Part shown: one piece after another, positions 1 through 64,000 of the stretch
Layout: each line of letters opens with the position of its first letter
Numbering within the stretch: position 1 is the stretch's first letter
Virus record (IMG/VR): IMGVR_UViG_3300024344_000001
Strand: one strand, 5' to 3'
Origin: a virus
Lineage: Duplodnaviria > Heunggongvirae > Uroviricota > Caudoviricetes
Length of the DNA stretch: 64,000 bases
Notes under the pieces: generated by a model
Database searches by the model: none
What the model saw: only the letters and a program-made list of their open reading frames with translations
What the model was told of the DNA's origin: nothing
Position numbers and translations under genes: made by a program

Positions 1-1354
1 CACCAACCTTGATTTCAAATAAACATTTTTGACCACTTGGTGTAATCACAACCGTATCTAGGGATAAACATTTGTTGAACGAGTATCTAGCTGACTTTTC
101 AATCCAACCGAAGATCTCATCAGCTTCTTCTTGATTAACTATCTTTGTAATTATACACCCGTTTTCGAACTTTACACGCACTTTTTTCATCAAATCGGCC
201 TTTTTTTTGCCAATTGCCTTACGAAGGTCATCTGCCTCCTGTAAGTTAAAGTCCGCTAGCTCTACTGAGATTGTCATCGCCTGCTCTTGGTATACAAGTA
301 CACCTTGAGTAGCAGCCAAGATAGGTTCTAGTGCAATATGAATGTATTCTAGTGGCTCTGTCCCGTTCTTACGGTCCACATACCACTGAGTCATTGACTT
401 ACCATCCATTATAGCCTTGGTACAATTATGGACAACGACGTTCCCAGCAATGAAATTATGATTTGGAGCAAGCATGGAGATATCATAGGTATCTTTTACC
501 CCTACACTCTCTTTTCCAGTAAAAGTTCCCCACACAAAACCCTTATATTGAGGCAATATAAGTTCTTTTCTGGCTCTCAATAGGCGGAATCTTGGAATTT
601 GACCTTCAGTATATTCCCTATGATGATTTGGACATAGGAAACACAAATTCTCTGCCGAGTTATCTACATATCTATTTCCATCAATATGATTAACATCTAG
701 ACTAGCTTTATTCCAGTCACAGAATAGACATTTCACCTCATAATTTTGATAGCATATCTCCTGAAAATATTTATTCCCACGCACGGGTTCAGTTAATCCA
801 TCTTTAACTGAATTAGATGAAGTTCGGTCGCCATTTTTAGCTAAAACGGCAATCCTATCTCCTACCTTTAGATCCTTTAATTCTATCCAACCATTTGGCG
901 TAAGTAGTTTGTGATCATCAGTACATTCTAGATTATACCAATTACCAGACATTCTTCGATTAATTGCATCCTGAAGATATCTAACAACATTAACCCGAAA
1001 ACACTCCTTTTTACCAGAGTAAATAACGTCTTCTACTGTATTTTCGTATAGTTTAGACGTACCATGAGTGGTATCCAAAGACATTATTGTATCATACTTA
1101 TCACTATCTTTGAATATATCTCTAATTGCCACTTTCTTATGCCCACGCTTGTCATATTTCTTCACGTACACTTTCGTGTCGCCAGAAACACAACCTGGGC
1201 GAATGATAGCAATCAAGTCAGATAGCTGTTCAAGATTTTCTGGTTCGGTCTTTTTTGACCAGTTTGACTGTCTATCTAACTGGAAAATACCTTTTGTACG
1301 CCCTTCAGCGAACAATTCGACCATTTCTTGTGTAAAACTGTATCTACCCATCAT
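1..1354 (-). CDS. dnaE: DNA polymerase III alpha (DnaE) C-terminal fragment, 3' end beyond window edge; carries an intein
   Basis: Minus-strand frame from ATG at 1354 reads MMGRYSFTQEMVELFAEGRTKGIFQLD...LIAIIRPG|C...|CTKAIMDG..VLVYQEQAM..LRKAIGKKK. This aligns with E. coli DnaE from about residue 615 (SFDMLQR..AVFQLES..ALFRPGP..YQEQVM..RAMGKKK). The frame stays open to coordinate 1. Confidence 0.75.
   Translation of the reverse strand, partial: MMGRYSFTQEMVELFAEGRTKGIFQLDRQSNWSKKTEPENLEQLSDLIAIIRPGCVSGDTKVYVKKYDKRGHKKVAIRDIFKDSDKYDTIMSLDTTHGTSKLYENTVEDVIYSGKKECFRVNVVRYLQDAINRRMSGNWYNLECTDDHKLLTPNGWIELKDLKVGDRIAVLAKNGDRTSSNSVKDGLTEPVRGNKYFQEICYQNYEVKCLFCDWNKASLDVNHIDGNRYVDNSAENLCFLCPNHHREYTEGQIPRFRLLRARKELILPQYKGFVWGTFTGKESVGVKDTYDISMLAPNHNFIAGNVVVHNCTKAIMDGKSMTQWYVDRKNGTEPLEYIHIALEPILAATQGVLVYQEQAMTISVELADFNLQEADDLRKAIGKKKADLMKKVRVKFENGCIITKIVNQEEADEIFGWIEKSARYSFNKCLSLDTVVITPSGQKCLFEIKVG
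425..1192 (-). mobile_element. Intein (256 aa) inserted after the RPG motif of DnaE, with an embedded HNH homing-endonuclease domain
   Basis: N-terminal block CVSGDTKVY directly after RPG. Block B is NLECTDDHKLLT (TxxH). C-terminal splice junction is NVVVHN|C. HNH motif present: CLFCDWNKASLDVNHIDGN...CFLCPNHH. Flanking exteins restore a contiguous DnaE alignment. Confidence 0.7.
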
Positions 1355-1607
1355 TTTTGTAACCACTCTCCATTATATCCATCGCACGATGGATAAAATC
1401 CCATCTTGCGTCTGTAGCATGTTCTACCATAAAATCGATTACTTCATTAACCGCTTCAACAAACTCGCCCTTTAGTGCTAATTCTTCAAGTGGTGTCAAT
1501 CTGTAACCGCTGGGAACAGTAATTTTATACTCACCAGACATGGTTAGAATCTCAAGTTCTTGTATACAGCCCTGTGGGTCTGTAGAAATCTTGTCATAAC
1601 TTGGCAA
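1344..1607 (-). CDS. 87-aa ORF between the exonuclease gene and dnaE-C; possibly a 5' extension of dnaE-C via +1 frameshift at an A5 run
   Basis: ORF ends ..ESGYKNDG* and overlaps dnaE-C ATG-ATG (1349-1354) in the +1 frame; a run of five A (tacAAAAAtgatg) sits at the junction. Confidence 0.3.
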   Translation of the reverse strand: MPSYDKISTDPQGCIQELEILTMSGEYKITVPSGYRLTPLEELALKGEFVEAVNEVIDFMVEHATDARWDFIHRAMDIMESGYKNDG

Positions 1608-2188
1608 GTGTGCTTAACGTCAACCAACGCATCATGAGCACCCTCGCCGTCAATCCCCATCATTTTCCTAATAGCGTCCATACTGATGGAGGTAACATCA
1701 TGGTCATTCTCCATCCACATATACAAGTTATCCATCATATCGATCTTGAATACCTGACTAAACAGGGCCTGATCATTTCTCTTACTGTCCCACGGACCAT
1801 ATTCTTTACAGATACGGCGGATAATGGGTATGTCATAGTTAATTATATTATATCCTGCTGGAACTGGATTGAAGAATGGTTTACCGCTTGGGTTCATCTT
1901 ATTAACAAACTGTTGGAACTTAGGCCATACATTCTTCAACTTAGGGGCAGCAGCTATTTCCTCCCTAGTCTGCCCTGTTACTTTAAGGGCGTCTGCTTCC
2001 AATGGAGCAAGGTTAGCTGCGACAGCCTTTTCATCATCAGTCTCGGCCCAAATCATAGACTGAAATTCGCCCATAGGTTTCAAAGTTCGCCCGTGTAAAC
2101 CTATAGCAGCAATCTGAGTAGGTTGGCAGGTATCTGGGTCTCTACCGCCAGTTTCAAGGTCAAAACAAACAATATGCCTGGTATGCAT
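1544..2188 (-). CDS. dnaQ: DnaQ-like DEDDh 3'-5' exonuclease (proofreading epsilon-like)
   Basis: Exo I motif MHTRHIVCFDLETGG; Exo III-like GAHDALVDV; lies between the two dnaE fragments. Confidence 0.75.
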   Translation of the reverse strand: MHTRHIVCFDLETGGRDPDTCQPTQIAAIGLHGRTLKPMGEFQSMIWAETDDEKAVAANLAPLEADALKVTGQTREEIAAAPKLKNVWPKFQQFVNKMNPSGKPFFNPVPAGYNIINYDIPIIRRICKEYGPWDSKRNDQALFSQVFKIDMMDNLYMWMENDHDVTSISMDAIRKMMGIDGEGAHDALVDVKHTCQVMTRFLQTHRAVYKNLRF

Positions 2189-2191
2189 AAT

Positions 2192-3856
2192 TTACTTTCC
2201 GTTGCTTAGCGGAGTTAGAACGCCGCCGTGTCTTTCTTGTACAAGTTCTTCCATCAACATTACCTTATCCAAGTGTGTTAATCCAAGAACGTCAAACTTT
2301 TCTTGCCCAAGATCACCAAGATCGCCCATTTCCAATGCCGCCTTAACGTTACCATCTTCGTCTGTAAGCATAGGGCATACATCTGCTAGACAGTCTCTAG
2401 AGATTACTACACCCGCCGCGTGCTTACCATGTGACTTAAAGGTTCCCTCAAGGTCAATAGCCTGCTGGAAATATGGGGCAAAAACACCTTCTAACTTACC
2501 ATCATAGTTAATATGACAGTAATCAATCAACTCTTTCTTGTTATGTAAGAGCGACCAACGAATAATGGATGGGTCATCCATAGATGAAAGCTGGTCAGAG
2601 ATCAAAGATTCATCAGGAATGAACTTGGTCATTTCATTCATTTCACCAAAACCACAAGCCTCATTGACTCTCAGAACTTCCTTAAGGGCAGATTTACCCT
2701 GTAGTCGTCCAAAAGTAATCACCTGACCTACCTTGTCATGGCCGTAGGTATCCTTGATGTAGTCAATAATTTCATCACGCTTGCTGGCTGGCACGTCCAT
2801 ATCAATATCTGGTAGGGAGATATGGTCACCTGTATTACGTCCAGCGTTGTAGAAACGCTCGAAGATTAAACCGTATTCAATAGGGTCAATGGTTGTCACC
2901 CCTAGTAAATACGAAATTAAACAGCCTGCCGCAGAGCCTCGTCCGGGTCCAGTAAGCCACCCGTTATCTCTACAAAATCTGATGATATCCCAAACGATTA
3001 AAAAGTAACCGAATAGGTCAGCGTCCTTAATAACGGTGAATTCATGTTCGAATCTTTTACCGTACAGGTCTCTACCTTCACCCTCAATCCTACTAGTACC
3101 ACCCAGTTCTCTCTTCCACCCCTCACGACATAGTTCCTTAAGGAATTCTTCCTCAGTCTCGCCGTTTGGTGTAGAGAAGTTAGGTAGAATAGGGCCGCTT
3201 AGAATGTTGTATTCTTCGCACTTATCAAAGATCTCCTGGAGAGAATTATGATTCTCTTCGTCCAGCATGTGCATCGCCGTTACTTGATCGTTATCTCTCA
3301 CATACCAGTCATCAAACTCAAAGAATTTGTGTAGACCATCAGGAACGGCGGTATTACCCTTCTTGATCTTAGGGAGAGTGGTTTTTAGACTAGTACATAG
3401 TAATATGCGATGTAGTTCAGCCTGTTCTTTCTCTACGTAGTATGAGGAACGCAGTAATTCCGTCTTGACATAGAAATCATCACCGGAGATTGGTGAGTCG
3501 GCCTCATAGTCTCCTACAGAAATAAGGTTTCCCCTAGCACAACGCTCACGTAGGACGTGGTTGTCTACCTTTCCATCAACAATCGACGATACGATCTTAA
3601 TTAGATCGAACCAACCATCCTTATTTTTGGCAAACAACTTGAATTTCTCAAATGAACAACCGATGATCGGTCTAATACCAGCTTTCTGACAGGCTTTGAA
3701 GAACTGCACGGAACCTGAAATAGAGTGATAGTCAGCAATACCACAGGCGGGGAATTCACATTTCGCACACTTTTTAGCAAGTTCGGCTGGTTTTGAGAAC
3801 CCTCTTAGAAGAGAGTAGTGAGTGAAGTTACATAGGGGAAACCACATATTAGTCAA
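2192..3856 (-). CDS. dnaE: DNA polymerase III alpha (DnaE) N-terminal fragment (PHP + palm/fingers), ends with TAA
   Basis: PHP-domain start MWFPLCNFTHYSLL; catalytic region GYFLIVWDIIRFCRDNGWLTGPGRGSAAGCLISYLLGVTTIDPIEYGLIFERFYN; ends ..KFDVLGLTHLDK..TPLSNGK, matching E. coli DnaE ~res 560-610. Confidence 0.85.
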   Translation of the reverse strand: MTNMWFPLCNFTHYSLLRGFSKPAELAKKCAKCEFPACGIADYHSISGSVQFFKACQKAGIRPIIGCSFEKFKLFAKNKDGWFDLIKIVSSIVDGKVDNHVLRERCARGNLISVGDYEADSPISGDDFYVKTELLRSSYYVEKEQAELHRILLCTSLKTTLPKIKKGNTAVPDGLHKFFEFDDWYVRDNDQVTAMHMLDEENHNSLQEIFDKCEEYNILSGPILPNFSTPNGETEEEFLKELCREGWKRELGGTSRIEGEGRDLYGKRFEHEFTVIKDADLFGYFLIVWDIIRFCRDNGWLTGPGRGSAAGCLISYLLGVTTIDPIEYGLIFERFYNAGRNTGDHISLPDIDMDVPASKRDEIIDYIKDTYGHDKVGQVITFGRLQGKSALKEVLRVNEACGFGEMNEMTKFIPDESLISDQLSSMDDPSIIRWSLLHNKKELIDYCHINYDGKLEGVFAPYFQQAIDLEGTFKSHGKHAAGVVISRDCLADVCPMLTDEDGNVKAALEMGDLGDLGQEKFDVLGLTHLDKVMLMEELVQERHGGVLTPLSNGK

Positions 3857-4037
3857 TCCAATTCAACTGAAATTCTTCTCGTAGTACCACTTCTCTTTGA
3901 GATATAGCCCATTCGCAGTTCACATAAATGGAATCATTAACGTTTACTTCGATCATATCATCCTCCACACTGTATTATACGGGATCTGGGCCGTTTGTCA
4001 ACCGATTTCCGCCCAGATTCCCAAAAAACGCCAACTA

Positions 4038-5060
4038 TTAACCTGGGGCCTCGTAGTAACCAATACTGTGACCAGGGGCCGTTAGATCCACAACGGTTTT
4101 ATCCATACCGTGTTCATCTAGATAGTCACCTACATACTGGCACATGTTAGTATTAGTGCCTTCCCAGTCATTCTTACAGTAGTGACAAATCCTCGTACAC
4201 TTCCAGTGACTTCTATCTCTTGATAGAGGTTTTGGGTTATCGTTCTTGACAATGTCCTTATATCGATCCTTCAAGATTCCAAGGAATCTATCTCGGTCTT
4301 CATCCTCGAAGAATAAGGTGAACGGGCCACCCTGGTCTGGTCTGATAAAGTAGATGGTCATAATCACATTTTTGTAATCAGGAAACATCTTGGAGATAGC
4401 GTAGTGATACAATAATAGCTGCGGATCATTCTGCAACTTATCATAGTCCTTAACTTCGCCGGTTACCCAGTCTTTTCTTTGGCCGGTCTTCCAGTCTACT
4501 ACCTCAATAGTGTCATCGTCAACCTTAGTTACAAGGTCGATAGTACCCTTGATGGCAAGCTGGCCCTCTAAATGATTACCCTGGGCGTCTACGAAGTCGT
4601 ATTTAGCCCAAGGTTCCTCAATAGCCATATCAAAGTGAGGCTCTGGGTAGAGTATATCACGCTTACGCGGATCAAAAACGCCGTGCTCCATCACGACGTT
4701 CACAAGTTTAGTGACTTCCTTGCGGTCGCCCTTAGTCCACTTATGCTTAGAATCCTTAGTGTAGGACTCAAAACAAAGATCTTCCAGGGTACGTAGGAAA
4801 TCGTCTGTGTAAAGTTCCTCTGCCTTGATTCTTATTTTACCAGTTACCTCGTCAGTACATTCGAGAGTCTTACGCTTAGGATTATCCTGCTCAAATTTCT
4901 TGAGGAAAGAGATAACTTCCATCACCTTATGGACAATGGTCCCTAACTCTGCCTTCTTCCCTGAATCTGTTCTATAGCCTAGTACGTAGGTCATGAAATA
5001 CTGCATTTCGCAGAACTTGTAATTGACCATACTAGAACTTCTGATATACGCACACTGCAT
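4038..5060 (-). CDS. PD-(D/E)XK Cas4/RecB-family exonuclease with C-terminal Cys cluster
   Basis: Motif IEVVDWKTG (RecB nuclease motif III); C-terminal HWKCTRICHYCKNDW..C (4 Cys, Fe-S like). Confidence 0.65.
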   Translation of the reverse strand: MQCAYIRSSSMVNYKFCEMQYFMTYVLGYRTDSGKKAELGTIVHKVMEVISFLKKFEQDNPKRKTLECTDEVTGKIRIKAEELYTDDFLRTLEDLCFESYTKDSKHKWTKGDRKEVTKLVNVVMEHGVFDPRKRDILYPEPHFDMAIEEPWAKYDFVDAQGNHLEGQLAIKGTIDLVTKVDDDTIEVVDWKTGQRKDWVTGEVKDYDKLQNDPQLLLYHYAISKMFPDYKNVIMTIYFIRPDQGGPFTLFFEDEDRDRFLGILKDRYKDIVKNDNPKPLSRDRSHWKCTRICHYCKNDWEGTNTNMCQYVGDYLDEHGMDKTVVDLTAPGHSIGYYEAPG

Positions 5061-5061
5061 A

Positions 5062-5304
5062 CTATTTCCAATCTGTTAATGGGTCATCTGTAAGAACGGT
5101 TATATCCGTGACTCCGTTCCCAGTATATCCCCTAAATTTGATTCCGCCGTCTACTTCTCTGATATATCTCAATGTTCCCGGCGGGTACTTGTGTCTACAT
5201 GACTCCGATATACCAATAATCACCTTTTTCACCTTGGGATGCTTCTCCAGTTGTGTTACACTTTTACGTAACTCTTTAGCGACCGAAGTATGCTTACCTC
5301 TCAT
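5062..5304 (-). CDS. hypothetical small protein
   Basis: ORF in minus-strand gene array. Confidence 0.35.
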   Translation of the reverse strand: MRGKHTSVAKELRKSVTQLEKHPKVKKVIIGISESCRHKYPPGTLRYIREVDGGIKFRGYTGNGVTDITVLTDDPLTDWK

Positions 5305-5305
5305 T

Positions 5306-6148
5306 TTACTGCTCCACTATAGGTAATTCGTCTACGATAGGAGTGAATAGTAGTTCAAGTTCCTTCTTGAGTTCCAGTAGACTACCATCCTTAAGTATCC
5401 TGGTGAAGATAGATTCATCAATATCATCAACGGAGGTTTCGCTGGCATGACCATCGGTGAATATATCACGCGGTAGTCTCAACACATTACCTGGTAGATT
5501 ACGAATGGCCTCAGCCTCATTGGGAAATCTTACGTCCGCTATGATAGCAATTTCACTGCCGTCATTAACGATACGTCTCATAGTATCTGCGATCCATACC
5601 GGCTCCCAGATCTTACGCATAACATCGGTACCAAAGAACTGCATAAACTCACGGGCAGTCATTGCTCCTGCGGGGTGAAACACTAAACCCTCTGTCGTTC
5701 TCTTGTAGTATTCACCCAACCGACCACTTACTGATCTACCCCTATTGCCGACTTCGGGTGGTACTTCTGTCACCACCCCCGGCATATTTTCCCACAACAG
5801 ATGTTCAATCTTTGTGTTCTTCTGTTCGTCTGTCCCGAATACGCACTCAGCCGGAACCCCAAACATATGAATACAGATATCCTTGAGGGTATCCGCAAAA
5901 CTATACAGCTTCACATACGGCCAGATAGTAGTCTCCGCATACTCAGAGAACTCTGGGTCACGGCGAGTAATATCAAATACGGGCCAGGAATCATCCATCT
6001 GCCCCTTATTCTGAATTAGTAGTTGACCCTTATCACTAATAGTCCAATCCTTAATGGCCCCGATCTTTTTCAGGACCATACCGTGAATTACATTAGCACA
6101 AGTTCCTTTACCGGACTGCTTCTTGCCCGCAAACCCAAACACTTTCAT
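5306..6148 (-). CDS. deoxynucleoside monophosphate kinase-like P-loop protein
   Basis: N-terminal P-loop MKVFGFAGKKQSGKGT resembling phage dNMP kinases. Confidence 0.55.
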   Translation of the reverse strand: MKVFGFAGKKQSGKGTCANVIHGMVLKKIGAIKDWTISDKGQLLIQNKGQMDDSWPVFDITRRDPEFSEYAETTIWPYVKLYSFADTLKDICIHMFGVPAECVFGTDEQKNTKIEHLLWENMPGVVTEVPPEVGNRGRSVSGRLGEYYKRTTEGLVFHPAGAMTAREFMQFFGTDVMRKIWEPVWIADTMRRIVNDGSEIAIIADVRFPNEAEAIRNLPGNVLRLPRDIFTDGHASETSVDDIDESIFTRILKDGSLLELKKELELLFTPIVDELPIVEQ

Positions 6149-7140
6149 AGTAATAATTCCCTTACTTTATCAATACTCATATCCCCGATGTCCTTTTTGT
6201 CCATCTTCGGAAATACCAATCTAAACATACGATTCAAGTCTCTCAAGATATTCTGCTTTGCCTCTCTACCGGGCTGATCATTATCAACCAGTACGGTAAG
6301 GGTAGTAGCCCCAGAGGATAGCAGCAATCCTTTTTGATAAGGTGAGATACTTTTTCCAAGGATACCTACACAGTTGTGGATACCCGCCTCATTCAAACGC
6401 CAGATATCACCCTGGCCCTCTGTGATATAGATGTTTCTCTCCACATGCTCAATAGCTTTGTGGTAGTTATACAGATACTTAGACTTACTAAAGCCATCCG
6501 AGTATATGTACTTCGGCTCCATGAACTCTTTTAGTCTACGTGCAATGAACGCTACCTTATTACCCTCTTCGTCGTGAATAGGTATGATAGCTCGCCTATG
6601 GTACTTACTACCATTCCAGCAATCCTCAACGCCGTATTCTCTAAGGGTGTCATGCTTAAAGCCGCGTTCGTCTTCAAAGTATTCTGACTTCCCAATAGTA
6701 TTAGGCCAGATAACAGGTGGAGGGTTACCTCTTTCTACCCGTTTACCGAATATCTTCACAATGTCGTGTAGGTCAGTCCGCTCGATGTGCTCGGTTTGGA
6801 TATGACCGCCGTCCAGATTATACAAACTTAAGAGGAAGCTAAGTGCTCCACTGAAGTCGCATTCTAAAACGCCGCTTACAAAGTCAAAAATACTAGTACC
6901 AAGATCAGAATGGCACTCATGACTCCAACATGCCCAACATCGCTTATCCAACGATATAGACAAGGACTTATCATTATCACTTCCATGAATAGGACAGCAC
7001 ATGAACACACTACCACTGTACTCTGTGTAGTCCAGGTTCAGTTCACTTAGTAGAAGATCGATGTTGTCAAGGACGACCGCTTCGACTTTTCTAAGATCCA
7101 GTGTGTTTTGTGTACTCATATACTTTTCTACACATATCAA
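6145..7140 (-). CDS. dnaG: DnaG-type DNA primase (zinc finger + Toprim)
   Basis: CHC2 zinc finger CCPIHGSDNDKSLSISLDKRCWACWSHEC; Toprim motifs ITEGQGD and VLVDNDQPG. Confidence 0.8.
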   Translation of the reverse strand: MICVEKYMSTQNTLDLRKVEAVVLDNIDLLLSELNLDYTEYSGSVFMCCPIHGSDNDKSLSISLDKRCWACWSHECHSDLGTSIFDFVSGVLECDFSGALSFLLSLYNLDGGHIQTEHIERTDLHDIVKIFGKRVERGNPPPVIWPNTIGKSEYFEDERGFKHDTLREYGVEDCWNGSKYHRRAIIPIHDEEGNKVAFIARRLKEFMEPKYIYSDGFSKSKYLYNYHKAIEHVERNIYITEGQGDIWRLNEAGIHNCVGILGKSISPYQKGLLLSSGATTLTVLVDNDQPGREAKQNILRDLNRMFRLVFPKMDKKDIGDMSIDKVRELLL

Positions 7141-7159
7141 GGAAGTAGCTTTGTTTGAA

Positions 7160-7318
7160 TTTGTTTTTCATAATATTCAAGTCTTTATGTACCCAATGCC
7201 ACTTTCGAGCGTTTATTTCTCCTGATTTTGGATAAAATGCCATAAAAGTCCGCAATTAGCAAGAGCGTAAGCCGCCCATACTAATCCATGAGGATAATCC
7301 TTACGTCTTACGCAATCA
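7160..7318 (-). CDS. possible small membrane peptide (~52 aa, below ORF-track cutoff)
   Basis: Minus-strand ORF MGIPAIIIATCCYLITAFDCVRRKDYPHGLVWAAYALANCGLLWHFIQNQEK read by eye in the 7141-7460 intergenic region; coordinates approximate. Confidence 0.2.
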
Positions 7319-7460
7319 AATGCGGTAATCAAATAGCAACATGTTGCAATTATTATTGCTGGAATACCCATATTAACACACCGTAGCAATTACGATAAAT
7401 AGGATTGACATTAATATATTGAGCCAACTGTTAGTTTGAAACAGAATTTCCTGACTTAAC

Positions 7461-7667
7461 CTAGACATCTCTTTCATCTGTTCTCTCTCCTGTGTATTCC
7501 CACCTGAATCCTAGGATTAGGCGTTGCATGAGTCTATGAAACCAGTTAGGGATTTTACGTGTCAAACTGGGTCTAAATACTAATCCGTCCGTAATATTAC
7601 AGGACCAACCAGAAGGTTTTGCCCACTGTACTTCGAACTTAGAGTCTTCAAAATTATGTGGAGACAT
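7461..7667 (-). CDS. hypothetical small protein
   Basis: ORF directly downstream of dnaB. Confidence 0.3.
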   Translation of the reverse strand: MSPHNFEDSKFEVQWAKPSGWSCNITDGLVFRPSLTRKIPNWFHRLMQRLILGFRWEYTGERTDERDV

Positions 7668-7668
7668 T

Positions 7669-9111
7669 TCATTCCTCTATCTCAATAGGGTCTTCCGCAC
7701 CTTGGATAGCCCCGGTTCTATTTCGTTCCTCAAGTAATTCATCCCTAGTATGCAATTCAGCTATTCTAGAGTATGCACCTTCCATGAATAGGTTGATGTA
7801 GTTACCATCTTCCATTCCTGGCCCGTGACGAGCTACAACTACTACCATCTTACGGTTACCGTTATCCGGCCCGTCTTCTGCTATTTCCTCATCGGCCTTA
7901 GTCTTGAATACGGTCCATGAAGTACATAGCCAGATCAAACGGTCAGAACCACTAATAGCCGAGGTAGACTCTGATGTAATACCATCGCGGTTCAACTGAG
8001 TAAGTGCAACACATGCAAAGTCATACTTTACGGCCATGTTATGCAGAGAAGTAATCTGGAAACCCAGGGCCTGGTACTCTTGTACGGAGGCACTAAGACC
8101 GTCACTACTTGTTAGCTTCAGGTAGTCATAGATGACCAAACAGTCATTGGTACGGCCATTTTCATCCACACCAACCGTTCTTACGATCCACCGTTTAATC
8201 ACATTTAAGATGTTCTCAATAGGCTCGCCCGACACATTTAAGTAATGAACTGGTAGTTCTGCGACTTCCTTAGAGGCGTCCCACAGATCCGCCAGCATTT
8301 CCTCATTCTCATCGAATCCACCAGTTGCTACCGTGTTAATAGGTACGTTGGATAGATTAGACAGATATCTGTTAAGCTGGTCTTCCTTACTCATTTCCGT
8401 ATCTAGTAGGAGCACAGGAATTCCCTGACGGCCTACATTGATAGCGGTATTAAGGGCGAATACGGACTTACCGGTCTTAGGGCGTGCTGAAATTAAGTCA
8501 ACACACTTACGGCGGAAACCTCCACCAATGGCAGCATCGTATCTAGGAAAGCCACTAGATATACCAATTTGATCACATTTGTTTGCAATAAGATAATCAA
8601 CGTATTCTTCAACGGCCTCCCCAATCAGTTCAGGATTCTTTGAAGTTGAATCCTCCCTTAGTAGTTCATTTACGGGGTTTTCAATCATGTTGATGATAGA
8701 GTCAATACTTTCATCGCCCGTTACATTTTCAATCTCCCTGATAAGGGTACCCATTGTCTTCTTAGCTTTTCGTAGAAACTCATACTTCTTGACCTGAACG
8801 GCCTGGTGAAATACGTTTGCCTTACGAATAGGGAACTGCATGAGTAGGTTAATGTACTCAAGTTCCTGTGGGGTATTGATAACATCTGTAAGCTTCAAGT
8901 GACCAGCAGCACCAAGGATGGACGGAACATCTACTTCCGCCCCATCCATAAGTACCTTTTCTACGCACTTGAATAGTACAGCATTATTACCATGTGTGAA
9001 GCACCCAGGGGTAATAAAGTCCGACACGTCGATATAGCATTCCATACCATACGACAGCAAGCCAGCTAGAACTGCTCGTTCTGCACCGGCGTCCACTAAT
9101 ACGCTATCCAC
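7669..9111 (-). CDS. dnaB: DnaB-like replicative helicase
   Basis: Walker A ISARPKTGKSVFALNTAIN; DnaB C-terminal RecA-like domain; N-terminal domain MDSVLVDAGAERAVLAGLL. Confidence 0.85.
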   Translation of the reverse strand: MDSVLVDAGAERAVLAGLLSYGMECYIDVSDFITPGCFTHGNNAVLFKCVEKVLMDGAEVDVPSILGAAGHLKLTDVINTPQELEYINLLMQFPIRKANVFHQAVQVKKYEFLRKAKKTMGTLIREIENVTGDESIDSIINMIENPVNELLREDSTSKNPELIGEAVEEYVDYLIANKCDQIGISSGFPRYDAAIGGGFRRKCVDLISARPKTGKSVFALNTAINVGRQGIPVLLLDTEMSKEDQLNRYLSNLSNVPINTVATGGFDENEEMLADLWDASKEVAELPVHYLNVSGEPIENILNVIKRWIVRTVGVDENGRTNDCLVIYDYLKLTSSDGLSASVQEYQALGFQITSLHNMAVKYDFACVALTQLNRDGITSESTSAISGSDRLIWLCTSWTVFKTKADEEIAEDGPDNGNRKMVVVVARHGPGMEDGNYINLFMEGAYSRIAELHTRDELLEERNRTGAIQGAEDPIEIEE

Positions 9112-9516
9112 TTATCTTCTTCCTCCACAATCATTACACACATTGTACTTACCGTAAATGTGGTCTGCTCTTTTTTCGAACTCGTCGTGACACAGATTAC
9201 ACCTTACGGTCTTATACGTAGGGGCGTTCCTAACTCGTGCCGCTAACTTAATCTCAGGGGTATCAAATTCTTCCCCCTTAGACTCTGCTCCGTCATCTGT
9301 CCACTGGTTTCCCTGCCAAGCTACAGCTTCGTTCTTAGCCTTAATCTTTCTACTTGGAGCGATGAATTCAGACTGGTCCCTTTTTTGAACCGTTTCTGAT
9401 ACTCGTTCCTGTTCTTCTTCTACTTGTGCTTCCTGAACCATATTCTTCAGAAGTTCCGCCCTCTGATCATCAGTTAGTGAGTCTATAAATTCAGGTGATA
9501 GGTCAGCAAATTTCAT
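9112..9516 (-). CDS. hypothetical acidic protein with C-terminal zinc ribbon
   Basis: CNLCHDEF..CNDCGG at C-terminus. Confidence 0.45.
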   Translation of the reverse strand: MKFADLSPEFIDSLTDDQRAELLKNMVQEAQVEEEQERVSETVQKRDQSEFIAPSRKIKAKNEAVAWQGNQWTDDGAESKGEEFDTPEIKLAARVRNAPTYKTVRCNLCHDEFEKRADHIYGKYNVCNDCGGRR

Positions 9517-9998
9517 AGCCGTTTCCCCTTTTCGTTTAATAAGTCTATCTTTTTTCTTAGGTTGAAGTCCTTACTTGTAAGTGACGCGATCCTGGCCTTC
9601 GCCACTTCTCTGAACTGATCTAGTTTTACGGCGACCGTATTCTCTCTAATAAGCATCTGCTCTTTAAGTTCATACGGCCCGTATACATCGGTCAGATTAT
9701 GATACTCACGGGCAACCATACGTCTAATATGGTAATCACAATAGTCTATGACCACCTGTTGTTTAGCTTTCTGGCTGGCTACATGATCGAGGTAACTCAT
9801 AAGGGTGAGAGCATAGTTAAAGCACTCGTCCTGAGATAACTCCCTTAGTTGATCCATACTTAAAGACTCAGCTTCTCTGAAGTTGTCAAGCTGAACAGGA
9901 GCCGCTAAGTCTTTGTTCTCCAGATATTCGTCTACTCGTAATAGGAAAGACTCTAATCTGTCATCAGTCTCTGTATTAAATTTGTTTTCCCCAGTCAT
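9513..9998 (-). CDS. hypothetical protein (position suggests replication accessory or helicase loader)
   Basis: ORF between dnaB and the recA-like gene; no motif recognised. Confidence 0.4.
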   Translation of the reverse strand: MTGENKFNTETDDRLESFLLRVDEYLENKDLAAPVQLDNFREAESLSMDQLRELSQDECFNYALTLMSYLDHVASQKAKQQVVIDYCDYHIRRMVAREYHNLTDVYGPYELKEQMLIRENTVAVKLDQFREVAKARIASLTSKDFNLRKKIDLLNEKGKRL

Positions 9999-10380
9999 CT
10001 TCCTCGTCCCATCTGAACACTACAAGGTGAATATCATTTAGTTCGCACCACTCCCGTTTGATTCTGTCTCGTCTCAGGGCGTCTATCCACCCTGCACGGC
10101 CCTTATGGAAGTGGGCAACAAACTCATAGTGCTGCCTGCCATTAACTTCTATAGCCAACGATAGTGTTGGTATGAAGAAGTCAAGGTATAAATTACGGGC
10201 GTTACTGTTACTAATCTTCATTTCCTCAAGAATTTGGTAACTCTTGAACTTATCCTGAAGTAAGGTTCGTGCTTTCCTATGGGGGGCAGAGCGTTTCTGT
10301 CTCCCATCATTATCCGCGATTACCCTGTACTTGTGTACATTAACAGTAAAGTCCCGCCCGTTTAGTCCTTTGAATTTCAT
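9976..10380 (-). CDS. DUF559/Vsr-like PD-(D/E)XK endonuclease (homing-endonuclease-like)
   Basis: Motif DFFIPTLSLAIEVNGRQHYE resembles the DUF559 D..EVDG core; the same motif recurs at the C-terminus of ORF 49825-50430. Confidence 0.5.
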   Translation of the reverse strand: MKFKGLNGRDFTVNVHKYRVIADNDGRQKRSAPHRKARTLLQDKFKSYQILEEMKISNSNARNLYLDFFIPTLSLAIEVNGRQHYEFVAHFHKGRAGWIDALRRDRIKREWCELNDIHLVVFRWDEEDDWGKQI

Positions 10381-11510
10381 AGTGGAATTGCCTGAATTTC
10401 ATCATATAGCAGTTCACCGATTTCCGGGTTATCATCCATCCACCTTACAAGGTTAAGGATGCCCTGGAATTGGAATAGTTTACCTACGGCGTCTTCGTCC
10501 GATGGATCTACATCGTTACGCTTACAAACCTTTTTCATTTTAGGTGTGTCTTTGTTATCGATAGCTGCTGTAATAGTGTACCATGAACCAGCGGGTTTAA
10601 TGAAACCAAGTTCTGCGGCCTGATGTACGATTTCCTTATTCTTATCGACACCAACACCCCAACGTAACCAACCTTCAGCTTTAGATCCAGGCTTACCGCC
10701 CGCACCAGAAGTCTTAATCTTCCAATACAACTGCTGACCTATTGATTCCTTACCTTGTTCCCAAGGGGAGAATCCACCTAGATCAAGGATGGTGCTAGCC
10801 TGGTATTGCAACTGGTTACCACCGTCCATAACAGTCTTTGCTGCTCGTGGGGAGATCGCACCAGTATTAGCAATCTTATGGGTAATGAAGATAAGGATTG
10901 CTCCAGTTCTCGGAACGTCTCCACTTGTTCTCTTGAGAAACGATCCAAGTAGCTTAGGTAACCCCGCTCTAATACCCGATCTGATTTCACCTGCTAGTTC
11001 TTCTGCTGGTAACATGTTAGATGTACTATCGACAATCAATACAAGGTTAGGAACCTGTCTAACCAATAGTTCCGCCGTATTAAGATACATTTCAGCGGAG
11101 ATCTCAAGTTGTTCCGGTGTAGGTCCAATGATATTCATTGACTTATGATCAAGGTTAGTTATCTGGCATAGGTGATGCTCAGTCAATCTACCTTCAGTAT
11201 CGAAGTAGTAAATATTCTTGTCATGGTATTTCTGGCAATGTGCTGCGAAACTTAGTGCGGATACTGACTTACCAGCTTTAGGTGGGCCTGAGATAACATT
11301 GACTGTTCCTTCTCTAAGACCGCCCCCAAGTAAATCATCTAGTGCTGGGGAGAACGGAATAACCTTCAATTCCTGTAACTGATCAAGAACTTCATGACCT
11401 TCACTTGCGATCTTTCCAATCTTTTGATTGATTGTGTTTAGTAGTGGGTTATCATACTTAGTCTTGACTTTGTTGATGTTTATCTTTGGTTTCTTCTTGT
11501 CGTCCGCCAT
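10377..11510 (-). CDS. RecA-superfamily recombinase/ATPase (UvsX/Sak4/RadA-like)
   Basis: Walker A VISGPPKAGKSVSAL; Walker B LVLIVDSTSNM. Confidence 0.65.
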   Translation of the reverse strand: MADDKKKPKININKVKTKYDNPLLNTINQKIGKIASEGHEVLDQLQELKVIPFSPALDDLLGGGLREGTVNVISGPPKAGKSVSALSFAAHCQKYHDKNIYYFDTEGRLTEHHLCQITNLDHKSMNIIGPTPEQLEISAEMYLNTAELLVRQVPNLVLIVDSTSNMLPAEELAGEIRSGIRAGLPKLLGSFLKRTSGDVPRTGAILIFITHKIANTGAISPRAAKTVMDGGNQLQYQASTILDLGGFSPWEQGKESIGQQLYWKIKTSGAGGKPGSKAEGWLRWGVGVDKNKEIVHQAAELGFIKPAGSWYTITAAIDNKDTPKMKKVCKRNDVDPSDEDAVGKLFQFQGILNLVRWMDDNPEIGELLYDEIQAIPL

Positions 11511-11937
11511 CTAAACCTCTCAATGTGTTAATGCCACCCTTCTTTCCGAAGGTAGACTTGCGTTGTACGGGATTTGTTTTTACATCAAGATCCTGAGTTT
11601 TCTTAGGAGCCGCATCCAGGATCTTTTTATACTTCTTGATCGCTCTCTCTACACGCTGGTTATTAAGTGAAAAAACCCCCTTCAAATCGGGGGATTGTAC
11701 GGCCTGCACTACAGGCTTTTCACCATATTTATTTATCAGTCCGAGTGCCAGCATGACTTGCTTCTTGAACTTCCAACTCCACTTTTTATGATTCCAGAAC
11801 TTGTATGGTAAGGAGCCTACATTCTCAAACTCCGCAAAGTTCATAATCATCTTCTCGGCTACAAACGCAGCACACGTACAGTAGCCACCAGTTGATACAT
11901 GCTTGTACTTACTCTTCTCCGAACGTTCTCTCTTCAT
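11458..11937 (-). CDS. hypothetical basic protein; ORF contains an internal terminator-like hairpin
   Basis: ORF; the 11670-11693 GC hairpin + U-run lies inside the coding frame. Confidence 0.35.
   Translation of the reverse strand: MKRERSEKSKYKHVSTGGYCTCAAFVAEKMIMNFAEFENVGSLPYKFWNHKKWSWKFKKQVMLALGLINKYGEKPVVQAVQSPDLKGVFSLNNQRVERAIKKYKKILDAAPKKTQDLDVKTNPVQRKSTFGKKGGINTLRGLDGGRQEETKDKHQQSQD
11670..11693 (-). terminator. terminator-like hairpin inside ORF 11458-11937
   Basis: cccccgatttgaaggggg followed by TTTTTT on the minus strand. Confidence 0.35.
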
Positions 11938-12343
11938 AGTTGATCACCATATCCTCAAAGCACTTTTCCAGTGGGTCCAGCATTGATCTTTCAACTACTA
12001 ACTCAGGAACCTGCCACCATTGTTTGGAGACTAGTCCACCACGTTTCACTCTACCAGTAACAATAAACTCGATTGTATCTCCACCAAACTGACCCTTAGC
12101 GGCCTTAGCAAGATACATTCCATGCTTACTAGTTTCTATATTCACTTCGTGTGATCTGAACTGTAGAGACATTTCCGAAATAACTGCCCCAGTCGTCTCG
12201 ACTATGTTTTTGACCTCTGTCCATTTATCCACAAGATCCACCCCAGTAAAGAAGAAATACTCTCCACTACTAAGATAGACCTTGATCCACACTTGTGACT
12301 TATCAGATCGATAAGCTTCTAACCAAGCTTCCTTCTTGTTCAT
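11909..12343 (-). CDS. hypothetical protein
   Basis: ORF in the array. Confidence 0.4.
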   Translation of the reverse strand: MNKKEAWLEAYRSDKSQVWIKVYLSSGEYFFFTGVDLVDKWTEVKNIVETTGAVISEMSLQFRSHEVNIETSKHGMYLAKAAKGQFGGDTIEFIVTGRVKRGGLVSKQWWQVPELVVERSMLDPLEKCFEDMVINYEERTFGEE

Positions 12344-12666
12344 TACTGCTTCTTACTAGGGGCAATACACTTGGACATACGATCAGTGATTTTAGGTCCG
12401 CTACCTCGCATTTCATGTAGTAAGTCACCTATCTGAGATTCACCCTCAGTCATTACAACCGGGTTGTTCTGCGTAGGAATAGGTTGCCCTACATCGAAAG
12501 ACTTTTCGTGTAATTCCTGCTCTGCATCAGCTAGAGCAAGCACATACTTGGAAATGGAAGACTTAGAGCGATCCATTTCTTTAGCCAGTTCGTCAACACT
12601 CATAGTGTCAATATGACCCTCGATGTAATATTTCTCGTACTTGTTTAGTGGTCCTGTTTTAGCCAT
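12343..12666 (-). CDS. hypothetical protein
   Basis: ORF in the array. Confidence 0.4.
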   Translation of the reverse strand: MAKTGPLNKYEKYYIEGHIDTMSVDELAKEMDRSKSSISKYVLALADAEQELHEKSFDVGQPIPTQNNPVVMTEGESQIGDLLHEMRGSGPKITDRMSKCIAPSKKQ

Positions 12667-12979
12667 TAGTTCTACCCCTTTCGGCGGATCTTAAGAATGT
12701 CTGTTTCTTCGTAGTGAGAAACAACATGTAATCATTAAAAATGTTTGGTCTAACTCTCACCATACGAATTTCTTCGGGGTGAAACTTTTTATACTTGTAG
12801 GGGCCGTTCGGATCGAAAAGCGTCCCGCCGTACTCCCTTACGTAATATACCGTGGAGCCGTTTTTTGTCGTCATTTTCGCGAAGAATTTCTCGTTTTCGC
12901 CGGAAATCACGCCGCCATCTTTGTTAAACCAGACTTCATTATTCTCTTCTAAGAGAACTTCGTCTTCTATGAATCGCAT
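12659..12979 (-). CDS. hypothetical protein
   Basis: ORF in the array. Confidence 0.4.
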   Translation of the reverse strand: MRFIEDEVLLEENNEVWFNKDGGVISGENEKFFAKMTTKNGSTVYYVREYGGTLFDPNGPYKYKKFHPEEIRMVRVRPNIFNDYMLFLTTKKQTFLRSAERGRTNG

Positions 12980-13329
12980 TAATCACCTTCCATTATGTAT
13001 TTACGTTTCTGGTCGGCATTCATTTTTGCGATTTTCTTATTGGTACCTTTATCGGCTTCCCACCACTCTTTTTTAGGTGGTGGATTAAGTTCCAATTCCC
13101 TGGCTTCTTTTTCTCTAATTCGACTCTTGTTCTTATTAAAGTTACGTTCAGCCAGTTGACCAATAGTGGTAGCATCCCCCTTTACAAAAGAGGTTAACCC
13201 ACCAAAAACTATTCTTTCTAAACTATTCTTTCCGCACTGCGGACACTTTCTCTTTACATTAGCCTTGATGGACTGCTGTATTTCGAAATTGTGTTCACAC
13301 TCGGAACACTCATACTCATAGAGAATCAA
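12979..13329 (-). CDS. FmdB-family zinc-ribbon protein
   Basis: YECSECEHNFE...CPQCGK zinc-ribbon pattern. Confidence 0.5.
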   Translation of the reverse strand: MILYEYECSECEHNFEIQQSIKANVKRKCPQCGKNSLERIVFGGLTSFVKGDATTIGQLAERNFNKNKSRIREKEARELELNPPPKKEWWEADKGTNKKIAKMNADQKRKYIMEGD

Positions 13330-14069
13330 TTACAATACTCCTTATATTTATTGTATTTTCTGTCCAGATAGATAGTAGAATCTTTGTATAAAAAATCAAG
13401 GATTCTTCTAACTTGAACATTACCACTTATAGGTAAGTGGTATGTATTCCTAGATGACCTTTGATATAACTTAACATTAATACCAAGTCTTTTCTGAATA
13501 GAAGTTAACATTTCTTTAGTTCCAATAATAGCCAGTCTAATATTGGATTTTTTCACATCAAATGTGATACATCCATCCCCATCAAAATATCCTCTAATGA
13601 AATGTTTATCAATCTCTGAGGGAATTTGTGGATATTTCAGTATCAAACTTTTCCTTGGCACACAGCCCAAGCTCATCAAATCTTGACAAAGCTTGTTAGA
13701 CACATGAGAGCTATGGCAAGATGAATTTTTGTCTAATTGACGAACCTCTAGCATCGAATTGACACATTTATGAAATTTCTCTAAATGTTTATAGTCTGAT
13801 TGCTTCAGATTTATATCTAATCTAAAAGAATCACCATAATATGAACCAACACTACCGTCAGCCATAATAAATCCAAGCCAGTATCCAGATTCTTCTGAAT
13901 CAATAGATTCAAAAAAGTTCTCATTTAGTATTGGTGGTTTTTTAACCCCCCATTTTCTCATTCTACTGTAGAGAGTATTTCTAGATACTCCCAATTTTTG
14001 GGCGATGTCTGTAATACTGACACCATCGGATAATTCTTGCTTGACCAGTTCTTGGTTTATTTCTTTCAT
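13326..14069 (-). CDS. LAGLIDADG homing endonuclease with N-terminal HTH
   Basis: Two LAGLIDADG motifs, YWLGFIMADGSV and GYFDGDGCI; HTH ITDIAQKLGVSRNTLYSRM. Start moved to the internal ATG at 14069, which has a GGAGG RBS. The annotated ATG at 14096 lies inside the -10 element of the 14088-14125 promoter. Confidence 0.65.
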   Translation of the reverse strand: MKEINQELVKQELSDGVSITDIAQKLGVSRNTLYSRMRKWGVKKPPILNENFFESIDSEESGYWLGFIMADGSVGSYYGDSFRLDINLKQSDYKHLEKFHKCVNSMLEVRQLDKNSSCHSSHVSNKLCQDLMSLGCVPRKSLILKYPQIPSEIDKHFIRGYFDGDGCITFDVKKSNIRLAIIGTKEMLTSIQKRLGINVKLYQRSSRNTYHLPISGNVQVRRILDFLYKDSTIYLDRKYNKYKEYCN

Positions 14070-14087
14070 TATTACACCTCCAGTAGT

Positions 14088-14125
14088 ATTATACACTGGA
14101 TCTGTATATGAATGCTCAATAAACT
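14088..14125 (-). promoter_or_regulatory. promoter-like (TTGAGC-N18-TGTATAAT) upstream of the LAGLIDADG gene
   Basis: rc ttgagcattcatatacagatccagtgtataatac. Confidence 0.45.
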
Positions 14126-14153
14126 GGTATTTTCTACAAAATCATACAAACAA

Positions 14154-14828
14154 TCATTCCTCACTCTCCACGGCCCGTAGGATACGCCCGATAATATCGT
14201 GACGTTGAATGTCTCTGTTACTCATACGTGTAACACCAACACCCTCAATTCCATCTACAAGTTCAATAAAACGGTTAAGCCCGCTTCTGGCTGATAGGTC
14301 AGTCTGTTTTACGTCTCCGTTTACCAGAACCTTAGACCCCTTACCGATACGGGTTACGAACATTTTAATCTGCTCGAACGTACAGTTCTGAGCTTCATCC
14401 AAGATCATATAAGTGTTATCAAAGGTGGAGCCACGCATCATTTCTACAGGGCGATACTCAATTCTCGGAGGAACGTCGTTTACGTATTCGCCGTAATATT
14501 TACCAAGGAAGTGCCTGAAATGTTCTTGCATAGGCATCAAGTAAGGGGCGATCTTATCCATGATTTCTCCTGGAAGGTGACCAATCTCTTTACCTGTCGC
14601 TACTAGCGGCCTAGCAATAACTACTCTATTGATTTTGTTGTAGAATAAATGTTCAGAGGCTATGCCAGCGGCAATATAGGATTTACCTGAACCACTCGGC
14701 CCCGTACAAAATACTACATCATTCTCCGAAATGGAGATAATGTAGTCCTTCTGATTATTAGTTTTTGCCTCTACGCTTCTAAACTTGAAGCCCTCATCTT
14801 TTTTTCTTGATGACCTTCTTTTTGTCAC
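14154..14828 (-). CDS. phoH: PhoH-like ATPase
   Basis: Walker A FCTGPSGSGKSYIAAG; PhoH core. Confidence 0.8.
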   Translation of the reverse strand: MTKRRSSRKKDEGFKFRSVEAKTNNQKDYIISISENDVVFCTGPSGSGKSYIAAGIASEHLFYNKINRVVIARPLVATGKEIGHLPGEIMDKIAPYLMPMQEHFRHFLGKYYGEYVNDVPPRIEYRPVEMMRGSTFDNTYMILDEAQNCTFEQIKMFVTRIGKGSKVLVNGDVKQTDLSARSGLNRFIELVDGIEGVGVTRMSNRDIQRHDIIGRILRAVESEE

Positions 14829-14845
14829 TTTGTTGACCTTTACGG

Positions 14846-15202
14846 TTATTCTGAACCCCCATTTTTATCCGCCCTCTCTATTGAGGCAGCGGTGGTGAAT
14901 CCATCTGGGTATCGTTTTTGTAACTTGATTTGGTTAAGTTCTGCACATTCTTGCAGATCAGTCCCTGTACATAGGCATAACGCCTTGAGATAGTACAGCA
15001 TATCGCCAATTTCTTCCTTGACGTTATCCATATCCAGTTCTCTATCATAACACTGCCACCTTTTAATGGCATCAGCTATCTCACCTGCTTCTCCGCAGAT
15101 TCCTAATGTAGCATGAAGCGAATCGAACGCCCCCCAGTTTTCTTTCAGGTTATATGTCCTTGTAACTGTCTCTTCCAAAATCTGATCTACTGGTTTGCTC
15201 AT
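14846..15202 (-). CDS. mazG: MazG-like nucleoside triphosphate pyrophosphohydrolase
   Basis: EAGEIADAI and EEIGDMLYYL MazG helices. Confidence 0.7.
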   Translation of the reverse strand: MSKPVDQILEETVTRTYNLKENWGAFDSLHATLGICGEAGEIADAIKRWQCYDRELDMDNVKEEIGDMLYYLKALCLCTGTDLQECAELNQIKLQKRYPDGFTTAASIERADKNGGSE

Positions 15203-15344
15203 TTTTCTTCCTTTCGTTTTTGATCCCCATCAGTGTTTCTATACACATTCTGGGAGGTTTTCGAGTTTAATTTCGCCCATTTTTCCTGTAATTTGGCTAA
15301 TTGAGCCTGTTTTGCACGAATATCGTGTGTTTTATCGTAATTCA

Positions 15345-15818
15345 CTAGTCGTCTCCACTAAGAATATCTACGGTGTTCTCGAACACCCTTACTAACTGTG
15401 GTGACATGTTGAACCTATCTGCATTAACCTCAATGGATTTGCGAATGTTACCATCGTTGTGCCTTTCCGATGCGGCTTTCCAGTCGCATAACATTTCCAT
15501 TAGGTCAATAAGGTTCATATCATCGATACCATTCTTATGGTGTTCAGGATGATGCCTGTTCTTAGCGTAATGATGATCTAATGCTGGAGCCAGGGCCTCT
15601 CTAAATCCATTGTATTCCTCACTGCCATAAGTACATGCGGCTAGCTTAGGGGTATACTCCGTAAATAGACTGACCTCTGGTTCTTCTAGTTTACTTTGGT
15701 CATGGGTTTCACCTCTTCTAATAAGTACATTAACACACCTATTGATAAGATTACGAACACGTTCAATATGTCTGAACGTATGAAAATTGGTTGCTTCTTC
15801 TTCTTGTTTAAGAGTCAT
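15345..15818 (-). CDS. HD-domain phosphohydrolase (5'-deoxynucleotidase-like)
   Basis: HTFRHIERV...HHYAKNRHHPEHH...D metal-binding pattern; start placed at MTLKQ (15818) because the upstream part overlaps the next ORF. Confidence 0.55.
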   Translation of the reverse strand: MTLKQEEEATNFHTFRHIERVRNLINRCVNVLIRRGETHDQSKLEEPEVSLFTEYTPKLAACTYGSEEYNGFREALAPALDHHYAKNRHHPEHHKNGIDDMNLIDLMEMLCDWKAASERHNDGNIRKSIEVNADRFNMSPQLVRVFENTVDILSGDD

Positions 15819-16026
15819 AGTTAAACCTCTCTTTTTTGAATCCACACCTTGGGCAGGTATAGATTCCCATACAAAAACAGTGTGATCCAGATGCAGACAT
15901 CCAGCATCCACACTCTTCACAGTGAATTGATCCTAAGCAGCCACCACCCTTAAGTCTCCATGAATAATCGGGTGGATTATCAAGATCAACAGTTTGACCT
16001 GTATCTCTTACATACTCTATTGGCAT
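15808..16026 (-). CDS. small zinc-ribbon protein
   Basis: CEECGCW...CPRCG. Confidence 0.4.
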   Translation of the reverse strand: MPIEYVRDTGQTVDLDNPPDYSWRLKGGGCLGSIHCEECGCWMSASGSHCFCMGIYTCPRCGFKKERFNYDS

Positions 16027-17099
16027 TATAGTAATCCTCCAAGATCCATATCGTATAAATCGTTCTTACTAGCTCCCTTCTTGTAACTAGTAATCTCATG
16101 TTCTTGTGGGGCCACTTGAACGGCTCCACTGTTCATCCAGGCATCAGTCCAACCTAATGGATTTTTACCTACACTATCGTATGGTAGACCAATAGCCTTA
16201 CGGCGACTCATACACAACCAATCAATATAGTGGTGTAGTGCAGTCTCAGACAAACCAATTATACTACCGTCTTTGAATAGATACGAGGCCCACTCTTTTT
16301 CTTCGTGTGCCGCCGTCTCAAACATCTTAACTGCCATGTCCTGGCATTCATTTGCCGTTTCAATAAATCCTTCTTCCTTCACTCCGTGAAGAATCTTAAG
16401 GATCTCTTGTGTGTTGTATAGGTGAAGGGCTTCGTCTCGCTTAATCTGCTTAACAATATCGGCGTTGCCCACCATCTTCTTATTCTCTGCAAAAGCGAAG
16501 GCACATACGAAGCTTACATAAAATCTAATAGCCTCAAGTATGTTGATACTTACAATAGTCATATAGATTTGCTTCTTAACATCCTTCTTAGAACGCCCCT
16601 GAGCAATCTTATTCAATACATCGTATTCTTTTACGGCCACGTCAGCACGCCGCATGATCTCATTGTCAGTTAGAATGTTATGGAATACATCACTGGGGTC
16701 ATTGTACACATTCTGAATAATGTACGTATAGGCATATGAGTGAATCTGCTCAAACGCCGCCCATGTATTCAAGCAGGCTTCTACTTCGTTGTTACTAACA
16801 AACTTCTGTAGTACCGGAACGCCCCTACAAATCACAGAATCCATCATAGTCTGATATTTCAGATTACTGGTAAAGATGAATTTCTCATTAGGGGTCATGA
16901 TCGCATCATCTTTGAAGTCATTACGGTCCTTCTTCAACTCGATCTCTTCAGGAAACCATACAAACTCCCACTGCTTACGGAACAGGTCCGCAAACACAGG
17001 ATACTTAGGATCGTGGTACATCTGAATACCTAGACCTTCTCCCAGGAAGATAGGCTGTTTCTTTTGATCTACAAACTCTCTGTTTAGTAGTGTGTCCAT
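16026..17099 (-). CDS. nrdB: ribonucleotide reductase class Ia small subunit
   Basis: NrdB-like di-iron carboxylate ligand arrangement; downstream of nrdA. Confidence 0.9.
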   Translation of the reverse strand: MDTLLNREFVDQKKQPIFLGEGLGIQMYHDPKYPVFADLFRKQWEFVWFPEEIELKKDRNDFKDDAIMTPNEKFIFTSNLKYQTMMDSVICRGVPVLQKFVSNNEVEACLNTWAAFEQIHSYAYTYIIQNVYNDPSDVFHNILTDNEIMRRADVAVKEYDVLNKIAQGRSKKDVKKQIYMTIVSINILEAIRFYVSFVCAFAFAENKKMVGNADIVKQIKRDEALHLYNTQEILKILHGVKEEGFIETANECQDMAVKMFETAAHEEKEWASYLFKDGSIIGLSETALHHYIDWLCMSRRKAIGLPYDSVGKNPLGWTDAWMNSGAVQVAPQEHEITSYKKGASKNDLYDMDLGGLL

Positions 17100-17903
17100 T
17101 ACTTGATACCTCTCAGAATGTGGGCGATCATATCAACGGTCCACCCATTTCCAATCATTTTATAGCGTTGTGTGTTACTCACACCTTCAGTGTAGTTATC
17201 AGGGAGAGTCTGAAGTCTTTCGCATTCCAACGGCGTCAACATACGATACTCCAGATCCTCTTTGTCTCTATCAATCTTCTCCAGGAAGACCAACTGCCGT
17301 CTACTCTTCTCAAAGTATTGTTTCAGGTTACCGCCCTTAGCATAGTTTGCGTCTATGCAGTAGGACTTGTCTCTATCTACCACACCGCCCTGGATAATAT
17401 CCTTTAGTAGAACACCCTTATCTTCAGGGGGAGTGAATGGAATGTTAGTCCAGTACAATCTATTACGGAGTTGTGCTGAGACCAGGCTGCTGTTCATCTT
17501 TACGGGCTGTACGCCAAGTGCCTTAGAGATCACGTCCTGTGACTCCTGCTTCATGTTAACGTTCTCTAACAGGAAGTATTTTGGCTCACACTCGTCCAAC
17601 AGTCTCTTGAATTCAAAGAATAGTTTACTACGGGGATCATCAAAGTTCAGTTGTCTACCAGCGAATGAGAATCCCTGACATGGACTACCGCCCATAACTA
17701 GGTCATATCTAGAAAGGAAATCTCCCTTGATAGTAGTAATGTCCCCTATCTGAAGGGTTTCTGGGTAGTTTTTTTGAGCGATCTGTATCGCGTACTTATC
17801 AATCTCAGATGAATAATACACTTCTGTATCAATTCCCGCTCGCTCAAGAGCTACCTGCCCACATGATATTCCATCAAACGTACTTAATACGCTTAAACTC
17901 ATC
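17099..17903 (-). CDS. DNA (cytosine-5)-methyltransferase (Dcm-type)
   Basis: Motif I STFDGISCG, motif IV PCQGFS, ENV, QRYKMIGNGWTV; start moved to the ATG at 17903. Confidence 0.85.
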
Positions 17904-18084
17904 GCATTAGTCCTACAAATACTCCACCAACACAAAATCCAATTAGAAAAGTGCTCAACACCAAAAGGCCCGCAATCAAACAACCTCTATCAAGGATAGG
18001 TTCTTTATATTTTGGCGGTTCGTATGGATTCTTTTCACTTTCCTCACACAAATCCAAAACATCACGTACAATGTTGATTCCCAT
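17899..18084 (-). CDS. small membrane protein
   Basis: Hydrophobic segment LLVLSTFLIGFCVGGVFVGL. Confidence 0.3.
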   Translation of the reverse strand: MGINIVRDVLDLCEESEKNPYEPPKYKEPILDRGCLIAGLLVLSTFLIGFCVGGVFVGLMR

Positions 18085-18500
18085 TAGTAACTTCCTAGTA
18101 AGGTACCTTCTTCACATTCCAAAATCATAAGTTCAATATCGTTACAGACTAAAACACCTTTACAAACATCCTCATACCATTTAAGGTACTCTTTCATGGT
18201 CTTGTGAAAGACCTCCGTTATAGGAATACCTAGAAACAATTTTAATCTTTCGTGTTTATATTCCTTGTAATCAAGGGGATTGTGAACACATTCTTGGATT
18301 AAATCGTCGTATGCAGTTTCATCAACATAGAACCTTTTTGGTGTCAATTCATTCCTATGAGCTACTTTGGTCATAAGGAAACATAATCTTTTGGTTAACC
18401 TACCTGCTAGGGCATCACAATCGTACACTAATATGTTACGATCAATCCCATCTTCTATTAAATTTAATATATCATTAGATACTACAAACTCCACCTTCAC
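18084..18500 (-). CDS. hypothetical protein
   Basis: ORF between nrdA and the MTase gene. Confidence 0.4.
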   Translation of the reverse strand: MKVEFVVSNDILNLIEDGIDRNILVYDCDALAGRLTKRLCFLMTKVAHRNELTPKRFYVDETAYDDLIQECVHNPLDYKEYKHERLKLFLGIPITEVFHKTMKEYLKWYEDVCKGVLVCNDIELMILECEEGTLLGSY

Positions 18501-18553
18501 ACCCCATTTCCTATAAACTTAATTCTTGCTTCAATAGTAATCAAAAACCTGAC

Positions 18554-20779
18554 TTAAATAGCACATGCACCACTCTCACAATTTAGATCTTTTTCCGTAT
18601 CCCCATCGGAATCAGGAGTATTACAGTAATAAAAGTTCTTCAGGCCATACTTGTATCCGTATACCTGATCCTTAACAATTGCACTTAGGGGGATATGACC
18701 GCCCTCATAGTGATTATAGTTGTAGTACAAGTTCGTACTCATACCCATATCCATGAACTTCTGGATAACTGCGGACATATGGATAATAGGCTTATTGCTC
18801 TCCATATCCCATGCCAGGTCATAATACGAGCGACGGTTATAGAAGTTCGGTACAAGTTGTTTCAGGACGCCGTTCTTCGCCTTCTTAAATGACAGCAAAG
18901 CACGAATGAGTTCGATTCCATTGGTGCTATTTTGAATTAAACTGGACGACTCACACGGCATCTGTGCTGACAGCGTAGAATGCCTCAGACCAAATTCCGC
19001 GATTCTGGCTCGCAGACCTTCCCAGTCCATTGTATACGACGGAGCCACGATTGTGTCAACGTTTTTTTCGTACCAATCAATCGGAAGTAAACCTTTTGCA
19101 TATTTGGTATCTTCAAAACCCTCACATGGACCTAGTTTTTCTGCTAATCTACAACTTTCGTTAAGTAAGTGCCACTGAATTTTTTCCATCATTTCGTGGA
19201 CCATTTCCAGTGCCTCTTGTGAAATATAGCTGACCTTGTGCTTCGCGAGGTATCCTGCTAGATTGGTTATGCCAACACCTAGAGATCTTCTTTTTTTTGT
19301 AAAATTCTCACCGGCCTTAACTGGATAATCTTGGTAGTCTATAACACTGTCTAGTGATTTAACTACAATCGCACAAGCCTTCTGAATATCCTGATCGGTA
19401 TCTAGTTCAAGTAGGTTTAGGGCGGATAGTACACAAATACCAATTTCACCGTCTGGATCTTCAATATTGTAGATAGGCTTAGTGGGCTGAGTAATCTCAA
19501 CACATAAGTTGGTCATCTTAACCGGGATATCCCAAGGCCCGTTAGTATTCACATGATCTATGTTCATCGAGTAGATGCGGCCCGTTTGTAGGCGTTCTCT
19601 AGCAAAGATCTCTACAACCTTTCTTGCAGGAACTTTCTTCTTGAACTTAATAGAGTATGCGTTTTCATACTTAAGGTAGAGTCTTTCAAACTCTTCATTG
19701 TCCCCAAAAGCGTCGTACAACCCCTTACATTCATGTGGAGAAAATAGTGTGATATCCTCATTAGCAATCAACCTATCATAGAATAGCTTACAGAACTGAA
19801 CTGTGTAATCCAGTTTTCTAACACGATTATCATCAGTGCCAGCATTATCCTTAAGGACTAGTACATCCTCAATCTCGTAATGCCAAAACGGAATGTTCAC
19901 GTTAGCGGAGCCACCACGTAAACCATTCTGAGACGTGGATTTTACGGCGGATTCAAAGTTCTTCAAATAAGGAATAAGCCCAGTATGAATTACTTCTCCA
20001 CCCCTAATGGGTGAGTTAATAGGGCGAATCCTACCAATGTTCACACCAATACCTGCTCTACGGGCAGTGTACTTACCAACGGCGTGTACGTTGGAAAAGA
20101 TACTGTCAAGTTCATCATCTACGTCTACTAATACACAGGAAGCGAACTGCTTGATGGTAGTCCTCACTCCCGCCATAATAGGGGTTGGAAGGTTCACCTT
20201 GAACGTAGAATAGGCATCATAAGCGGCCTTTACTTCTTTTGGTTCGTCAAATAAACACATAGCAATAAGCATATAGGCAGACTGCGGCGTTTCATACAAT
20301 TCGCCGTTCGACCTATTCTTAACCAGGTACTTATCTACCATCTGCTGTAGACCAGCATATGTGTACTGATCGTCTCTGTCATGAGAAATGAAGTCACCGA
20401 ACATTCTTATTTGCTCAGGCGTCCACTTCTTTAGAATCTCCCTATCATACAGGCCGTTGTCTACATTTACCTGTATAAACTGCAAAAAGTCTGGCGGGGT
20501 CATCCCTTTCCAGACTTCTTTTCGAATCGACATGTTTAGGAGTCTTGCTGCTGCATACTGATAATTAGGGGCCGCTTCCGAAATAAGATCATTAGCGGAT
20601 CTTATCAGAATCTCATGAATTTGCATAGACTCAATTTTATCATAAATAGATAGGCCCGCATTCATTTCGATATCTGATGAAGAAATACCTGCTAGACCAT
20701 CAGTTGCCCACTCAACTACTTTATGGATTTTCTCCACAGAATACGGCTCTAGCGTGCCGTTTCGCTTAGTAACTTGCAT
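18554..20779 (-). CDS. nrdA: ribonucleotide reductase class Ia large subunit
   Basis: N-terminal ATP-cone; catalytic Cys/Asn/Glu region; C-terminal CESGACAI tail. Confidence 0.9.
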   Translation of the reverse strand: MQVTKRNGTLEPYSVEKIHKVVEWATDGLAGISSSDIEMNAGLSIYDKIESMQIHEILIRSANDLISEAAPNYQYAAARLLNMSIRKEVWKGMTPPDFLQFIQVNVDNGLYDREILKKWTPEQIRMFGDFISHDRDDQYTYAGLQQMVDKYLVKNRSNGELYETPQSAYMLIAMCLFDEPKEVKAAYDAYSTFKVNLPTPIMAGVRTTIKQFASCVLVDVDDELDSIFSNVHAVGKYTARRAGIGVNIGRIRPINSPIRGGEVIHTGLIPYLKNFESAVKSTSQNGLRGGSANVNIPFWHYEIEDVLVLKDNAGTDDNRVRKLDYTVQFCKLFYDRLIANEDITLFSPHECKGLYDAFGDNEEFERLYLKYENAYSIKFKKKVPARKVVEIFARERLQTGRIYSMNIDHVNTNGPWDIPVKMTNLCVEITQPTKPIYNIEDPDGEIGICVLSALNLLELDTDQDIQKACAIVVKSLDSVIDYQDYPVKAGENFTKKRRSLGVGITNLAGYLAKHKVSYISQEALEMVHEMMEKIQWHLLNESCRLAEKLGPCEGFEDTKYAKGLLPIDWYEKNVDTIVAPSYTMDWEGLRARIAEFGLRHSTLSAQMPCESSSLIQNSTNGIELIRALLSFKKAKNGVLKQLVPNFYNRRSYYDLAWDMESNKPIIHMSAVIQKFMDMGMSTNLYYNYNHYEGGHIPLSAIVKDQVYGYKYGLKNFYYCNTPDSDGDTEKDLNCESGACAI

Positions 20780-20795
20780 AATTTCCCTATTGTAA

Positions 20796-20852
20796 CAAAA
20801 AGATCTAGGACGAAAGAAAGGAACGAATGAAAAAAAAGTTCGTCCTAGATCT
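20796..20852 (-). terminator. Rho-independent terminator-like long hairpin (14-bp perfect inverted repeat) abutting the nrdA RBS
   Basis: agatctaggacgaa (20801-20814) / ttcgtcctagatct (20839-20852), followed by a U-run on the minus strand. Confidence 0.5.
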
Positions 20853-21318
20853 TAAGAACTGTTTTGATTAGCCCCATCATAGTTGATTTATCTAAAGCCC
20901 CAATTCTTTGTAAGACTGGGTTCTCTCGATCATCGTTAGAAAAAATGAGTATGGTAGGGTAGTTAATTAAAGAATCGTTAGTCTTACGCATAAACTTACT
21001 GTACTTCTTAAAGTACGGTCTATGCTTATCAACGGTGTCGTCCAGAAGGAATAATCTAATGCGATTCTTATCTAGAAAATCCTTCATGTCGTCATTAGGA
21101 TCAATTTTCCTACCGTCCTCAGTTTCTCCATCATTTGGCCAAACATTATACTTCATTCTCATGCATGGAGCACACCACTTGGCTCCCATGTGGTATATAG
21201 TATACTTATACTTTTGCTTTGCAGTTACTGCGACCACTTCCTCACCCTCCTGTGCGTAGACCTCTACGCTACATAATGGTAGGAAACTAATCAAAAGTAG
21301 CAATACAAAAAATCTCAT
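20845..21318 (-). CDS. secreted thioredoxin-fold protein (CxxC) with signal peptide
   Basis: Signal peptide MRFFVLLLLISFLPLCSVEVYA; active site WCAPC. Confidence 0.6.
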   Translation of the reverse strand: MRFFVLLLLISFLPLCSVEVYAQEGEEVVAVTAKQKYKYTIYHMGAKWCAPCMRMKYNVWPNDGETEDGRKIDPNDDMKDFLDKNRIRLFLLDDTVDKHRPYFKKYSKFMRKTNDSLINYPTILIFSNDDRENPVLQRIGALDKSTMMGLIKTVLKI

Positions 21319-21398
21319 CGATCTCTCCTGCCAGTTAAAGAAGCGGCTCCATCAGGACGTAACGCCCTAGTGAAACCGCTTCATAAAACTCAAATTTT

Positions 21399-21620
21399 TC
21401 ACTCTTCGTCAGAATTATCTCTTAGCCATTTTACTATTCCATCAATTGCCACTGCTGCTACAGGAACAACAAGTGGACCCCACTGACCGAAATCAATTTC
21501 GGACATTACTGAACCAATCCATGTTAGGGCTGCTGCTAATCCGACAAATGCGGCAGTTCTAGCTAATTCTGGAAGATCATTGTTATCCAGCTTAAACTTT
21601 TTTGAAGTTGGTGTAGTCAT
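21399..21620 (-). CDS. small membrane protein (holin-like?)
   Basis: TM segment AAFVGLAAALTWIGSV..; charged C-terminus. Confidence 0.35.
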   Translation of the reverse strand: MTTPTSKKFKLDNNDLPELARTAAFVGLAAALTWIGSVMSEIDFGQWGPLVVPVAAVAIDGIVKWLRDNSDEE

Positions 21621-21625
21621 TTAGA

Positions 21626-22069
21626 TTACCCCCTTATCAGAATCAGACACCATGCATACAATATAGCAAGCACAATACTGAAAGATGTGACCCTCTTTAA
21701 GAAGGTGTCCTGAATGTCAGATTCCTGTTCATGCATAGTATAGCTCTTGATGTGACAAAAAGCCGCTACACTACCTAAAATCTGTCTGAATGGGATATTA
21801 GCAATTACTCCATGTTCAAAGAAGTCATCTGCCTTGGAATGCCTAATGAAGTCTAACGACCACGGGATATTCCAGTACATATTATCTAATGTCTCCCCAA
21901 GGAAACCAATTGCTACACCAATAATAAACCACTCAGCGGCGTCTTGTGGTCCTCTTTTGAAGATCTGAATAGACTTCGGACCCCAAAGAAACACAACGAC
22001 GGCTGATAGAATAATGGTTGGAGTTGTCAAGATAACGGAAATCAGTTCCGCTATTTCTAGATAGGACAT
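21626..22069 (-). CDS. integral membrane protein
   Basis: Multiple hydrophobic segments. Confidence 0.4.
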   Translation of the reverse strand: MSYLEIAELISVILTTPTIILSAVVVFLWGPKSIQIFKRGPQDAAEWFIIGVAIGFLGETLDNMYWNIPWSLDFIRHSKADDFFEHGVIANIPFRQILGSVAAFCHIKSYTMHEQESDIQDTFLKRVTSFSIVLAILYAWCLILIRG

Positions 22070-22464
22070 TATTCATCCTTTTTAAGGAGGGCAATAACAT
22101 TGTTACTTAGCTCCTTCAGGTCTTCTCTAGCTTGATTATGACCCTCCATCATTCCTTCTAGTTTACCAACTTTTTCAGACATTGCAACGGCCCATAAGTT
22201 TTGCTCGTGGTGCTTTTCTTCACACTGGTCAAGCTTGGCCGTTAGTTCTGTTTTACTCTCTATGAGTTGAGTTTGAGTATCATTCATTTGTTTATACACA
22301 GCTTTCCAGAGAACTGTTACTGCACCAGATAACGCAACGACTATTGGAGTAGCGTATTTAACGAACTGCCAAAAAACGTCTTTGTTTACCTCTTGCTCTA
22401 CGGCCTCTTTTACACTATTAACGATATCCGCATTTTCTACGGCTATTACGAGAAACTCGAACAT
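22069..22464 (-). CDS. membrane-anchored coiled-coil protein
   Basis: One TM segment plus a heptad-like C-terminal region. Confidence 0.4.
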   Translation of the reverse strand: MFEFLVIAVENADIVNSVKEAVEQEVNKDVFWQFVKYATPIVVALSGAVTVLWKAVYKQMNDTQTQLIESKTELTAKLDQCEEKHHEQNLWAVAMSEKVGKLEGMMEGHNQAREDLKELSNNVIALLKKDE

Positions 22465-22488
22465 TCCTTACTCCCCTTTCCGAACTTT

Positions 22489-22514
22489 GAAAAAGACCCC
22501 CACCGAAGTGGGGG
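22489..22514 (-). terminator. Rho-independent terminator
   Basis: cccccaccgaagtggggg hairpin followed by a U-run on the minus strand. Confidence 0.6.
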
Positions 22515-22534
22515 TTGAAATCACTTTTCAAAGA

Positions 22535-23203
22535 TTAGACAGAGTTCGCAGAATCGCGAGCCTGATACTCATCCGTAATAGGTTCAGCACTACCGTCCAT
22601 GTAGGTTAGTTCACCTGGAACTGCCGCTGTTGGGTTAGCCGCATCATCAGTAGCAGCATGAATACCGCCACCGGATGGAGCAACGTGAGTAGACAAGCTA
22701 CCTGCGTTAGAACCCTTAGTGTAGTTCGGAGTAATGTCTGTACTTGGTACAGCGTATACATCGAATGTTCCGCCACCCTCACCCAACTTGTAGGTAGATA
22801 GAGTAGACTGGATTGAACTACGAGTAGTCTGCTGACCATTAAAGTCAGTATTACCACCCTGCATAATAGTGTTTGCTACACCACCAATTGTAGTAGTATG
22901 GTTACCACCAACAATCAGCCAGTTATTAGCCGTCATAGTGTAAGCGATGGTACCTGCGGCAACAGCCTTAGTGGTACCTGCACGGTCAGTAGTAGCTGCA
23001 CCACTACCGCCGATTTCATAGACCTTAGAACCAATAGACTTAGCAGGAACGCCGTCTGTGGTCTCGGTCATCTGGAAGTTACGAGTTACTATACCCGCGT
23101 TAGTGTCAACGTTACCACCATGTAGAACGGTAGCTCCGTCATTAACTTTGTTTGCTGTGGTAGATGGAGCGTTTCCATCACCAGAAGCTGCGACAATAGC
23201 CAT
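22535..23203 (-). CDS. Gly/Thr/Ala-rich repeat protein (beta-helix/fibre-like)
   Basis: Low-complexity GGN/TT repeats; own promoter upstream and own terminator downstream. Confidence 0.4.
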   Translation of the reverse strand: MAIVAASGDGNAPSTTANKVNDGATVLHGGNVDTNAGIVTRNFQMTETTDGVPAKSIGSKVYEIGGSGAATTDRAGTTKAVAAGTIAYTMTANNWLIVGGNHTTTIGGVANTIMQGGNTDFNGQQTTRSSIQSTLSTYKLGEGGGTFDVYAVPSTDITPNYTKGSNAGSLSTHVAPSGGGIHAATDDAANPTAAVPGELTYMDGSAEPITDEYQARDSANSV

Positions 23204-23275
23204 AATTAAATCTCCAACGTCAAATTGGCTTTGTCCCGATTATCCCGAAAATTTGTGATCCTATATTCCTAGGGT

Positions 23276-23310
23276 ATTATACACTAGACTGGAGTCGTCT
23301 TTTCAGTAAA
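23276..23310 (-). promoter_or_regulatory. promoter-like TGTGTATAAT upstream of the repeat-protein gene 22535-23203
   Basis: rc tagtgtataatac. Confidence 0.4.
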
Positions 23311-23765
23311 TTAAGGTTTTTTCCTATTTTTTGAGCAACATTTTGACGGCGGTAGCCGTTTTTTTCAGCAATTTCTTGTAAAGTCATGCTGTTGTAGAAT
23401 CTGTCAAACATAATCTCTGGATCTGGGACAGTTTCTAGTTCGTCCAGCATATCTACTCGATCATCCGTGAGATAGTCAGAGTCAATATGTCTACTAATGT
23501 TACCTCGCTCTTGTGGGAATTCCTTACTCATTACGGTCCTTTGTCGATAGTTTAGGCATTCCAACTTGACAACGGTATACAAGTAAGTAGTGAATTCACA
23601 GTCACCTTGTTTTTCATCATACTTATCTAAAGCTCTCCAAATGGCATGTAGAATGCAGTTATAAATTTCGTCCTCAGAAAGCCTCCCAGCGAACTTTAAG
23701 CCCGCTGAGAAGGCAATCTGCATACACTTCTTATTGTCCAACACTTCCTGAATTTCCTGATTCAA
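23277..23765 (-). CDS. sigma-70 family (ECF-like) sigma factor
   Basis: Region-2-like FTTYLYTVVKLECLNYRQR; region-4 HTH MTLQEIAEKNGYRRQNVAQKIGKNLNLLKRRL. Confidence 0.55.
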   Translation of the reverse strand: MNQEIQEVLDNKKCMQIAFSAGLKFAGRLSEDEIYNCILHAIWRALDKYDEKQGDCEFTTYLYTVVKLECLNYRQRTVMSKEFPQERGNISRHIDSDYLTDDRVDMLDELETVPDPEIMFDRFYNSMTLQEIAEKNGYRRQNVAQKIGKNLNLLKRRLQSSV

Positions 23766-24225
23766 AGTTCTCGCCCTTTCCTAGAGTTTCTTCAATTCCT
23801 TTTCTTACGTCACTAAACTCGAAGGCACGTCCTGCCCCTACAAAGAATCTGTATCGCGTAATGATCTTCAGGGCCTCGACGCCGTGAACCTTATTGATTT
23901 GCATCATCATCTTCTCTGTAATATCGAAGTTAGCGTGTCCTACCCAACAATCATAACTTGATGATAGATATATCTCGTTACTGATATCATTAGGCATTGC
24001 CAACATAGGCTTGGTGGTTATGCGTTCCCTTTCCATTTCTTCAAACTCGTTAGATAGGAAGTCATCATTAGGTGACATTTCTTGTTCTAGTAGTTTTTGA
24101 ACTTCGTTATTATGATGATCTGTAATCATCTTAACTATAGGAGACTTGAATTGTTCTTCGATTAGATCTTCGAATTTCTGCCATAGGATTTTCTTTTGCA
24201 TAGTGGTATCCTCATAGCACGTCAA
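23731..24225 (-). CDS. hypothetical acidic protein
   Basis: ORF. Confidence 0.4.
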   Translation of the reverse strand: MTCYEDTTMQKKILWQKFEDLIEEQFKSPIVKMITDHHNNEVQKLLEQEMSPNDDFLSNEFEEMERERITTKPMLAMPNDISNEIYLSSSYDCWVGHANFDITEKMMMQINKVHGVEALKIITRYRFFVGAGRAFEFSDVRKGIEETLGKGENFESGNSGSVGQ

Positions 24226-24571
24226 TGGGTCTGATTAGCGGCCCGTCAGATGGTCCCCCTGGTGACTTTGCTATATCTTTTTGTTTGCGTCTTAAAAAAC
24301 TGATAATGAACTTGTTATAGTCATCCCCTTTACCATTTCCTTCAAGACCTTCTTTTACAGTCTCTACTGTCGTTCTTACACCATCAGGTGAACTTATGAA
24401 GTGGATAAATTCCGCAAGAGTATCCAAATCAAAATTTTCTTCTGAGGCATCAACGGAGACTATGATTTGTTTGTTAACAAGTGCATATCTCACAAGAAAG
24501 TCAGGACTACCGTCAATTAGGTTGTCTAGTTCTTCTTTGGTACCGTCCAGGTCTTCATCACTCTGATACAT
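24212..24571 (-). CDS. hypothetical protein
   Basis: ORF. Confidence 0.4.
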   Translation of the reverse strand: MYQSDEDLDGTKEELDNLIDGSPDFLVRYALVNKQIIVSVDASEENFDLDTLAEFIHFISSPDGVRTTVETVKEGLEGNGKGDDYNKFIISFLRRKQKDIAKSPGGPSDGPLIRPIDVL

Positions 24572-25625
24572 GTTTTATTATCTCCCGTGCTGCATTGTCC
24601 CATGTAAACTTCTCGGCTGTTTCTACACCCTTATCGTTATACACGGGCCACTCAGCAAAACTAACCATTTCTTTCACAAATTGTTCTATCTCTTGATCAT
24701 CTATCTTAGCCCAGTTTCCGCTACCAAAGAACCACTTTCCATCGAAGGCGGCTTCTTTATTCGGGGTTTCTATCAAAGTTGCATTATCAGGGCTACAGAA
24801 CTCTGTATGTGCTGCATAGTTGGTAGTAATACACCACTTGCCTGCTGCCATTAACTCTAGTAGTTCGAGATTCCACCCCTCGCCACGCGAAGGGAAAATA
24901 CCACAACCCACTTGAGACATTATATTATACACCTCTTCGTGCGTTTCCACCCTGGGAATTAACCTAATGTTGCCTCTTTGGTAAGTTTTAGTCCATAATC
25001 TCTCTTCTTGAGGCGAATTGAACGGATTACCACACATCATCCACAACTGGAAGTCATGGTTGGGTAATTCTTCACAGAACCTATCCCACATTTGTATCAG
25101 CACGTCATGGCCTTTACGGACCTCCCATTTACCGCAATTAAAAAAGACTTTAGGGATCACGGCGTCTCGGTCGTACTGCTTAAATATGTTTAGATCCACG
25201 CCCAGAGGAACCACCTTACACGGAACTTCTATACCGTTTTTACGTACCATGTCCACAGCCCACTGGCTCGGAACGAACAGGCGATCCGTAGACTTTAGGT
25301 GATACAGTTCAACTTCTGAGAAGGTATCTAGCTCAAAAATGGGAAAACCAATCTTGAGTCCCGTAAGATGACCCGGGAGAGTCATATCATGCTGGTGCCA
25401 TATTTTAATGCATGGGGCCTGTAGATCTGCCGTCGCGTTATTGTTAATCGCAGACTCAATGATCTTAGAATCTTCAGGACTTGCCGCTTGTGGCGTCCCG
25501 ATAGGCCATAGGCTTACTTCAGCACAATTAGAAAGAGCTTTAAGAATGTTTAATGAAGTGTACCCATAACCTAAAGAGTTGATTGGGGCCACCAAGTTCA
25601 ATTTCTGCATGATACCTCTTTGCAT
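24558..25625 (-). CDS. GT-B (GT4-like) glycosyltransferase
   Basis: EX7E motif EGWNLELLELMAAG; Rossmann-like C-terminal half. Confidence 0.6.
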   Translation of the reverse strand: MQRGIMQKLNLVAPINSLGYGYTSLNILKALSNCAEVSLWPIGTPQAASPEDSKIIESAINNNATADLQAPCIKIWHQHDMTLPGHLTGLKIGFPIFELDTFSEVELYHLKSTDRLFVPSQWAVDMVRKNGIEVPCKVVPLGVDLNIFKQYDRDAVIPKVFFNCGKWEVRKGHDVLIQMWDRFCEELPNHDFQLWMMCGNPFNSPQEERLWTKTYQRGNIRLIPRVETHEEVYNIMSQVGCGIFPSRGEGWNLELLELMAAGKWCITTNYAAHTEFCSPDNATLIETPNKEAAFDGKWFFGSGNWAKIDDQEIEQFVKEMVSFAEWPVYNDKGVETAEKFTWDNAAREIIKHVSE

Positions 25626-25649
25626 AGATTGATAAATTTCTCTTGCGTA

Positions 25650-26045
25650 TTACCTTTTCCTGAATATTTCAGTGAGGAATTTCTCCACACTGTCTGTATC
25701 AGGGTTAGACTTTAGAAAAACACTAGCAGCCCTCCTGGCGTCTATGTTAGAGTGACCAATCGCTCTAAGGGCTAGAACACAATCGTGGAACAGTGAATGC
25801 ACCGGTTTCTTTGCTTGTTTCTTCTTTGGCTTTGGTTTGTCTACTACAGATACCAGACCTATATCCTCATGTCCTTCTGGAAAGATAGGAGTTGACCTAG
25901 CAATCTCAAAAGTATCCATGTCTCGGAATGCTGCACCCAAATCGACCTTACCCAGGACTACGGCAATTAGCCAACCTAGTACCAAGAGAATAACACCGAA
26001 ATGGATAATTGCAGCGAAGGCCGTAGAGGACTGCTCGTGAATCAT
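25650..26045 (-). CDS. membrane-anchored protein
   Basis: TM segment AIIHFGVILLVLGWLIAVVLG. Confidence 0.4.
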   Translation of the reverse strand: MIHEQSSTAFAAIIHFGVILLVLGWLIAVVLGKVDLGAAFRDMDTFEIARSTPIFPEGHEDIGLVSVVDKPKPKKKQAKKPVHSLFHDCVLALRAIGHSNIDARRAASVFLKSNPDTDSVEKFLTEIFRKR

Positions 26046-26159
26046 CTAGTTAACCCAAAATAGAGTTGCATGTAAAATGAAATACCTACCGCCAACGTGA
26101 CGAGTAGAGAAAAAAAGGCAGCAACCTTAAATATAGCTGCTACCCTATAGAATAATTCG

Positions 26160-26363
26160 TTAATCATCAGACTCGGTGCTCTCAGTTAGACTTTCATCAT
26201 AAGTCTGAATAGCAGCAACGCCGTCATTAAATTCTTCTGTTAGTTGACCAATTCTAGTCTCGATCTCTGCTCTCTGGTTCGCAAGTTGCTGAATAGCCTC
26301 TTGTACTGACCCCAGACGAGCCTCCGCTAGATTACGTAGTTTGGTTACTGTTTCCTGGTCCAT
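26160..26363 (-). CDS. small coiled-coil protein
   Basis: ORF. Confidence 0.35.
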   Translation of the reverse strand: MDQETVTKLRNLAEARLGSVQEAIQQLANQRAEIETRIGQLTEEFNDGVAAIQTYDESLTESTESDD

Positions 26364-26465
26364 ATCTTACCTTTCAGTTTTATTAAAACGCCTACGAAGG
26401 TCACCCATAAACCTAATATGAGGACTGCTATACCTTCCATTAGGGCGATAAAGCCCCATGCTATG

Positions 26466-26921
26466 TCAATTGGTTTCCACATTAGCTTCTCTCACATTCT
26501 GTAGAATGATATCGTTGGTTATTTTCAATGAGAAGAGTGTGGTATGAATGTTCTTTATCATGGTTAGTAGTTCGTCTGAGTTCTCAAGAACTGTCTCCAT
26601 TGTATCTGGAAATTCTTCAGGGGGCAGTTCTTCTGCAATATCAATCCCATCCTGAGTTGTTACCTGGGGAGCACCTGCACATTCTGGACATAACTTACGC
26701 CCCTTACCATGATTCTTATTAATGTAGTGACCGACACGCCACAAGTCATCCTGTATAGCATATATACGGGAGTTTACGGCGATTACTGTATCCATAATCT
26801 CTGCGTTCTTTTCGAGCGTGTAGTCAATTGCATCTTGAGATCTCATTTTCTCAATACCGATACCCATACCTACGCCACAGATAGCTCCAACTAGTAATAG
26901 TGGAATTATATTCGTTTTCAT
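26466..26921 (-). CDS. membrane-anchored protein
   Basis: N-terminal TM segment IIPLLLVGAICGVGMGIGI. Confidence 0.4.
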   Translation of the reverse strand: MKTNIIPLLLVGAICGVGMGIGIEKMRSQDAIDYTLEKNAEIMDTVIAVNSRIYAIQDDLWRVGHYINKNHGKGRKLCPECAGAPQVTTQDGIDIAEELPPEEFPDTMETVLENSDELLTMIKNIHTTLFSLKITNDIILQNVREANVETN

Positions 26922-27442
26922 GTCAGTCTTTCAATATTACCGAGAGATTCATCAAACCCCTCTGGGACGTTAAGGATGTATGAGTCGTCTACTACAATTC
27001 CGGCTTTGATGAATTCATCGATACTACCCTGAATACTCTCTTCCCATCTTTCCACGGTGTTCTTAAGAGACACTACGCGAATGATACCGGAGTTGAGGTA
27101 CTTGATAGCACAAGGCTTACATGGGAGAAACGGGTAAGTATAAAGAGTACACCCTGTTAGATCTCGACCAGCCTTCTCAGCGAATCTCTTAGCATTGATT
27201 TCGCCGTGAACCATTAAACCCAGTTTAGTATCTCTGTCTTCGTACCATTCTGGGCGGTCGTCAACATCTTCTGGAAAACCATTGTAACCAACGGCGACGA
27301 TCTCTTTGAAGTCCGTAATAACCGCTCCAACTTGTGTGCTGGGGTCTTTGGACCATGTTGATACGTGGCTGGCAAGGTTTAGAAACCTTAGATCCCACTT
27401 AATCTGCTGTTCTTCATTAGTATTCATTGTCCCACCAGTCAT
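26918..27442 (-). CDS. dCMP deaminase
   Basis: Zinc motifs HGEINA and PCKPCAIK. Confidence 0.8.
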   Translation of the reverse strand: MTGGTMNTNEEQQIKWDLRFLNLASHVSTWSKDPSTQVGAVITDFKEIVAVGYNGFPEDVDDRPEWYEDRDTKLGLMVHGEINAKRFAEKAGRDLTGCTLYTYPFLPCKPCAIKYLNSGIIRVVSLKNTVERWEESIQGSIDEFIKAGIVVDDSYILNVPEGFDESLGNIERLT

Positions 27443-27662
27443 AAAACTTATCTATTAACTTATCATAGATGTTCCCATACTTGATATCACTGTTTATTAG
27501 TTCTCGGAGTTCTTTGGGGAATGAGACATAGCCCAGTTCCTCAAAACGTTCAACCTTAATAGGTCGTCTATCTTTTTTATTGAGAGCAACGACAATAGAG
27601 GCAGGGGACGGTCTGACTCGAAGCCTTACCGTCCACTGCCCGAAAGTGCTTTTAACTGCCAC
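27417..27662 (-). CDS. hypothetical protein
   Basis: ORF. Confidence 0.35.
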   Translation of the reverse strand: MAVKSTFGQWTVRLRVRPSPASIVVALNKKDRRPIKVERFEELGYVSFPKELRELINSDIKYGNIYDKLIDKFYDWWDNEY

Positions 27663-27867
27663 CTAAATCCCTTTCAATGGTTTCTTCCCAATCCTTATTA
27701 CGGCGATCCAATTCTTCAGCGATGATACGTAGCTCATATGAGCTAATACCGCCACCACCACATGGACCCCAATAGTAGAAACCATCATCCATCGGAAAGA
27801 TATCCTTTTCAGCGTGTTTGAGAATTCTTTCTCTCATATTCCACTCTGTCATAAGAATTCTCTCCAT
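27652..27867 (-). CDS. hypothetical protein
   Basis: ORF. Confidence 0.35.
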   Translation of the reverse strand: MERILMTEWNMRERILKHAEKDIFPMDDGFYYWGPCGGGGISSYELRIIAEELDRRNKDWEETIERDLGGS

Positions 27868-28373
27868 TCTTTAGGGGCGTTTGCAGGATGCTCGAAGTAA
27901 ACCGGCTTACCTGGCTGACTCCGAAGAGGCATTCCTGCCTGATCTGGAGTACGATTAGCTTTGGTATGGTTACAAGTCTTACATGCTGCTACCATGTTAT
28001 CCCATGTGTTAGCGTAACTCTTCTTCTTGAAGAAACTAACGGGCTTAACGTGGTCAATAGTCTTAGTGCTATTAGTCAACGGAGCCAGGCAGTATTGACA
28101 GGTCATTCCGTCCCTGTTGTAAATACTACTTCTACTTGGAGTAGACTTAGGGCTGATCTTCACATACTTTCTGTAGTGAAAAACCGCTGGCACTTCAAAC
28201 ATTTCATCTTCACTTTCAATTACCTTATCATAGTATTTTACTACTGTGATACGATCAGTTTTGAAAGAGAGTTTAATAATCTTCCGTAGACCAAACTGAA
28301 TGCCTAGCGGAGTGTAGTCAAGGTTTAGAACTAGTGCTCTCATCGTCTTGCCACTCTTTCCATTCAGTGTCAT
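27849..28373 (-). CDS. HNH endonuclease
   Basis: CQYCLAPL...IDHVKPVS...CKTCNHTKANR. Confidence 0.7.
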   Translation of the reverse strand: MTLNGKSGKTMRALVLNLDYTPLGIQFGLRKIIKLSFKTDRITVVKYYDKVIESEDEMFEVPAVFHYRKYVKISPKSTPSRSSIYNRDGMTCQYCLAPLTNSTKTIDHVKPVSFFKKKSYANTWDNMVAACKTCNHTKANRTPDQAGMPLRSQPGKPVYFEHPANAPKEWREFL

Positions 28374-28536
28374 CTTCGGGTTCTACAAAACAGATCTTGT
28401 ATTCATCGACAAATTCCTTCCATCTTTCTTCAGGAATACAAATAACCCTACTTCTGTTAGTAGTCATAGGGTTAACAAGTTGCATAAATGAGGACTTTTG
28501 CATTGCCTCAAATGCTCGCTTCAAATCTCCGAACAT
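28318..28536 (-). CDS. hypothetical protein
   Basis: ORF. Confidence 0.35.
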   Translation of the reverse strand: MFGDLKRAFEAMQKSSFMQLVNPMTTNRSRVICIPEERWKEFVDEYKICFVEPEDDTEWKEWQDDESTSSKP

Positions 28537-28622
28537 TACATGCTTTCAAAAGGGTTTAAGTTGTGTGTTTCACAACTCCATTATAGCACGCTTATTCAAA
28601 ATTTCAAGGGAAAACCGCGAAG

Positions 28623-28695
28623 ATTTCCAAAATACCCGACGTGGAATCGAACCACGGTCTCCAGGGTCAGAGCCTAGCGTAATAGACCATTATAC
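28623..28695 (-). tRNA. tRNA-Gln (anticodon CUG)
   Basis: Cloverleaf folded by eye: acceptor 7 bp, T-arm cgugg-UUCGAUU-ccacg, anticodon loop CUCUGAC. Confidence 0.65.
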
Positions 28696-28823
28696 GACCG
28701 GGTAATAAAATGTAAGTAGGTTGTGCTACTACGCCAAATGCTTACAGGTAAGGCACACCTGCATGTGCCCCACAGTGCCTTTCTTCCCGGGAGGCGACTT
28801 TTAATCTACCACGACTTCTAAAG

Positions 28824-28894
28824 TACCCCTTGATGGAATCGAACCACCTTCTACTCGTTCAAAGCGAGTTATAATACCAATATACCAAAAGGGC
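28824..28894 (-). tRNA. tRNA-Gln (anticodon UUG), tentative
   Basis: T-loop signature ggaatcgaacc; anticodon stem actcg/cgagt with loop codon CAA. Confidence 0.5.
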
Positions 28895-28932
28895 GTGTTG
28901 TCAGACATTACCAATATGTTAATGGGTAATAT

Positions 28933-29163
28933 TTAGTCCTTTTTCAGTCTATCAAAGACCTCATCCATTGTGTAGATATGATTCATTTTTACATCTGCCA
29001 GACTCATATAGAAAGAGTGATATTCCCCCAAAGATATTTGTCTTTCATGGTCTGGTTGACGAAACCACCACCATATACATGAAACGTAGTAGTAAGGTTT
29101 CCATCGCAACCACCGATACATTCGTATCGGTAAGATTTGATTTTGATACCTATCATCTTTCAT
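28933..29163 (-). CDS. hypothetical protein
   Basis: ORF between tRNA genes. Confidence 0.3.
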   Translation of the reverse strand: MKDDRYQNQILPIRMYRWLRWKPYYYVSCIWWWFRQPDHERQISLGEYHSFYMSLADVKMNHIYTMDEVFDRLKKD

Positions 29164-29183
29164 ATCATTCTCACGTTATGTAG

Positions 29184-29252
29184 AGGTCACACGAGGAATC
29201 GAACCCCTTTGACTGAGTTGCAATCAGACTGCTCTCCATCTGCTCTGCGACC
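29184..29252 (-). tRNA. tRNA, isotype unresolved (possibly Cys GCA)
   Basis: Acceptor ggtcaca/tgcgacc; T-loop aatcgaa. Confidence 0.4.
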
Positions 29253-29325
29253 TTATTCGTGAACCAAATCATTCTCTCTCACTTTCTAAACTTTCTTTCC
29301 ACGTTTCACGACACACCAATACAAG

Positions 29326-29415
29326 CGGAAGCATAGGGATTCGAACCCTAAAACCGACGTTCCCGCCGATTTACAAAGTTAGCAACTTTGCCCCTCATCC
29401 AACCGGATTACTTCC
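29326..29415 (-). tRNA. tRNA-Ser (GCU), type II
   Basis: T-arm taggg-attcgaa-cccta; long variable arm; anticodon stem caaag/ctttg, loop codon AGC. Confidence 0.6.
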
Positions 29416-29590
29416 GTATCACATGATTTATATACCCATATGAGCGGCCTTATGTTGTTCCATCGCCCGTTGAGCATTCTCTTCTGCGATATGTGCAGAA
29501 ATTACCTCAAAGGAACTTTCGTATTTACACGGACAAAATTCTGCTATGAAAATTGTTTGCATCACGAGAAATCTCCGATTTTGATGTAAG

Positions 29591-29690
29591 TGGACCCGAC
29601 AGGAGTCGAACCTGTATGAGATTATGCAATCTCTGCTTCGTCAAGCATCCCCGGGAGCAGCTACTCTCCCAGTTCGTGTATACCACAAGA
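29591..29690 (-). tRNA. tRNA-like, long/atypical, unresolved
   Basis: T-arm acagg-agtcgaa-cctgt present; no clean 5' acceptor found by eye. Confidence 0.3.
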
Positions 29691-29765
29691 TTCTCCTAGA
29701 GAATCTTTATTCCACCACGGGACCATATTATACTATGTCCTAACTGTCATACAGTTGAACACAAG

Positions 29766-29848
29766 TAGCGGTGACAGGAGTCGAACCTGCATAGCCGAAG
29801 CCACATGTTCCTAAGACATGCGTGTATCCCTAATTCCACCACACCGCC
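29766..29848 (-). tRNA. tRNA-Leu (UAG), type II
   Basis: Acceptor agcggtg/caccgcc; variable hairpin; anticodon stem catgt/acatg, loop codon CTA. Confidence 0.6.
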
Positions 29849-29881
29849 ATAACGGGAGCAGATTTGTTCTCTGCTACCCGT

Positions 29882-29909
29882 ATTATACACCATTTACTCC
29901 GTTTGTCAA
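29882..29909 (-). promoter_or_regulatory. sigma70-like promoter (TTGACA-N16-TGTGTATAAT) upstream of a tRNA block
   Basis: rc: gttgacaa...gtgtataata. Confidence 0.55.
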
Positions 29910-30018
29910 CCAAAAAACGCATCTAATACGAAAGTTGATGCAAAAACAGCGATAATCACCCAAATCCACGCTTTACTTTCCTCACCCTCTTGGGCGGTTT
30001 TTCTGGGATAGTCTTGCA

Positions 30019-30684
30019 TTACTTAGTTGCCTTTTTACGATCTGAATCGCTGTAATCGATTTGCTCGTAAATCTCTACGGGTCCACGTTCAAATGTCTGG
30101 TTACGGAGACATTCTACACCGGAAGACATTGAGTTATACGCATGAGCAAGGTTTGAGTTTTTAGATACCGACAGTGAGGAACTCTTAGCGAATCCTCTGG
30201 CACCACCTTCTGTAACGGCGTTCTGGTTGGCACCAATAAAGGTAAACTTCCAGTTGTAGGTATTAGTCTGTAGATCAATCATTTCCTTGAGGCGTTCATT
30301 ACCTCTGTCATATCCTGGGAATTCCTTACTAGCATTCTCGCCGCCGTCAGTTACCACACAGAACATAACAAGTCCTGGGCGTTCTTCTTCTGGTAGTTCG
30401 GCCAGTCTCTGACCAGTCTTGTTGATAGCCATAGCAATGGCATCATTTAGGGCCGTCATACCCCTAGGTTCAAGAGTATACCCAGTTGTGTCCTTAATGT
30501 TTACGGCGTCATACACATAATTGAATTCATCATCAAACTCCAGTAGACTAATATTACATTCGCCCTTAGCCTGTTTTTGCTTGTTAAAGAATTCATCCAG
30601 GCCCTCTTGAGCCTGCTTCAGACCTCTATGCATACTTCCGCTGCGGTCAATAACCATCGTTAGGTCTGTAAGATCCTGTCTCAT
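30019..30684 (-). CDS. von Willebrand factor A (vWA) domain protein with MIDAS motif
   Basis: DRSGSM (DxSxS) MIDAS; start moved to the ATG at 30684, which has a GGAGG RBS. Confidence 0.65.
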   Translation of the reverse strand: MRQDLTDLTMVIDRSGSMHRGLKQAQEGLDEFFNKQKQAKGECNISLLEFDDEFNYVYDAVNIKDTTGYTLEPRGMTALNDAIAMAINKTGQRLAELPEEERPGLVMFCVVTDGGENASKEFPGYDRGNERLKEMIDLQTNTYNWKFTFIGANQNAVTEGGARGFAKSSSLSVSKNSNLAHAYNSMSSGVECLRNQTFERGPVEIYEQIDYSDSDRKKATK

Positions 30685-31106
30685 TTTTCCTCCATTTGGG
30701 AATCGGGGTTTTCCTCTTCTCTCATCTTTCTCATATGTTCCATCATTTCTTCGTGTTCTTCTTCTGTGGCCGCATTCAGGCCATCTTCTGGAATACACAT
30801 TAGTGATTGAGTAGGTACGTTATCATACTCCCACTCAAGGAACTCTTTTTTGATTTGCGGGTTCTGTTCTTCGAATTCGTGTCGTGATACAATCTTCTTA
30901 GGCTCCGTATACTTCACATAGTAGACGGCCTTATCTTTCCAATCAGGAAAGTCAATATCCCATTGCATACGAATACTCTTAGTATTCGAGTGCATAGCGA
31001 CATAGAAGTTTGGTTCTACAATACCAACGATCACCCCAAGATCTGACACTAAGGATCTTAGTGGGTAAATTGGGTCATCTTCGTAAGTCATTTTTTCTTC
31101 CATCAT
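30681..31106 (-). CDS. hypothetical acidic protein, translationally coupled to the vWA gene
   Basis: Stop overlaps the downstream ATG (ATGA). Confidence 0.45.
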   Translation of the reverse strand: MMEEKMTYEDDPIYPLRSLVSDLGVIVGIVEPNFYVAMHSNTKSIRMQWDIDFPDWKDKAVYYVKYTEPKKIVSRHEFEEQNPQIKKEFLEWEYDNVPTQSLMCIPEDGLNAATEEEHEEMMEHMRKMREEENPDSQMEEK

Positions 31107-31201
31107 TTCTTAGGTTTATGATCTGGTAAGTACCATATTAAATCTTCTTCGTTTGTATCAGTCCAATGCTGACGTTTGGATATCTGCATCCTTTGCAGAT
31201 T

Positions 31202-32782
31202 TTACTCATTGCTCTCAGTGACTTCCTTTACCTTTACTTTTTGCTTTTGCATTTGCTGTAGCATACCAGCCATTACCGCTGGGTCAAGGCTTGCACCTTC
31301 GCCCATAACAAGCACTTCTGGTCCTACACCTTCAAGTTCAGGTAGGTTGTTAATAAGGTTGTCAAGAATATAGAATCCGATACCGCCGTAGGCAGAAATC
31401 TTCTCTCTAACAGCTTCCGCTTCACCCTTAGCTCTACGGGCTTCAGCCTGACCCTCATTCTCTTCAGCTTCAATCTTGATCTTAGATTCTGTAAGGCGAG
31501 CCTGTTCCTTAGCGGCAGTACGGGCCTCAACAGTATCCTTCTCTACTTCCGCAGCAAGCTTCTGTTCCTCAAAAGCTTTAATCTGCTGTTTAGCAAGTTC
31601 CTGGTCAGTCTGAGTGGTAAGTAGTTCCTTACCTTCAGGTGTGCTATCAAGTCCAATATCAGCGATACGAACAGCGATAACATCTACCTTAAACTCAGCA
31701 ATAGCTTCACGTAGTTGTTCAGTAGCCTCAGTTTCTACTGTAGAACGAGAATTCAGGTAATCTAGGGCACTGGTATGTTCAGCGTTATTTCTGAAGATAC
31801 TTCGTACTGCGGGTAGAATTACCTTTGTTTCCAAAGTATCAAACCCATCCTTATCTAGATCTACGTCTGGTTCACCAATTTCTGATACAAGGTGAGGGGC
31901 ATTATCCTGCCTTACGGTTACCTCAACCCTAATATCAACGGGAAACTTATAACCATCGACGGTCTTAACTCCAATGGAGTGGTCAACTGTAGGGCGGTCA
32001 CTAGCACCCAACTGGGATGTACTGGTATAAGAGTAAACTCTCTTAGTAGTATTTACCTTAATCGGGTAGTAAGCCTCAGTATTGATATAATGAGTACCTG
32101 GGCCATACGGTGTATCCCAAATACCTACCTGACCAACTGGAACTAACTTACTAGTCGATACCGCTTCACCTTCGGCCTTAGTGCCGTGGTGAGACTGAAT
32201 AACCACACACTCATTCTGCTTGATAATAAGTGCTGGTTTTACCTCAACGGTGAATAGGTTAGGATTGTATGCGACAGTTTTACCAGCGGGAATAACTGTA
32301 ATCTGTGGACCTGCAAAACCTTTTGCTCCAAAGGTAGCACCATCCAACATGTCTTCTACAGAATCCCATTCATCAGCATAAGCCTGACCACTAAGTGCCT
32401 TACCGTCCTTAGCAGTTACCAATCCCATACTACCAGCAGGAATAGGCATGTTTGGGTTTTGTGATAGTTCATACTGCCACGGCCATAGACCAAAGTTCCA
32501 ACCTGGTCCCAATGTCGCAGCTTGCGGACCACGTTCGCCGTTAAAGGCTACTACGTGACCGCCTTGTAGTGGAGACCCAAACTTTGTTGAGACAATTCCA
32601 CGAGAGTCACCATCCACATAAAGGGCGGTCTGCCAACCGGTAAGTACGATAAACAAACCCGTAAACAAAAAGAGACCAAATCTACCAGGGCCAAGAATCT
32701 GTTTTGTAATGGGTACGAATGGTAGAACCAACGTAACCAATGCTAGAAACATAAAAGCCGCAAAAAACACTGTTGACATCAA
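31202..32782 (-). CDS. SPFH/band-7 (flotillin/prohibitin-like) membrane protein with coiled-coil tail
   Basis: N-terminal TM segments; SPFH core; long Ala/Glu/Lys/Gln-rich heptad C-terminus. Confidence 0.65.
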   Translation of the reverse strand: MMSTVFFAAFMFLALVTLVLPFVPITKQILGPGRFGLFLFTGLFIVLTGWQTALYVDGDSRGIVSTKFGSPLQGGHVVAFNGERGPQAATLGPGWNFGLWPWQYELSQNPNMPIPAGSMGLVTAKDGKALSGQAYADEWDSVEDMLDGATFGAKGFAGPQITVIPAGKTVAYNPNLFTVEVKPALIIKQNECVVIQSHHGTKAEGEAVSTSKLVPVGQVGIWDTPYGPGTHYINTEAYYPIKVNTTKRVYSYTSTSQLGASDRPTVDHSIGVKTVDGYKFPVDIRVEVTVRQDNAPHLVSEIGEPDVDLDKDGFDTLETKVILPAVRSIFRNNAEHTSALDYLNSRSTVETEATEQLREAIAEFKVDVIAVRIADIGLDSTPEGKELLTTQTDQELAKQQIKAFEEQKLAAEVEKDTVEARTAAKEQARLTESKIKIEAEENEGQAEARRAKGEAEAVREKISAYGGIGFYILDNLINNLPELEGVGPEVLVMGEGASLDPAVMAGMLQQMQKQKVKVKEVTESNE

Positions 32783-32838
32783 AATTTTCCTTTCAGTCTA
32801 TCCTAGTAAAAGTGGGACCGAACATCGGCCCCACCTAT

Positions 32839-33951
32839 TCAACCCTTAATGTTGATAATTGGTTTAACGTGATGGGTAACGTCTACCAATTCCTTCTGTT
32901 GTTCCATGACAGCAAAAATATCCTTGTAGGCGAACGGCGATTCGTCCAGGGTATCCTTATCTACCTTAGCACGAACACCCTCCATAGTCTTCTTGAAATC
33001 CTGAACATCTAATTCTCTCTTAGCGGCCTTACGTCCTAGGACGCGACCAGCACCGTGAGAAGAAGAGTGCATGGATTCTTCGTTCCCTTTACCTACTACT
33101 ATGAACGAACCGTCTCTCATGTTACCAGGAATTACGCCTTTCATCCCTTTTTCAGCATGAGTGGCACCCTTACGGTGAATCCAGCGGCCATCTTTCAATT
33201 CCGCATGATTATGATTACGGTTGATAAACGAATTCGAATCTGAAGACACACCTCCCAATCTACGGTCTAATACCGCTACTACAGCTTCAATCATAGCTGC
33301 ACGGTTAGCCAAGGCATAAGTAAGAGCATAGTTTAGGTCCACGATGTAATCCTGACCCAACTGTGAGTCTACATCAAGAGCACCATCTAGCCCCTCACCC
33401 TTAGCGATTTTCATATACTCACCCGCAATACCATGACCTAGGCCACGAGATCCTGAGTGAATAACGATCCAAATTTTATCATGCTCGTCATAGCCGATTT
33501 CAATGAAGTGGTTTCCACCACCCAATGTACCTAACTGTCTACGGGCATTACGGCGACCGTACATTTCTTCAGCAATCGCCGTATGTGGAAGTTTTTCGTC
33601 TACCCACACCTTGTCTTCCTTATGAGTATTAAAACCAACTGGAATATCACGGTAGATGTTCTGAAATAGGTAGTCGGCTCTTGCTTCAACGTCAGTTCTA
33701 TCGGCGTCTGTGCATATGCTGCTCATCCCGCAGCCTATATCGAAACCAACCCAAGCGGGGTATATTACCTCTCTTGTTGCGAATACTGAGCCAATAGGTG
33801 CATCATATCCAGTATGGGCGTCAGGCATCATAGCCCCTTGCTCAACAAATGGAGAATCCATACAATTATCAAACTGCTCCATAGCGGAGTCTTCAACAAC
33901 TTCTGCAAATATCTTTGATGGTTTCATTTCTCTCTTCTCCCTCTTATTCAC
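32839..33951 (-). CDS. rtcB: RtcB RNA 3'-phosphate/5'-OH ligase
   Basis: Motifs MPDAHTGYD, NRNHNHAE, HSSSHGAGR. Confidence 0.85.
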   Translation of the reverse strand: MNKREKREMKPSKIFAEVVEDSAMEQFDNCMDSPFVEQGAMMPDAHTGYDAPIGSVFATREVIYPAWVGFDIGCGMSSICTDADRTDVEARADYLFQNIYRDIPVGFNTHKEDKVWVDEKLPHTAIAEEMYGRRNARRQLGTLGGGNHFIEIGYDEHDKIWIVIHSGSRGLGHGIAGEYMKIAKGEGLDGALDVDSQLGQDYIVDLNYALTYALANRAAMIEAVVAVLDRRLGGVSSDSNSFINRNHNHAELKDGRWIHRKGATHAEKGMKGVIPGNMRDGSFIVVGKGNEESMHSSSHGAGRVLGRKAAKRELDVQDFKKTMEGVRAKVDKDTLDESPFAYKDIFAVMEQQKELVDVTHHVKPIINIKG

Positions 33952-33957
33952 GACATG

Positions 33958-34152
33958 TTACCATTCACTGTAATCAGTTACATCTTCTTCTTCTTTACTA
34001 ATATTACAGCGAATTACAGTTACCGTTCCTAGTGTAGTGGGCGTGTAAATCCACGAGAACTGTCCACCACTAGCACCAGTATATTCACGGCGATGTTTGT
34101 TCATAAATGCCGTAATTCTTTCTTGTTCTTTATCAGTTCTTGACGGTCTCAT
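33958..34152 (-). CDS. hypothetical small protein
   Basis: ORF. Confidence 0.3.
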   Translation of the reverse strand: MRPSRTDKEQERITAFMNKHRREYTGASGGQFSWIYTPTTLGTVTVIRCNISKEEEDVTDYSEW

Positions 34153-34448
34153 AGATTCCTCTCACCTTCCCAGTCGTAGATACAGTCGTCATCAATATCA
34201 ACCAATTTGATACCGTAATGATCGGCTGCGGCAATTACTTCTTGCCTCAACTCTGCAATTTCTTCCTTGTCTGATCCATCGTACCAAAATGTACGCCATT
34301 CACTTTCCCACAACTGAGTGCCGCACCTATCTTTTACTGTTGCATAGATAGCAACATAGTATGCACCACAGCATTCAGGACCACATGACCATACATCTAA
34401 ATAGAGACGCTCAGCCCATTCTGAGATTGGTTGGTATTCTTCAGTCAT
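34149..34448 (-). CDS. hypothetical protein
   Basis: ORF. Confidence 0.4.
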   Translation of the reverse strand: MTEEYQPISEWAERLYLDVWSCGPECCGAYYVAIYATVKDRCGTQLWESEWRTFWYDGSDKEEIAELRQEVIAAADHYGIKLVDIDDDCIYDWEGERNL

Positions 34449-34506
34449 TTTTCCTTATTTCCCATGTAAACTGCATATGTGCCGCTGGTTCCCACCCAAA
34501 TGGAAT

Positions 34507-34531
34507 TGGAGACGACGGGATTCGAACCCGT
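34507..34531 (-). pseudogene. tRNA 3'-fragment (acceptor 3' strand + T-arm) with no matching 5' half
   Basis: ggagacg + acggg-attcgaa-cccgt; no complementary 5' acceptor found within 150 nt. Confidence 0.3.
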
Positions 34532-34847
34532 GTGTTGATTAGCAATCATAATAACTTCTACGTGTGTAGGTATGTGCCACATACCAGAGGATAGTCTTCG
34601 CCAGGCGGGTCTATCATACCTTGTCCCTCATGGGCACGGCGATTAAGTCGCTACTCTCGTCTGTTATCCGATATATTCTACGATTGGGTAAAAAGGCTCG
34701 CAGAGAAGCCCGCAGCTTACGCTGCCATTAGTACAGATGTTTTTGCATCTATTGTTCGATCTATTTTTTAACTGGCCCTTAGATCAACCAGTACACGCGA
34801 TCATTACTCTCTACTATCAGTCGATTCCAAAACGTCCCCGTTATTTT

Positions 34848-35219
34848 CTAATGATCCAAATCTTTCACTACCGAAGGTAGTTCTTCTATCCTCTTAGCTT
34901 TATCATCTATTACCAAGTCAAAATGCGGTTTCTCGTCTCCACACTTAAGGTTATGGAACTTACAACCCCACTCACTTAGTTGTTTTAAGGTGTGAGTCTT
35001 GTAGTCTTTCCCACTCACTGACCCACGGGCAGTCCAGTATGTGATATGCCATCCCTCGTCATACAGCTTATTGATCTTAGCTATGTTATCGAAGTGAGGC
35101 TCAGACAGGTCATAACGGCGTTCGCCGCTGTAGAAGCAGATAGTCTCGTCAATATCTACGAAAGCCCGTTTCTGCTGACCTTCTGGGGTTAGTCTGTTGG
35201 CTATATGAAAGTCGGTCAT
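34848..35219 (-). CDS. HAD-superfamily phosphatase (DxDxT)
   Basis: Motif I VDIDETICF. Confidence 0.5.
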   Translation of the reverse strand: MTDFHIANRLTPEGQQKRAFVDIDETICFYSGERRYDLSEPHFDNIAKINKLYDEGWHITYWTARGSVSGKDYKTHTLKQLSEWGCKFHNLKCGDEKPHFDLVIDDKAKRIEELPSVVKDLDH

Positions 35220-35402
35220 TTACCGGCCTTCTTTCTATTACTAAGCCACTGACGAAGTCCCTTTTTAGATTCTACCATCATTTCCTCCAGCTTTCTACGT
35301 GTGATATCTACTATCTTCTGAGCGTATGGACCTAGTTCACATGGTTCATCATACACCATCAACGCTTTGTCTACGTTCATTGTAGCACCGTTTTACGAAA
35401 TG

Positions 35403-35744
35403 TCAAGGACAAATCCAGCCGATTGACAAAATAAACCGAGATCCTTCCAAAACGGTCGTTACGGAATGCTCTTGAACGTCTGGTCTAAACAGCTTTATAC
35501 GGGGCGTGTTGATAAGTGCGTTCAAGCATATAAACTCTCCACCCTTCTTACACTTACGCAGTACAATGTTCAGTCTAAAGTGTCTTCCTCTTGGAACTGT
35601 ATCAATGTGAGTATTGATATTAGATCCCTCTGGGAAACGTATTAGGTATACATCAAAGAAGAGAAGGCTACATAAGCATAATTTCTCATACCCAGTACCC
35701 AATCTACCTTTTACCCATTTGAACATTACTCTATCACATTTCAC
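35403..35744 (-). CDS. small 2OG-Fe(II) oxygenase-like protein
   Basis: HxD...H...R pattern: THIDTV ... EHSVTTVLEGSRFILS. Confidence 0.4.
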   Translation of the reverse strand: MKCDRVMFKWVKGRLGTGYEKLCLCSLLFFDVYLIRFPEGSNINTHIDTVPRGRHFRLNIVLRKCKKGGEFICLNALINTPRIKLFRPDVQEHSVTTVLEGSRFILSIGWICP

Positions 35745-35784
35745 TACACGTAAAAAAAACCCGCCCCAAAAGGACGGGCTAAGG

Positions 35785-35874
35785 GCAGCTAAACGAGAAT
35801 CGAACCCGCATAACCCCGTTAGGGGTCTCCTGATTCACAGTCAGGCCCAGCAAACCAATATCTGGCTTTAACTG
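35785..35874 (-). tRNA. tRNA, type-II-like; anticodon loop reads GUG
   Basis: Acceptor cagctaa/ttaactg; extra hairpin cccc-gtta-gggg; anticodon stem cctga/tcagg, loop codon CAC; D stem ccag/ctgg. Confidence 0.4.
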
Positions 35875-35914
35875 CATACTATATCCCATAAAATTGGGAA
35901 TTCAGTGAAATAAA

Positions 35915-35944
35915 TCGAACCTCAGTTACTAAATTGGTGTATAA
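35915..35944 (+). promoter_or_regulatory. plus-strand promoter-like element (extended -10 TGTGTATAAT) ahead of an HNH gene
   Basis: ggtgtataat at 35936-35944. Confidence 0.35.
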
Positions 35945-35964
35945 TATACCAACGGTTCATTAAA

Positions 35965-36035
35965 TGCGGCATGACTGAATCGAACAGACATTTTTTGTGT
36001 GGAAAACAAAAGTAATACCATTATACCAATGCCGC
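35965..36035 (-). tRNA. tRNA-Gly (UCC)
   Basis: Acceptor gcggcat/atgccgc perfect; T-arm gactg-aatcgaa-cagac; anticodon stem tttgt/acaaa, loop codon GGA. Confidence 0.55.
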
Positions 36036-36048
36036 AAAAGAGAGAATG

Positions 36049-36689
36049 TTATGAATACTAAAAGATGTAATCATTGTTTCGAAGAACTACCAGCGTCACA
36101 ATTTTACAAAAAGGGTAATGGGTTGTGGGCCTATTGTAAGTCGTGCGAATCTATTCGTAAAAAACAACAGCTTGTGAATTTCAAGAAACAGTGCTTAGGA
36201 TATAAACAACAGTTTTCTTGTACGAAATGCGGTTATGATCATAATATAGTCGCACTTGATTTTCACCACACGGACCCAACACAGAAAGATTTTAACATTT
36301 CTAAATGCAGAAACCTTGTTTTGAATGATAGAATCAAGGCAGAACTTGATAAGTGTGTAGTAATATGCTCTAATTGCCATAGAGAAGAACACTCGTTGGA
36401 GTGTGGATTGTTTACCCCTAAAATCCTAAAACCTAGATCGCCATCGTTATGTACTGAATGTGGATCAGAATGTTCTCATGGTGTACAGAGATGTAAATCT
36501 TGCTATATTAAAGAACAAAAGAAAAATATTCCTTCAAGAGAGGATCTGATATTGGATATCAAATCTCTCAAGTATGCCACTTCTATTGCTAATAAGTATA
36601 AAGTAACTGGGAACGCAGTGAAGAAATGGATGAAAGGATATAAGCTTTTTGATTTTTATAAATCTAACAAAAGTGCTAGATACCATTAG
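36049..36689 (+). CDS. HNH homing endonuclease with N-terminal zinc ribbons
   Basis: CNHCFE..CKSCE; CTKCG..LDFHHTDP..CSNCHREEH. Start moved to the internal ATG (MNTKRCNHC) because the annotated ATG at 35997 lies inside the antisense tRNA-Gly. Confidence 0.65.
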
Positions 36690-36701
36690 ATCACACTCAC
36701 G

Positions 36702-36905
36702 TTACTTCTTATTACAATACTCATAATAGATATCACAAGCATTTGCGAATTCAGTTCCACACCTGATATGATCAAACCAAGCACTGAACTTTTTAATTGG
36801 TCTAAAGTGTGAAGTTGATTTATATCTATTAAGAGAGTCTTCCCACATTTTACCTGCTAGGTTAACTCTTTCAGCAAATACTCGTTCTATATTCACTTTT
36901 TGCAT
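36702..36905 (-). CDS. hypothetical small protein
   Basis: ORF. Confidence 0.3.
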   Translation of the reverse strand: MQKVNIERVFAERVNLAGKMWEDSLNRYKSTSHFRPIKKFSAWFDHIRCGTEFANACDIYYEYCNKK

Positions 36906-36944
36906 ACTTTTTCGGTTTCCTACTGTTAGGCAACCCCTTTAGAT

Positions 36945-36985
36945 TGCCAAGCGGAAGCTGAAGGAATCGAAAATTGATTTTTATT
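36945..36985 (-). repeat. duplicated tRNA-Ser 3' fragment (acceptor + T-arm), near-identical to 49712-49745
   Basis: ccaagcggaag..ggaatcgaaa shared with the start of the tRNA-Ser(GGA) copy at 49712. Confidence 0.45.
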
Positions 36986-37010
36986 CCATTTCCGTATATA
37001 ATATATAGAG

Positions 37011-37093
37011 CAGAGGGTGGAATAATCGAAATCCGAACGAACTAACGCTCCCCGAGGGTTCAAACCTCGTTTGCCACCTTGACGGCACCCTCT
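37011..37093 (-). tRNA. tRNA-Ser (UGA), type II; paralog of the tRNA at 49717-49799
   Basis: Acceptor agagggt/accctct; anticodon stem cgagg/cctcg, loop codon TCA; aligns position-by-position with the 49717 copy. Confidence 0.5.
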
Positions 37094-37446
37094 GTATTAA
37101 CAATCATAAATAGGAGTACTCATATGAAAGTTAAGTGTTTAACTTGTGAGCAAAGTGTTGAAATACATCGTCATCTTTGTATTCAGTTTCGTTACCATGA
37201 TCGTCCATAGTTTTATCCTAATATATCGTAAAGAAAGTGACTCACCCTATCTACTACATACAGGGTGACTTTTCGGGGAATTATTAACCGGCCCCCAGTA
37301 GTGGATACTCCCAACAGGTTCAAGAATGTAAACAGGTTCGCCTCTTAAGCTCCCTATCACATTTATGCCCTAGGAGCGACCTAGTGCATTTCCCCGAAGG
37401 TTTCTGAGTCACATGATCTAAAATAGGTATTAGAACAACCCATTGA

Positions 37447-37533
37447 TCAGAGAGAAGGGAATCGAACCCTCATACAGTCTTACGACACTCCTGCTTCCAA
37501 GGCAGGCGGCATACCAATATTGCCCACTCTCTG
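37447..37533 (-). tRNA. tRNA with Pro (UGG) anticodon arm and ~18-nt extra segment between T and anticodon arms
   Basis: Acceptor cagagag/ctctctg perfect; D stem ggca/tgcc; anticodon stem cctgc/gcagg, loop codon CCA; extra acagtcttacgacact. Confidence 0.45.
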
Positions 37534-37536
37534 TGG

Positions 37537-37607
37537 TCAGGGTAGAAGGGATCAAACCTTCTCCTCTGGTATCCAAGACCAGAACGCTATCATTACGCCA
37601 TACCCTG
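37537..37607 (-). tRNA. tRNA-Pro (UGG)
   Basis: Acceptor cagggta/taccctg perfect; T-arm gaagg-gatcaaa-ccttc; loop codon CCA. Confidence 0.55.
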
Positions 37608-37611
37608 TTGG

Positions 37612-37681
37612 TCGCCCCTGAAGGAATTAAACCCCCGCCTCTTCCACCGAAGGAAGTGTGCTTACATTACACTATAGGGCG
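37612..37681 (-). tRNA. tRNA, isotype unresolved
   Basis: Acceptor cgcccct/tagggcg; T-loop aattaaa. Confidence 0.35.
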
Positions 37682-37942
37682 TTAGGAATTTAGTGCAAGC
37701 ACCTCATTCCGAATTTCTGTTTTTACCATTCTGATATTTTCTCGAAGAAATTGCTCAAGAGCTTCTTTCCTAGCCGCTACTCGAAGAAGCACTTCATATG
37801 TACTATCAGGCATTTCACCTTCGAGTTCTTCTATTCCGTCTATGATTTCCAGAACATCATATAAAGAAACCATATTACAACAATTTGTTGGAAGATCACC
37901 AGATCCACAAATGCATCCCTTTTGAACCATTATATCTCCCAC
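37682..37942 (-). CDS. hypothetical Cys-rich protein
   Basis: ORF. Confidence 0.35.
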   Translation of the reverse strand: MGDIMVQKGCICGSGDLPTNCCNMVSLYDVLEIIDGIEELEGEMPDSTYEVLLRVAARKEALEQFLRENIRMVKTEIRNEVLALNS

Positions 37943-38130
37943 CCTTCTCTATACCACAGGCGAAGGAAGAATTCTCCCTCACCAGTATGGTGAGTTTCCA
38001 CATTAACTGGAAGTAAGGGTCTTTCACCCTCATTGATGAACTTATTCATCTTCTCAACCAGTTGCTTCATGTTCTGACGATCCTTGTAACCGTCATCACG
38101 AACGAAGTCTTTGTATCCTACAGGTTTCAC
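37930..38130 (-). CDS. hypothetical protein
   Basis: ORF. Confidence 0.35.
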   Translation of the reverse strand: MKPVGYKDFVRDDGYKDRQNMKQLVEKMNKFINEGERPLLPVNVETHHTGEGEFFLRLWYREGWEI

Positions 38131-38147
38131 GTTGCGTTATCCTAAAG

Positions 38148-38218
38148 AGGTTCCACAGGGAATCGAACCCTGATCTCCTGATTACAAAACAGGAATAATA
38201 CCATTATACCACAGAACC
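38148..38218 (-). tRNA. tRNA-Thr (UGU), tentative
   Basis: T-arm caggg-aatcgaa-ccctg; loop codon ACA. Confidence 0.5.
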
Positions 38219-38222
38219 ATAA

Positions 38223-38426
38223 TTACCCGTTAGGGTTATAGTATTTCGGACTACCTTGAACTGCATAAGAGCAGACCGATCTACGTTTTTGATTGCCTTC
38301 CCAGACAATATCACATTGACTACAGTGGTGCTTGCATGAATGTGTCATACCATTATAGTCATTTCGTTTAGTTACGAACAATGTATCATTACACTTAGGG
38401 CAGATTGGTAATACTAAGTTGTTCAT
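38223..38426 (-). CDS. small Cys-rich (zinc-binding) protein
   Basis: CPKC..C..C..CSQC. Confidence 0.35.
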   Translation of the reverse strand: MNNLVLPICPKCNDTLFVTKRNDYNGMTHSCKHHCSQCDIVWEGNQKRRSVCSYAVQGSPKYYNPNG

Positions 38427-38746
38427 TTACTTGTTCCATCTGGATTGACTTCGGTGAATTCACCAATCGGATGACCGTATCCACCACACTCCAAACAGTC
38501 TTCTAGTCCCCTTGCATCATCACCCATAGGAACTAGCCCACTACCCTCACAAACATCACACCCTCGAATTCTAGTCATACTCGAACCCTCATAAGGATCT
38601 TCGTAAACTCTCAGCCAGACGTTCTTGAAGCCTGACTTGATATAGTGTATTGTAAAGGGGATTCATCCTCTGTCAAGACCCAATGTTCTTGTTTTTTCCA
38701 CCTCAGTGTCATTTCCGCCCCGTCACCACTGGCTATCGCCAGATTG

Positions 38747-38941
38747 CTAAAGATCCTCACCCATTGCCTGTTCCCAAGCATCATACAGTCTCTCTTCAAG
38801 ATCCTCTATTTTAGATTCCAGCTTATCAATCTTGGATTGTGCATGTTCATGCCTTACCCATTCACCTTCATCATCTGGTCTCGCAACGACACCAGCATGA
38901 GTATCCCAAAAAAGTGTATATCTTTTGTCTTCATAACTCAT
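38747..38941 (-). CDS. hypothetical acidic protein
   Basis: ORF. Confidence 0.35.
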   Translation of the reverse strand: MSYEDKRYTLFWDTHAGVVARPDDEGEWVRHEHAQSKIDKLESKIEDLEERLYDAWEQAMGEDL

Positions 38942-39183
38942 AATAGTGAGTATCTCCTAAGCAGTTTCCTCTTATCCCCATGCAGTGGCTGAGTAGCCAC
39001 CGCAGTGATCTCATCACTGAAGATATCATCCCGCCACACTACGAAATCAATTTCGTTATCGATCAGTTCCCTGATGACCTTTCGAAGTTTCGCCTCATTC
39101 TTTACCCGAAGGTAAACCAAAGATGGATGATTGTCCTCTTTGAATTTTCGTGCAGATTCTAATGCTGCATGACCGCCCTGCAC
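38938..39183 (-). CDS. Pth2-family peptidyl-tRNA hydrolase-like protein
   Basis: GGHAAL ~ Pth2 CSHAAL; VYLRVKNEAKL..VIREL..FVVWRDD ~ Pth2 VVLKV..EEL..ALIRDAG. Confidence 0.5.
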   Translation of the reverse strand: MQGGHAALESARKFKEDNHPSLVYLRVKNEAKLRKVIRELIDNEIDFVVWRDDIFSDEITAVATQPLHGDKRKLLRRYSLL

Positions 39184-39234
39184 AGCCTTCTGGGAGTCAG
39201 GGATATCATTCCGAACAAAGACATAGGTATGACC

Positions 39235-39669
39235 CTATGGATCGTTCAGTCTCTCACAAAATTTCTTTCCACGCCTGTTGACTTGTTTGTACTTGATCTT
39301 GAAGCTGGTTGATTCAATACCGCCGAACATTTCTGCATTCGCATGAAGTTCAGCTAGTGATGCAAGTAGTAGGGTTGAAAGTTGTTCGTTGGTCAGTGTT
39401 GACTCTTCAACATCTTTCGCTTTGCAGGTATGGAAGAACATATCGTTTCTGATAAGTTCACCAACCTCTTCACTACCACCATTCTCTAACCAGTAGTTCG
39501 CAGAAGCATTTACATGATCTGGATAATGGACTTTTTCTTCGTCATCATAGTATCTTACGAGGTGTTTACCGCAATCGTGATATACAGTATACTGCCTCAG
39601 TGTTTCAATGTCTGGTAAGTTTGAGACCAGTTGCGAGTGATACTCCAACAACCAATCCGGGATCTTCAT
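39235..39669 (-). CDS. HD-domain protein (putative phosphohydrolase)
   Basis: TVYHDCGKH ... HYPDH. Confidence 0.4.
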   Translation of the reverse strand: MKIPDWLLEYHSQLVSNLPDIETLRQYTVYHDCGKHLVRYYDDEEKVHYPDHVNASANYWLENGGSEEVGELIRNDMFFHTCKAKDVEESTLTNEQLSTLLLASLAELHANAEMFGGIESTSFKIKYKQVNRRGKKFCERLNDP

Positions 39670-39800
39670 CCCTTCCCAATCCCCACTTATGATTCTTTGC
39701 AGGTATTCCCAAACAAGTTCGCCGTGTTTCAGAAATTCGTCGTGAGTCTACAACATCAAAATTTTCCTTTGTAAAATTTCTCGAAAGTACTTAGTAACCA

Positions 39801-39873
39801 AGAAGACAATGGGACTCGAACCCATGACACACGAGGTTAGAACTCGCTGCTCTGCCAACTGAGCTATGTCTTC
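39801..39873 (-). tRNA. amber suppressor tRNA (anticodon CUA)
   Basis: Acceptor gaagaca/tgtcttc 7/7; T-arm atggg-actcgaa-cccat; D stem gctc/gagc; anticodon stem acgag/ctcgc; plus-strand loop gtTAGaa gives RNA loop UUCUAAC. Confidence 0.6.
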
Positions 39874-39892
39874 ATAACGGCGTTAGCCGAAG

Positions 39893-39968
39893 TAGCGACG
39901 GTGGGAGTCGAACCCACAAACAAATAGTTTTAAGCTATTCAGGTATACCGAGTTCCCGTCACGTCGCC
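39893..39968 (-). tRNA. tRNA, anticodon UAA (Leu-like) in a short-variable-arm scaffold
   Basis: T-arm gtggg-agtcgaa-cccac; anticodon stem aatag/ctatt, loop codon TTA. Confidence 0.45.
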
Positions 39969-40259
39969 ATATTTTTATCTAATTGAATAGTACATCCAAC
40001 TTCGGACGAAGTTTAGTATTCCATGTCCTAGAACACAAAAACCTAAAAAGTAGATAGAGTCTTCCATCATTCCACCATATTCTAAAATAGATTACCCTGA
40101 GAGTCTATCATTCCTTCATACCCACACCAATTACACTTTGCATGTACTGAACATCCGTCATCCCCAGTATATGTTCTTGTTCCATGCCATCCTATTTTAC
40201 ATATAATTCTCTTGAGAAGTTTGATCATGTATTGTTCTTTTTCGAGATCCTAGATTGAG

Positions 40260-40336
40260 TAGCGATAGTGGGGATCGAACCCACAAAACACCTATTTTTG
40301 AAACAGGTAGGTATGCCAAGTTCCACTCATATCGCC
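40260..40336 (-). tRNA. tRNA, anticodon CAA (Leu-like)
   Basis: T-arm gtggg-gatcgaa-cccac; anticodon stem cctat/acagg (wobble), loop codon TTG. Confidence 0.45.
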
Positions 40337-40339
40337 ATG

Positions 40340-40522
40340 CTATTCGTCATTCATAAACACTGGAGGCTTCCAACCTTTAGGGGCATTAGCCCAAGGTTCA
40401 CGATGCTTACTTGTAGCAGAGTTAACTCTACCACGCATTTCTCGGTTCTGTGAAGTGTGGTGTCTACCTTCTTCATGATTCTTACCACGAATTCTAAAAC
40501 CACAACTTGTATACCTAGCCAT
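40340..40522 (-). CDS. hypothetical basic protein
   Basis: ORF. Confidence 0.3.
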   Translation of the reverse strand: MARYTSCGFRIRGKNHEEGRHHTSQNREMRGRVNSATSKHREPWANAPKGWKPPVFMNDE

Positions 40523-40722
40523 TATTCTTCCTTTTTAACCCACTTAGAAACACTTGTCATTTCACTTGGAACACGCTCAACTACTTTCTTGTAACCAAGC
40601 TCGTGCATCTTTTGAATATGCTGTCTATTTGTCGCTTCAGAATAGCAACAACCACCAATCACCGTAGATGAAAAAACTAGAACAGCAGTTCCAAATACGC
40701 AAAACCATGAACCTTCAGTCAT
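40522..40722 (-). CDS. small membrane protein
   Basis: TM segment WFCVFGTAVLVFSSTVIGG. Confidence 0.35.
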   Translation of the reverse strand: MTEGSWFCVFGTAVLVFSSTVIGGCCYSEATNRQHIQKMHELGYKKVVERVPSEMTSVSKWVKKEE

Positions 40723-40757
40723 TTTACTATCCTTTTCCTAGTTGTCAAGCCTTAAAG

Positions 40758-40830
40758 TGGAACTATCTGGAGTTGAACCAGACCCCGCAGGACTTCAATC
40801 TTCTGTGCGTACCTCCTACACCATAGTTCC
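40758..40830 (-). tRNA. tRNA, isotype unresolved
   Basis: Acceptor ggaacta/tagttcc perfect; T-arm tctgg-agttgaa-ccaga. Confidence 0.5.
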
Positions 40831-40858
40831 AGTATTTTCGCGGTTTTAGTGTATAATA
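40830..40858 (+). promoter_or_regulatory. plus-strand promoter-like element (TGTATAAT) ahead of an HNH gene
   Basis: agtgtataat at 40850-40858; RBS ggag before the ATG at 40898. Confidence 0.35.
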
Positions 40859-40897
40859 TAATGAACTTCGAATCATTTCATCAACACGGAGACTACT

Positions 40898-41581
40898 ATG
40901 TCAAAAACCGCTATTTTGTGTGACTTTTGCAGCAAAACCTTTGAAAAAAGGAATGTTGATATTTCCAGAACAGTCAGTCACTTTTGTTCTAAAGAATGTT
41001 TTAAGAAGGGAAAACGTAAACGGATCATTACTAAGTGTGATTACTGTAGTAAAGATGTTGAAAAAGTACCGTCAGAGATTTCCGATCATAATTTTTGTAA
41101 TAAATCTTGTTCTGCCTCTTATAATAATTCAGTATCCCCTAAGAGGGAGAAAGGGGTTCATTATGAAAATGATAATAATGGAAATACATATAAGGTAAAA
41201 AGACGAGAAAAGAAATGTATGACTTGTATGCGATCTATGAGTCATAAACATAAGAAATTTTGCTCTCATTCCTGTTATAGTCAAGATAGGCGAAATAAGG
41301 CATTAGCACAAATTAAATCTTCTGGACTACTTACCAATAATAATACACATAGATGTTCACCTTCTATGAAGTCTTGTCTAGCCGAACTAAATGGCTCAAA
41401 CTGTTCTATCTGTAACCAAGAACCATTTTGGAATGGTAAACCAATGATAATGATTTTAGATCATATCAATGGTATTTCGAACGACTGGCGTTTAGAAAAC
41501 GTGAGACTTGTTTGTCCTAACTGTGATACACAGCTTGATACCTTTAAGTCCCGTAATAAAAACGGTAATCGTCCAAGATAA
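40898..41581 (+). CDS. HNH-family homing endonuclease with multiple zinc ribbons
   Basis: Repeated CxxC..C..C modules; C-terminal CSICN...DHINGISND..CPNCD. Confidence 0.6.
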   Translation: MSKTAILCDFCSKTFEKRNVDISRTVSHFCSKECFKKGKRKRIITKCDYCSKDVEKVPSEISDHNFCNKSCSASYNNSVSPKREKGVHYENDNNGNTYKVKRREKKCMTCMRSMSHKHKKFCSHSCYSQDRRNKALAQIKSSGLLTNNNTHRCSPSMKSCLAELNGSNCSICNQEPFWNGKPMIMILDHINGISNDWRLENVRLVCPNCDTQLDTFKSRNKNGNRPR

Positions 41582-41582
41582 G

Positions 41583-41655
41583 CACCACCTACGAGATTCG
41601 AACTCGCAACGACTACTTCGACAGAGTAGTATCCCTCCCAGGGGGTCCAGATGGT
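41583..41655 (-). tRNA. tRNA-Asp (GUC)
   Basis: T-arm acgag-attcgaa-ctcgc; anticodon stem ctact/agtag, loop codon GAC. Confidence 0.55.
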
Positions 41656-41905
41656 ATGTTGTATGTACGAAAGTGGGTAGGATTACCAGTATAAGCTATT
41701 ACGCCCCTTGCAGCAGGGTTAATATACTGACCTACATCATCCGATTAGTCAGATCGAATGGAAGAGTGACTAATTCTTCTTCTGCCCCTAAACACTTCGA
41801 TAGGTCTTACTAATTGCCTGTCTTACGCACCAAGACTAACTAACTGCTTGACACTTGTATAAAGGAACAGTGCTCTTTTCAGCCACCACTTTGTAATAAG
41901 CACCC

Positions 41906-41990
41906 CAGGGAGGATTCGAACCTCCACCCCCCGACTAAGGGGAGACTCTTAGTTAACAGCTAAGTACAATACCATTCTGTCACCGAGGTA
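41906..41990 (-). tRNA. tRNA-like, unresolved
   Basis: T-arm ggagg-attcgaa-cctcc; no clean acceptor pairing found. Confidence 0.3.
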
Positions 41991-42090
41991 TATCCCAGTT
42001 CTTTATGCGACTTCTGGAAAAGTCGTAGCACACCACCGAGGTTACGATCCCCGTTCTTCTGGTTTGGAATCAGATGTTCTTCCGATTGAA

Positions 42091-42501
42091 CTAGTGGCGT
42101 TCATTGTAGTGATGCTTAAAGTGGCAGTTTGCACACAATACATCACACTTATCTATTTCTTCTAAGATTCGCTTCTTCCCCCAACCACTTTGCATCGCTG
42201 ATGAAATTGCTAGATCTTTTTGGGATGGATCTCTATGATGAAACTGAAGACATGCTGGATGATTTTCTGGGCAGTTTTTACATTTTAACCCAGACTTTAA
42301 GTTCTCAAACCAGTCTTTCATTTCAATTTTACGTTTTGCCGCATTCTGAATATAAACTGATTTAGTTGCCTCATAATGCTTTTTTGTACCAGCAGCCTGA
42401 CAAGTCTTGCAATAATATTGGAAACCGTCCTTCTTAGTCTTATTTTTGTTGAATTGAGAAGTGAGCTTCACTTCTTTACATCTTGAACACTGCTTTGGCA
42501 T
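42091..42501 (-). CDS. HNH homing endonuclease
   Basis: CSRC..CKTC; CKNCPENHPACLQFHHRDP...CANCH. Confidence 0.7.
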   Translation of the reverse strand: MPKQCSRCKEVKLTSQFNKNKTKKDGFQYYCKTCQAAGTKKHYEATKSVYIQNAAKRKIEMKDWFENLKSGLKCKNCPENHPACLQFHHRDPSQKDLAISSAMQSGWGKKRILEEIDKCDVLCANCHFKHHYNERH

Positions 42502-42510
42502 AGTGTGTGG

Positions 42511-42576
42511 GCCGCTGTAAGGGATTTGAACCCCTATCTCCTCGTGTACCAGGGATCTTGTTTAGACGAACAGCGG
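42511..42576 (-). tRNA. tRNA, isotype unresolved
   Basis: Acceptor ccgctgt/acagcgg perfect; T-arm aaggg-atttgaa-cccct. Confidence 0.4.
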
Positions 42577-42602
42577 ATAATCGAGAAGTCAAAGACTTCG
42601 AG

Positions 42603-42695
42603 TGGCCGAGGCGGGAATCGAACCCACATCCCTGTTTCCAGGGGGTAGCTTATGAGACTACTAAGGAAAGCCATTATCCTCATCACGGCGGCATT
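42603..42695 (-). tRNA. tRNA-like, long, unresolved
   Basis: T-arm gcggg-aatcgaa-cccac; internal hairpins; end coordinate approximate. Confidence 0.3.
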
Positions 42696-42867
42696 AAAAA
42701 ACGGGTAGGAATCCTATAAGGTAGTCAACATGGATGTACGGTCCACTATTCTACTGCCAGTCACCTACTACTTTACTATGCAGCTTTCTCTTGTAAAGAG
42801 TAGCACTCTCAGAAGGTCGTTCGACCCTTGCACGTCTTGTTCTATTGTAACAGCGATTCGCTCACTG

Positions 42868-43116
42868 TCAAGGGTTTACTGGGTATTTTTCATCAGATTC
42901 GATGAATCTTTTCGCCAAACCCACAACTTCCCTTTGTGACATTCCCGCAAACGGCCCCTTAATAAATATCTGAGTTAGAGAGTCGTTGTTCTTATATTTG
43001 TCTAGAATGAACTCTGCCCATTCTAAAGTTTTATCTGTTAGATCTGACATTATCTTTTCCAAGTGGGCGAGGTGGGACTCGAACCCACGTACTCTTCCGT
43101 GTAAAAGAAGCTCCAT
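42868..43116 (-). CDS. hypothetical protein
   Basis: ORF. Confidence 0.35.
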   Translation of the reverse strand: MELLLHGRVRGFESHLAHLEKIMSDLTDKTLEWAEFILDKYKNNDSLTQIFIKGPFAGMSQREVVGLAKRFIESDEKYPVNP

Positions 43117-43138
43117 AGCCGCTAGGATCTACACGCCC
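43064..43138 (-). tRNA. tRNA-Val (UAC), tentative
   Basis: T-arm gtggg-actcgaa-cccac; anticodon stem cttcc/agaag, loop codon GTA. Confidence 0.45.
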
Positions 43139-43163
43139 GTATTTATCTAACTTTCGTTAGAAA

Positions 43164-43238
43164 GTAGCTAATGCAGGAGTCGAACCTGTAAAGCACTGAC
43201 TTATGAAATCAGTTGAATAACCCTATTCGCCACTAGCT
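43164..43238 (-). tRNA. tRNA-Met/Ile (CAU)
   Basis: Acceptor agctaat/actagct; anticodon stem ctgac/atcag, loop codon ATG. Confidence 0.55.
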
Positions 43239-43265
43239 ATGTGAACAGCGTTAGCCGTTATGTGG

Positions 43266-43334
43266 TGCCGGGGGTAGGACTTGAACCTACAACCTCTCCT
43301 CGAAGGGGAGTGCTCTAATTGGAGCTACCCCGGC
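43266..43334 (-). tRNA. tRNA-Arg (UCG), tentative
   Basis: Acceptor gccgggg/ccccggc perfect; T-arm gtagg-acttgaa-cctac; loop codon CGA. Confidence 0.45.
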
Positions 43335-43352
43335 ATATATTACTCTACTACT

Positions 43353-43380
43353 ATTATACACGACATTTGGCTTTTGTCAA
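43353..43380 (-). promoter_or_regulatory. sigma70 consensus promoter (TTGACA-N16-TGTGTATAAT)
   Basis: rc: cttgacaaaagccaaatgtcgtgtataatag. Confidence 0.65.
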
Positions 43381-43423
43381 GCGATTTTTCGCCGGTTTTC
43401 GCAAATTTCCGTCGTTCAGCGAC

Positions 43424-43684
43424 TTATTTGCTCAGTTGCTCGAAATTATCCAGTTCGTCGTGCAATTCTGAAACTTCTTGTTCCAGTTCTTCTACTCTGT
43501 CTTCTAGTTCGTAACAGCGATCTTCCTGGTACTCATACTGACGCTGAGCATCCTCAAGATCATACTCCATATCCTGGAGTGCATCCTCAAGTTCATCTAC
43601 TTGACTTTTAAGGTCAGCAATAGTCTTAAGGTGTTCTGGTTCTCTAAGTTCTGGATAATCTGGATAATCTGGTTCAAATGCCAT
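43424..43684 (-). CDS. acidic coiled-coil protein
   Basis: Repetitive Glu/Leu/Asp heptads. Confidence 0.4.
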   Translation of the reverse strand: MAFEPDYPDYPELREPEHLKTIADLKSQVDELEDALQDMEYDLEDAQRQYEYQEDRCYELEDRVEELEQEVSELHDELDNFEQLSK

Positions 43685-43946
43685 CGCCGTCTACCCCTTC
43701 ATAATTGATATCAGCCAAGTCCACGTACTCAATACCGTTCTCTATGCTTCTCAGAGATCCTGCCACGGGCTTAAAATCTCTATGAAGTTCTGCTTCATCA
43801 CGCCATATCCAACTGGCAGCATTATTCTCATAGCCATCATCAAGACACTTAAGTGCGGCCCATAAGTGGGGACCGTAGTATGATCGCGTAGGAGTACCTT
43901 CAGGTATCTTAGCTTCTGTTATCCACTGGTAGTTCTTAGCAACCAT
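43674..43946 (-). CDS. hypothetical protein
   Basis: ORF. Confidence 0.4.
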   Translation of the reverse strand: MVAKNYQWITEAKIPEGTPTRSYYGPHLWAALKCLDDGYENNAASWIWRDEAELHRDFKPVAGSLRSIENGIEYVDLADINYEGVDGDGI

Positions 43947-43949
43947 TAC

Positions 43950-44165
43950 TTATCCTTCTCTCAGGTAAACATAAACCGAATCTCTAAAGACCGTATCTGA
44001 TAGTCCCCATGAATATGCTGTGCCTATCATGTCGTCTGGTAACGAGAGAAAGATGTCTCTTAGTTCGTCGTCCGTATGTGAAACCTGATTGACCTCATAT
44101 ACACAGTCATGAAAAGAGCCTACGTCATGCTTGAGTTTTTTCCAAATTAACTCTTTATCTGTCAT
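43950..44165 (-). CDS. hypothetical protein
   Basis: ORF. Confidence 0.35.
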   Translation of the reverse strand: MTDKELIWKKLKHDVGSFHDCVYEVNQVSHTDDELRDIFLSLPDDMIGTAYSWGLSDTVFRDSVYVYLREG

Positions 44166-44170
44166 TGAAG

Positions 44171-44241
44171 TACCCTCACCAGGACTCGAACCCGGAATGT
44201 CACGTTAAGAGCGTGAGTGTTACCCGTTACACCATGAAGGC
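44171..44241 (-). tRNA. tRNA-Lys (CUU)
   Basis: Anticodon stem tcacg/cgtga perfect, loop codon AAG. Confidence 0.55.
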
Positions 44242-44340
44242 ATGTCGCCCATATGGGCGTTATTTTAGTGAATCATTCATCTTAGCCAAGTGTTATTAGC
44301 ATTCCTACAAGCCAAATCATTAAGTATATCATACTGAAAG

Positions 44341-44412
44341 TACCCCCACGAGGACTCGAACCCCGTCCGAAATGTTAAAAGCATCATGTGCTACCCGTTA
44401 CACCATGAGGGC
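44341..44412 (-). tRNA. tRNA-Lys (UUU)
   Basis: T-arm cgagg-actcgaa-ccccg; loop codon AAA. Confidence 0.5.
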
Positions 44413-44899
44413 GTCGTTTATGTACCATCCACTTGGGATCGTACTCTTCCTCACAGGGAAGAAGACCCTCAGTGTTTAGCTTTCCAGCATGAATCTTTCG
44501 GTGACAGTTTGTACATACTACTACACATTTATTGATTTCGTCAATCATCCTTTGATAGTTTTTGTGGGCTGCGAGCCAAGATACTTCTTTGTCTTTATCT
44601 GATGGGTCAAGATGATGGAAGTCTAAGCAACAAGGATCTTTCTCTGGACACTTTTGACATCCATGTTTATCTTTTATTGTATTACAGATTTCATACATCG
44701 CCCTTTTCTTTTCTAGGGCCTGTTGTTTTAATTCAGCTTTACGCTCTGGGGTTTGTCTTCTGTATGCGGCCTTAGCTTTCTCAATAGAGCATGTTTTGCA
44801 ATACGAATGCCTACCGTCTTTACTAGATTTCTTACCGTCTTTGTGAAAGTCGTCCAACGACTTCGTCTCTCCGCAATTGCGGCACTGTTTAGTCTTCAT
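44384..44899 (-). CDS. HNH homing endonuclease
   Basis: CRNCGE..CKTC; CQKCPEKDPCCLDFHHLDP..CTNCHRKIH; overlaps the 3' end of tRNA-Lys by ~28 nt. Confidence 0.65.
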   Translation of the reverse strand: MKTKQCRNCGETKSLDDFHKDGKKSSKDGRHSYCKTCSIEKAKAAYRRQTPERKAELKQQALEKKRAMYEICNTIKDKHGCQKCPEKDPCCLDFHHLDPSDKDKEVSWLAAHKNYQRMIDEINKCVVVCTNCHRKIHAGKLNTEGLLPCEEEYDPKWMVHKRRPHGVTGST

Positions 44900-44915
44900 A
44901 GCTCACCTCCAGTGT

Positions 44916-44945
44916 ATTATACACCAGTAACGGTTAAAATCAGAC
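44916..44945 (-). promoter_or_regulatory. promoter-like TGTGTATAAT upstream of the HNH gene
   Basis: rc gtgtataatac; weak -35. Confidence 0.4.
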
Positions 44946-44994
44946 TAAAATCTTTAATCTTTTTCCATTTTGCGGAAAATTGTTGCCCGAAGGG

Positions 44995-45288
44995 CTATAG
45001 TCCTAACTCGTCCAGTTTTTTCAAAACTAAGCAAAAAGCGAAATCGTGACCAGCACTGGTAGCTCCATCAATCCTATCATTCAGCCAATCTCTCAGATCT
45101 TGGATCTGTAGTCCCTTAGTTGCCCTAATACGCTCATTCTCTTCAGCAAAGGACAAACGATTGCGATTTTCAGGACAGTAGATATACTCTTTATGTGGGA
45201 TATCATTATTTCCGGTCTCTTCCCACCATACGGTATAGAAACCGTCTTTATCCCAATATACTGCACTGTCCCTACTGTGTTGATCCAT
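44995..45288 (-). CDS. hypothetical protein
   Basis: ORF. Confidence 0.4.
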   Translation of the reverse strand: MDQHSRDSAVYWDKDGFYTVWWEETGNNDIPHKEYIYCPENRNRLSFAEENERIRATKGLQIQDLRDWLNDRIDGATSAGHDFAFCLVLKKLDELGL

Positions 45289-45359
45289 TTCGGTTCCCTA
45301 GTCTTCACCAAAGATTGCTTTTCCTAGTAACCAAATAGGCTTCACGTTCGTTCCTCACG

Positions 45360-45605
45360 CTATCCTGAATGAGCCGCCTTGTAACCATGAAAGTATGCGT
45401 CTGCATAATAGTTGTCAATAGTCCATTCTCTTGGAATCTCATGAATACATGTTCTGTACCCATCACCAGCAACACCCCAGTCTACAAATTATTCATAGAC
45501 AATAACAGGGAATTTTGTTTTGTCCAATTCTTGTATATCAGTAAGCGGACCTCCGTAAAAGTCCTTACTGATTTCGTATTCTTCTAAGTCCCAAACGATT
45601 TTCAT
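45360..45605 (-). CDS. small ORF interrupted by an in-frame TAA (38 aa + 42 aa in one frame)
   Basis: MKIVWDLEEYEISKDFYGGPLTDIQELDKTKFPVIVYE*FVDWGVAGDGYRTCIHEIPREWTIDNYYADAYFHGYKAAHSG*; the downstream part has no start codon. Confidence 0.3.
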
Positions 45606-45610
45606 GAGAG

Positions 45611-45682
45611 TGCTCCAGCACGGAATCGAACCGAGATTTCTTCGTTGGCAACGAAACGTAATAGCCATTATACCACAAGAGC
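45611..45682 (-). tRNA. tRNA-Gly (GCC)
   Basis: Anticodon stem cttcg/cgaaa, loop codon GGC. Confidence 0.5.
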
Positions 45683-45689
45683 ATGTAAA

Positions 45690-45761
45690 ATCCGCAACCG
45701 AGAATCGAACTCGGATCTCTTCTCTACCAAAGAAGTGTCATACCATTAGAACCATCGCGGA
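45690..45761 (-). tRNA. tRNA-Thr (GGU)
   Basis: T-arm ccgag-aatcgaa-ctcgg; anticodon stem cttct/agaag perfect, loop codon ACC. Confidence 0.55.
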
Positions 45762-45811
45762 GTGTCGTGGTGACTATCACCACTCACAAAATTGTAGTTG
45801 GCGGCACCTCT

Positions 45812-45894
45812 ACCAAGGAATTATGGAATCGAACCTACCGCCGTATGAAGCAACCCGCCACCCAGCACTAGCTATATTGCTTGGATATTGGAAT
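45812..45894 (-). tRNA. tRNA-like, atypical T region, unresolved
   Basis: Acceptor ccaagga/tgcttgg; ggaatcgaacc present with an irregular stem. Confidence 0.35.
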
Positions 45895-46016
45895 ACTTCA
45901 TACTGTTTTATGGCGGTCGCTAAACCGCCCGCTAGTCAGAGGCTTTACCCGCTGTCCTCTGTATCTGCTCGTACCTATCGGGACTAGACGTTAGCACATC
46001 CTAGCTTAAACATGAG

Positions 46017-46085
46017 TGGACCTGTAGGTACTCGAAACCTAAAAACTTCCGTGCAAGGGAAGTTCCTACCCCTGTAGACAAGCCC
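46017..46085 (-). tRNA. tRNA-Ala (UGC), tentative
   Basis: T-arm taggt-actcgaa-accta; anticodon stem cttcc/ggaag perfect, loop codon GCA. Confidence 0.5.
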
Positions 46086-46248
46086 TATAGAAGTATAACC
46101 TTGTTGGCGTTTCTGCTCAATCTAGTTGCAAAGTCAGTGACTTCTTTCTTTAAGAGTGCAGAGCAGCGACTTTCTAGGAGTAAGGTCGCAGTATACCTAG
46201 AACTAACCTTTTATGATACACTGTATACTGAGTAACCCAACCAGGCTG

Positions 46249-46320
46249 TTCATAGAGACGGGACTCGAACCCGACATTACTCTGATTTCTGTATGTTTCT
46301 TATAACTATTCTCTCATTCC
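46249..46320 (-). pseudogene. tRNA-like fragment (T-arm acggg-actcgaa-cccga) without a convincing 5' half
   Basis: No complementary acceptor found. Confidence 0.25.
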
Positions 46321-46607
46321 TATAGTCAACCAGTACTCGGTCTTAGCTCATGGTAGGCTGAGACTACACCTATCAGCGATAATCTTTAGTTACCGTACCA
46401 TCCTGTTTGCATACGTCTGAAGGTTTATTCTTACGACACTCCATATCACAATACGCGGAGACCCCATGTTGTGTTAATGACCTTAGTTTTGACTTGGCAA
46501 GCAGCAGCGGTTACGCTATCCTCTATATAAACTCTACACTACTTATCGCGAAATATTCGTGTAAAGTCCGGTAACATGCACCAAAACCCTAGCTTCTAAG
46601 TTTAGGT

Positions 46608-46782
46608 CATAAAACCATTGATGAAGCTTCGGTACATCCTTTATGGGCGATATTGGTACATTTTGTACCGTCCCTAAGTCTGTTGGAGCATTCTCTATGA
46701 TGCCTTTCACAAACTCCATCAATTAAGGCTTCATTTTTACATGGTCCGATATATGGTTCATCATATCCACATTTCATGTTCA
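46608..46782 (-). CDS. 58-aa Cys-rich small protein (below ORF-track cutoff)
   Basis: MNMKCGYDEPYIGPCKNEALIDGVCERHHRECSNRLRDGTKCTNIAHKGCTEASSMVL read by eye. Confidence 0.3.
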
Positions 46783-46800
46783 TATCCTCACGCCATGTAA

Positions 46801-46890
46801 GTAGGAGTGCAGGGAATCGAACCCTGTTCTCGGATTTATCAGATCCTAAACCGCTTATAAAACGGCTGCCGCACCATTTGGCCTCACTCC
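46801..46890 (-). tRNA. tRNA, type-II length; anticodon loop reads UAU (or Ile GAU if the first hairpin is the anticodon arm)
   Basis: Acceptor aggagtg/cactccc; T-arm caggg-aatcgaa-ccctg; hairpin ggat-ttatcag-atcc; second stem accgc/acggc with loop ttataaa. Confidence 0.4.
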
Positions 46891-46904
46891 CGTCTCATGT
46901 ATTG

Positions 46905-46932
46905 TATTATACTCGATCACGGCGTTTTGTCA
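46905..46932 (-). promoter_or_regulatory. sigma70 consensus promoter (TTGACA-N16-TGTATAAT), first of a tandem pair
   Basis: rc: cttgacaaaacgccgtgatcgagtataatac. Confidence 0.65.
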
Positions 46933-46996
46933 AGCGATTCTTCCGAAGATTCCAAAAAAAATCCGCCGATCCGCTTTTCTCGTCTCCACGTCATGT

Positions 46997-47024
46997 ATTA
47001 TACACGAAGTGGCCCGTTTGTCAA
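46997..47024 (-). promoter_or_regulatory. sigma70 consensus promoter (TTGACA-N16-TGTGTATAAT), second of the tandem pair
   Basis: rc: cttgacaaacgggccacttcgtgtataatac. Confidence 0.7.
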
Positions 47025-47063
47025 GCGATTTTCGGCGGCTTTTTCAGAATTTTTCTGGAATTG

Positions 47064-47546
47064 CTATTGAGGCGGAATCACTTTGGTTTCTACCTTATAG
47101 TCAAATTCTCGAAGTTCAATCTGTGGAGCCGCTGGTTCTGGTGCTGCGGGGGCAGGTTGCATAGCTTGCAATACACCCCATAAGATGCCACCACCCACGG
47201 CCATCGCCCCTACTGTCTGTAGAAGTCCACCACCATTCTTGATCTCTGTTCTCGTTATATCATCAGCAATTATCATGCCGTCTGAGTCCTCTATATCAGA
47301 GGTTGGACCTTCTTTTTTCACGCCAAACACCTTTTCATCTTGGTAACGCTGGTTAGTTTTCCTTTCATGGTCCAGCAGTTTATACATATCATCAGTAAAA
47401 GCAGCTTCGTATCCAGTATGAAGCTTGCTACTCTTATCCAATCTCTGTTTTGCGGCCTCACCAACAGGTGTTTCCGAGTCCTTCCTCAATTGTCTTCGAA
47501 CAAATTTGGGTAACAGGTTTCTCATGTTTCTCTTTTTTAGTTTCAT
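47064..47546 (-). CDS. hypothetical protein with C-terminal hydrophobic/Ala-Pro-rich segment
   Basis: LLQTVGAMAVGGGILWGVLQAM TM-like segment; PAPAAPEPAAP. Confidence 0.4.
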   Translation of the reverse strand: MKLKKRNMRNLLPKFVRRQLRKDSETPVGEAAKQRLDKSSKLHTGYEAAFTDDMYKLLDHERKTNQRYQDEKVFGVKKEGPTSDIEDSDGMIIADDITRTEIKNGGGLLQTVGAMAVGGGILWGVLQAMQPAPAAPEPAAPQIELREFDYKVETKVIPPQ

Positions 47547-47845
47547 TCTTGAGCCACCTCATCATCCTTTGGGCATTCCTTGTCCGGGTGTATGGAGTCA
47601 TATCCGTATTTAAGAAATTCCGCTTGACGTTGTTCCAGTAGAGAACGGTAGTCGTTGTTGTCTTCTGGTACAGACCTAACAACCATGTTCATATTCTCAA
47701 CTTCCAGCCTTACTTCATCATACTCTACTACCTGACCATCTTTGATTAGAGAGATACTCCCCACTTCCATCTTGTTCTGGCCACCAACAGCTAAGAGGAT
47801 TTCTACATGTTCCTCTTTACTAAGTGTAATTGTTTGTCTTGGCAT
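47543..47845 (-). CDS. hypothetical protein
   Basis: ORF overlapping neighbours by 4 nt (operon). Confidence 0.4.
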   Translation of the reverse strand: MPRQTITLSKEEHVEILLAVGGQNKMEVGSISLIKDGQVVEYDEVRLEVENMNMVVRSVPEDNNDYRSLLEQRQAEFLKYGYDSIHPDKECPKDDEVAQE

Positions 47846-47865
47846 ACTTTCCTATCCTCGTATAT

Positions 47866-47895
47866 GAAAAAAGGGGGCGGCGTAAGCCACCCCCC
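47866..47895 (-). terminator. Rho-independent terminator
   Basis: gggggcgg-cgtaag-ccaccccc hairpin followed by a U-run on the minus strand. Confidence 0.55.
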
Positions 47896-47924
47896 TAAAC
47901 TGGTAAATATTACTTTACCGTTTC

Positions 47925-48137
47925 TTAGGTAGGTGTTCCACCCTGGCCTGCGGCCTGCTGTGAACGTGTCTGCCCACCACCGGATTCACCGATAATGCGA
48001 TGAGTAAGACCTTCACGGTATCCAACCTTACCTTCTAGCATACCTAGTCTACCCTGTTCCATTGCGAATGCATGACCCTGAGTAGAAGTAACGATAACAT
48101 GTTCCATTGCCTCTGCGGCTCTTTCACTTGCTGCCAT
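47925..48137 (-). CDS. small Gly/Gln-rich protein
   Basis: ORF with RBS; C-terminus GESGGGQTRSQQAAGQGG. Confidence 0.4.
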   Translation of the reverse strand: MAASERAAEAMEHVIVTSTQGHAFAMEQGRLGMLEGKVGYREGLTHRIIGESGGGQTRSQQAAGQGGTPT

Positions 48138-48155
48138 TTTAATTCTCCTGTTTAA

Positions 48156-49478
48156 TTATTTGGAGGTACGTACCACCTCATATCTCTCAAGTTCTACAAC
48201 CACTGTAGACCCGGATACAAGGTCATTATATGAATCATCAGGCGTAGATTCATTCTTTCTTTGAATAATAACATTGACTGTGCCTGGTGGACCTACTGGT
48301 CCTACGCCGCCTGTGGCACCATCTACACCGTCTTCGCCATGTTCTCCGTCCTCTCCCTTAAGTTGAGTACCGAAGTTTTTGACGATAGTTGCTGCTAGCT
48401 TATCAATATCGATTGATAGCTGACCTGAATTCCCATCTTCACATTTACATCCAGAATCGCCGTCACACTTACAGTCGGCATCATTACCATGAAGACCATC
48501 TAAACCGTCTTCTCCATCGACGCCATCTTTACCATCTTCACCTTTGAATTCATCAGCGTTCTCAGTAAAGTATCTTCTTACTTCTGCCTGTACGGCCTGT
48601 TCGACTTCTGACCTAACAATATTCTGGACAACTGTGTCATTCTTAAGAATGTTCCTAATAATGACTGTCACCTGATCTTTATCTACATCAGGAGTAGGTT
48701 GAGGTTTAGGTCTTCTCTCAGGTCTAGGAACAGGATCTGGTCCACGCTCTCTGTATCTTTCGATATTAGGTGGTCTAAATAGACCCGGTGGAGTATAGCG
48801 TTCATATTCCCTGTATTGACCTGGTGGAATGTTTCTTTGTGGTAATTGTTGTGGGCAAGATCCGCCAGGACAGATCTGAGTATACGTTTGACAGTATTGA
48901 CTATTACGACCATACACTCTTCTTAGAAGCTGGCAACAATCTGCTGTTGACACAAATCTAGTATTGTTGCTATCATCATAAGCGTAAATGATACCAGCTA
49001 CGTAATTCTTCTTTTCGCCCTCAACAACAATAGCTCCACCACTATCGCCCTGAATGACGTGTTGTTTGTTTTTTGCTACGACAACGTCTTCGTAAAACAC
49101 AGCATCAAAACAGAAGTTACGGCGATCTGAATAACCACAGACTTCTACAGGTACCCTATTTGGTACATCTTCTACAAGTCTTGTAGTTTTCCAATTACCC
49201 TTCTTAACTTCAAAAGAGATAAGATCTGACTTATCACTACGTTCTACATTTATTGCTCTATGCCAATCATTGCCATCATGAATGTATAAAGCAGATGTAT
49301 TCTCTATAACATGCTTATTGGATAAGAAGACATAAGAGTCATTTTGAAGAGTTCCAACACATGTGCCGCTTGCCTTATTTCTGAACCCGTCCCCAATAGC
49401 CTGAACGGGGTATGTCTCCGCTATAGCTACTGACGGTACCAGAGCGAGCAAGAGCAATGCTAGTAATTGTCTAAACAT
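48156..49478 (-). CDS. secreted trypsin-like serine protease with C-terminal collagen-like (G-x-y) repeats
   Basis: Signal peptide MFRQLLALLLLALVPSVAIA; active-site GDSGG; SNKHV His region; PRPERRPKPQP linker; GEDGKDGVDGEDGLDGLHG...GEDGEHGEDGVDGATGGVGPVGPPG. Start placed at 49478 because the upstream ATG at 49598 lies inside the promoter. Confidence 0.6.
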   Translation of the reverse strand: MFRQLLALLLLALVPSVAIAETYPVQAIGDGFRNKASGTCVGTLQNDSYVFLSNKHVIENTSALYIHDGNDWHRAINVERSDKSDLISFEVKKGNWKTTRLVEDVPNRVPVEVCGYSDRRNFCFDAVFYEDVVVAKNKQHVIQGDSGGAIVVEGEKKNYVAGIIYAYDDSNNTRFVSTADCCQLLRRVYGRNSQYCQTYTQICPGGSCPQQLPQRNIPPGQYREYERYTPPGLFRPPNIERYRERGPDPVPRPERRPKPQPTPDVDKDQVTVIIRNILKNDTVVQNIVRSEVEQAVQAEVRRYFTENADEFKGEDGKDGVDGEDGLDGLHGNDADCKCDGDSGCKCEDGNSGQLSIDIDKLAATIVKNFGTQLKGEDGEHGEDGVDGATGGVGPVGPPGTVNVIIQRKNESTPDDSYNDLVSGSTVVVELERYEVVRTSK

Positions 49479-49602
49479 ATTTTCTGGATATCCGATAGAA
49501 GTTAACCCTAAAAAGGAATCGTGCCTCCTAGCCGACGCCAGTAACATACTAGCAACGCATAAAAAAGCCCGCTTTTCGTGCATTTCTAGCGTTTCCACTA
49601 GT

Positions 49603-49635
49603 ATTATACACTAAAACGGGCGTGAGATCAGAAAA
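49603..49635 (-). promoter_or_regulatory. promoter-like TGTGTATAAT upstream of the protease operon
   Basis: rc tagtgtataatac. Confidence 0.4.
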
Positions 49636-49679
49636 AAAACGAATTTTTTGAGCGGAAGGAAGGTATATTTACCGAAAAT

Positions 49680-49708
49680 GTATTTTTGTTGAAATTATTG
49701 TGTATAAT
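49680..49708 (+). promoter_or_regulatory. plus-strand promoter-like element (TGTGTATAAT)
   Basis: attgtgtataatat at 49698-49710. Confidence 0.35.
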
Positions 49709-49716
49709 ATACCAAG

Positions 49717-49799
49717 CGGAAGGTGGAGTAATCGAAACTCTGACGTGTTAACGCCCCCCGAATATTCCAAATTCGTTTGCCACCTTGGCGGCACCTTCC
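49717..49799 (-). tRNA. tRNA-Ser (GGA), type II
   Basis: Acceptor ggaaggt/accttcc perfect; T-arm ggagt-aatcgaa-actct; anticodon stem cgaat/attcg, loop codon TCC. Confidence 0.55.
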
Positions 49800-49824
49800 A
49801 GACTATAACCAATAGGAGACCTCA

Positions 49825-50430
49825 ATGAAAGTAAAATGTTTACACTGCGAAACTATCTTTTCTAAAAAACCTTATGAAATAAAGCGGAGTCCAAATCACT
49901 ATTGTTCAAGAAAGTGTTGGAATTCATATGAGTCTTGTCACAAGACAAATAAAATTATTGTTATATGTGCAGAATGTGGGGCTACGACTAAAAGAAGACC
50001 GAAATCAGTACAGGATGCTGATAACAACTTCTGTTCCAGATCATGTTCCGTATCTTACAACAATAAAAACAAATCTAAAGGAACGAAGCGGTCCAAACTA
50101 GAGTATTGGATAGAAAACCAGCTTACATCAAGATATCCAACTATAGATATTCACTTCAATCAGAAGGATGCTATTGATTCGGAACTTGATATATATGTAC
50201 CTTCATTAAAACTCGCATTTGAACTCAACGGTATCTTTCATTATGAGCCAATCTTCGGCAAAGATAAACTATCTCAGATTCAAAATAATGATAACCGTAA
50301 ATTTCAAGCCTGCTTAGATCAGGAAATTGAGTTGTGTATCATTGATACCTCACAACAAAAATACTTCAAACCTAAATCTTCACAAAGGTTTTTAGATATT
50401 ATTTGCAATATCATCGATACAAAACTTTAA
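49825..50430 (+). CDS. zinc-ribbon + DUF559/Vsr-like endonuclease (free-standing homing endonuclease candidate)
   Basis: CLHCET..CSRKC; CAECG; C-terminal ELDIYVPSLKLAFELNGIFHYE resembles 9976-10380. Confidence 0.5.
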   Translation: MKVKCLHCETIFSKKPYEIKRSPNHYCSRKCWNSYESCHKTNKIIVICAECGATTKRRPKSVQDADNNFCSRSCSVSYNNKNKSKGTKRSKLEYWIENQLTSRYPTIDIHFNQKDAIDSELDIYVPSLKLAFELNGIFHYEPIFGKDKLSQIQNNDNRKFQACLDQEIELCIIDTSQQKYFKPKSSQRFLDIICNIIDTKL

Positions 50431-50501
50431 TACCCCGAGAAGGAATCGAACCTTCTTTTTCCGCTTATCAGACGGATGCCTTTCCATTAGACGACCGGGG
50501 T
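50431..50501 (-). tRNA. tRNA-Ile (GAU)
   Basis: T-arm gaagg-aatcgaa-ccttc perfect; anticodon stem tccgc/acgga, loop codon ATC. Confidence 0.6.
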
Positions 50502-50569
50502 GTATGGGAGTTAGTGATATACTGGCATGTAGCCCCTCTATCTACCTTTTAGCTCACTCCCAGAGCAAT

Positions 50570-50908
50570 TTATCTATCTAGTAGTTCTTTCACCTTAGCT
50601 TCAGCGGCATCCTTACGGATCTTAAAGGCGTCATACCAAGTGTCTTGTTCTCTCTTCAGGCAATCAATATTCTTGTATGCGTCCAGTAGAGGATCATCTG
50701 TGTTGAGATTACATTTATTGCAATACCAACCATCATTACTTCCGACCACATGTACTCCATGTGAGTATCCTACACCAACGCCGCCGTTCTTTTCACAGTT
50801 CCAGCAAACATCTTTACCGCAACATAGACACTTATGATAACAGTTTTCCTCATTATCAGTACAGAAATCACAAACGTTTATTTCAATAGTGGATGTTTTA
50901 GTTGTCAT
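50570..50908 (-). CDS. Cys-rich (multi CxxC) protein
   Basis: CDFC..C..C.CCGKDVCWNCE...CNKCN. Confidence 0.4.
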   Translation of the reverse strand: MTTKTSTIEINVCDFCTDNEENCYHKCLCCGKDVCWNCEKNGGVGVGYSHGVHVVGSNDGWYCNKCNLNTDDPLLDAYKNIDCLKREQDTWYDAFKIRKDAAEAKVKELLDR

Positions 50909-50920
50909 TTTCCGCCCTCT

Positions 50921-51133
50921 CTAAATTAGGCTTGACCCACATTGTTCTGTAAAATGAAAATGACAGTAAGGCTTACCTTCTCCTGTACCAGTAGGTTGGC
51001 CCTTACATCCTTCGATAGAACACGTTTGTGTCTTTAACCAAATCGACCAATCGTCCATCTTCTTCTGAAATTCTTTGTATTCATCAGACTTTAGATATTC
51101 GCCGTATTCTTCTTCATATTCTTCGTTAGTCAT
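50921..51133 (-). CDS. small Cys-containing acidic protein
   Basis: ORF. Confidence 0.35.
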   Translation of the reverse strand: MTNEEYEEEYGEYLKSDEYKEFQKKMDDWSIWLKTQTCSIEGCKGQPTGTGEGKPYCHFHFTEQCGSSLI

Positions 51134-51150
51134 CTTTTCCTCACGTAAAG

Positions 51151-51221
51151 TAACCCATACGAGAATCGAACTCGTCTCTCCTGACTGAGAATCAGGTATC
51201 CTGCCAATAGAAGAATGGGCT
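51151..51221 (-). tRNA. tRNA-Glu (CUC)
   Basis: T-arm acgag-aatcgaa-ctcgt perfect; anticodon stem cctga/tcagg perfect, loop codon GAG. Confidence 0.6.
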
Positions 51222-51376
51222 ATGTTGGGGCCGTTAAGTCTGCTAAGGATATCCTAATCACAGACCTCAGTAGGATTTCAACAGGTCTCACCTACCTTAA
51301 CACGGGACAACCAGCCCGCCCTGTTATATCTTGAGTATGGATACTGTCTTGACTGCCGCCGCAAGTACCCGCATAC

Positions 51377-51604
51377 CTAGACTTTTTTCTTCCACGTTGG
51401 AAAACCTTTGTTTGAGTGAAGATCTGCCAGTCTATTAGTACCAAAACAGCCTTCACATACATCAAACTTTCGATCAATGGGAATAAGAGTGCCAGCAGGT
51501 ATTCTTAACGTAACCTTTACCCAATTATTAGCAATATACAACCCATTTTCAGGAGATATCTTGCCACATCCGTCACATCCGTCACATTGTTTAACATCAG
51601 CCAT
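51377..51604 (-). CDS. small Cys-rich protein
   Basis: CDGCDGCG...CEGC. Confidence 0.35.
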   Translation of the reverse strand: MADVKQCDGCDGCGKISPENGLYIANNWVKVTLRIPAGTLIPIDRKFDVCEGCFGTNRLADLHSNKGFPTWKKKV

Positions 51605-51613
51605 GTTTGTTTC

Positions 51614-52333
51614 CTAAGTATAACGCCTTGGCGTAAAACCACCCTGAGTACATCCTGGAATAGGAAGCATCAAGTCTCCACCTTGGTCACACTCGTCACC
51701 AAAGTAATTCTGTACTTCAACATACCAGTTTTTATCATTTGAAATTACCTTACTAGGCTCAATCAAAACATGACAACCACCGCGAGTCTCAAAGATAGTA
51801 GTAGCATAGCTACCCAGCAACCAATGCATAGACTTGCGAATGTTTACTAGCCTTTCCTCACGAGATATTTCCGCAGGAAAATCGATGTCAAAGTGTACGT
51901 GACATGTTCGACTCTTACACTTGTGGACTTGCCTATCCGCCCACCTGGCTGGGTTAAACCTATAGTTAGGATCGCCCCATCCCTTTTGCATGTGGTCAAC
52001 TAGATCCTTAACTGTAGCAGAAGTCGCCGCTTTAGTATCACGAGGATTAGTTGTGATATAGACGACGAGTCCCTCGTCGTTAACTACTTGACCCTTTTTA
52101 GTCTTATAGCATCCAATAGGACATTCTAGCTGATGTAGTTTCTCTAACATTCTTTCCTTATTAGTAGTAAAACGGCGAATCTCCACCGTGTCACTAGAAC
52201 TTAGCTCAGGCATATACTTCTTGCGGGCCTGTAGAACAATGTAGAACGTTTCATGATCTTCATTGATCTCTGGAAGCCACGCAATGAAGTTTTGAAGTTC
52301 CATTGAGTCACGAATTATTTTGTGGTGGCTCAT
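51614..52333 (-). CDS. archaeo-eukaryotic primase (AEP)/PrimPol-like protein, tentative
   Basis: Motif I CHVHFDIDF (hhDhD); motif II TRGGCHVLIE (sGxGxH); motif III GDLMLPIPGCT (D..h.hPGs). Confidence 0.4.
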   Translation of the reverse strand: MSHHKIIRDSMELQNFIAWLPEINEDHETFYIVLQARKKYMPELSSSDTVEIRRFTTNKERMLEKLHQLECPIGCYKTKKGQVVNDEGLVVYITTNPRDTKAATSATVKDLVDHMQKGWGDPNYRFNPARWADRQVHKCKSRTCHVHFDIDFPAEISREERLVNIRKSMHWLLGSYATTIFETRGGCHVLIEPSKVISNDKNWYVEVQNYFGDECDQGGDLMLPIPGCTQGGFTPRRYT

Positions 52334-52520
52334 AATCTTCTCCTACTGCGATGAATTCATCCATCGTACAGAGTTCCTCGTCCCTATTTCCATTTCTTGT
52401 ACCAGCAACTAAAACCTGTAAGGTAGGATTACCATTGATATCATAAACGGTACAGTGCTCGCTTAAAATAGATACTTCAGTCAATTTATCGAACCATGTT
52501 CCATCAGAAATAAATTTCAC
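52308..52520 (-). CDS. hypothetical protein
   Basis: ORF. Confidence 0.3.
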   Translation of the reverse strand: MKFISDGTWFDKLTEVSILSEHCTVYDINGNPTLQVLVAGTRNGNRDEELCTMDEFIAVGEDYEPPQNNS

Positions 52521-52711
52521 GTTACGTTATCCCGATCTTTGATCGTAAGTACCCACCAAGGGAGTTGCACCCCGTGACTCTCCCCTCCTGTTTAACGTCG
52601 CTCGGTTAGAAGCCGAGTGGAGGAATGGCGGGCAAGTTTATTTAGCACGTCTATAATCCAAATGATAGTGTAGCTTACTATGACAGTTATGGCACAGTAC
52701 GTTACACTTCT

Positions 52712-52909
52712 TCATTTCCTATCGACGTATTCCTGATATTCACCGTGGACATACATTCCAGCTAAAGTTTTATTTTCTCTAGCCGCCCATTCTTCAGTAA
52801 GGTCTACTATAATATCTGAAAAAGTGTCTCCATAAAATGGGTGACCAGCAAACCACGCCAAACAGTCAGCGGCCTTTTCCGTTATCTCAATAGTTACCTT
52901 ATCCATCAC
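52712..52909 (-). CDS. hypothetical protein
   Basis: ORF. Confidence 0.35.
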   Translation of the reverse strand: MMDKVTIEITEKAADCLAWFAGHPFYGDTFSDIIVDLTEEWAARENKTLAGMYVHGEYQEYVDRK

Positions 52910-52927
52910 TTTTCTTCCTTAAAAGTA

Positions 52928-52997
52928 GCCCGTGAGGGAATCGAACCCAATCCCAGCCGAGTTTCGTAGACTCAGTGCCCCAATCCAGAGGACAGGC
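52928..52997 (-). tRNA. tRNA-like, unresolved
   Basis: gaggg-aatcgaa-ccc; acceptor agcccgt/acaggcc with wobbles; no clean anticodon arm. Confidence 0.3.
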
Positions 52998-53035
52998 CAA
53001 GTTATTCCCAGCGATTAGGCCAGGTTTTTCTATAG

Positions 53036-53107
53036 TGACACCACGGGGAGTTGAACCCACGTCCTCCAGGTTGAAAGCCTAGTATTCTACCAGTAAAATA
53101 TGGTGCC
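53036..53107 (-). tRNA. tRNA-Glu (UUC)
   Basis: Acceptor gacacca/tggtgcc; anticodon stem ccagg/cctag, loop codon GAA. Confidence 0.55.
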
Positions 53108-53121
53108 ATGTTTTTTTTGAG

Positions 53122-53193
53122 AGGGACGGGTGAGACTCGAACTCACGCACTGTTGCTTAACGGGCAACTGCTCTGCCGCTGAGCTACCGACCC
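53122..53193 (-). tRNA. tRNA-Asn (GUU)-like, with C at position 33 by eye
   Basis: T-arm gtgag-actcgaa-ctcac perfect; anticodon stem gttgc/gcaac, loop ttaacgg. Confidence 0.45.
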
Positions 53194-53492
53194 TAACATT
53201 CGTCATCTTCAACTAATCTAAAATCAGCAGTATGACGCATTGTTTCTATTTGTTGAGTCTCCATGTTAATCAAAACACAGTGACCCACTTGGGGACTATG
53301 CTCGCACAGGAATGTGAATAGCAACGGCCTATCCGTATTAGTCCTACCGTAGCCAAGAGGACCGTAATATGTAATACGATTCACTTCAGATAGATTATCC
53401 CAATACTCAAGATTGAAATTATCTGGCTCAAAAACTACAGTATCACCCATTTTGAATGGACAAGTCATGTCAATCTTCCTTAAAAGATACAA
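53193..53492 (-). CDS. hypothetical protein
   Basis: ORF. Confidence 0.4.
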   Translation of the reverse strand: MYLLRKIDMTCPFKMGDTVVFEPDNFNLEYWDNLSEVNRITYYGPLGYGRTNTDRPLLFTFLCEHSPQVGHCVLINMETQQIETMRHTADFRLVEDDEC

Positions 53493-53730
53493 CTACCTTT
53501 TTAACTTCGGGCGGTCCTGGAATCCAATCATGAATATCAGCACCTTGACAGCCTTCACCGTCACCAATAACAAACTCAACATTTTGTAATTCTTCACCGA
53601 AATGACCAAATCCATGTTGCTTTGCAACCGCATCAGCAATGATACTTGTGATTTCTGCCATATCATACTCAAGAGTTGTAATCGTTTCGCTTTTAGGCAT
53701 GATTTCTTCCTTTCGTGAGTTATTATACAC
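53470..53730 (-). CDS. hypothetical acidic protein
   Basis: ORF directly downstream of the promoter at 53722-53750. Confidence 0.4.
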   Translation of the reverse strand: MYNNSRKEEIMPKSETITTLEYDMAEITSIIADAVAKQHGFGHFGEELQNVEFVIGDGEGCQGADIHDWIPGPPEVKKVVVSFKED

Positions 53731-53750
53731 GATCTCCCCCGAAATGTCAA
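53722..53750 (-). promoter_or_regulatory. sigma70 consensus promoter (TTGACA-N17-TGTATAAT) with -35 inside a 10-bp inverted repeat
   Basis: tcccccgaaa-TGTCAAGTGT-tttcggggga at 53731-53760 (TTGACA of the minus-strand -35 sits in the hairpin loop); -10 attata at 53722-53727. Confidence 0.7.
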
Positions 53751-53784
53751 GTGTTTTCGGGGGATTTTTCGCGATTTTCTGAAA

Positions 53785-55245
53785 TTAGTGCGTTCTTGAG
53801 AAACGAGAAGGATCAGCCAGTCCAGTGTCCAGTCTATCCGCATGGGTTACATACTCCCCACGGTCATCCTTACAGACTACAACGCCCCCATTATTAAGCA
53901 AACGACTCCCCTTTGCTTCATTACATGATTTGCATAACATTTGCAAATTATTGTACTCGGTACTACCGCCCAAACTATGAGGATGAATATGATCTCCCGC
54001 CATTTCATGGAAATCAAACGTTTGATTGCAAGATGGACAGATTTTATCTTGTTCGTGATACCTCATCTGCTTATCGTATTCAGAAAAGTATCTATGAGGA
54101 TCTTTTACTTCAAGAGAGACAGAACCACTAGCGTTAGGATGTGAAGTAATGAAGTCAAACAATATGGAATGTCTAATTCTTCTAAAGTTCTGACCATTAG
54201 CCGCATGGTGAGCATGACCGCTATAACGATAGAACTCATCTACAAATCCATGCTCTGTGATTTTATCCATCTGAGGCAGACTTTGAGTAAAGTAGACTAG
54301 GGCTTCAGAAAACTCTGTTGTATGAATTTCATAGCCTCTCTCATATAGATCCGCAATTAGACATAATATGCTTAAAAGGGCGTTCTTTTTCTTGAAATGT
54401 AAAGACCTAAGACCGCCACAGAGGGAGGCCACTTCTCTAAGAGTTTGAAAAATTCTATCAACCTTTTTGGCAATCTCATACCATTTAATTGTGGTGTCAT
54501 TAGCGTAGTTTTGGAAAAATGGCTCTAATTCATAATTGTTTGGATGATCGTGCTTAATCATAAAACTAATTAAGCAACCCAAAATCTTACCATCATCCTG
54601 TTGTCTAATTCCCTTTTTACCGACTGTAGACTCCGAGAAGATATCTGCATACTTACCATCTAAGGTAGTAAACGGCATAATTACTTCCTGCACCAAAGGT
54701 GATCTTCTAAATTGAGATCTTAGTAGTTCCTGTGGATTTACTTTGCAGCTAAGATTCAAGGACTGAAACAAATAGTCTTTTAGTTCGTCAATATCATCTT
54801 CACTTAAACCTGCTGTTTCATAAATAACAGTGCATAGTTCATAACGTCTAAACACATTTTTCTCGCTAGATGTGAGATCTTCCCATTTTTTACCATCAAG
54901 ATGACTATCAAACAAATACGGTATAGCCGCTTTGTTTTGCTTCAATCTAAGTTCATTATTTATGAACTTTTTTAGAGTCTCAGATCTTTGCTGACCATCA
55001 ATAGACTCATACCATACTTTTACTTCTACTCCATTAGCATCTTCTTCTGATCTTTCAAGCATATAGATTTTAGGAATATCTACTCCTAGATAGACAGAGT
55101 TTATGAAACTAACCTCATAGGCATATGACCACACAAAATCCCTTTGGTGTTTACCCCCTAACTGGATCTCTCCCTCATTTATTTGCCTAACAATATCACT
55201 AACAGACACAACCTTTGTCTTAGAATTCCATCTTTTTGTATTCAT
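53785..55245 (-). CDS. DUF262 (ParB/GmrS-like) + C-terminal HNH nuclease fusion (GmrSD/BrxU-type architecture)
   Basis: DUF262 motifs LGGKHQRDFVWSYAYEVSFINSVYLGVDIPKIYM and IDGQQRSETL; C-terminal HNH CPSCNQTFDFHEMAGDHIHPHSLGGSTEYNNLQMLCKSCN. Confidence 0.7.
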   Translation of the reverse strand: MNTKRWNSKTKVVSVSDIVRQINEGEIQLGGKHQRDFVWSYAYEVSFINSVYLGVDIPKIYMLERSEEDANGVEVKVWYESIDGQQRSETLKKFINNELRLKQNKAAIPYLFDSHLDGKKWEDLTSSEKNVFRRYELCTVIYETAGLSEDDIDELKDYLFQSLNLSCKVNPQELLRSQFRRSPLVQEVIMPFTTLDGKYADIFSESTVGKKGIRQQDDGKILGCLISFMIKHDHPNNYELEPFFQNYANDTTIKWYEIAKKVDRIFQTLREVASLCGGLRSLHFKKKNALLSILCLIADLYERGYEIHTTEFSEALVYFTQSLPQMDKITEHGFVDEFYRYSGHAHHAANGQNFRRIRHSILFDFITSHPNASGSVSLEVKDPHRYFSEYDKQMRYHEQDKICPSCNQTFDFHEMAGDHIHPHSLGGSTEYNNLQMLCKSCNEAKGSRLLNNGGVVVCKDDRGEYVTHADRLDTGLADPSRFSRTH

Positions 55246-55816
55246 TATACACCTTTACTATAGTAGGTTTTAGCCACTGATTCTTAGGAGAGATAATATC
55301 GGTCTCCGTTACCCGAATAAACAAACGGCGTTCTGATACATTACTTACGGAAGCACGATGTACCAGTCGCCCATAAGTAATAAAACGTGATGGTGGAATG
55401 ATAGCTACTTCCTGACCATTGCAGAAGTTGTTGAACTTCGTAAGGTATCCACTCTCAGGAATATCAACGACTAAGTCGTTAGCTAAAAACGAAGTCAAAC
55501 ACTTACCAAAACAGATAAGGTGGTTAACTTCTTCACGGCGATCATCGCATGGATGGTTTACGGAGTCAATATGCCAGTTAGGCAACGCCGGTACCACACT
55601 AGGCTCAAGATCATGAACTTTGATATCGATCACAACGTGCTTATGATTACCCACTAACGGGGCCTTATCTACCAATCCGCATATCTCTGGTGAGAAGTGC
55701 TTGCCCACAAAGCTGCGTGAAGCATACTTTACGGACTTCTCAGGGTAACCACTAGCAGGAAAATCCTGGAAGTTACCTATTGTGGCGTGATTAAAGCCCC
55801 TTAGTGTGTATTTCAT
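55220..55816 (-). CDS. putative 2OG-Fe(II) oxygenase-like protein (HxD...H...R), overlapping the DUF262-HNH gene
   Basis: NWHIDSVNH (HxD) ... RLVHRASVSNVSERR (distal His + Arg ~10 aa later); 26-nt overlap with the downstream gene. Confidence 0.35.
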   Translation of the reverse strand: MKYTLRGFNHATIGNFQDFPASGYPEKSVKYASRSFVGKHFSPEICGLVDKAPLVGNHKHVVIDIKVHDLEPSVVPALPNWHIDSVNHPCDDRREEVNHLICFGKCLTSFLANDLVVDIPESGYLTKFNNFCNGQEVAIIPPSRFITYGRLVHRASVSNVSERRLFIRVTETDIISPKNQWLKPTIVKVYNEYKKMEF

Positions 55817-56178
55817 TAGTTCATTTCCAGTTCAGTAACCTGGTGAAGAATAATTCCGTACTTATCGAAGAACTCTACACGTTCCTGTAGAGAGACCTTC
55901 TTAAAGTCAAAGTTAGAACCCCATTCCCACTCGCCGCCGAAGTATTTATCGATATCTTCAGCATCTGGTTGTTTCCAACCAAATACATCAGAGACCGTCA
56001 TATCGAATGAGCCAATGTCGTTACTAATGAATTCCCCTACTTTGGATTCATCACTGGTAACAAAACAGGCTGGCTCCCATCCTGACTCGTCATAGGTTTC
56101 GTCGTTGTACTGATAGTGACGACGATGCACTACATAGACTTTAGTACCCACATTCATACCAATCTTTCTGAATACCAT
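55816..56178 (-). CDS. small acidic protein (member of a tandem array)
   Basis: ORF; acidic; start/stop overlaps with neighbours. Confidence 0.4.
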   Translation of the reverse strand: MVFRKIGMNVGTKVYVVHRRHYQYNDETYDESGWEPACFVTSDESKVGEFISNDIGSFDMTVSDVFGWKQPDAEDIDKYFGGEWEWGSNFDFKKVSLQERVEFFDKYGIILHQVTELEMN

Positions 56179-56521
56179 TTTTAGTAATGATCAGACGAAA
56201 GTCTGTATCCCAGATAGCCTGCTCAATCACAGTAGGAATAGAGCGGAACAACTTAGAAATCTTGTTGTTGTTATTATTCCACTGTTTTCCATCATGAATT
56301 TCAAAGTCACCATTCGCAACCCAGTCATAATCTATACCAGAGGTATGCTCACAGGGATCGCCGTCATTAAAACCAGGGGTCCATCCGATATATGAATACG
56401 AATGATCCTCATGATCGTCAGCCAAAATCTCACGGACTTCAGCTTCAACCTTATCCTTAACTTCGTTCTTGGCTTTAGCAAAAGCTTCATTAAAGTCCGC
56501 TACAGCAGTTTCAACAGACAT
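56141..56521 (-). CDS. small acidic protein, paralog of 56531-56956
   Basis: Shared motif GFNDGDPCEH vs YFNDGDACEY. Confidence 0.4.
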   Translation of the reverse strand: MSVETAVADFNEAFAKAKNEVKDKVEAEVREILADDHEDHSYSYIGWTPGFNDGDPCEHTSGIDYDWVANGDFEIHDGKQWNNNNNKISKLFRSIPTVIEQAIWDTDFRLIITKNGIQKDWYECGY

Positions 56522-56530
56522 AATTACCCC

Positions 56531-56956
56531 CTAGTCGTGGTTGTGATATTCTTCAACGGTAAATCCATCTTTGGAAAGATAGAATTTTGTATGAGAACCG
56601 AAAGTGTCTTCCAACACATCTTCTGGAATAGAATAGATTAGTTCTTCAACCTTCTTGAACCAAGGCTTGTCATAGAAACTAACCCATTCGCCAGTCTCTT
56701 CATCTTCAGCCTCTTCAATAACATAGACACTGTATTCACAAGCATCGCCGTCATTGAAATAAGGGACGTAAGCATTAACCTCAACCGTAAGGTTAATATC
56801 TTCCTGTTCAAACAGTTCTTTAATGGCTGGACTTAGAAGCCTACTAACCTCTTCGCCCAGAATCTTCTTCTGCTTCTCATAAGCTTCGGTAATAGGACCG
56901 ATCTTATCCTTATATGTCTGTACTGCGTCATTGACACTCATTACCGTACTCCACAA
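56531..56956 (-). CDS. small acidic protein, paralog of 56141-56521
   Basis: Shared NDGD.CE motif. Confidence 0.4.
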   Translation of the reverse strand: MWSTVMSVNDAVQTYKDKIGPITEAYEKQKKILGEEVSRLLSPAIKELFEQEDINLTVEVNAYVPYFNDGDACEYSVYVIEEAEDEETGEWVSFYDKPWFKKVEELIYSIPEDVLEDTFGSHTKFYLSKDGFTVEEYHNHD

Positions 56957-57146
56957 TTCTAGCTAGACATTCTAGCTCAAAGGCTGACATACCCCACGGC
57001 ACGTCATAGGATTCAAACGTATCCGTTAGTTTAGGATCATCGTAACGATAGATGCACCCAATATAACGGTTATTCATAAACACTGATTCAATATGATTCC
57101 CCTGTTCGCGTACAGTGAACAGGTTAGGAACCGAAGAACAAATCAT
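56928..57146 (-). CDS. small protein
   Basis: ORF. Confidence 0.35.
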   Translation of the reverse strand: MICSSVPNLFTVREQGNHIESVFMNNRYIGCIYRYDDPKLTDTFESYDVPWGMSAFELECLARIVEYGNECQ

Positions 57147-57666
57147 AAACTATGTACCCTCTATGAGTATGTTTCTTGTGCATTATCCAATCCTCAAGAA
57201 AAACATGATCTGTAATATCGGAATTTACATGATCAGAGGCAAACTGCATAATATCTCGACAGGTAGGATTAGTCAATACTTTGTAGTGAACTATTTCCTG
57301 TTCAGACCCATCGTCATCATATCCCCAAGTGACCAATCGTAGGGCAACCTCGTCCTCAATCATCGCCTTATCAGTCCATAGATCGTCCTCATGACCTGCT
57401 GACCATTGAACATCGCCATCAAACTCTTCAGTAAACTTATACTCTAAAATCATACGGCGTTCAATTTCAGTATTTTTCATATCTTGAAACACTTTTTCTT
57501 CTGGACTTAATACATAATCCCAAGCAGTAACACGAATACCTGCCCCATGAATTTCAGACAGCATATCCTCAAGTCGGTTTGGAATTTTTGATATTTCGCC
57601 GTCTGGAATATCCATCTTTTGAACACCAGAGAACTCTTTAACAAACTGGAATGTTACTTTAGCCAT
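57124..57666 (-). CDS. acidic protein
   Basis: ORF. Confidence 0.4.
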   Translation of the reverse strand: MAKVTFQFVKEFSGVQKMDIPDGEISKIPNRLEDMLSEIHGAGIRVTAWDYVLSPEEKVFQDMKNTEIERRMILEYKFTEEFDGDVQWSAGHEDDLWTDKAMIEDEVALRLVTWGYDDDGSEQEIVHYKVLTNPTCRDIMQFASDHVNSDITDHVFLEDWIMHKKHTHRGYIVYDLFFGS

Positions 57667-57868
57667 GCTGGCTTACCTCTCTGTAATAGTGAATGTTACC
57701 TTCGGAATCAAGACCACCGTTGTAGCCCCAATAAAATTCCCTAGCAAAACCAAATTTACTATCTTCTTTCCTAAAGCCACAAATCTCAACATATGTATTT
57801 GGTGATACGGGCATAGACCAATGAAGTCGTTCTTTCCATTCTGGTTTATCGGCCATCACACCCTCCAA
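57659..57868 (-). CDS. small protein
   Basis: ORF. Confidence 0.35.
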   Translation of the reverse strand: MEGVMADKPEWKERLHWSMPVSPNTYVEICGFRKEDSKFGFAREFYWGYNGGLDSEGNIHYYREVSQHG

Positions 57869-58122
57869 GGATTAGGTACCATGTGATCGTCAATACTATG
57901 TTCATCAATGAAACGCTGAAAGTAGTTTAGGTCTGGGCCGCGAAGTTTTACTTCCCTATGACAAGGGACGTGTCCTTCTTTAAGTTGCCTGTAATAGACC
58001 AACTCTAAGTCTAGCTCATTACGCTCAATGAAGTCAAGAATGTATCCTTCAATGATATGATGCTCGTTCTCAGTCAAGTCAAGACAGAAGTATGATTCAT
58101 CCCTCATGTTCCGTAACCCCAT
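57856..58122 (-). CDS. small protein, first gene after the promoter at 58159-58186
   Basis: ORF. Confidence 0.4.
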   Translation of the reverse strand: MGLRNMRDESYFCLDLTENEHHIIEGYILDFIERNELDLELVYYRQLKEGHVPCHREVKLRGPDLNYFQRFIDEHSIDDHMVPNPWRV

Positions 58123-58158
58123 GCCTTCAATGAATACTCAAATGGTTTACCTAGATGG

Positions 58159-58186
58159 ATTATACCACGCCGTCCGCCGTTGTCAA
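58159..58186 (-). promoter_or_regulatory. sigma70 consensus promoter (TTGACA-N16-TGGTATAAT)
   Basis: rc: cttgacaacggcggacggcgtggtataatcc. Confidence 0.7.
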
Positions 58187-58363
58187 GTGCTTTTGGGCGA
58201 TTTTTCGGACCAAATCCAGAAATTGGTCGCTGGTCAGCCCTACAAACTCCCCCGTAGATTCAGTCCAGGACTTATCTTCAGGGGGAGTGCTAGGAGCGTG
58301 TGGAGTGCTAGGAGCCTTACGAATATAAGTTTGCCTTGGAGGCTCTGGTTTCTCAGCAGTCAT
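58160..58363 (-). CDS. Pro/Ser/Thr-rich small protein
   Basis: ORF; its 3' end overlaps the promoter. Confidence 0.3.
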   Translation of the reverse strand: MTAEKPEPPRQTYIRKAPSTPHAPSTPPEDKSWTESTGEFVGLTSDQFLDLVRKIAQKHLTTADGVV

Positions 58364-58651
58364 CCAAGAAAAATCAGCCTCGTTAACTCCAGCCGCAGCT
58401 ATAATAACAACTACTGCTAGACAAAGCTAGGCTAATACCTTATGCCTGGTTGTACTCATATCTAAATACTTCCGAGCTATCCTTCTAACGTCCATACCTA
58501 ATCCTTTCCCATGCCCTCTGTGGACAGTATATTACTAGATACAACACTATTAGCACAGATACGGCTAACAACGCAACAGAGTAGTTTCTAACTTCCTTGA
58601 AAGAGAAAGCTAGTCCAAGTAACCCTAATATAATCATGACTGCCCAAACGT

Positions 58652-58948
58652 TCATGGGTCGCCCTTTCTAAAACGGTACTGTCTGTAATAAACATACGTA
58701 GAATTAAAGTGCTTCTTAATGATACTGGCTAATGCCTGATCTCTAGCACTCTCTGTTGAATATTTCCTGTATAACTTCCAAGTATGACCATCACGACCAA
58801 ACCCAAACTGAGAGTCAGGGTTTGGGTGACGCATGTACTCAATAGTGAACTTCTTCTTTTTCTTCTTCTTCTTCTTCGAAGGCTTTACACATTCGCTCTC
58901 ATTGATCTGTGGACCCTTATCGCGGGGTGCATTCCAATCACTGCCCAT
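58652..58948 (-). CDS. hypothetical protein with an 11-residue poly-Lys tract
   Basis: KKKKKKKKKKK encoded by (ctt)n at 58850-58882. Confidence 0.4.
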   Translation of the reverse strand: MGSDWNAPRDKGPQINESECVKPSKKKKKKKKKFTIEYMRHPNPDSQFGFGRDGHTWKLYRKYSTESARDQALASIIKKHFNSTYVYYRQYRFRKGDP

Positions 58949-59555
58949 GCCAATCTTCCTCAGTGAACCAATTACTAAACTGATCAGAGTCTAAGATAAA
59001 ACCCATCTTATCACCCATATAGGGGATAGGATAGCAATTATCTACATACTTATCATACAGTCTCTTAACAGTATCATTACACATGATACCCCATCGCAAA
59101 GCTTTATGTTCAATAGCATCTTCAATGTTCTCAACATGACTCTCCCAGTCATGATTCTTTGGCTTACGGAGATTTCTAATACTGGAGTTACTGTTATAGA
59201 CAAACAGAATACCAGCATTCTCATTCACGTAAGCTTTAAGGTCAGCAATCTTCAGGGTGAACTTACCAGCAGTAGGAACCCACTTGACCTCAAGGGGCAT
59301 ACCTTCGTACACATGACCGGCGTATTTCATAGTAACCCGGTAGTCTGCACCAAAGGTACTCTTACCAGTCTCAATGTACTCGCCGTCGTTATTAACGCCG
59401 TTGTCGGACCAGTGAGTAACGTTGATGTTACTATACAGTTCCGTTTCTTTCAACCAACCTTGAAAAAAGTAAGACTCCAGCTTAGTACCGAACTTAATGT
59501 CTTTCTTAAACTGGGCCTTACTTCTATTATCGAATCTGCGATCAGACATGCTCAT
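58938..59555 (-). CDS. hypothetical protein (possible PD-(D/E)XK fold)
   Basis: GADYRV...LEVKWV resembles the D..ExK pattern. Confidence 0.4.
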   Translation of the reverse strand: MSMSDRRFDNRSKAQFKKDIKFGTKLESYFFQGWLKETELYSNINVTHWSDNGVNNDGEYIETGKSTFGADYRVTMKYAGHVYEGMPLEVKWVPTAGKFTLKIADLKAYVNENAGILFVYNSNSSIRNLRKPKNHDWESHVENIEDAIEHKALRWGIMCNDTVKRLYDKYVDNCYPIPYMGDKMGFILDSDQFSNWFTEEDWHGQ

Positions 59556-59557
59556 TC

Positions 59558-60289
59558 CTAAACATCAAAAGTTAAGGGAGGATTGACCGTCACATAAACG
59601 ATCTTCTTCAGTCCTTGGTCATACTTGTGAATAGTGTTTGAGGCATTCACAAACATAGGACCGTTACCGCATTTGATACCATGATTAGTAACGCCCGTTC
59701 TATTGTGAATGTGACCAAAGATGTGAGCGGACAGATTATCTAACTGATCTACTCTCCACCTAAGAGAACCACAACCACACTGAACGTAACCACCATTCTT
59801 ATCTTCCTTATCAACAGAAATGTCAAGATAACCCTGCGGTGGACCGTGAGTAATCAAAACATTCGTATCATCAGGAATACCATTCCAGACATGACCGATT
59901 CTATGACGCTTCATATTCCACGCCCAACCACTTCCGTAATTAGGAGTGTACGGCGAGCCAAAGAATCTAACCCCATCAATCATAATGGGGCGGTTAATCA
60001 AAATCTCAAGGTTGTACCACTCGTCATCATCCCATCTGATTAGACCAGCACACATAGACGTATCATGGTTACCAGGGACAAAGATTTTGTGTTCCCAGTT
60101 AGGAATAGCACTAAACCAATTCAGAAAGTCAATCAGTTCCTTTTCATTTAGGATAGGATTCTTTTGATTAGCACCATCACCCGCATGAACGAGAACTTCG
60201 CCGCCTGTTTTCAAAATATCTGTGAGATCGTCGTGTCTGCCGTGTGTATCACTAATAGCCGTGATCTTCATTGGACTGTTGTAAATCAT
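59558..60289 (-). CDS. calcineurin-like metallophosphoesterase (lambda PPase/ApaH-like)
   Basis: Motifs ISDTHG, GDG, GNHD, THGPP. Confidence 0.7.
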   Translation of the reverse strand: MIYNSPMKITAISDTHGRHDDLTDILKTGGEVLVHAGDGANQKNPILNEKELIDFLNWFSAIPNWEHKIFVPGNHDTSMCAGLIRWDDDEWYNLEILINRPIMIDGVRFFGSPYTPNYGSGWAWNMKRHRIGHVWNGIPDDTNVLITHGPPQGYLDISVDKEDKNGGYVQCGCGSLRWRVDQLDNLSAHIFGHIHNRTGVTNHGIKCGNGPMFVNASNTIHKYDQGLKKIVYVTVNPPLTFDV

Positions 60290-61001
60290 AATCCACTATC
60301 ACAATTTCTTTGGACGAATACTGAATGAGATATGTCCCACTCTCTACCCAATCCCCGCAGTTGTAATAGTCTATACCATTTACCCTTTTCTTCTCTGCAA
60401 TGTGCGTATGTCCGCATACGATGGTACCGCAATTTAGCCTCTTAGCGGTTGATGCGGCGTTCTCATAAAATCCGTTCAAATGACTGAATATCTTCTTACC
60501 AGTCTGTTTAATCAATTTAGATGGGGCGAAGGGATCGCGTATCACCTTAGACAGAGGGAACCTTAACCAGCGGTTCATTCTCTGAATCATGTTATACGCG
60601 AAGTCACCCAAATGGTAGATGATTCTCTGTTCTTCGGACAGATTATCAAAAGAATCGCCGTGAATAAAGAGAGTGTCATCTGCAACGTAGTGATTCATGA
60701 TCTCAATACCAAAGGCTTTATGCCCGTCAAATATCTTCAGGTATTCGTCATGATTACCAGGAATGTATATTACCCTGGTTGTTTTTGCAATATCAAGTAT
60801 GGTTTCTATTAGCTCAGAATACTTCTCGCCGTCCCACTTGATCTTATACTTCATTCTCCAGAAGTCTAGAATATCCCCGCATAGAATCAGTTCCCTACAC
60901 TTGTACGTGTTTAGTACATCGAGTAAACCTTTGATTCTAGTGTATCCACCCCCTAGATGTATGTCAGAGATACAAAGTCTCTTGACTGGGATTTTATACA
61001 T
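60252..61001 (-). CDS. LpxH-like metallophosphoesterase (UDP-2,3-diacylglucosamine hydrolase family)
   Basis: CISDIHLG, ILCGDILDFW, IPGNHDE, FIHGDSF, CGHTH - these match the LpxH motif order. Confidence 0.65.
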   Translation of the reverse strand: MYKIPVKRLCISDIHLGGGYTRIKGLLDVLNTYKCRELILCGDILDFWRMKYKIKWDGEKYSELIETILDIAKTTRVIYIPGNHDEYLKIFDGHKAFGIEIMNHYVADDTLFIHGDSFDNLSEEQRIIYHLGDFAYNMIQRMNRWLRFPLSKVIRDPFAPSKLIKQTGKKIFSHLNGFYENAASTAKRLNCGTIVCGHTHIAEKKRVNGIDYYNCGDWVESGTYLIQYSSKEIVIVDYDLQQSNEDHGY

Positions 61002-61022
61002 AACCGGTTCTGACTTCTTGTC

Positions 61023-61481
61023 TTACCAGCCGCAATAGAACCTAATAGCCTCGGTGATAGGTGTGTTAGATATTCTGTTACTGAAGTTAAACAATGACCC
61101 CTCTGCATAGAAGGATAGATAGCAGAATAACAGTAGTTGAAAAAACAATACTGCGATCAAGGCTATCCTATATCTACTGTAAGCTACCCGTATAGCAAGA
61201 AAACATGCTAACAGAGTTGTAAAGGCTTTAACAGTTACGAGTAATGATACTCCACCGTATTCGATGAACCACTTGGCAATTGGATTTTCCTCGTGCTCTA
61301 ACAGATTGTCTCCGTATATGACATTCAGGGTGTTATCGTACACTGAAATCATACACACAATAAAGACAATTGCTAAATACAGGAGGTTGCGACGAGTTTC
61401 TTGTGGAAGCGTTGGCATGGGTAAGACAAGGTTAGAGTCTTGTGAGCTTACCCTATTATACACTAATCCATCAGATAACAT
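61023..61481 (-). CDS. integral membrane protein
   Basis: 3-4 hydrophobic helices. Confidence 0.45.
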   Translation of the reverse strand: MLSDGLVYNRVSSQDSNLVLPMPTLPQETRRNLLYLAIVFIVCMISVYDNTLNVIYGDNLLEHEENPIAKWFIEYGGVSLLVTVKAFTTLLACFLAIRVAYSRYRIALIAVLFFQLLLFCYLSFYAEGSLFNFSNRISNTPITEAIRFYCGW

Positions 61482-61485
61482 AAGA
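61455..61485 (-). promoter_or_regulatory. promoter-like TGTGTATAAT
   Basis: rc tagtgtataatag. Confidence 0.35.
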
Positions 61486-61776
61486 TTATTTCTCTTGTCG
61501 GAGAGTTCTATCGTATGCTACGCCGTCTTCAATCTCTAAGAAGAAGCTATGAGTAATACAAAAAGTAGGAACAACACTATCATGGGTCATTTTTTTAATC
61601 CAGATGTTTACTCTATAGAAGTTGTCGAATACATGTTTGGTATCTACCTTGTGTATCTTTGTAGAATCACCTAGTGTTAGGTGTGTTTCAAGAAAAGCCT
61701 GTATAGCCTTTTCAGACGACGGTTCTTCTTTTTTATCAACCATCTGAGCCTTAGTTTCTTGGGTGACCGTGTTCAT
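61486..61776 (-). CDS. hypothetical protein
   Basis: ORF. Confidence 0.4.
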   Translation of the reverse strand: MNTVTQETKAQMVDKKEEPSSEKAIQAFLETHLTLGDSTKIHKVDTKHVFDNFYRVNIWIKKMTHDSVVPTFCITHSFFLEIEDGVAYDRTLRQEK

Positions 61777-61780
61777 TGTC

Positions 61781-62152
61781 TTACCTCGAAAAGTCTGCGA
61801 AATCTATCTCGCCATCCAGAAACTTATCCAGATTAGCGGTTTTACCCGACCTATGATCCTTCACGGTACCACGCTTGAAGTGGTATGTGCGAACAGTCTG
61901 AGTATTTTTGATTTTGTAATCACGTCTCTGCTTTTTCTTTGCAGCACGTTCCTCTCTTTCAGCTTCCTTCAGTAGACTCTGAATCTTTTTCAGGGCCTTC
62001 TTCTCGTTCCTGTGATAGTTACGACCACAGACCTTGGTACTGATACCAGTAGGTAAATGTGTAACTCTACATCCAGACTCGGTCTTGTTGATATGCTGAC
62101 CGCCTGGACCTTGACATTTTACTTTTTCAATTTTGAGATCTTTTTTGTTCAC
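61781..62152 (-). CDS. arfB: ArfB/YaeJ-like GGQ-motif peptidyl-tRNA hydrolase (alternative ribosome rescue factor)
   Basis: CQGPGGQHINKTESGCRVTHLPTGI; basic C-terminal tail rich in K/R. Confidence 0.7.
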   Translation of the reverse strand: MNKKDLKIEKVKCQGPGGQHINKTESGCRVTHLPTGISTKVCGRNYHRNEKKALKKIQSLLKEAEREERAAKKKQRRDYKIKNTQTVRTYHFKRGTVKDHRSGKTANLDKFLDGEIDFADFSR

Positions 62153-62350
62153 CGTTCCACTCTTAGTTAATAACCACGACGGGGATTACTTCATCCTCGT
62201 CATCTAATTCAGTTTGAGTATCTTCTTCACATAAGAGATCTGGACGATACTCGTCTTTATCCTGTTCTAGCACATACATCTTACTACCACCTACTAAAGT
62301 CCAGTAAGCATAAATGACCAGCAGGCACAGAATGAACTACCCTGCATCCG

Positions 62351-62378
62351 ATTGTAGCACGCCTTTCGCCTTTGTCAA
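62351..62378 (-). promoter_or_regulatory. sigma70 consensus promoter (TTGACA-N16-TACAAT) upstream of arfB-like gene
   Basis: rc: cttgacaaaggcgaaaggcgtgctacaatcg. Confidence 0.6.
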
Positions 62379-62956
62379 GCGTTTTCTTCCGCGAAATCTT
62401 CTTCGTCGTACGTTAGTTCATTTAACTCTGTGGTAAATGTATCATTGTCTGGGAGATTATCCAGATCATAAGACTTCAGAAGTTTGATTGGGTAGTATTG
62501 CTCACCAACACTATAATCACGCAGTTCTTCTGAATAGAATCTTTCTGTCTCTGCGATTGGTTCTGTCTGGAACCCAGTATACACTTCGAGTGTAGTATTA
62601 TCGAAGTCAATGATGTATGCCCACTCACAGAATAGTGAGTATTTCGCAAACTCGATAGAGTTTACAAGGCCGAGAGGCTCGTCCAGAACCATATTGAGAA
62701 TGTCTGCCCCATGATCTCTGGATAGTTGAGGATATGTTTGCATCCAATCGTCACCTAAGTCATCGATCTCTTTTTCTGTGTAGAAATAGCACGCATGTAG
62801 GTTATTGAGGAATTGCTCAAATGATTCTTCACTCAAGCTATTGAGGAAGTTAATCACTGTAGCACCCTGGCCTTCAGGATAACCATCCCACTGCCCGTAC
62901 TGAGCTACTTTTAATTCACCATTAGAGTATACAGCAGTAAGATTACGAGTTCCCAT
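62375..62956 (-). CDS. hypothetical acidic protein
   Basis: ORF. Confidence 0.4.
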   Translation of the reverse strand: MGTRNLTAVYSNGELKVAQYGQWDGYPEGQGATVINFLNSLSEESFEQFLNNLHACYFYTEKEIDDLGDDWMQTYPQLSRDHGADILNMVLDEPLGLVNSIEFAKYSLFCEWAYIIDFDNTTLEVYTGFQTEPIAETERFYSEELRDYSVGEQYYPIKLLKSYDLDNLPDNDTFTTELNELTYDEEDFAEENA

Positions 62957-62958
62957 GA

Positions 62959-63216
62959 TTATTCCTTCTTAGGTCGCTTCCAGGAAAGCATTTTGTTAAG
63001 CCACTGTTTGCGGCGAGTACAGTTACATTCTTCCAGGTTAAACCATTCCTTGTAACGCTCCTGAGTAACACCCATGTTTGTTAGGATGGTTTCCATAGCA
63101 TCCCCTAAGCCTACTTCGTCGTATTCTTGGGGGGTTTCGTGCATTTTGATACCGCGATTGTTCAGCTTATTGATCGCGGTTTCGATCTCTTTTTGGATTT
63201 TCTCTTTATCAGCCAT
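62959..63216 (-). CDS. hypothetical protein
   Basis: ORF. Confidence 0.4.
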   Translation of the reverse strand: MADKEKIQKEIETAINKLNNRGIKMHETPQEYDEVGLGDAMETILTNMGVTQERYKEWFNLEECNCTRRKQWLNKMLSWKRPKKE

Positions 63217-63251
63217 GACAACTCCCGTGTAAAAAAACTGCTAGACACAGT

Positions 63252-63282
63252 ATTATACACGGAATTGCCTATTATTTTAGGA
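63252..63282 (-). promoter_or_regulatory. promoter-like TGTGTATAAT
   Basis: rc cgtgtataatac. Confidence 0.35.
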
Positions 63283-63643
63283 AATCAGGCAGATCTGGAT
63301 CATCCAAAGGTTTGTTCTTCTTGTTATTTATGATGAATTTACCCTTTTCTGACCAATTCTCATAATTCTGGTCAAAAATCTCTAACGCCCGCAGAATACA
63401 CTCGAAGGCTTCGAGCATTTCTTCTGCTTCTTCTACGGACAGTTCAATACCATCTTCCCTTACTGAACCCATAATAGACTTCATCATAAGGGCCTTTAGG
63501 GATTCGTCATCACCCGCTAGTTCCTTACTCTTCATGATAAAGGGTCGGATCATAGCAATCTGCATAACCAACTCTCGGAGAGCCTTGCAGCATTGAATGT
63601 CTCTATCGACACTATTGAATAGATTCTCAAGATCATCAAACAT
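63272..63643 (-). CDS. hypothetical protein
   Basis: ORF. Confidence 0.4.
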   Translation of the reverse strand: MFDDLENLFNSVDRDIQCCKALRELVMQIAMIRPFIMKSKELAGDDESLKALMMKSIMGSVREDGIELSVEEAEEMLEAFECILRALEIFDQNYENWSEKGKFIINNKKNKPLDDPDLPDFLK

Positions 63644-63965
63644 CTATATCACCTTCTTGTTCTTGTAGTTTTTCAAGAGCTACATCTAGCGTTACACAAC
63701 ACTTTTTAGCCTTGAGATTCGATCCGCACAAACATGGTTTGTTTCTTGATAGCTTACGATTCATACTTCTGCCATCATCACGTCCGATGACTCTCCTAAG
63801 CTTAGATTTTTCCAGTCCCTTCTGAATACGCTGATCGGCTTCCTTCATCATCTTAGCCGCCATTTGGTTATTCATCATGTTCTGAATTATCAGTTTTCTT
63901 TCTTCCTTTTTTCTAACACTCTTCATTATTTCTTCTTGAGCGTTCTCTAAATCTTTTGACTTCAT
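63636..63965 (-). CDS. SEC-C motif-containing protein
   Basis: C-terminal KPCLCGSNLKAKKCC. Confidence 0.45.
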   Translation of the reverse strand: MKSKDLENAQEEIMKSVRKKEERKLIIQNMMNNQMAAKMMKEADQRIQKGLEKSKLRRVIGRDDGRSMNRKLSRNKPCLCGSNLKAKKCCVTLDVALEKLQEQEGDIDV

Positions 63966-64000
63966 ATCAATACCTCGAATGTTGTGGAACTGGTTGTTCC

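What the first reader, a model, noticed from the sequence alone, without database searches (positions are those of the whole stretch)
53785..55816. Operon pairing a DUF262-HNH (GmrSD/BrxU-like) nuclease with a putative 2OG-Fe(II) oxygenase
The 486-aa protein has an unambiguous DUF262 N-terminus (..LGGKHQRDFVWSY..DIPKIYM.., DGQQR) fused to a CxxC...H...H...N...CxxC HNH domain. That is the architecture of modification-dependent type IV restriction enzymes, which are normally host defences, yet here it is carried by a lytic phage. The upstream gene overlaps it by 26 nt and carries an HxD...H...R signature compatible with a 2OG-Fe(II) dioxygenase. One reading is an offensive or exclusion module: a nuclease that attacks modified DNA of competitors or of the host. 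Another is a nucleic-acid modification plus cleavage pair, with the oxygenase creating or erasing the mark. The phage also encodes a C5-MTase, a GT4 glycosyltransferase and a second small oxygenase elsewhere. I do not know of a described phage system with this gene pairing.
Basis: partly seen in the sequence, partly recalled or inferred. Interest (0 to 1): 0.78.

Follow-up and report, generated by a model that had tools for sequence, protein, structure and literature searches.

The report
Phage nuclease and oxygenase, unlinked neighbours
Both genes are real and were read correctly: a GmrSD-like DNA-cutting enzyme and an iron/2-oxoglutarate oxygenase. They sit together only in this one phage lineage, so they are best seen as two separate accessory genes, not a new two-gene system.

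Summary
On the minus strand, a 198-aa ORF (A, 55220-55816) overlaps a 486-aa ORF (B, 53785-55245) by 26 nt.

- **B:** DUF262/GmrSD_N plus a Cas9/McrA-type HNH domain, with all catalytic motifs intact.

The "module" interpretation fails.

- **A's family:** it is a large, uncharacterised phage family (phrog_1843, about 1,000 clusters at 50% identity). None of 60 viral loci has a DUF262 gene nearby, and neither do two complete phage genomes.
- **B's relatives:** none of 156 loci carrying them has an A-family gene.
- **Closest relative of A (81% aa):** homology stops exactly at A's stop codon and a different gene follows. The 26-nt overlap comes from loss of that stop codon.

B-like genes instead recur beside C5-cytosine methyltransferases, including in a related 157-kb phage, and near tRNA genes. 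A is not TET/JBP-like, so the published ParB-dependent phage dioxygenase pairing does not apply.

Verdict: two independent accessory genes, of modest interest.

The parts
55220..55816 (-). Gene A: 198-aa Fe(II)/2-oxoglutarate oxygenase-fold protein. It is a divergent, shortened member of the uncharacterised phage family phrog_1843.
55325..55573 (-). Predicted metal and 2OG centre of A: H82 (55571-55573), D84 (55565-55567), H153 (55358-55360), R164 (55325-55327).
   Evidence: Invariant in a 40-sequence family alignment. H153 and R164 lie on consecutive predicted beta-strands (152-155 and 162-172), 11 residues apart. The assignment to jelly-roll strands and to metal/2OG binding is inferred from established knowledge of 2OG oxygenases.
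53785..55245 (-). Gene B: 486-aa DUF262(ParB/Srx-fold NTPase)-helical middle-HNH nuclease, with a GmrSD-like architecture.
   Evidence: Pfam. PADLOC NsnA 7e-23 over aa 5-249 and HNH-type REase_II 4e-14. phrog_2598 and phrog_1583.
54709..55152 (-). DUF262/GmrSD_N domain of B (aa 32-179), with motifs QRxxxW, DGQQR and FxxxN.
   Evidence: Motif definitions are from PMC12065111.
53899..54039 (-). HNH domain of B (aa 403-449): CxxC...D418-H419...N433...CxxC-N442.
   Evidence: Pfam HNH and HNH_5. A profile search hits PDB 4h9d, Cas9 HNH domains and EcoKMcrA 6ghc (E 8e-7).
55220..55245 (-). 26-nt A/B overlap. It is the junction where homology with the relative L155 ends.
   Evidence: blastn places L155:15-849 on window 56082-55235 at 73% identity. 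In L155, A ends ...KPTIVKV-TAA and an unrelated gene follows. In the window the TAA is lost, which gives an 11-codon extension.
53722..53763 (-). Element just after B's stop codon: a 9-bp GC-rich hairpin (53755-53763 / 53736-53744) whose loop holds the -35 box of a perfect TTGACA-17-TATAAT site (53750-53722). It is a likely unit boundary and the start of the next unit, which leads into the tRNA array.
   Evidence: Promoter scan, 12/12 match. Sequence read directly. Function is inferred.
58159..58186 (-). Upstream perfect sigma-70 consensus site and candidate start of the roughly 4.4-kb gene string that ends with A and B.
   Evidence: a consensus match only.
17099..17902 (-). C5-cytosine DNA methyltransferase of the same phage, placed between the RNR subunits. 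It is the more plausible functional partner of B, if B has one.
   Evidence: PF00145 on the called gene. B-like genes sit directly beside C5-MTases in a related phage (L069) and in the L074/076/081/112 clade.
53035..53193 (-). tRNA-Asn and tRNA-Glu, the first members (in transcription order) of the array of 29 tRNAs plus a tmRNA that starts about 600 nt downstream of B.
   Evidence: ARAGORN.

Best explanation
A and B are two independent accessory genes that became neighbours in this one phage lineage. They are not a dedicated two-gene system.

**B.** B is a stand-alone GmrSD-like enzyme. Its ParB-fold DUF262 NTPase/sensor domain and helical middle region control a Cas9/McrA-type HNH DNA endonuclease (inferred from family knowledge). 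It most likely tells DNA apart by modification state and cuts foreign DNA. That DNA could be modified DNA of co-infecting phages, or the unmethylated host or competitor DNA while the phage's own C5-methyltransferase protects the phage genome. The direction of discrimination is unresolved.

B arrived as a replaceable cassette in the variable region bordering the tRNA array. The 26-nt overlap is a by-product of that junction.

**A.** A is a functional Fe(II)/2-oxoglutarate oxygenase under purifying selection. It belongs to a large phage-specific family that works without a conserved partner. Its substrate is unknown. It is not a TET/JBP-type DNA 5-methylpyrimidine dioxygenase.
For: **Shown**
- Domain content and intact motifs of B.
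- 2OG-oxygenase fold and invariant HxD/H/R in A.
- The A family has 628 proteins and 1,049 clusters at 50% identity, nearly all stand-alone proteins of 200-235 aa. It occurs in 101 cultured phages, none of them among the organisms of the 11 phage records matching B.
- 0 of 60 IMG/VR A-loci (±8 kb) contain a B or DUF262 relative. This held with a single-sequence search and with a 121-sequence DUF262 profile, whose positive control on B scored 3.5e-42.
- The complete genomes of POP18 (155 kb) and Bongo (80 kb) have an A-family gene but no DUF262 gene and no C5-MTase.
- 0 of 156 loci with B or DUF262 relatives contain an A-family ORF at E<=1.
- No neighbour family is shared by more than 3 of 12 A-family lineages.
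- The closest A homologue (81% aa; its upstream gene is also homologous) is followed by a different gene, and nucleotide homology stops at window position 55235.
- B has lower GC than A and the window: 0.374 against 0.424 and 0.418, with GC3 0.32 against 0.42.
- dN/dS for A is 0.09.
- The closest full-length B relatives lie beside tRNA genes (L008) or beside a C5-MTase in a related 157-kb phage that shares other genes with the window (L069).
- 32 of 156 DUF262 loci carry a C5-MTase within 6 kb.

**Inferred**
- NTP-regulated, modification-sensing DNA cleavage by B, from GmrSD, BrxU and SspE biochemistry (PMC10952713, PMC12065111).
Against: - No activity was measured for either protein.
- The synteny break rests on one 908-bp contig with only 59 nt beyond the junction.
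- The IMG/VR scan for A relatives used patterns from canonical family members, and the window's A is a divergent subclade. A closer A+B pair elsewhere could have been missed, although a scan with A itself found nothing.
- The two genes are co-directional and overlapping and lie in one putative transcription unit, so co-expression is likely. Lineage-specific cooperation cannot be excluded.
- A precedent now exists for a ParB-fold protein activating a phage 2OG dioxygenase (PMC13229309).
- Many C5-MTase associations of DUF262 relatives are ordinary defence-island neighbourhoods (type II R-M + FRG + DUF262), not proof of partnership.
Confidence: 0.75

Rival explanations
1. Functional oxygenase-nuclease module. 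A writes or erases an oxidised mark on DNA and B reads it and cleaves. Alternatively, B's ParB-fold DUF262 domain activates A on duplex DNA, as ParB does for ParB-dependent phage T-dioxygenases.
For: The genes are co-directional and overlapping, and no terminator-like site was found between the two flanking consensus promoters. The same phage has a C5-MTase and a GT4-type glycosyltransferase. There is a published precedent for a 2OG dioxygenase plus a ParB-fold activator (PMC13229309).
Against: - The families do not co-occur anywhere else.
- Synteny breaks at the junction.
- A is not TET/JBP. There is no PF12851 hit for A or for 6 family members, even at E<=10.
- A-family phages lack a C5-MTase.
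- The C5-MTase and GT lie 36 and 29 kb away.
Confidence: 0.07
2. B is the restriction half of a phage-borne R-M-like pair with the phage's own C5-MTase. Methylated phage DNA is protected. Unmethylated host or competitor DNA is cut, which would serve host-genome degradation and nucleotide scavenging.
For: - A full-length B homologue (about 30% aa identity) in a related 157-kb phage lies 13 nt downstream of a C5-MTase.
- An independent clade has B-like, then C5-MTase, then a small BsaWI-like ORF.
- L070 has a SAM-MTase-like ORF overlapping the start of its B-like gene.
- PADLOC scores the HNH part as a type II REase (E 4e-14).
- The window phage encodes a C5-MTase.
Against: - Characterised DUF262 nucleases (GmrSD, BrxU) are modification-dependent, not modification-blocked.
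- In the window the MTase is 36 kb away.
- The MTases beside B-like genes are only 25-30% identical to the window's.
- C5-MTase proximity is also explained by defence-island clustering.
Confidence: 0.3
3. B is a selfish, homing-type HNH endonuclease cassette. It spreads into phage tRNA regions and gives the phage no benefit.
For: - It has a cassette-like presence/absence at a precise junction and lower GC.
- B-like genes lie next to tRNA genes in the window, L008, L069 and L094.
- The phage carries other mobile elements: a LAGLIDADG ORF, an intein in Pol III alpha, and a second free-standing HNH at the far end of the tRNA array.
Against: - Homing HNH enzymes are small and use NUMOD or AP2-type DNA-binding modules. 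No DUF262-NTPase homing enzyme is known to me.
- All three DUF262 NTPase motifs are conserved among relatives at 26-38% identity, which implies selection on the sensor domain.
- In L155 the slot holds a different gene, not an empty target site.
- No flanking repeats were found.
Confidence: 0.1

Closest known systems
GmrSD / BrxU / SspE family (type IV-like DUF262-DUF1524 enzymes)
   Same: An N-terminal DUF262 ParB/Srx-fold domain with QRxxxW, DGxQR and FxxxN motifs, then a helical middle region, then a C-terminal His-Me-finger nuclease, all in one polypeptide (PMC4619093, PMC10952713, PMC12065111).
   Different: The nuclease is a canonical zinc-ribbon HNH (PF01844/PF14279), not DUF1524/GmrSD_C. 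No sequence-level hit to BrxU or SspE structures was found. It is carried by a large tRNA-rich phage and not by a bacterial defence island. Its specificity is untested.
EcoKMcrA and Cas9/IscB HNH domains
   Same: The HNH core of B aligns with McrA (6ghc, E 8e-7), 4h9d and Cas9/IscB HNH domains. From memory, not checked here, its D-H...N...N spacing matches the SpCas9 HNH domain.
   Different: The N-terminal sensor is DUF262. It is neither McrA's 5mC-binding domain nor an RNA-guided scaffold.
Menshen NsnA and Dazbog DUF262 sensors
   Same: The best PADLOC hit is NsnA (E 7e-23, aa 5-249). The DUF262-only relatives retrieved are FRG + DUF262 pairs that I take to be Dazbog-like, from memory of Dazbog's components.
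   Different: Those sensors carry no nuclease domain and act with separate effectors. No NsnB/C-like or FRG gene was seen next to B in the contig's Pfam annotation.
ParB-dependent phage T-dioxygenases (5mYOX + ParB; O'Toole et al., PNAS 2026, PMC13229309)
   Same: A phage 2OG-Fe(II) dioxygenase gene next to a gene for a ParB-superfamily nucleotide-binding protein.
   Different: A is not TET/JBP by sequence or by fold ranking. B's domain is DUF262, not a chromosome-segregation-type ParB, and it carries an HNH nuclease. The adjacency is not conserved, and no T-hypermodification genes were noted nearby.
Phage C5-MTase + TET (5mC dioxygenase) + glycosyltransferase hypermodification clusters (Burke et al. 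2021, PMC8256090)
   Same: The genome encodes a C5-MTase, a GT4-type glycosyltransferase and a 2OG oxygenase.
   Different: The three genes are dispersed (17 kb, 25 kb and 55 kb), A is not TET-like, and other A-family phages lack a C5-MTase.
Small 2OG-Fe(II) oxygenases (PHD/P4H prolyl hydroxylases, AlkB/ALKBH, EctD, ColD)
   Different: Identity is only 9-17% and no subfamily stands out, so the substrate class (protein, nucleic acid or small molecule) cannot be assigned.
DUF262 + Cas9-type HNH protein of the T4-like cyanophage Sf-FS3 (PMC12284385)
   Same: A DUF262 + HNH fusion annotated in a T4-like cyanophage.
   Different: It is an annotation-level report only. The sequence relationship to B was not tested here.

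Membership tests
GmrSD family (DUF262-DUF1524 type IV restriction enzymes) | N-terminal DUF262/GmrSD_N domain with QRxxxW, DGxQR and FxxxN motifs | tested here: met
   PF03235 E 4.8e-10, 40.3 bits against a 33.2-bit cutoff. The motifs are invariant in alignment A3.
GmrSD family (DUF262-DUF1524 type IV restriction enzymes) | C-terminal DUF1524/GmrSD_C nuclease domain | tested here: not met
   PF07510 (DUF1524, accession as given in PMC4619093) is not among the Pfam hits. The C-terminus is PF01844/PF14279 HNH instead. It belongs to the same His-Me-finger superfamily but to a different family.
GmrSD family (DUF262-DUF1524 type IV restriction enzymes) | NTP-stimulated cleavage that depends on modified cytosine (5hmC, glc-5hmC or 5mC) | not testable with these tools
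   This needs enzyme assays.
2OG-Fe(II) oxygenase superfamily | Double-stranded beta-helix (jelly-roll) fold | tested here: met
2OG-Fe(II) oxygenase superfamily | HxD/E...H facial triad plus a basic residue for the 2OG C5 carboxylate, conserved in homologues | tested here: met
   H82, D84, H153, R164 and R168 are invariant in 40 sequences. Spatial clustering in the model could not be inspected because no coordinates were available.
2OG-Fe(II) oxygenase superfamily | Match to a curated sequence family (PF13640, PF03171, PF13532, PF12851 and others) | tested here: not met
   No Pfam or NCBIfam hit for A or for 6 to 8 other family members. The family is currently unmodelled.
TET/JBP 5-methylpyrimidine dioxygenases (5mYOX) | PF12851 match, or closest structural neighbours being TET2, NgTET1 or CcTet | tested here: not met
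ParB-dependent 5mYOX system | Conserved co-localisation of the dioxygenase with a ParB homologue | tested here: not met
   0 of 60 A-loci and 2 whole genomes have a DUF262 gene. No neighbour family is shared by more than 3 of 12 lineages. ParBc-type profiles were not specifically searched.
Menshen (NsnABC) | NsnA-like DUF262 gene followed by NsnB ABC-ATPase and NsnC effector genes | tested here: not met
   Downstream of B there are only 76-99-aa ORFs and then tRNAs, with no ATPase annotation.
Type II R-M system (MTase + HNH REase) | Adjacent cognate methyltransferase | tested here: not met
   The window's C5-MTase is 36 kb away. Adjacency is met in relatives L069 and L074/076/081/112.

The most novel reading that the evidence does not exclude
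In this phage lineage alone, the DUF262 (ParB-fold) domain of B may have been recruited to work with oxygenase A, by analogy with ParB-activated phage T-dioxygenases. A would oxidise a base in DNA, and B's HNH would cut DNA that carries or lacks the mark. That would be a fused activator/reader-nuclease partnered with a non-TET oxygenase, a combination not described before.
Probability: 0.05. Interest if true: 0.75.

Novelty: new member of a known kind. Interest (0 to 1): 0.27.

Why it matters
The proposed oxygenase-nuclease system is not supported, so it does not open a new class of phage DNA-modification or restriction module. Three smaller points remain useful.

1. **A GmrSD-like nuclease in a large tRNA-rich phage.** A phage with 29 tRNAs, a tmRNA, RtcB and Pol III alpha carries an intact GmrSD-like nuclease with a canonical HNH domain. 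Its relatives recur beside C5-methyltransferases and tRNA genes in phages. This is a tractable candidate for phage-versus-phage or phage-versus-host DNA discrimination.

2. **An unmodelled oxygenase family.** phrog_1843 is a very large phage-specific family of 2OG-Fe(II) oxygenases, with about 1,000 clusters at 50% identity. It occurs in mycobacteriophages, Gordonia phages, Bacillus phage G, and T4-like and Certrevirus phages. It has no Pfam model and no known substrate. A Pfam-style model and one biochemical characterisation would allow hundreds of phage genes now labelled hypothetical to be annotated as 2OG-Fe(II) oxygenases.

3. **A worked caution.** Overlapping, co-directional phage genes should not be read as functional pairs without checking conservation.

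Tried and rejected
- **Phage database search.** Megablast of 53000-57000 against 50,697 phage records gave no match.
- **IMG/VR scans.** Scans with B, A, the 239-aa ORF and the 180-aa ORF as single queries found no close relatives.
- **Sequence searches for A.** PDB (phmmer and profile), Pfam and NCBIfam gave nothing meaningful. The only "hits" were pentapeptide-repeat noise and a ferredoxin at E 0.11.
- **Longer A-family proteins.** Members of 245-462 aa were scanned for informative fusions and none was found.
- **AF2 model of B.** A 3-sequence alignment gave pLDDT 39.9, which is unusable except for the HNH region.
- **tRNA/RtcB association.** I tested whether the A family is tied to RtcB and tRNA "translation-repair" genes. 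RtcB lies within 8 kb in 15 of 60 loci and large tRNA arrays in 20 of 60. These belong to only 2-3 actinophage lineages out of 12, so the link is lineage-specific synteny and not a general rule.
- **C5-MTase association.** I tested whether the link with DUF262 relatives means partnership. Many cases are type II R-M + FRG + DUF262 islands, that is, defence-island clustering.
- **Other checks.** No repeats flank B. B's HNH is not a recent paralogue of the phage's other HNH gene, at 25% identity. Two exact-protein look-ups failed, probably because of different called starts.
Full report
**Observation.** The minus strand carries a 198-aa ORF (A, 55220-55816) and a 486-aa ORF (B, 53785-55245) that overlap by 26 nt.

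B matches Pfam GmrSD_N/DUF262 (aa 32-179, E 4.8e-10) and HNH/HNH_5 (aa 403-449, about 1e-13). It also matches PHROG families 2598 and 1583, PADLOC NsnA (the Menshen DUF262 sensor, 7e-23) and an HNH-type REase model (4e-14).

The three DUF262 motifs (QRxxxW, DGQQR, FxxxN) and the HNH residues (CxxC, D418-H419, N433, CxxC-N442) are invariant among B and its two database relatives at 38% and 26% identity. A profile of these three sequences hits the Geobacter HNH 4h9d, Cas9 HNH domains and EcoKMcrA in the PDB.

**Gene A.** A has no Pfam, NCBIfam or PDB sequence match. It does belong to phrog_1843, of unknown function.

- **Size of the family.** tblastn finds the family in 101 cultured phages: cluster-M-type mycobacteriophages, Gordonia phages, Bacillus phage G, Cronobacter CR3-like phages, Yersinia phiR1-RT, Serratia, Erwinia and others. 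All but one are annotated hypothetical. A profile search finds 628 proteins, and an exhaustive HMM search finds 1,049 clusters at 50% identity.
- **Conserved residues.** In a 40-sequence alignment, D64, K66, H82, D84, H99, C106, H153, R164, R168 and E171 are invariant.
- **Active-site geometry.** H153 and R164 lie on consecutive predicted strands 11 residues apart, the usual position of the distal His and the 2OG-binding Arg (this reading is inferred).
- **Divergence and constraint.** The window's A is a divergent, shortened member. It lacks the family's near-invariant WDWW motif and a loop. It is still under strong purifying selection: dN/dS is about 0.09 against an 81%-identical homologue, with dS near saturation.

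No subfamily or substrate can be assigned.

**Is it a pair?** Four independent tests say no.

1. **From A's side.** In 60 IMG/VR loci carrying an A-family gene (12 lineages at 60% identity, ±8 kb), no ORF resembles B by phmmer. The single hit is a 156-aa ORF at E 1e-4, 3.5 kb away. None matches a DUF262 profile built from 121 relatives, whose positive control on B scored 3.5e-42. No neighbour family is shared by more than 3 of the 12 lineages. The complete genomes of Pectobacterium phage POP18 and Mycobacterium phage Bongo have an A-family gene but no DUF262 gene and no C5-methyltransferase.
2. **From B's side.** In 156 loci carrying B or DUF262 relatives, drawn from metagenomes, IMG/VR and 185,579 species genomes, no ORF matches the A-family HMM even at E<=1.
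3. **The closest relative of A.** This is the 908-bp contig L155, at 81% aa identity and with a homologous upstream gene. It aligns to window 56082-55235 at 73% nucleotide identity, and homology then stops. In L155, A ends ...KPTIVKV-TAA and the next gene begins MVQINIIEEC..., which is not B and is not found anywhere in the window. In the window the TAA is lost, A gains 11 codons, and that extension is what creates the 26-nt overlap.
4. **The overlap itself.** A's ATG overlaps the stop of the upstream ORF (TAATG), and ORFs 56141-56521 and 60252-61001 overlap their downstream neighbours by 38 nt. A and B are the last genes of a roughly 4.4-kb co-directional string lying between two perfect TTGACA-N16/17-TATAAT sites at 58186-58159 and 53750-53722. 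The second site lies in the loop and 3' side of a 9-bp GC hairpin just after B's stop codon.

B is also compositionally different: GC 0.374 and GC3 0.32, against 0.424 and 0.42 for A and 0.418 for the window.

**What keeps company with B-like genes.** The nearest relative, P0273 (37% identity), directly follows a tRNA-Leu gene.

A full-length relative (about 30% aa identity) sits in a 157-kb viral contig, L069. That contig shares several other genes with the window, for example 79% aa identity with window 34878-35213. There the B-like gene lies 13 nt downstream of a C5-cytosine methyltransferase and overlaps a 5-formyl-THF cyclo-ligase gene.

A separate clade (L074, L076, L081, L112) has B-like, then C5-MTase, then a small BsaWI-like ORF.

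Overall, 32 of 156 DUF262 loci carry a C5-MTase within 6 kb. The two I annotated (L179, L209) are type II R-M (Eco29kI- or NotI-like) + FRG + DUF262 islands, and several others share the same spacing. That is defence-island clustering of what I take to be Dazbog-like pairs.

The window phage has its own C5-MTase between the RNR subunit genes (17099-17902). It also has a GT4-type glycosyltransferase, a dCMP deaminase and a dNMP kinase. If B has a partner, the methyltransferase is a better candidate than A.

**Comparison with known systems.**
- **GmrSD, BrxU and SspE.** B has their architecture, with a canonical HNH in place of DUF1524 (PMC4619093, PMC10952713, PMC12065111). A DUF262 + Cas9-type HNH protein has already been noted in a T4-like cyanophage (PMC12284385).
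- **ParB-dependent 5mYOX/T-dioxygenase system.** This is the closest published dioxygenase + ParB-fold pairing (PMC13229309). A fails membership. It has no PF12851 hit, and no TET2, NgTET1 or CcTet entry among its structural neighbours, whereas genuine phage 5mYOXs hit those at 1e-8 to 1e-11.
- **TET + C5-MTase + GT hypermodification clusters.** These (PMC8256090) are likewise not matched. The genes are dispersed, and the A-family phages examined lack a C5-MTase.

**Most likely mechanism.** B (inferred) is an NTP-gated DNA endonuclease whose DUF262 and helical domains sense DNA state and license HNH cleavage. It would be used against co-infecting modified phages, or against unmethylated host or competitor DNA with the phage MTase protecting self. 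I put these two directions at roughly equal odds. A (inferred) is a stand-alone Fe(II)/2OG oxygenase with an unknown substrate.

A's recurrent position in actinophages is near tRNA arrays, tmRNA, RtcB, RF-1-like, Pth and metallophosphoesterase genes. The window has the same tmRNA, RtcB and band-7 order as Bongo. Together these hint at a role in translation or RNA maintenance. The association is confined to a few lineages, so I do not commit to it.

**Verdict.** The sequence observation is confirmed. The functional-pair interpretation is not supported. The two genes are individually ordinary members or variants of known superfamilies, of modest interest.

Noticed in passing
window 28632-53193 (minus strand): An array of 29 tRNA genes plus a tmRNA (34507-34839, tag AKTSVLMAA). 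It includes a CTA-anticodon tRNA (an amber suppressor, labelled 'tRNA-Pyl' by ARAGORN) at 39801-39873. This may point to TAG recoding or suppression in this phage.
   Followed up: no
window 31202-34839; L161 (Mycobacterium phage Bongo) 10934-18612: The order tmRNA/tRNA array, then RtcB, then band-7/SPFH protein is shared between this metagenomic phage and cluster M mycobacteriophage Bongo. Both also carry MazG, an A-family oxygenase and phosphoesterases. This could be a conserved 'translation maintenance' module spanning very distant phages.
   Followed up: partly
A family (phrog_1843): P0003-P0271, e.g. Cronobacter CR3 gp049, Yersinia phiR1-RT g088, Bongo gp121: A very large phage-specific family of 2OG-Fe(II) oxygenase-fold proteins (about 1,049 clusters at 50% identity). 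It has no Pfam or NCBIfam model and no known substrate. Invariant residues are D, K, HxD, H, C, H, R, R and E.
   Followed up: partly
L069 4875-7990 (Ga0209091_10000022, 157-kb viral contig): In a phage related to the window phage, a C5-cytosine methyltransferase, a DUF262-HNH gene and a 5-formyl-THF cyclo-ligase gene are tightly packed or overlapping. This may be a DNA-modification and restriction cluster.
   Followed up: partly
L209 2277-6008; L179 1830-5984, and about 10 further loci: A recurrent bacterial arrangement: C5-MTase, a type II REase (Eco29kI- or NotI-like), an FRG-domain protein and a DUF262 protein. I read these as Dazbog-like pairs embedded next to type II R-M systems.
   Followed up: partly
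window 13326-14096; L154 17758-19329; window 27849-28373: Other mobile or selfish elements in the same phage: a LAGLIDADG ORF, an intein-containing Pol III alpha finger-domain ORF (just beyond the low end of the window), and a free-standing 174-aa HNH gene at the far end of the tRNA array.
   Followed up: no
window 56141-56521 and 56531-56956 (minus strand): Two adjacent small ORFs share an 'FNDGD.CE' motif. They look like tandem paralogues of unknown function just upstream of A.
   Followed up: no
L007 1521-1694: Downstream of the closest B relative (P0273) is an ORF that begins like a cupin (MEDYVSKPWGHY...QYHKGRTEFWYV). It is a different DSBH-type gene, unrelated to family A, sitting next to a DUF262-HNH gene.
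   Followed up: no
window 53736-53763: A 9-bp GC-rich hairpin (CCCCCGAAA / TTTCGGGGG) encloses the -35 box of a perfect sigma-70 consensus promoter immediately after B. It could be a combined terminator/processing site and a promoter that drives the tRNA array.
   Followed up: no
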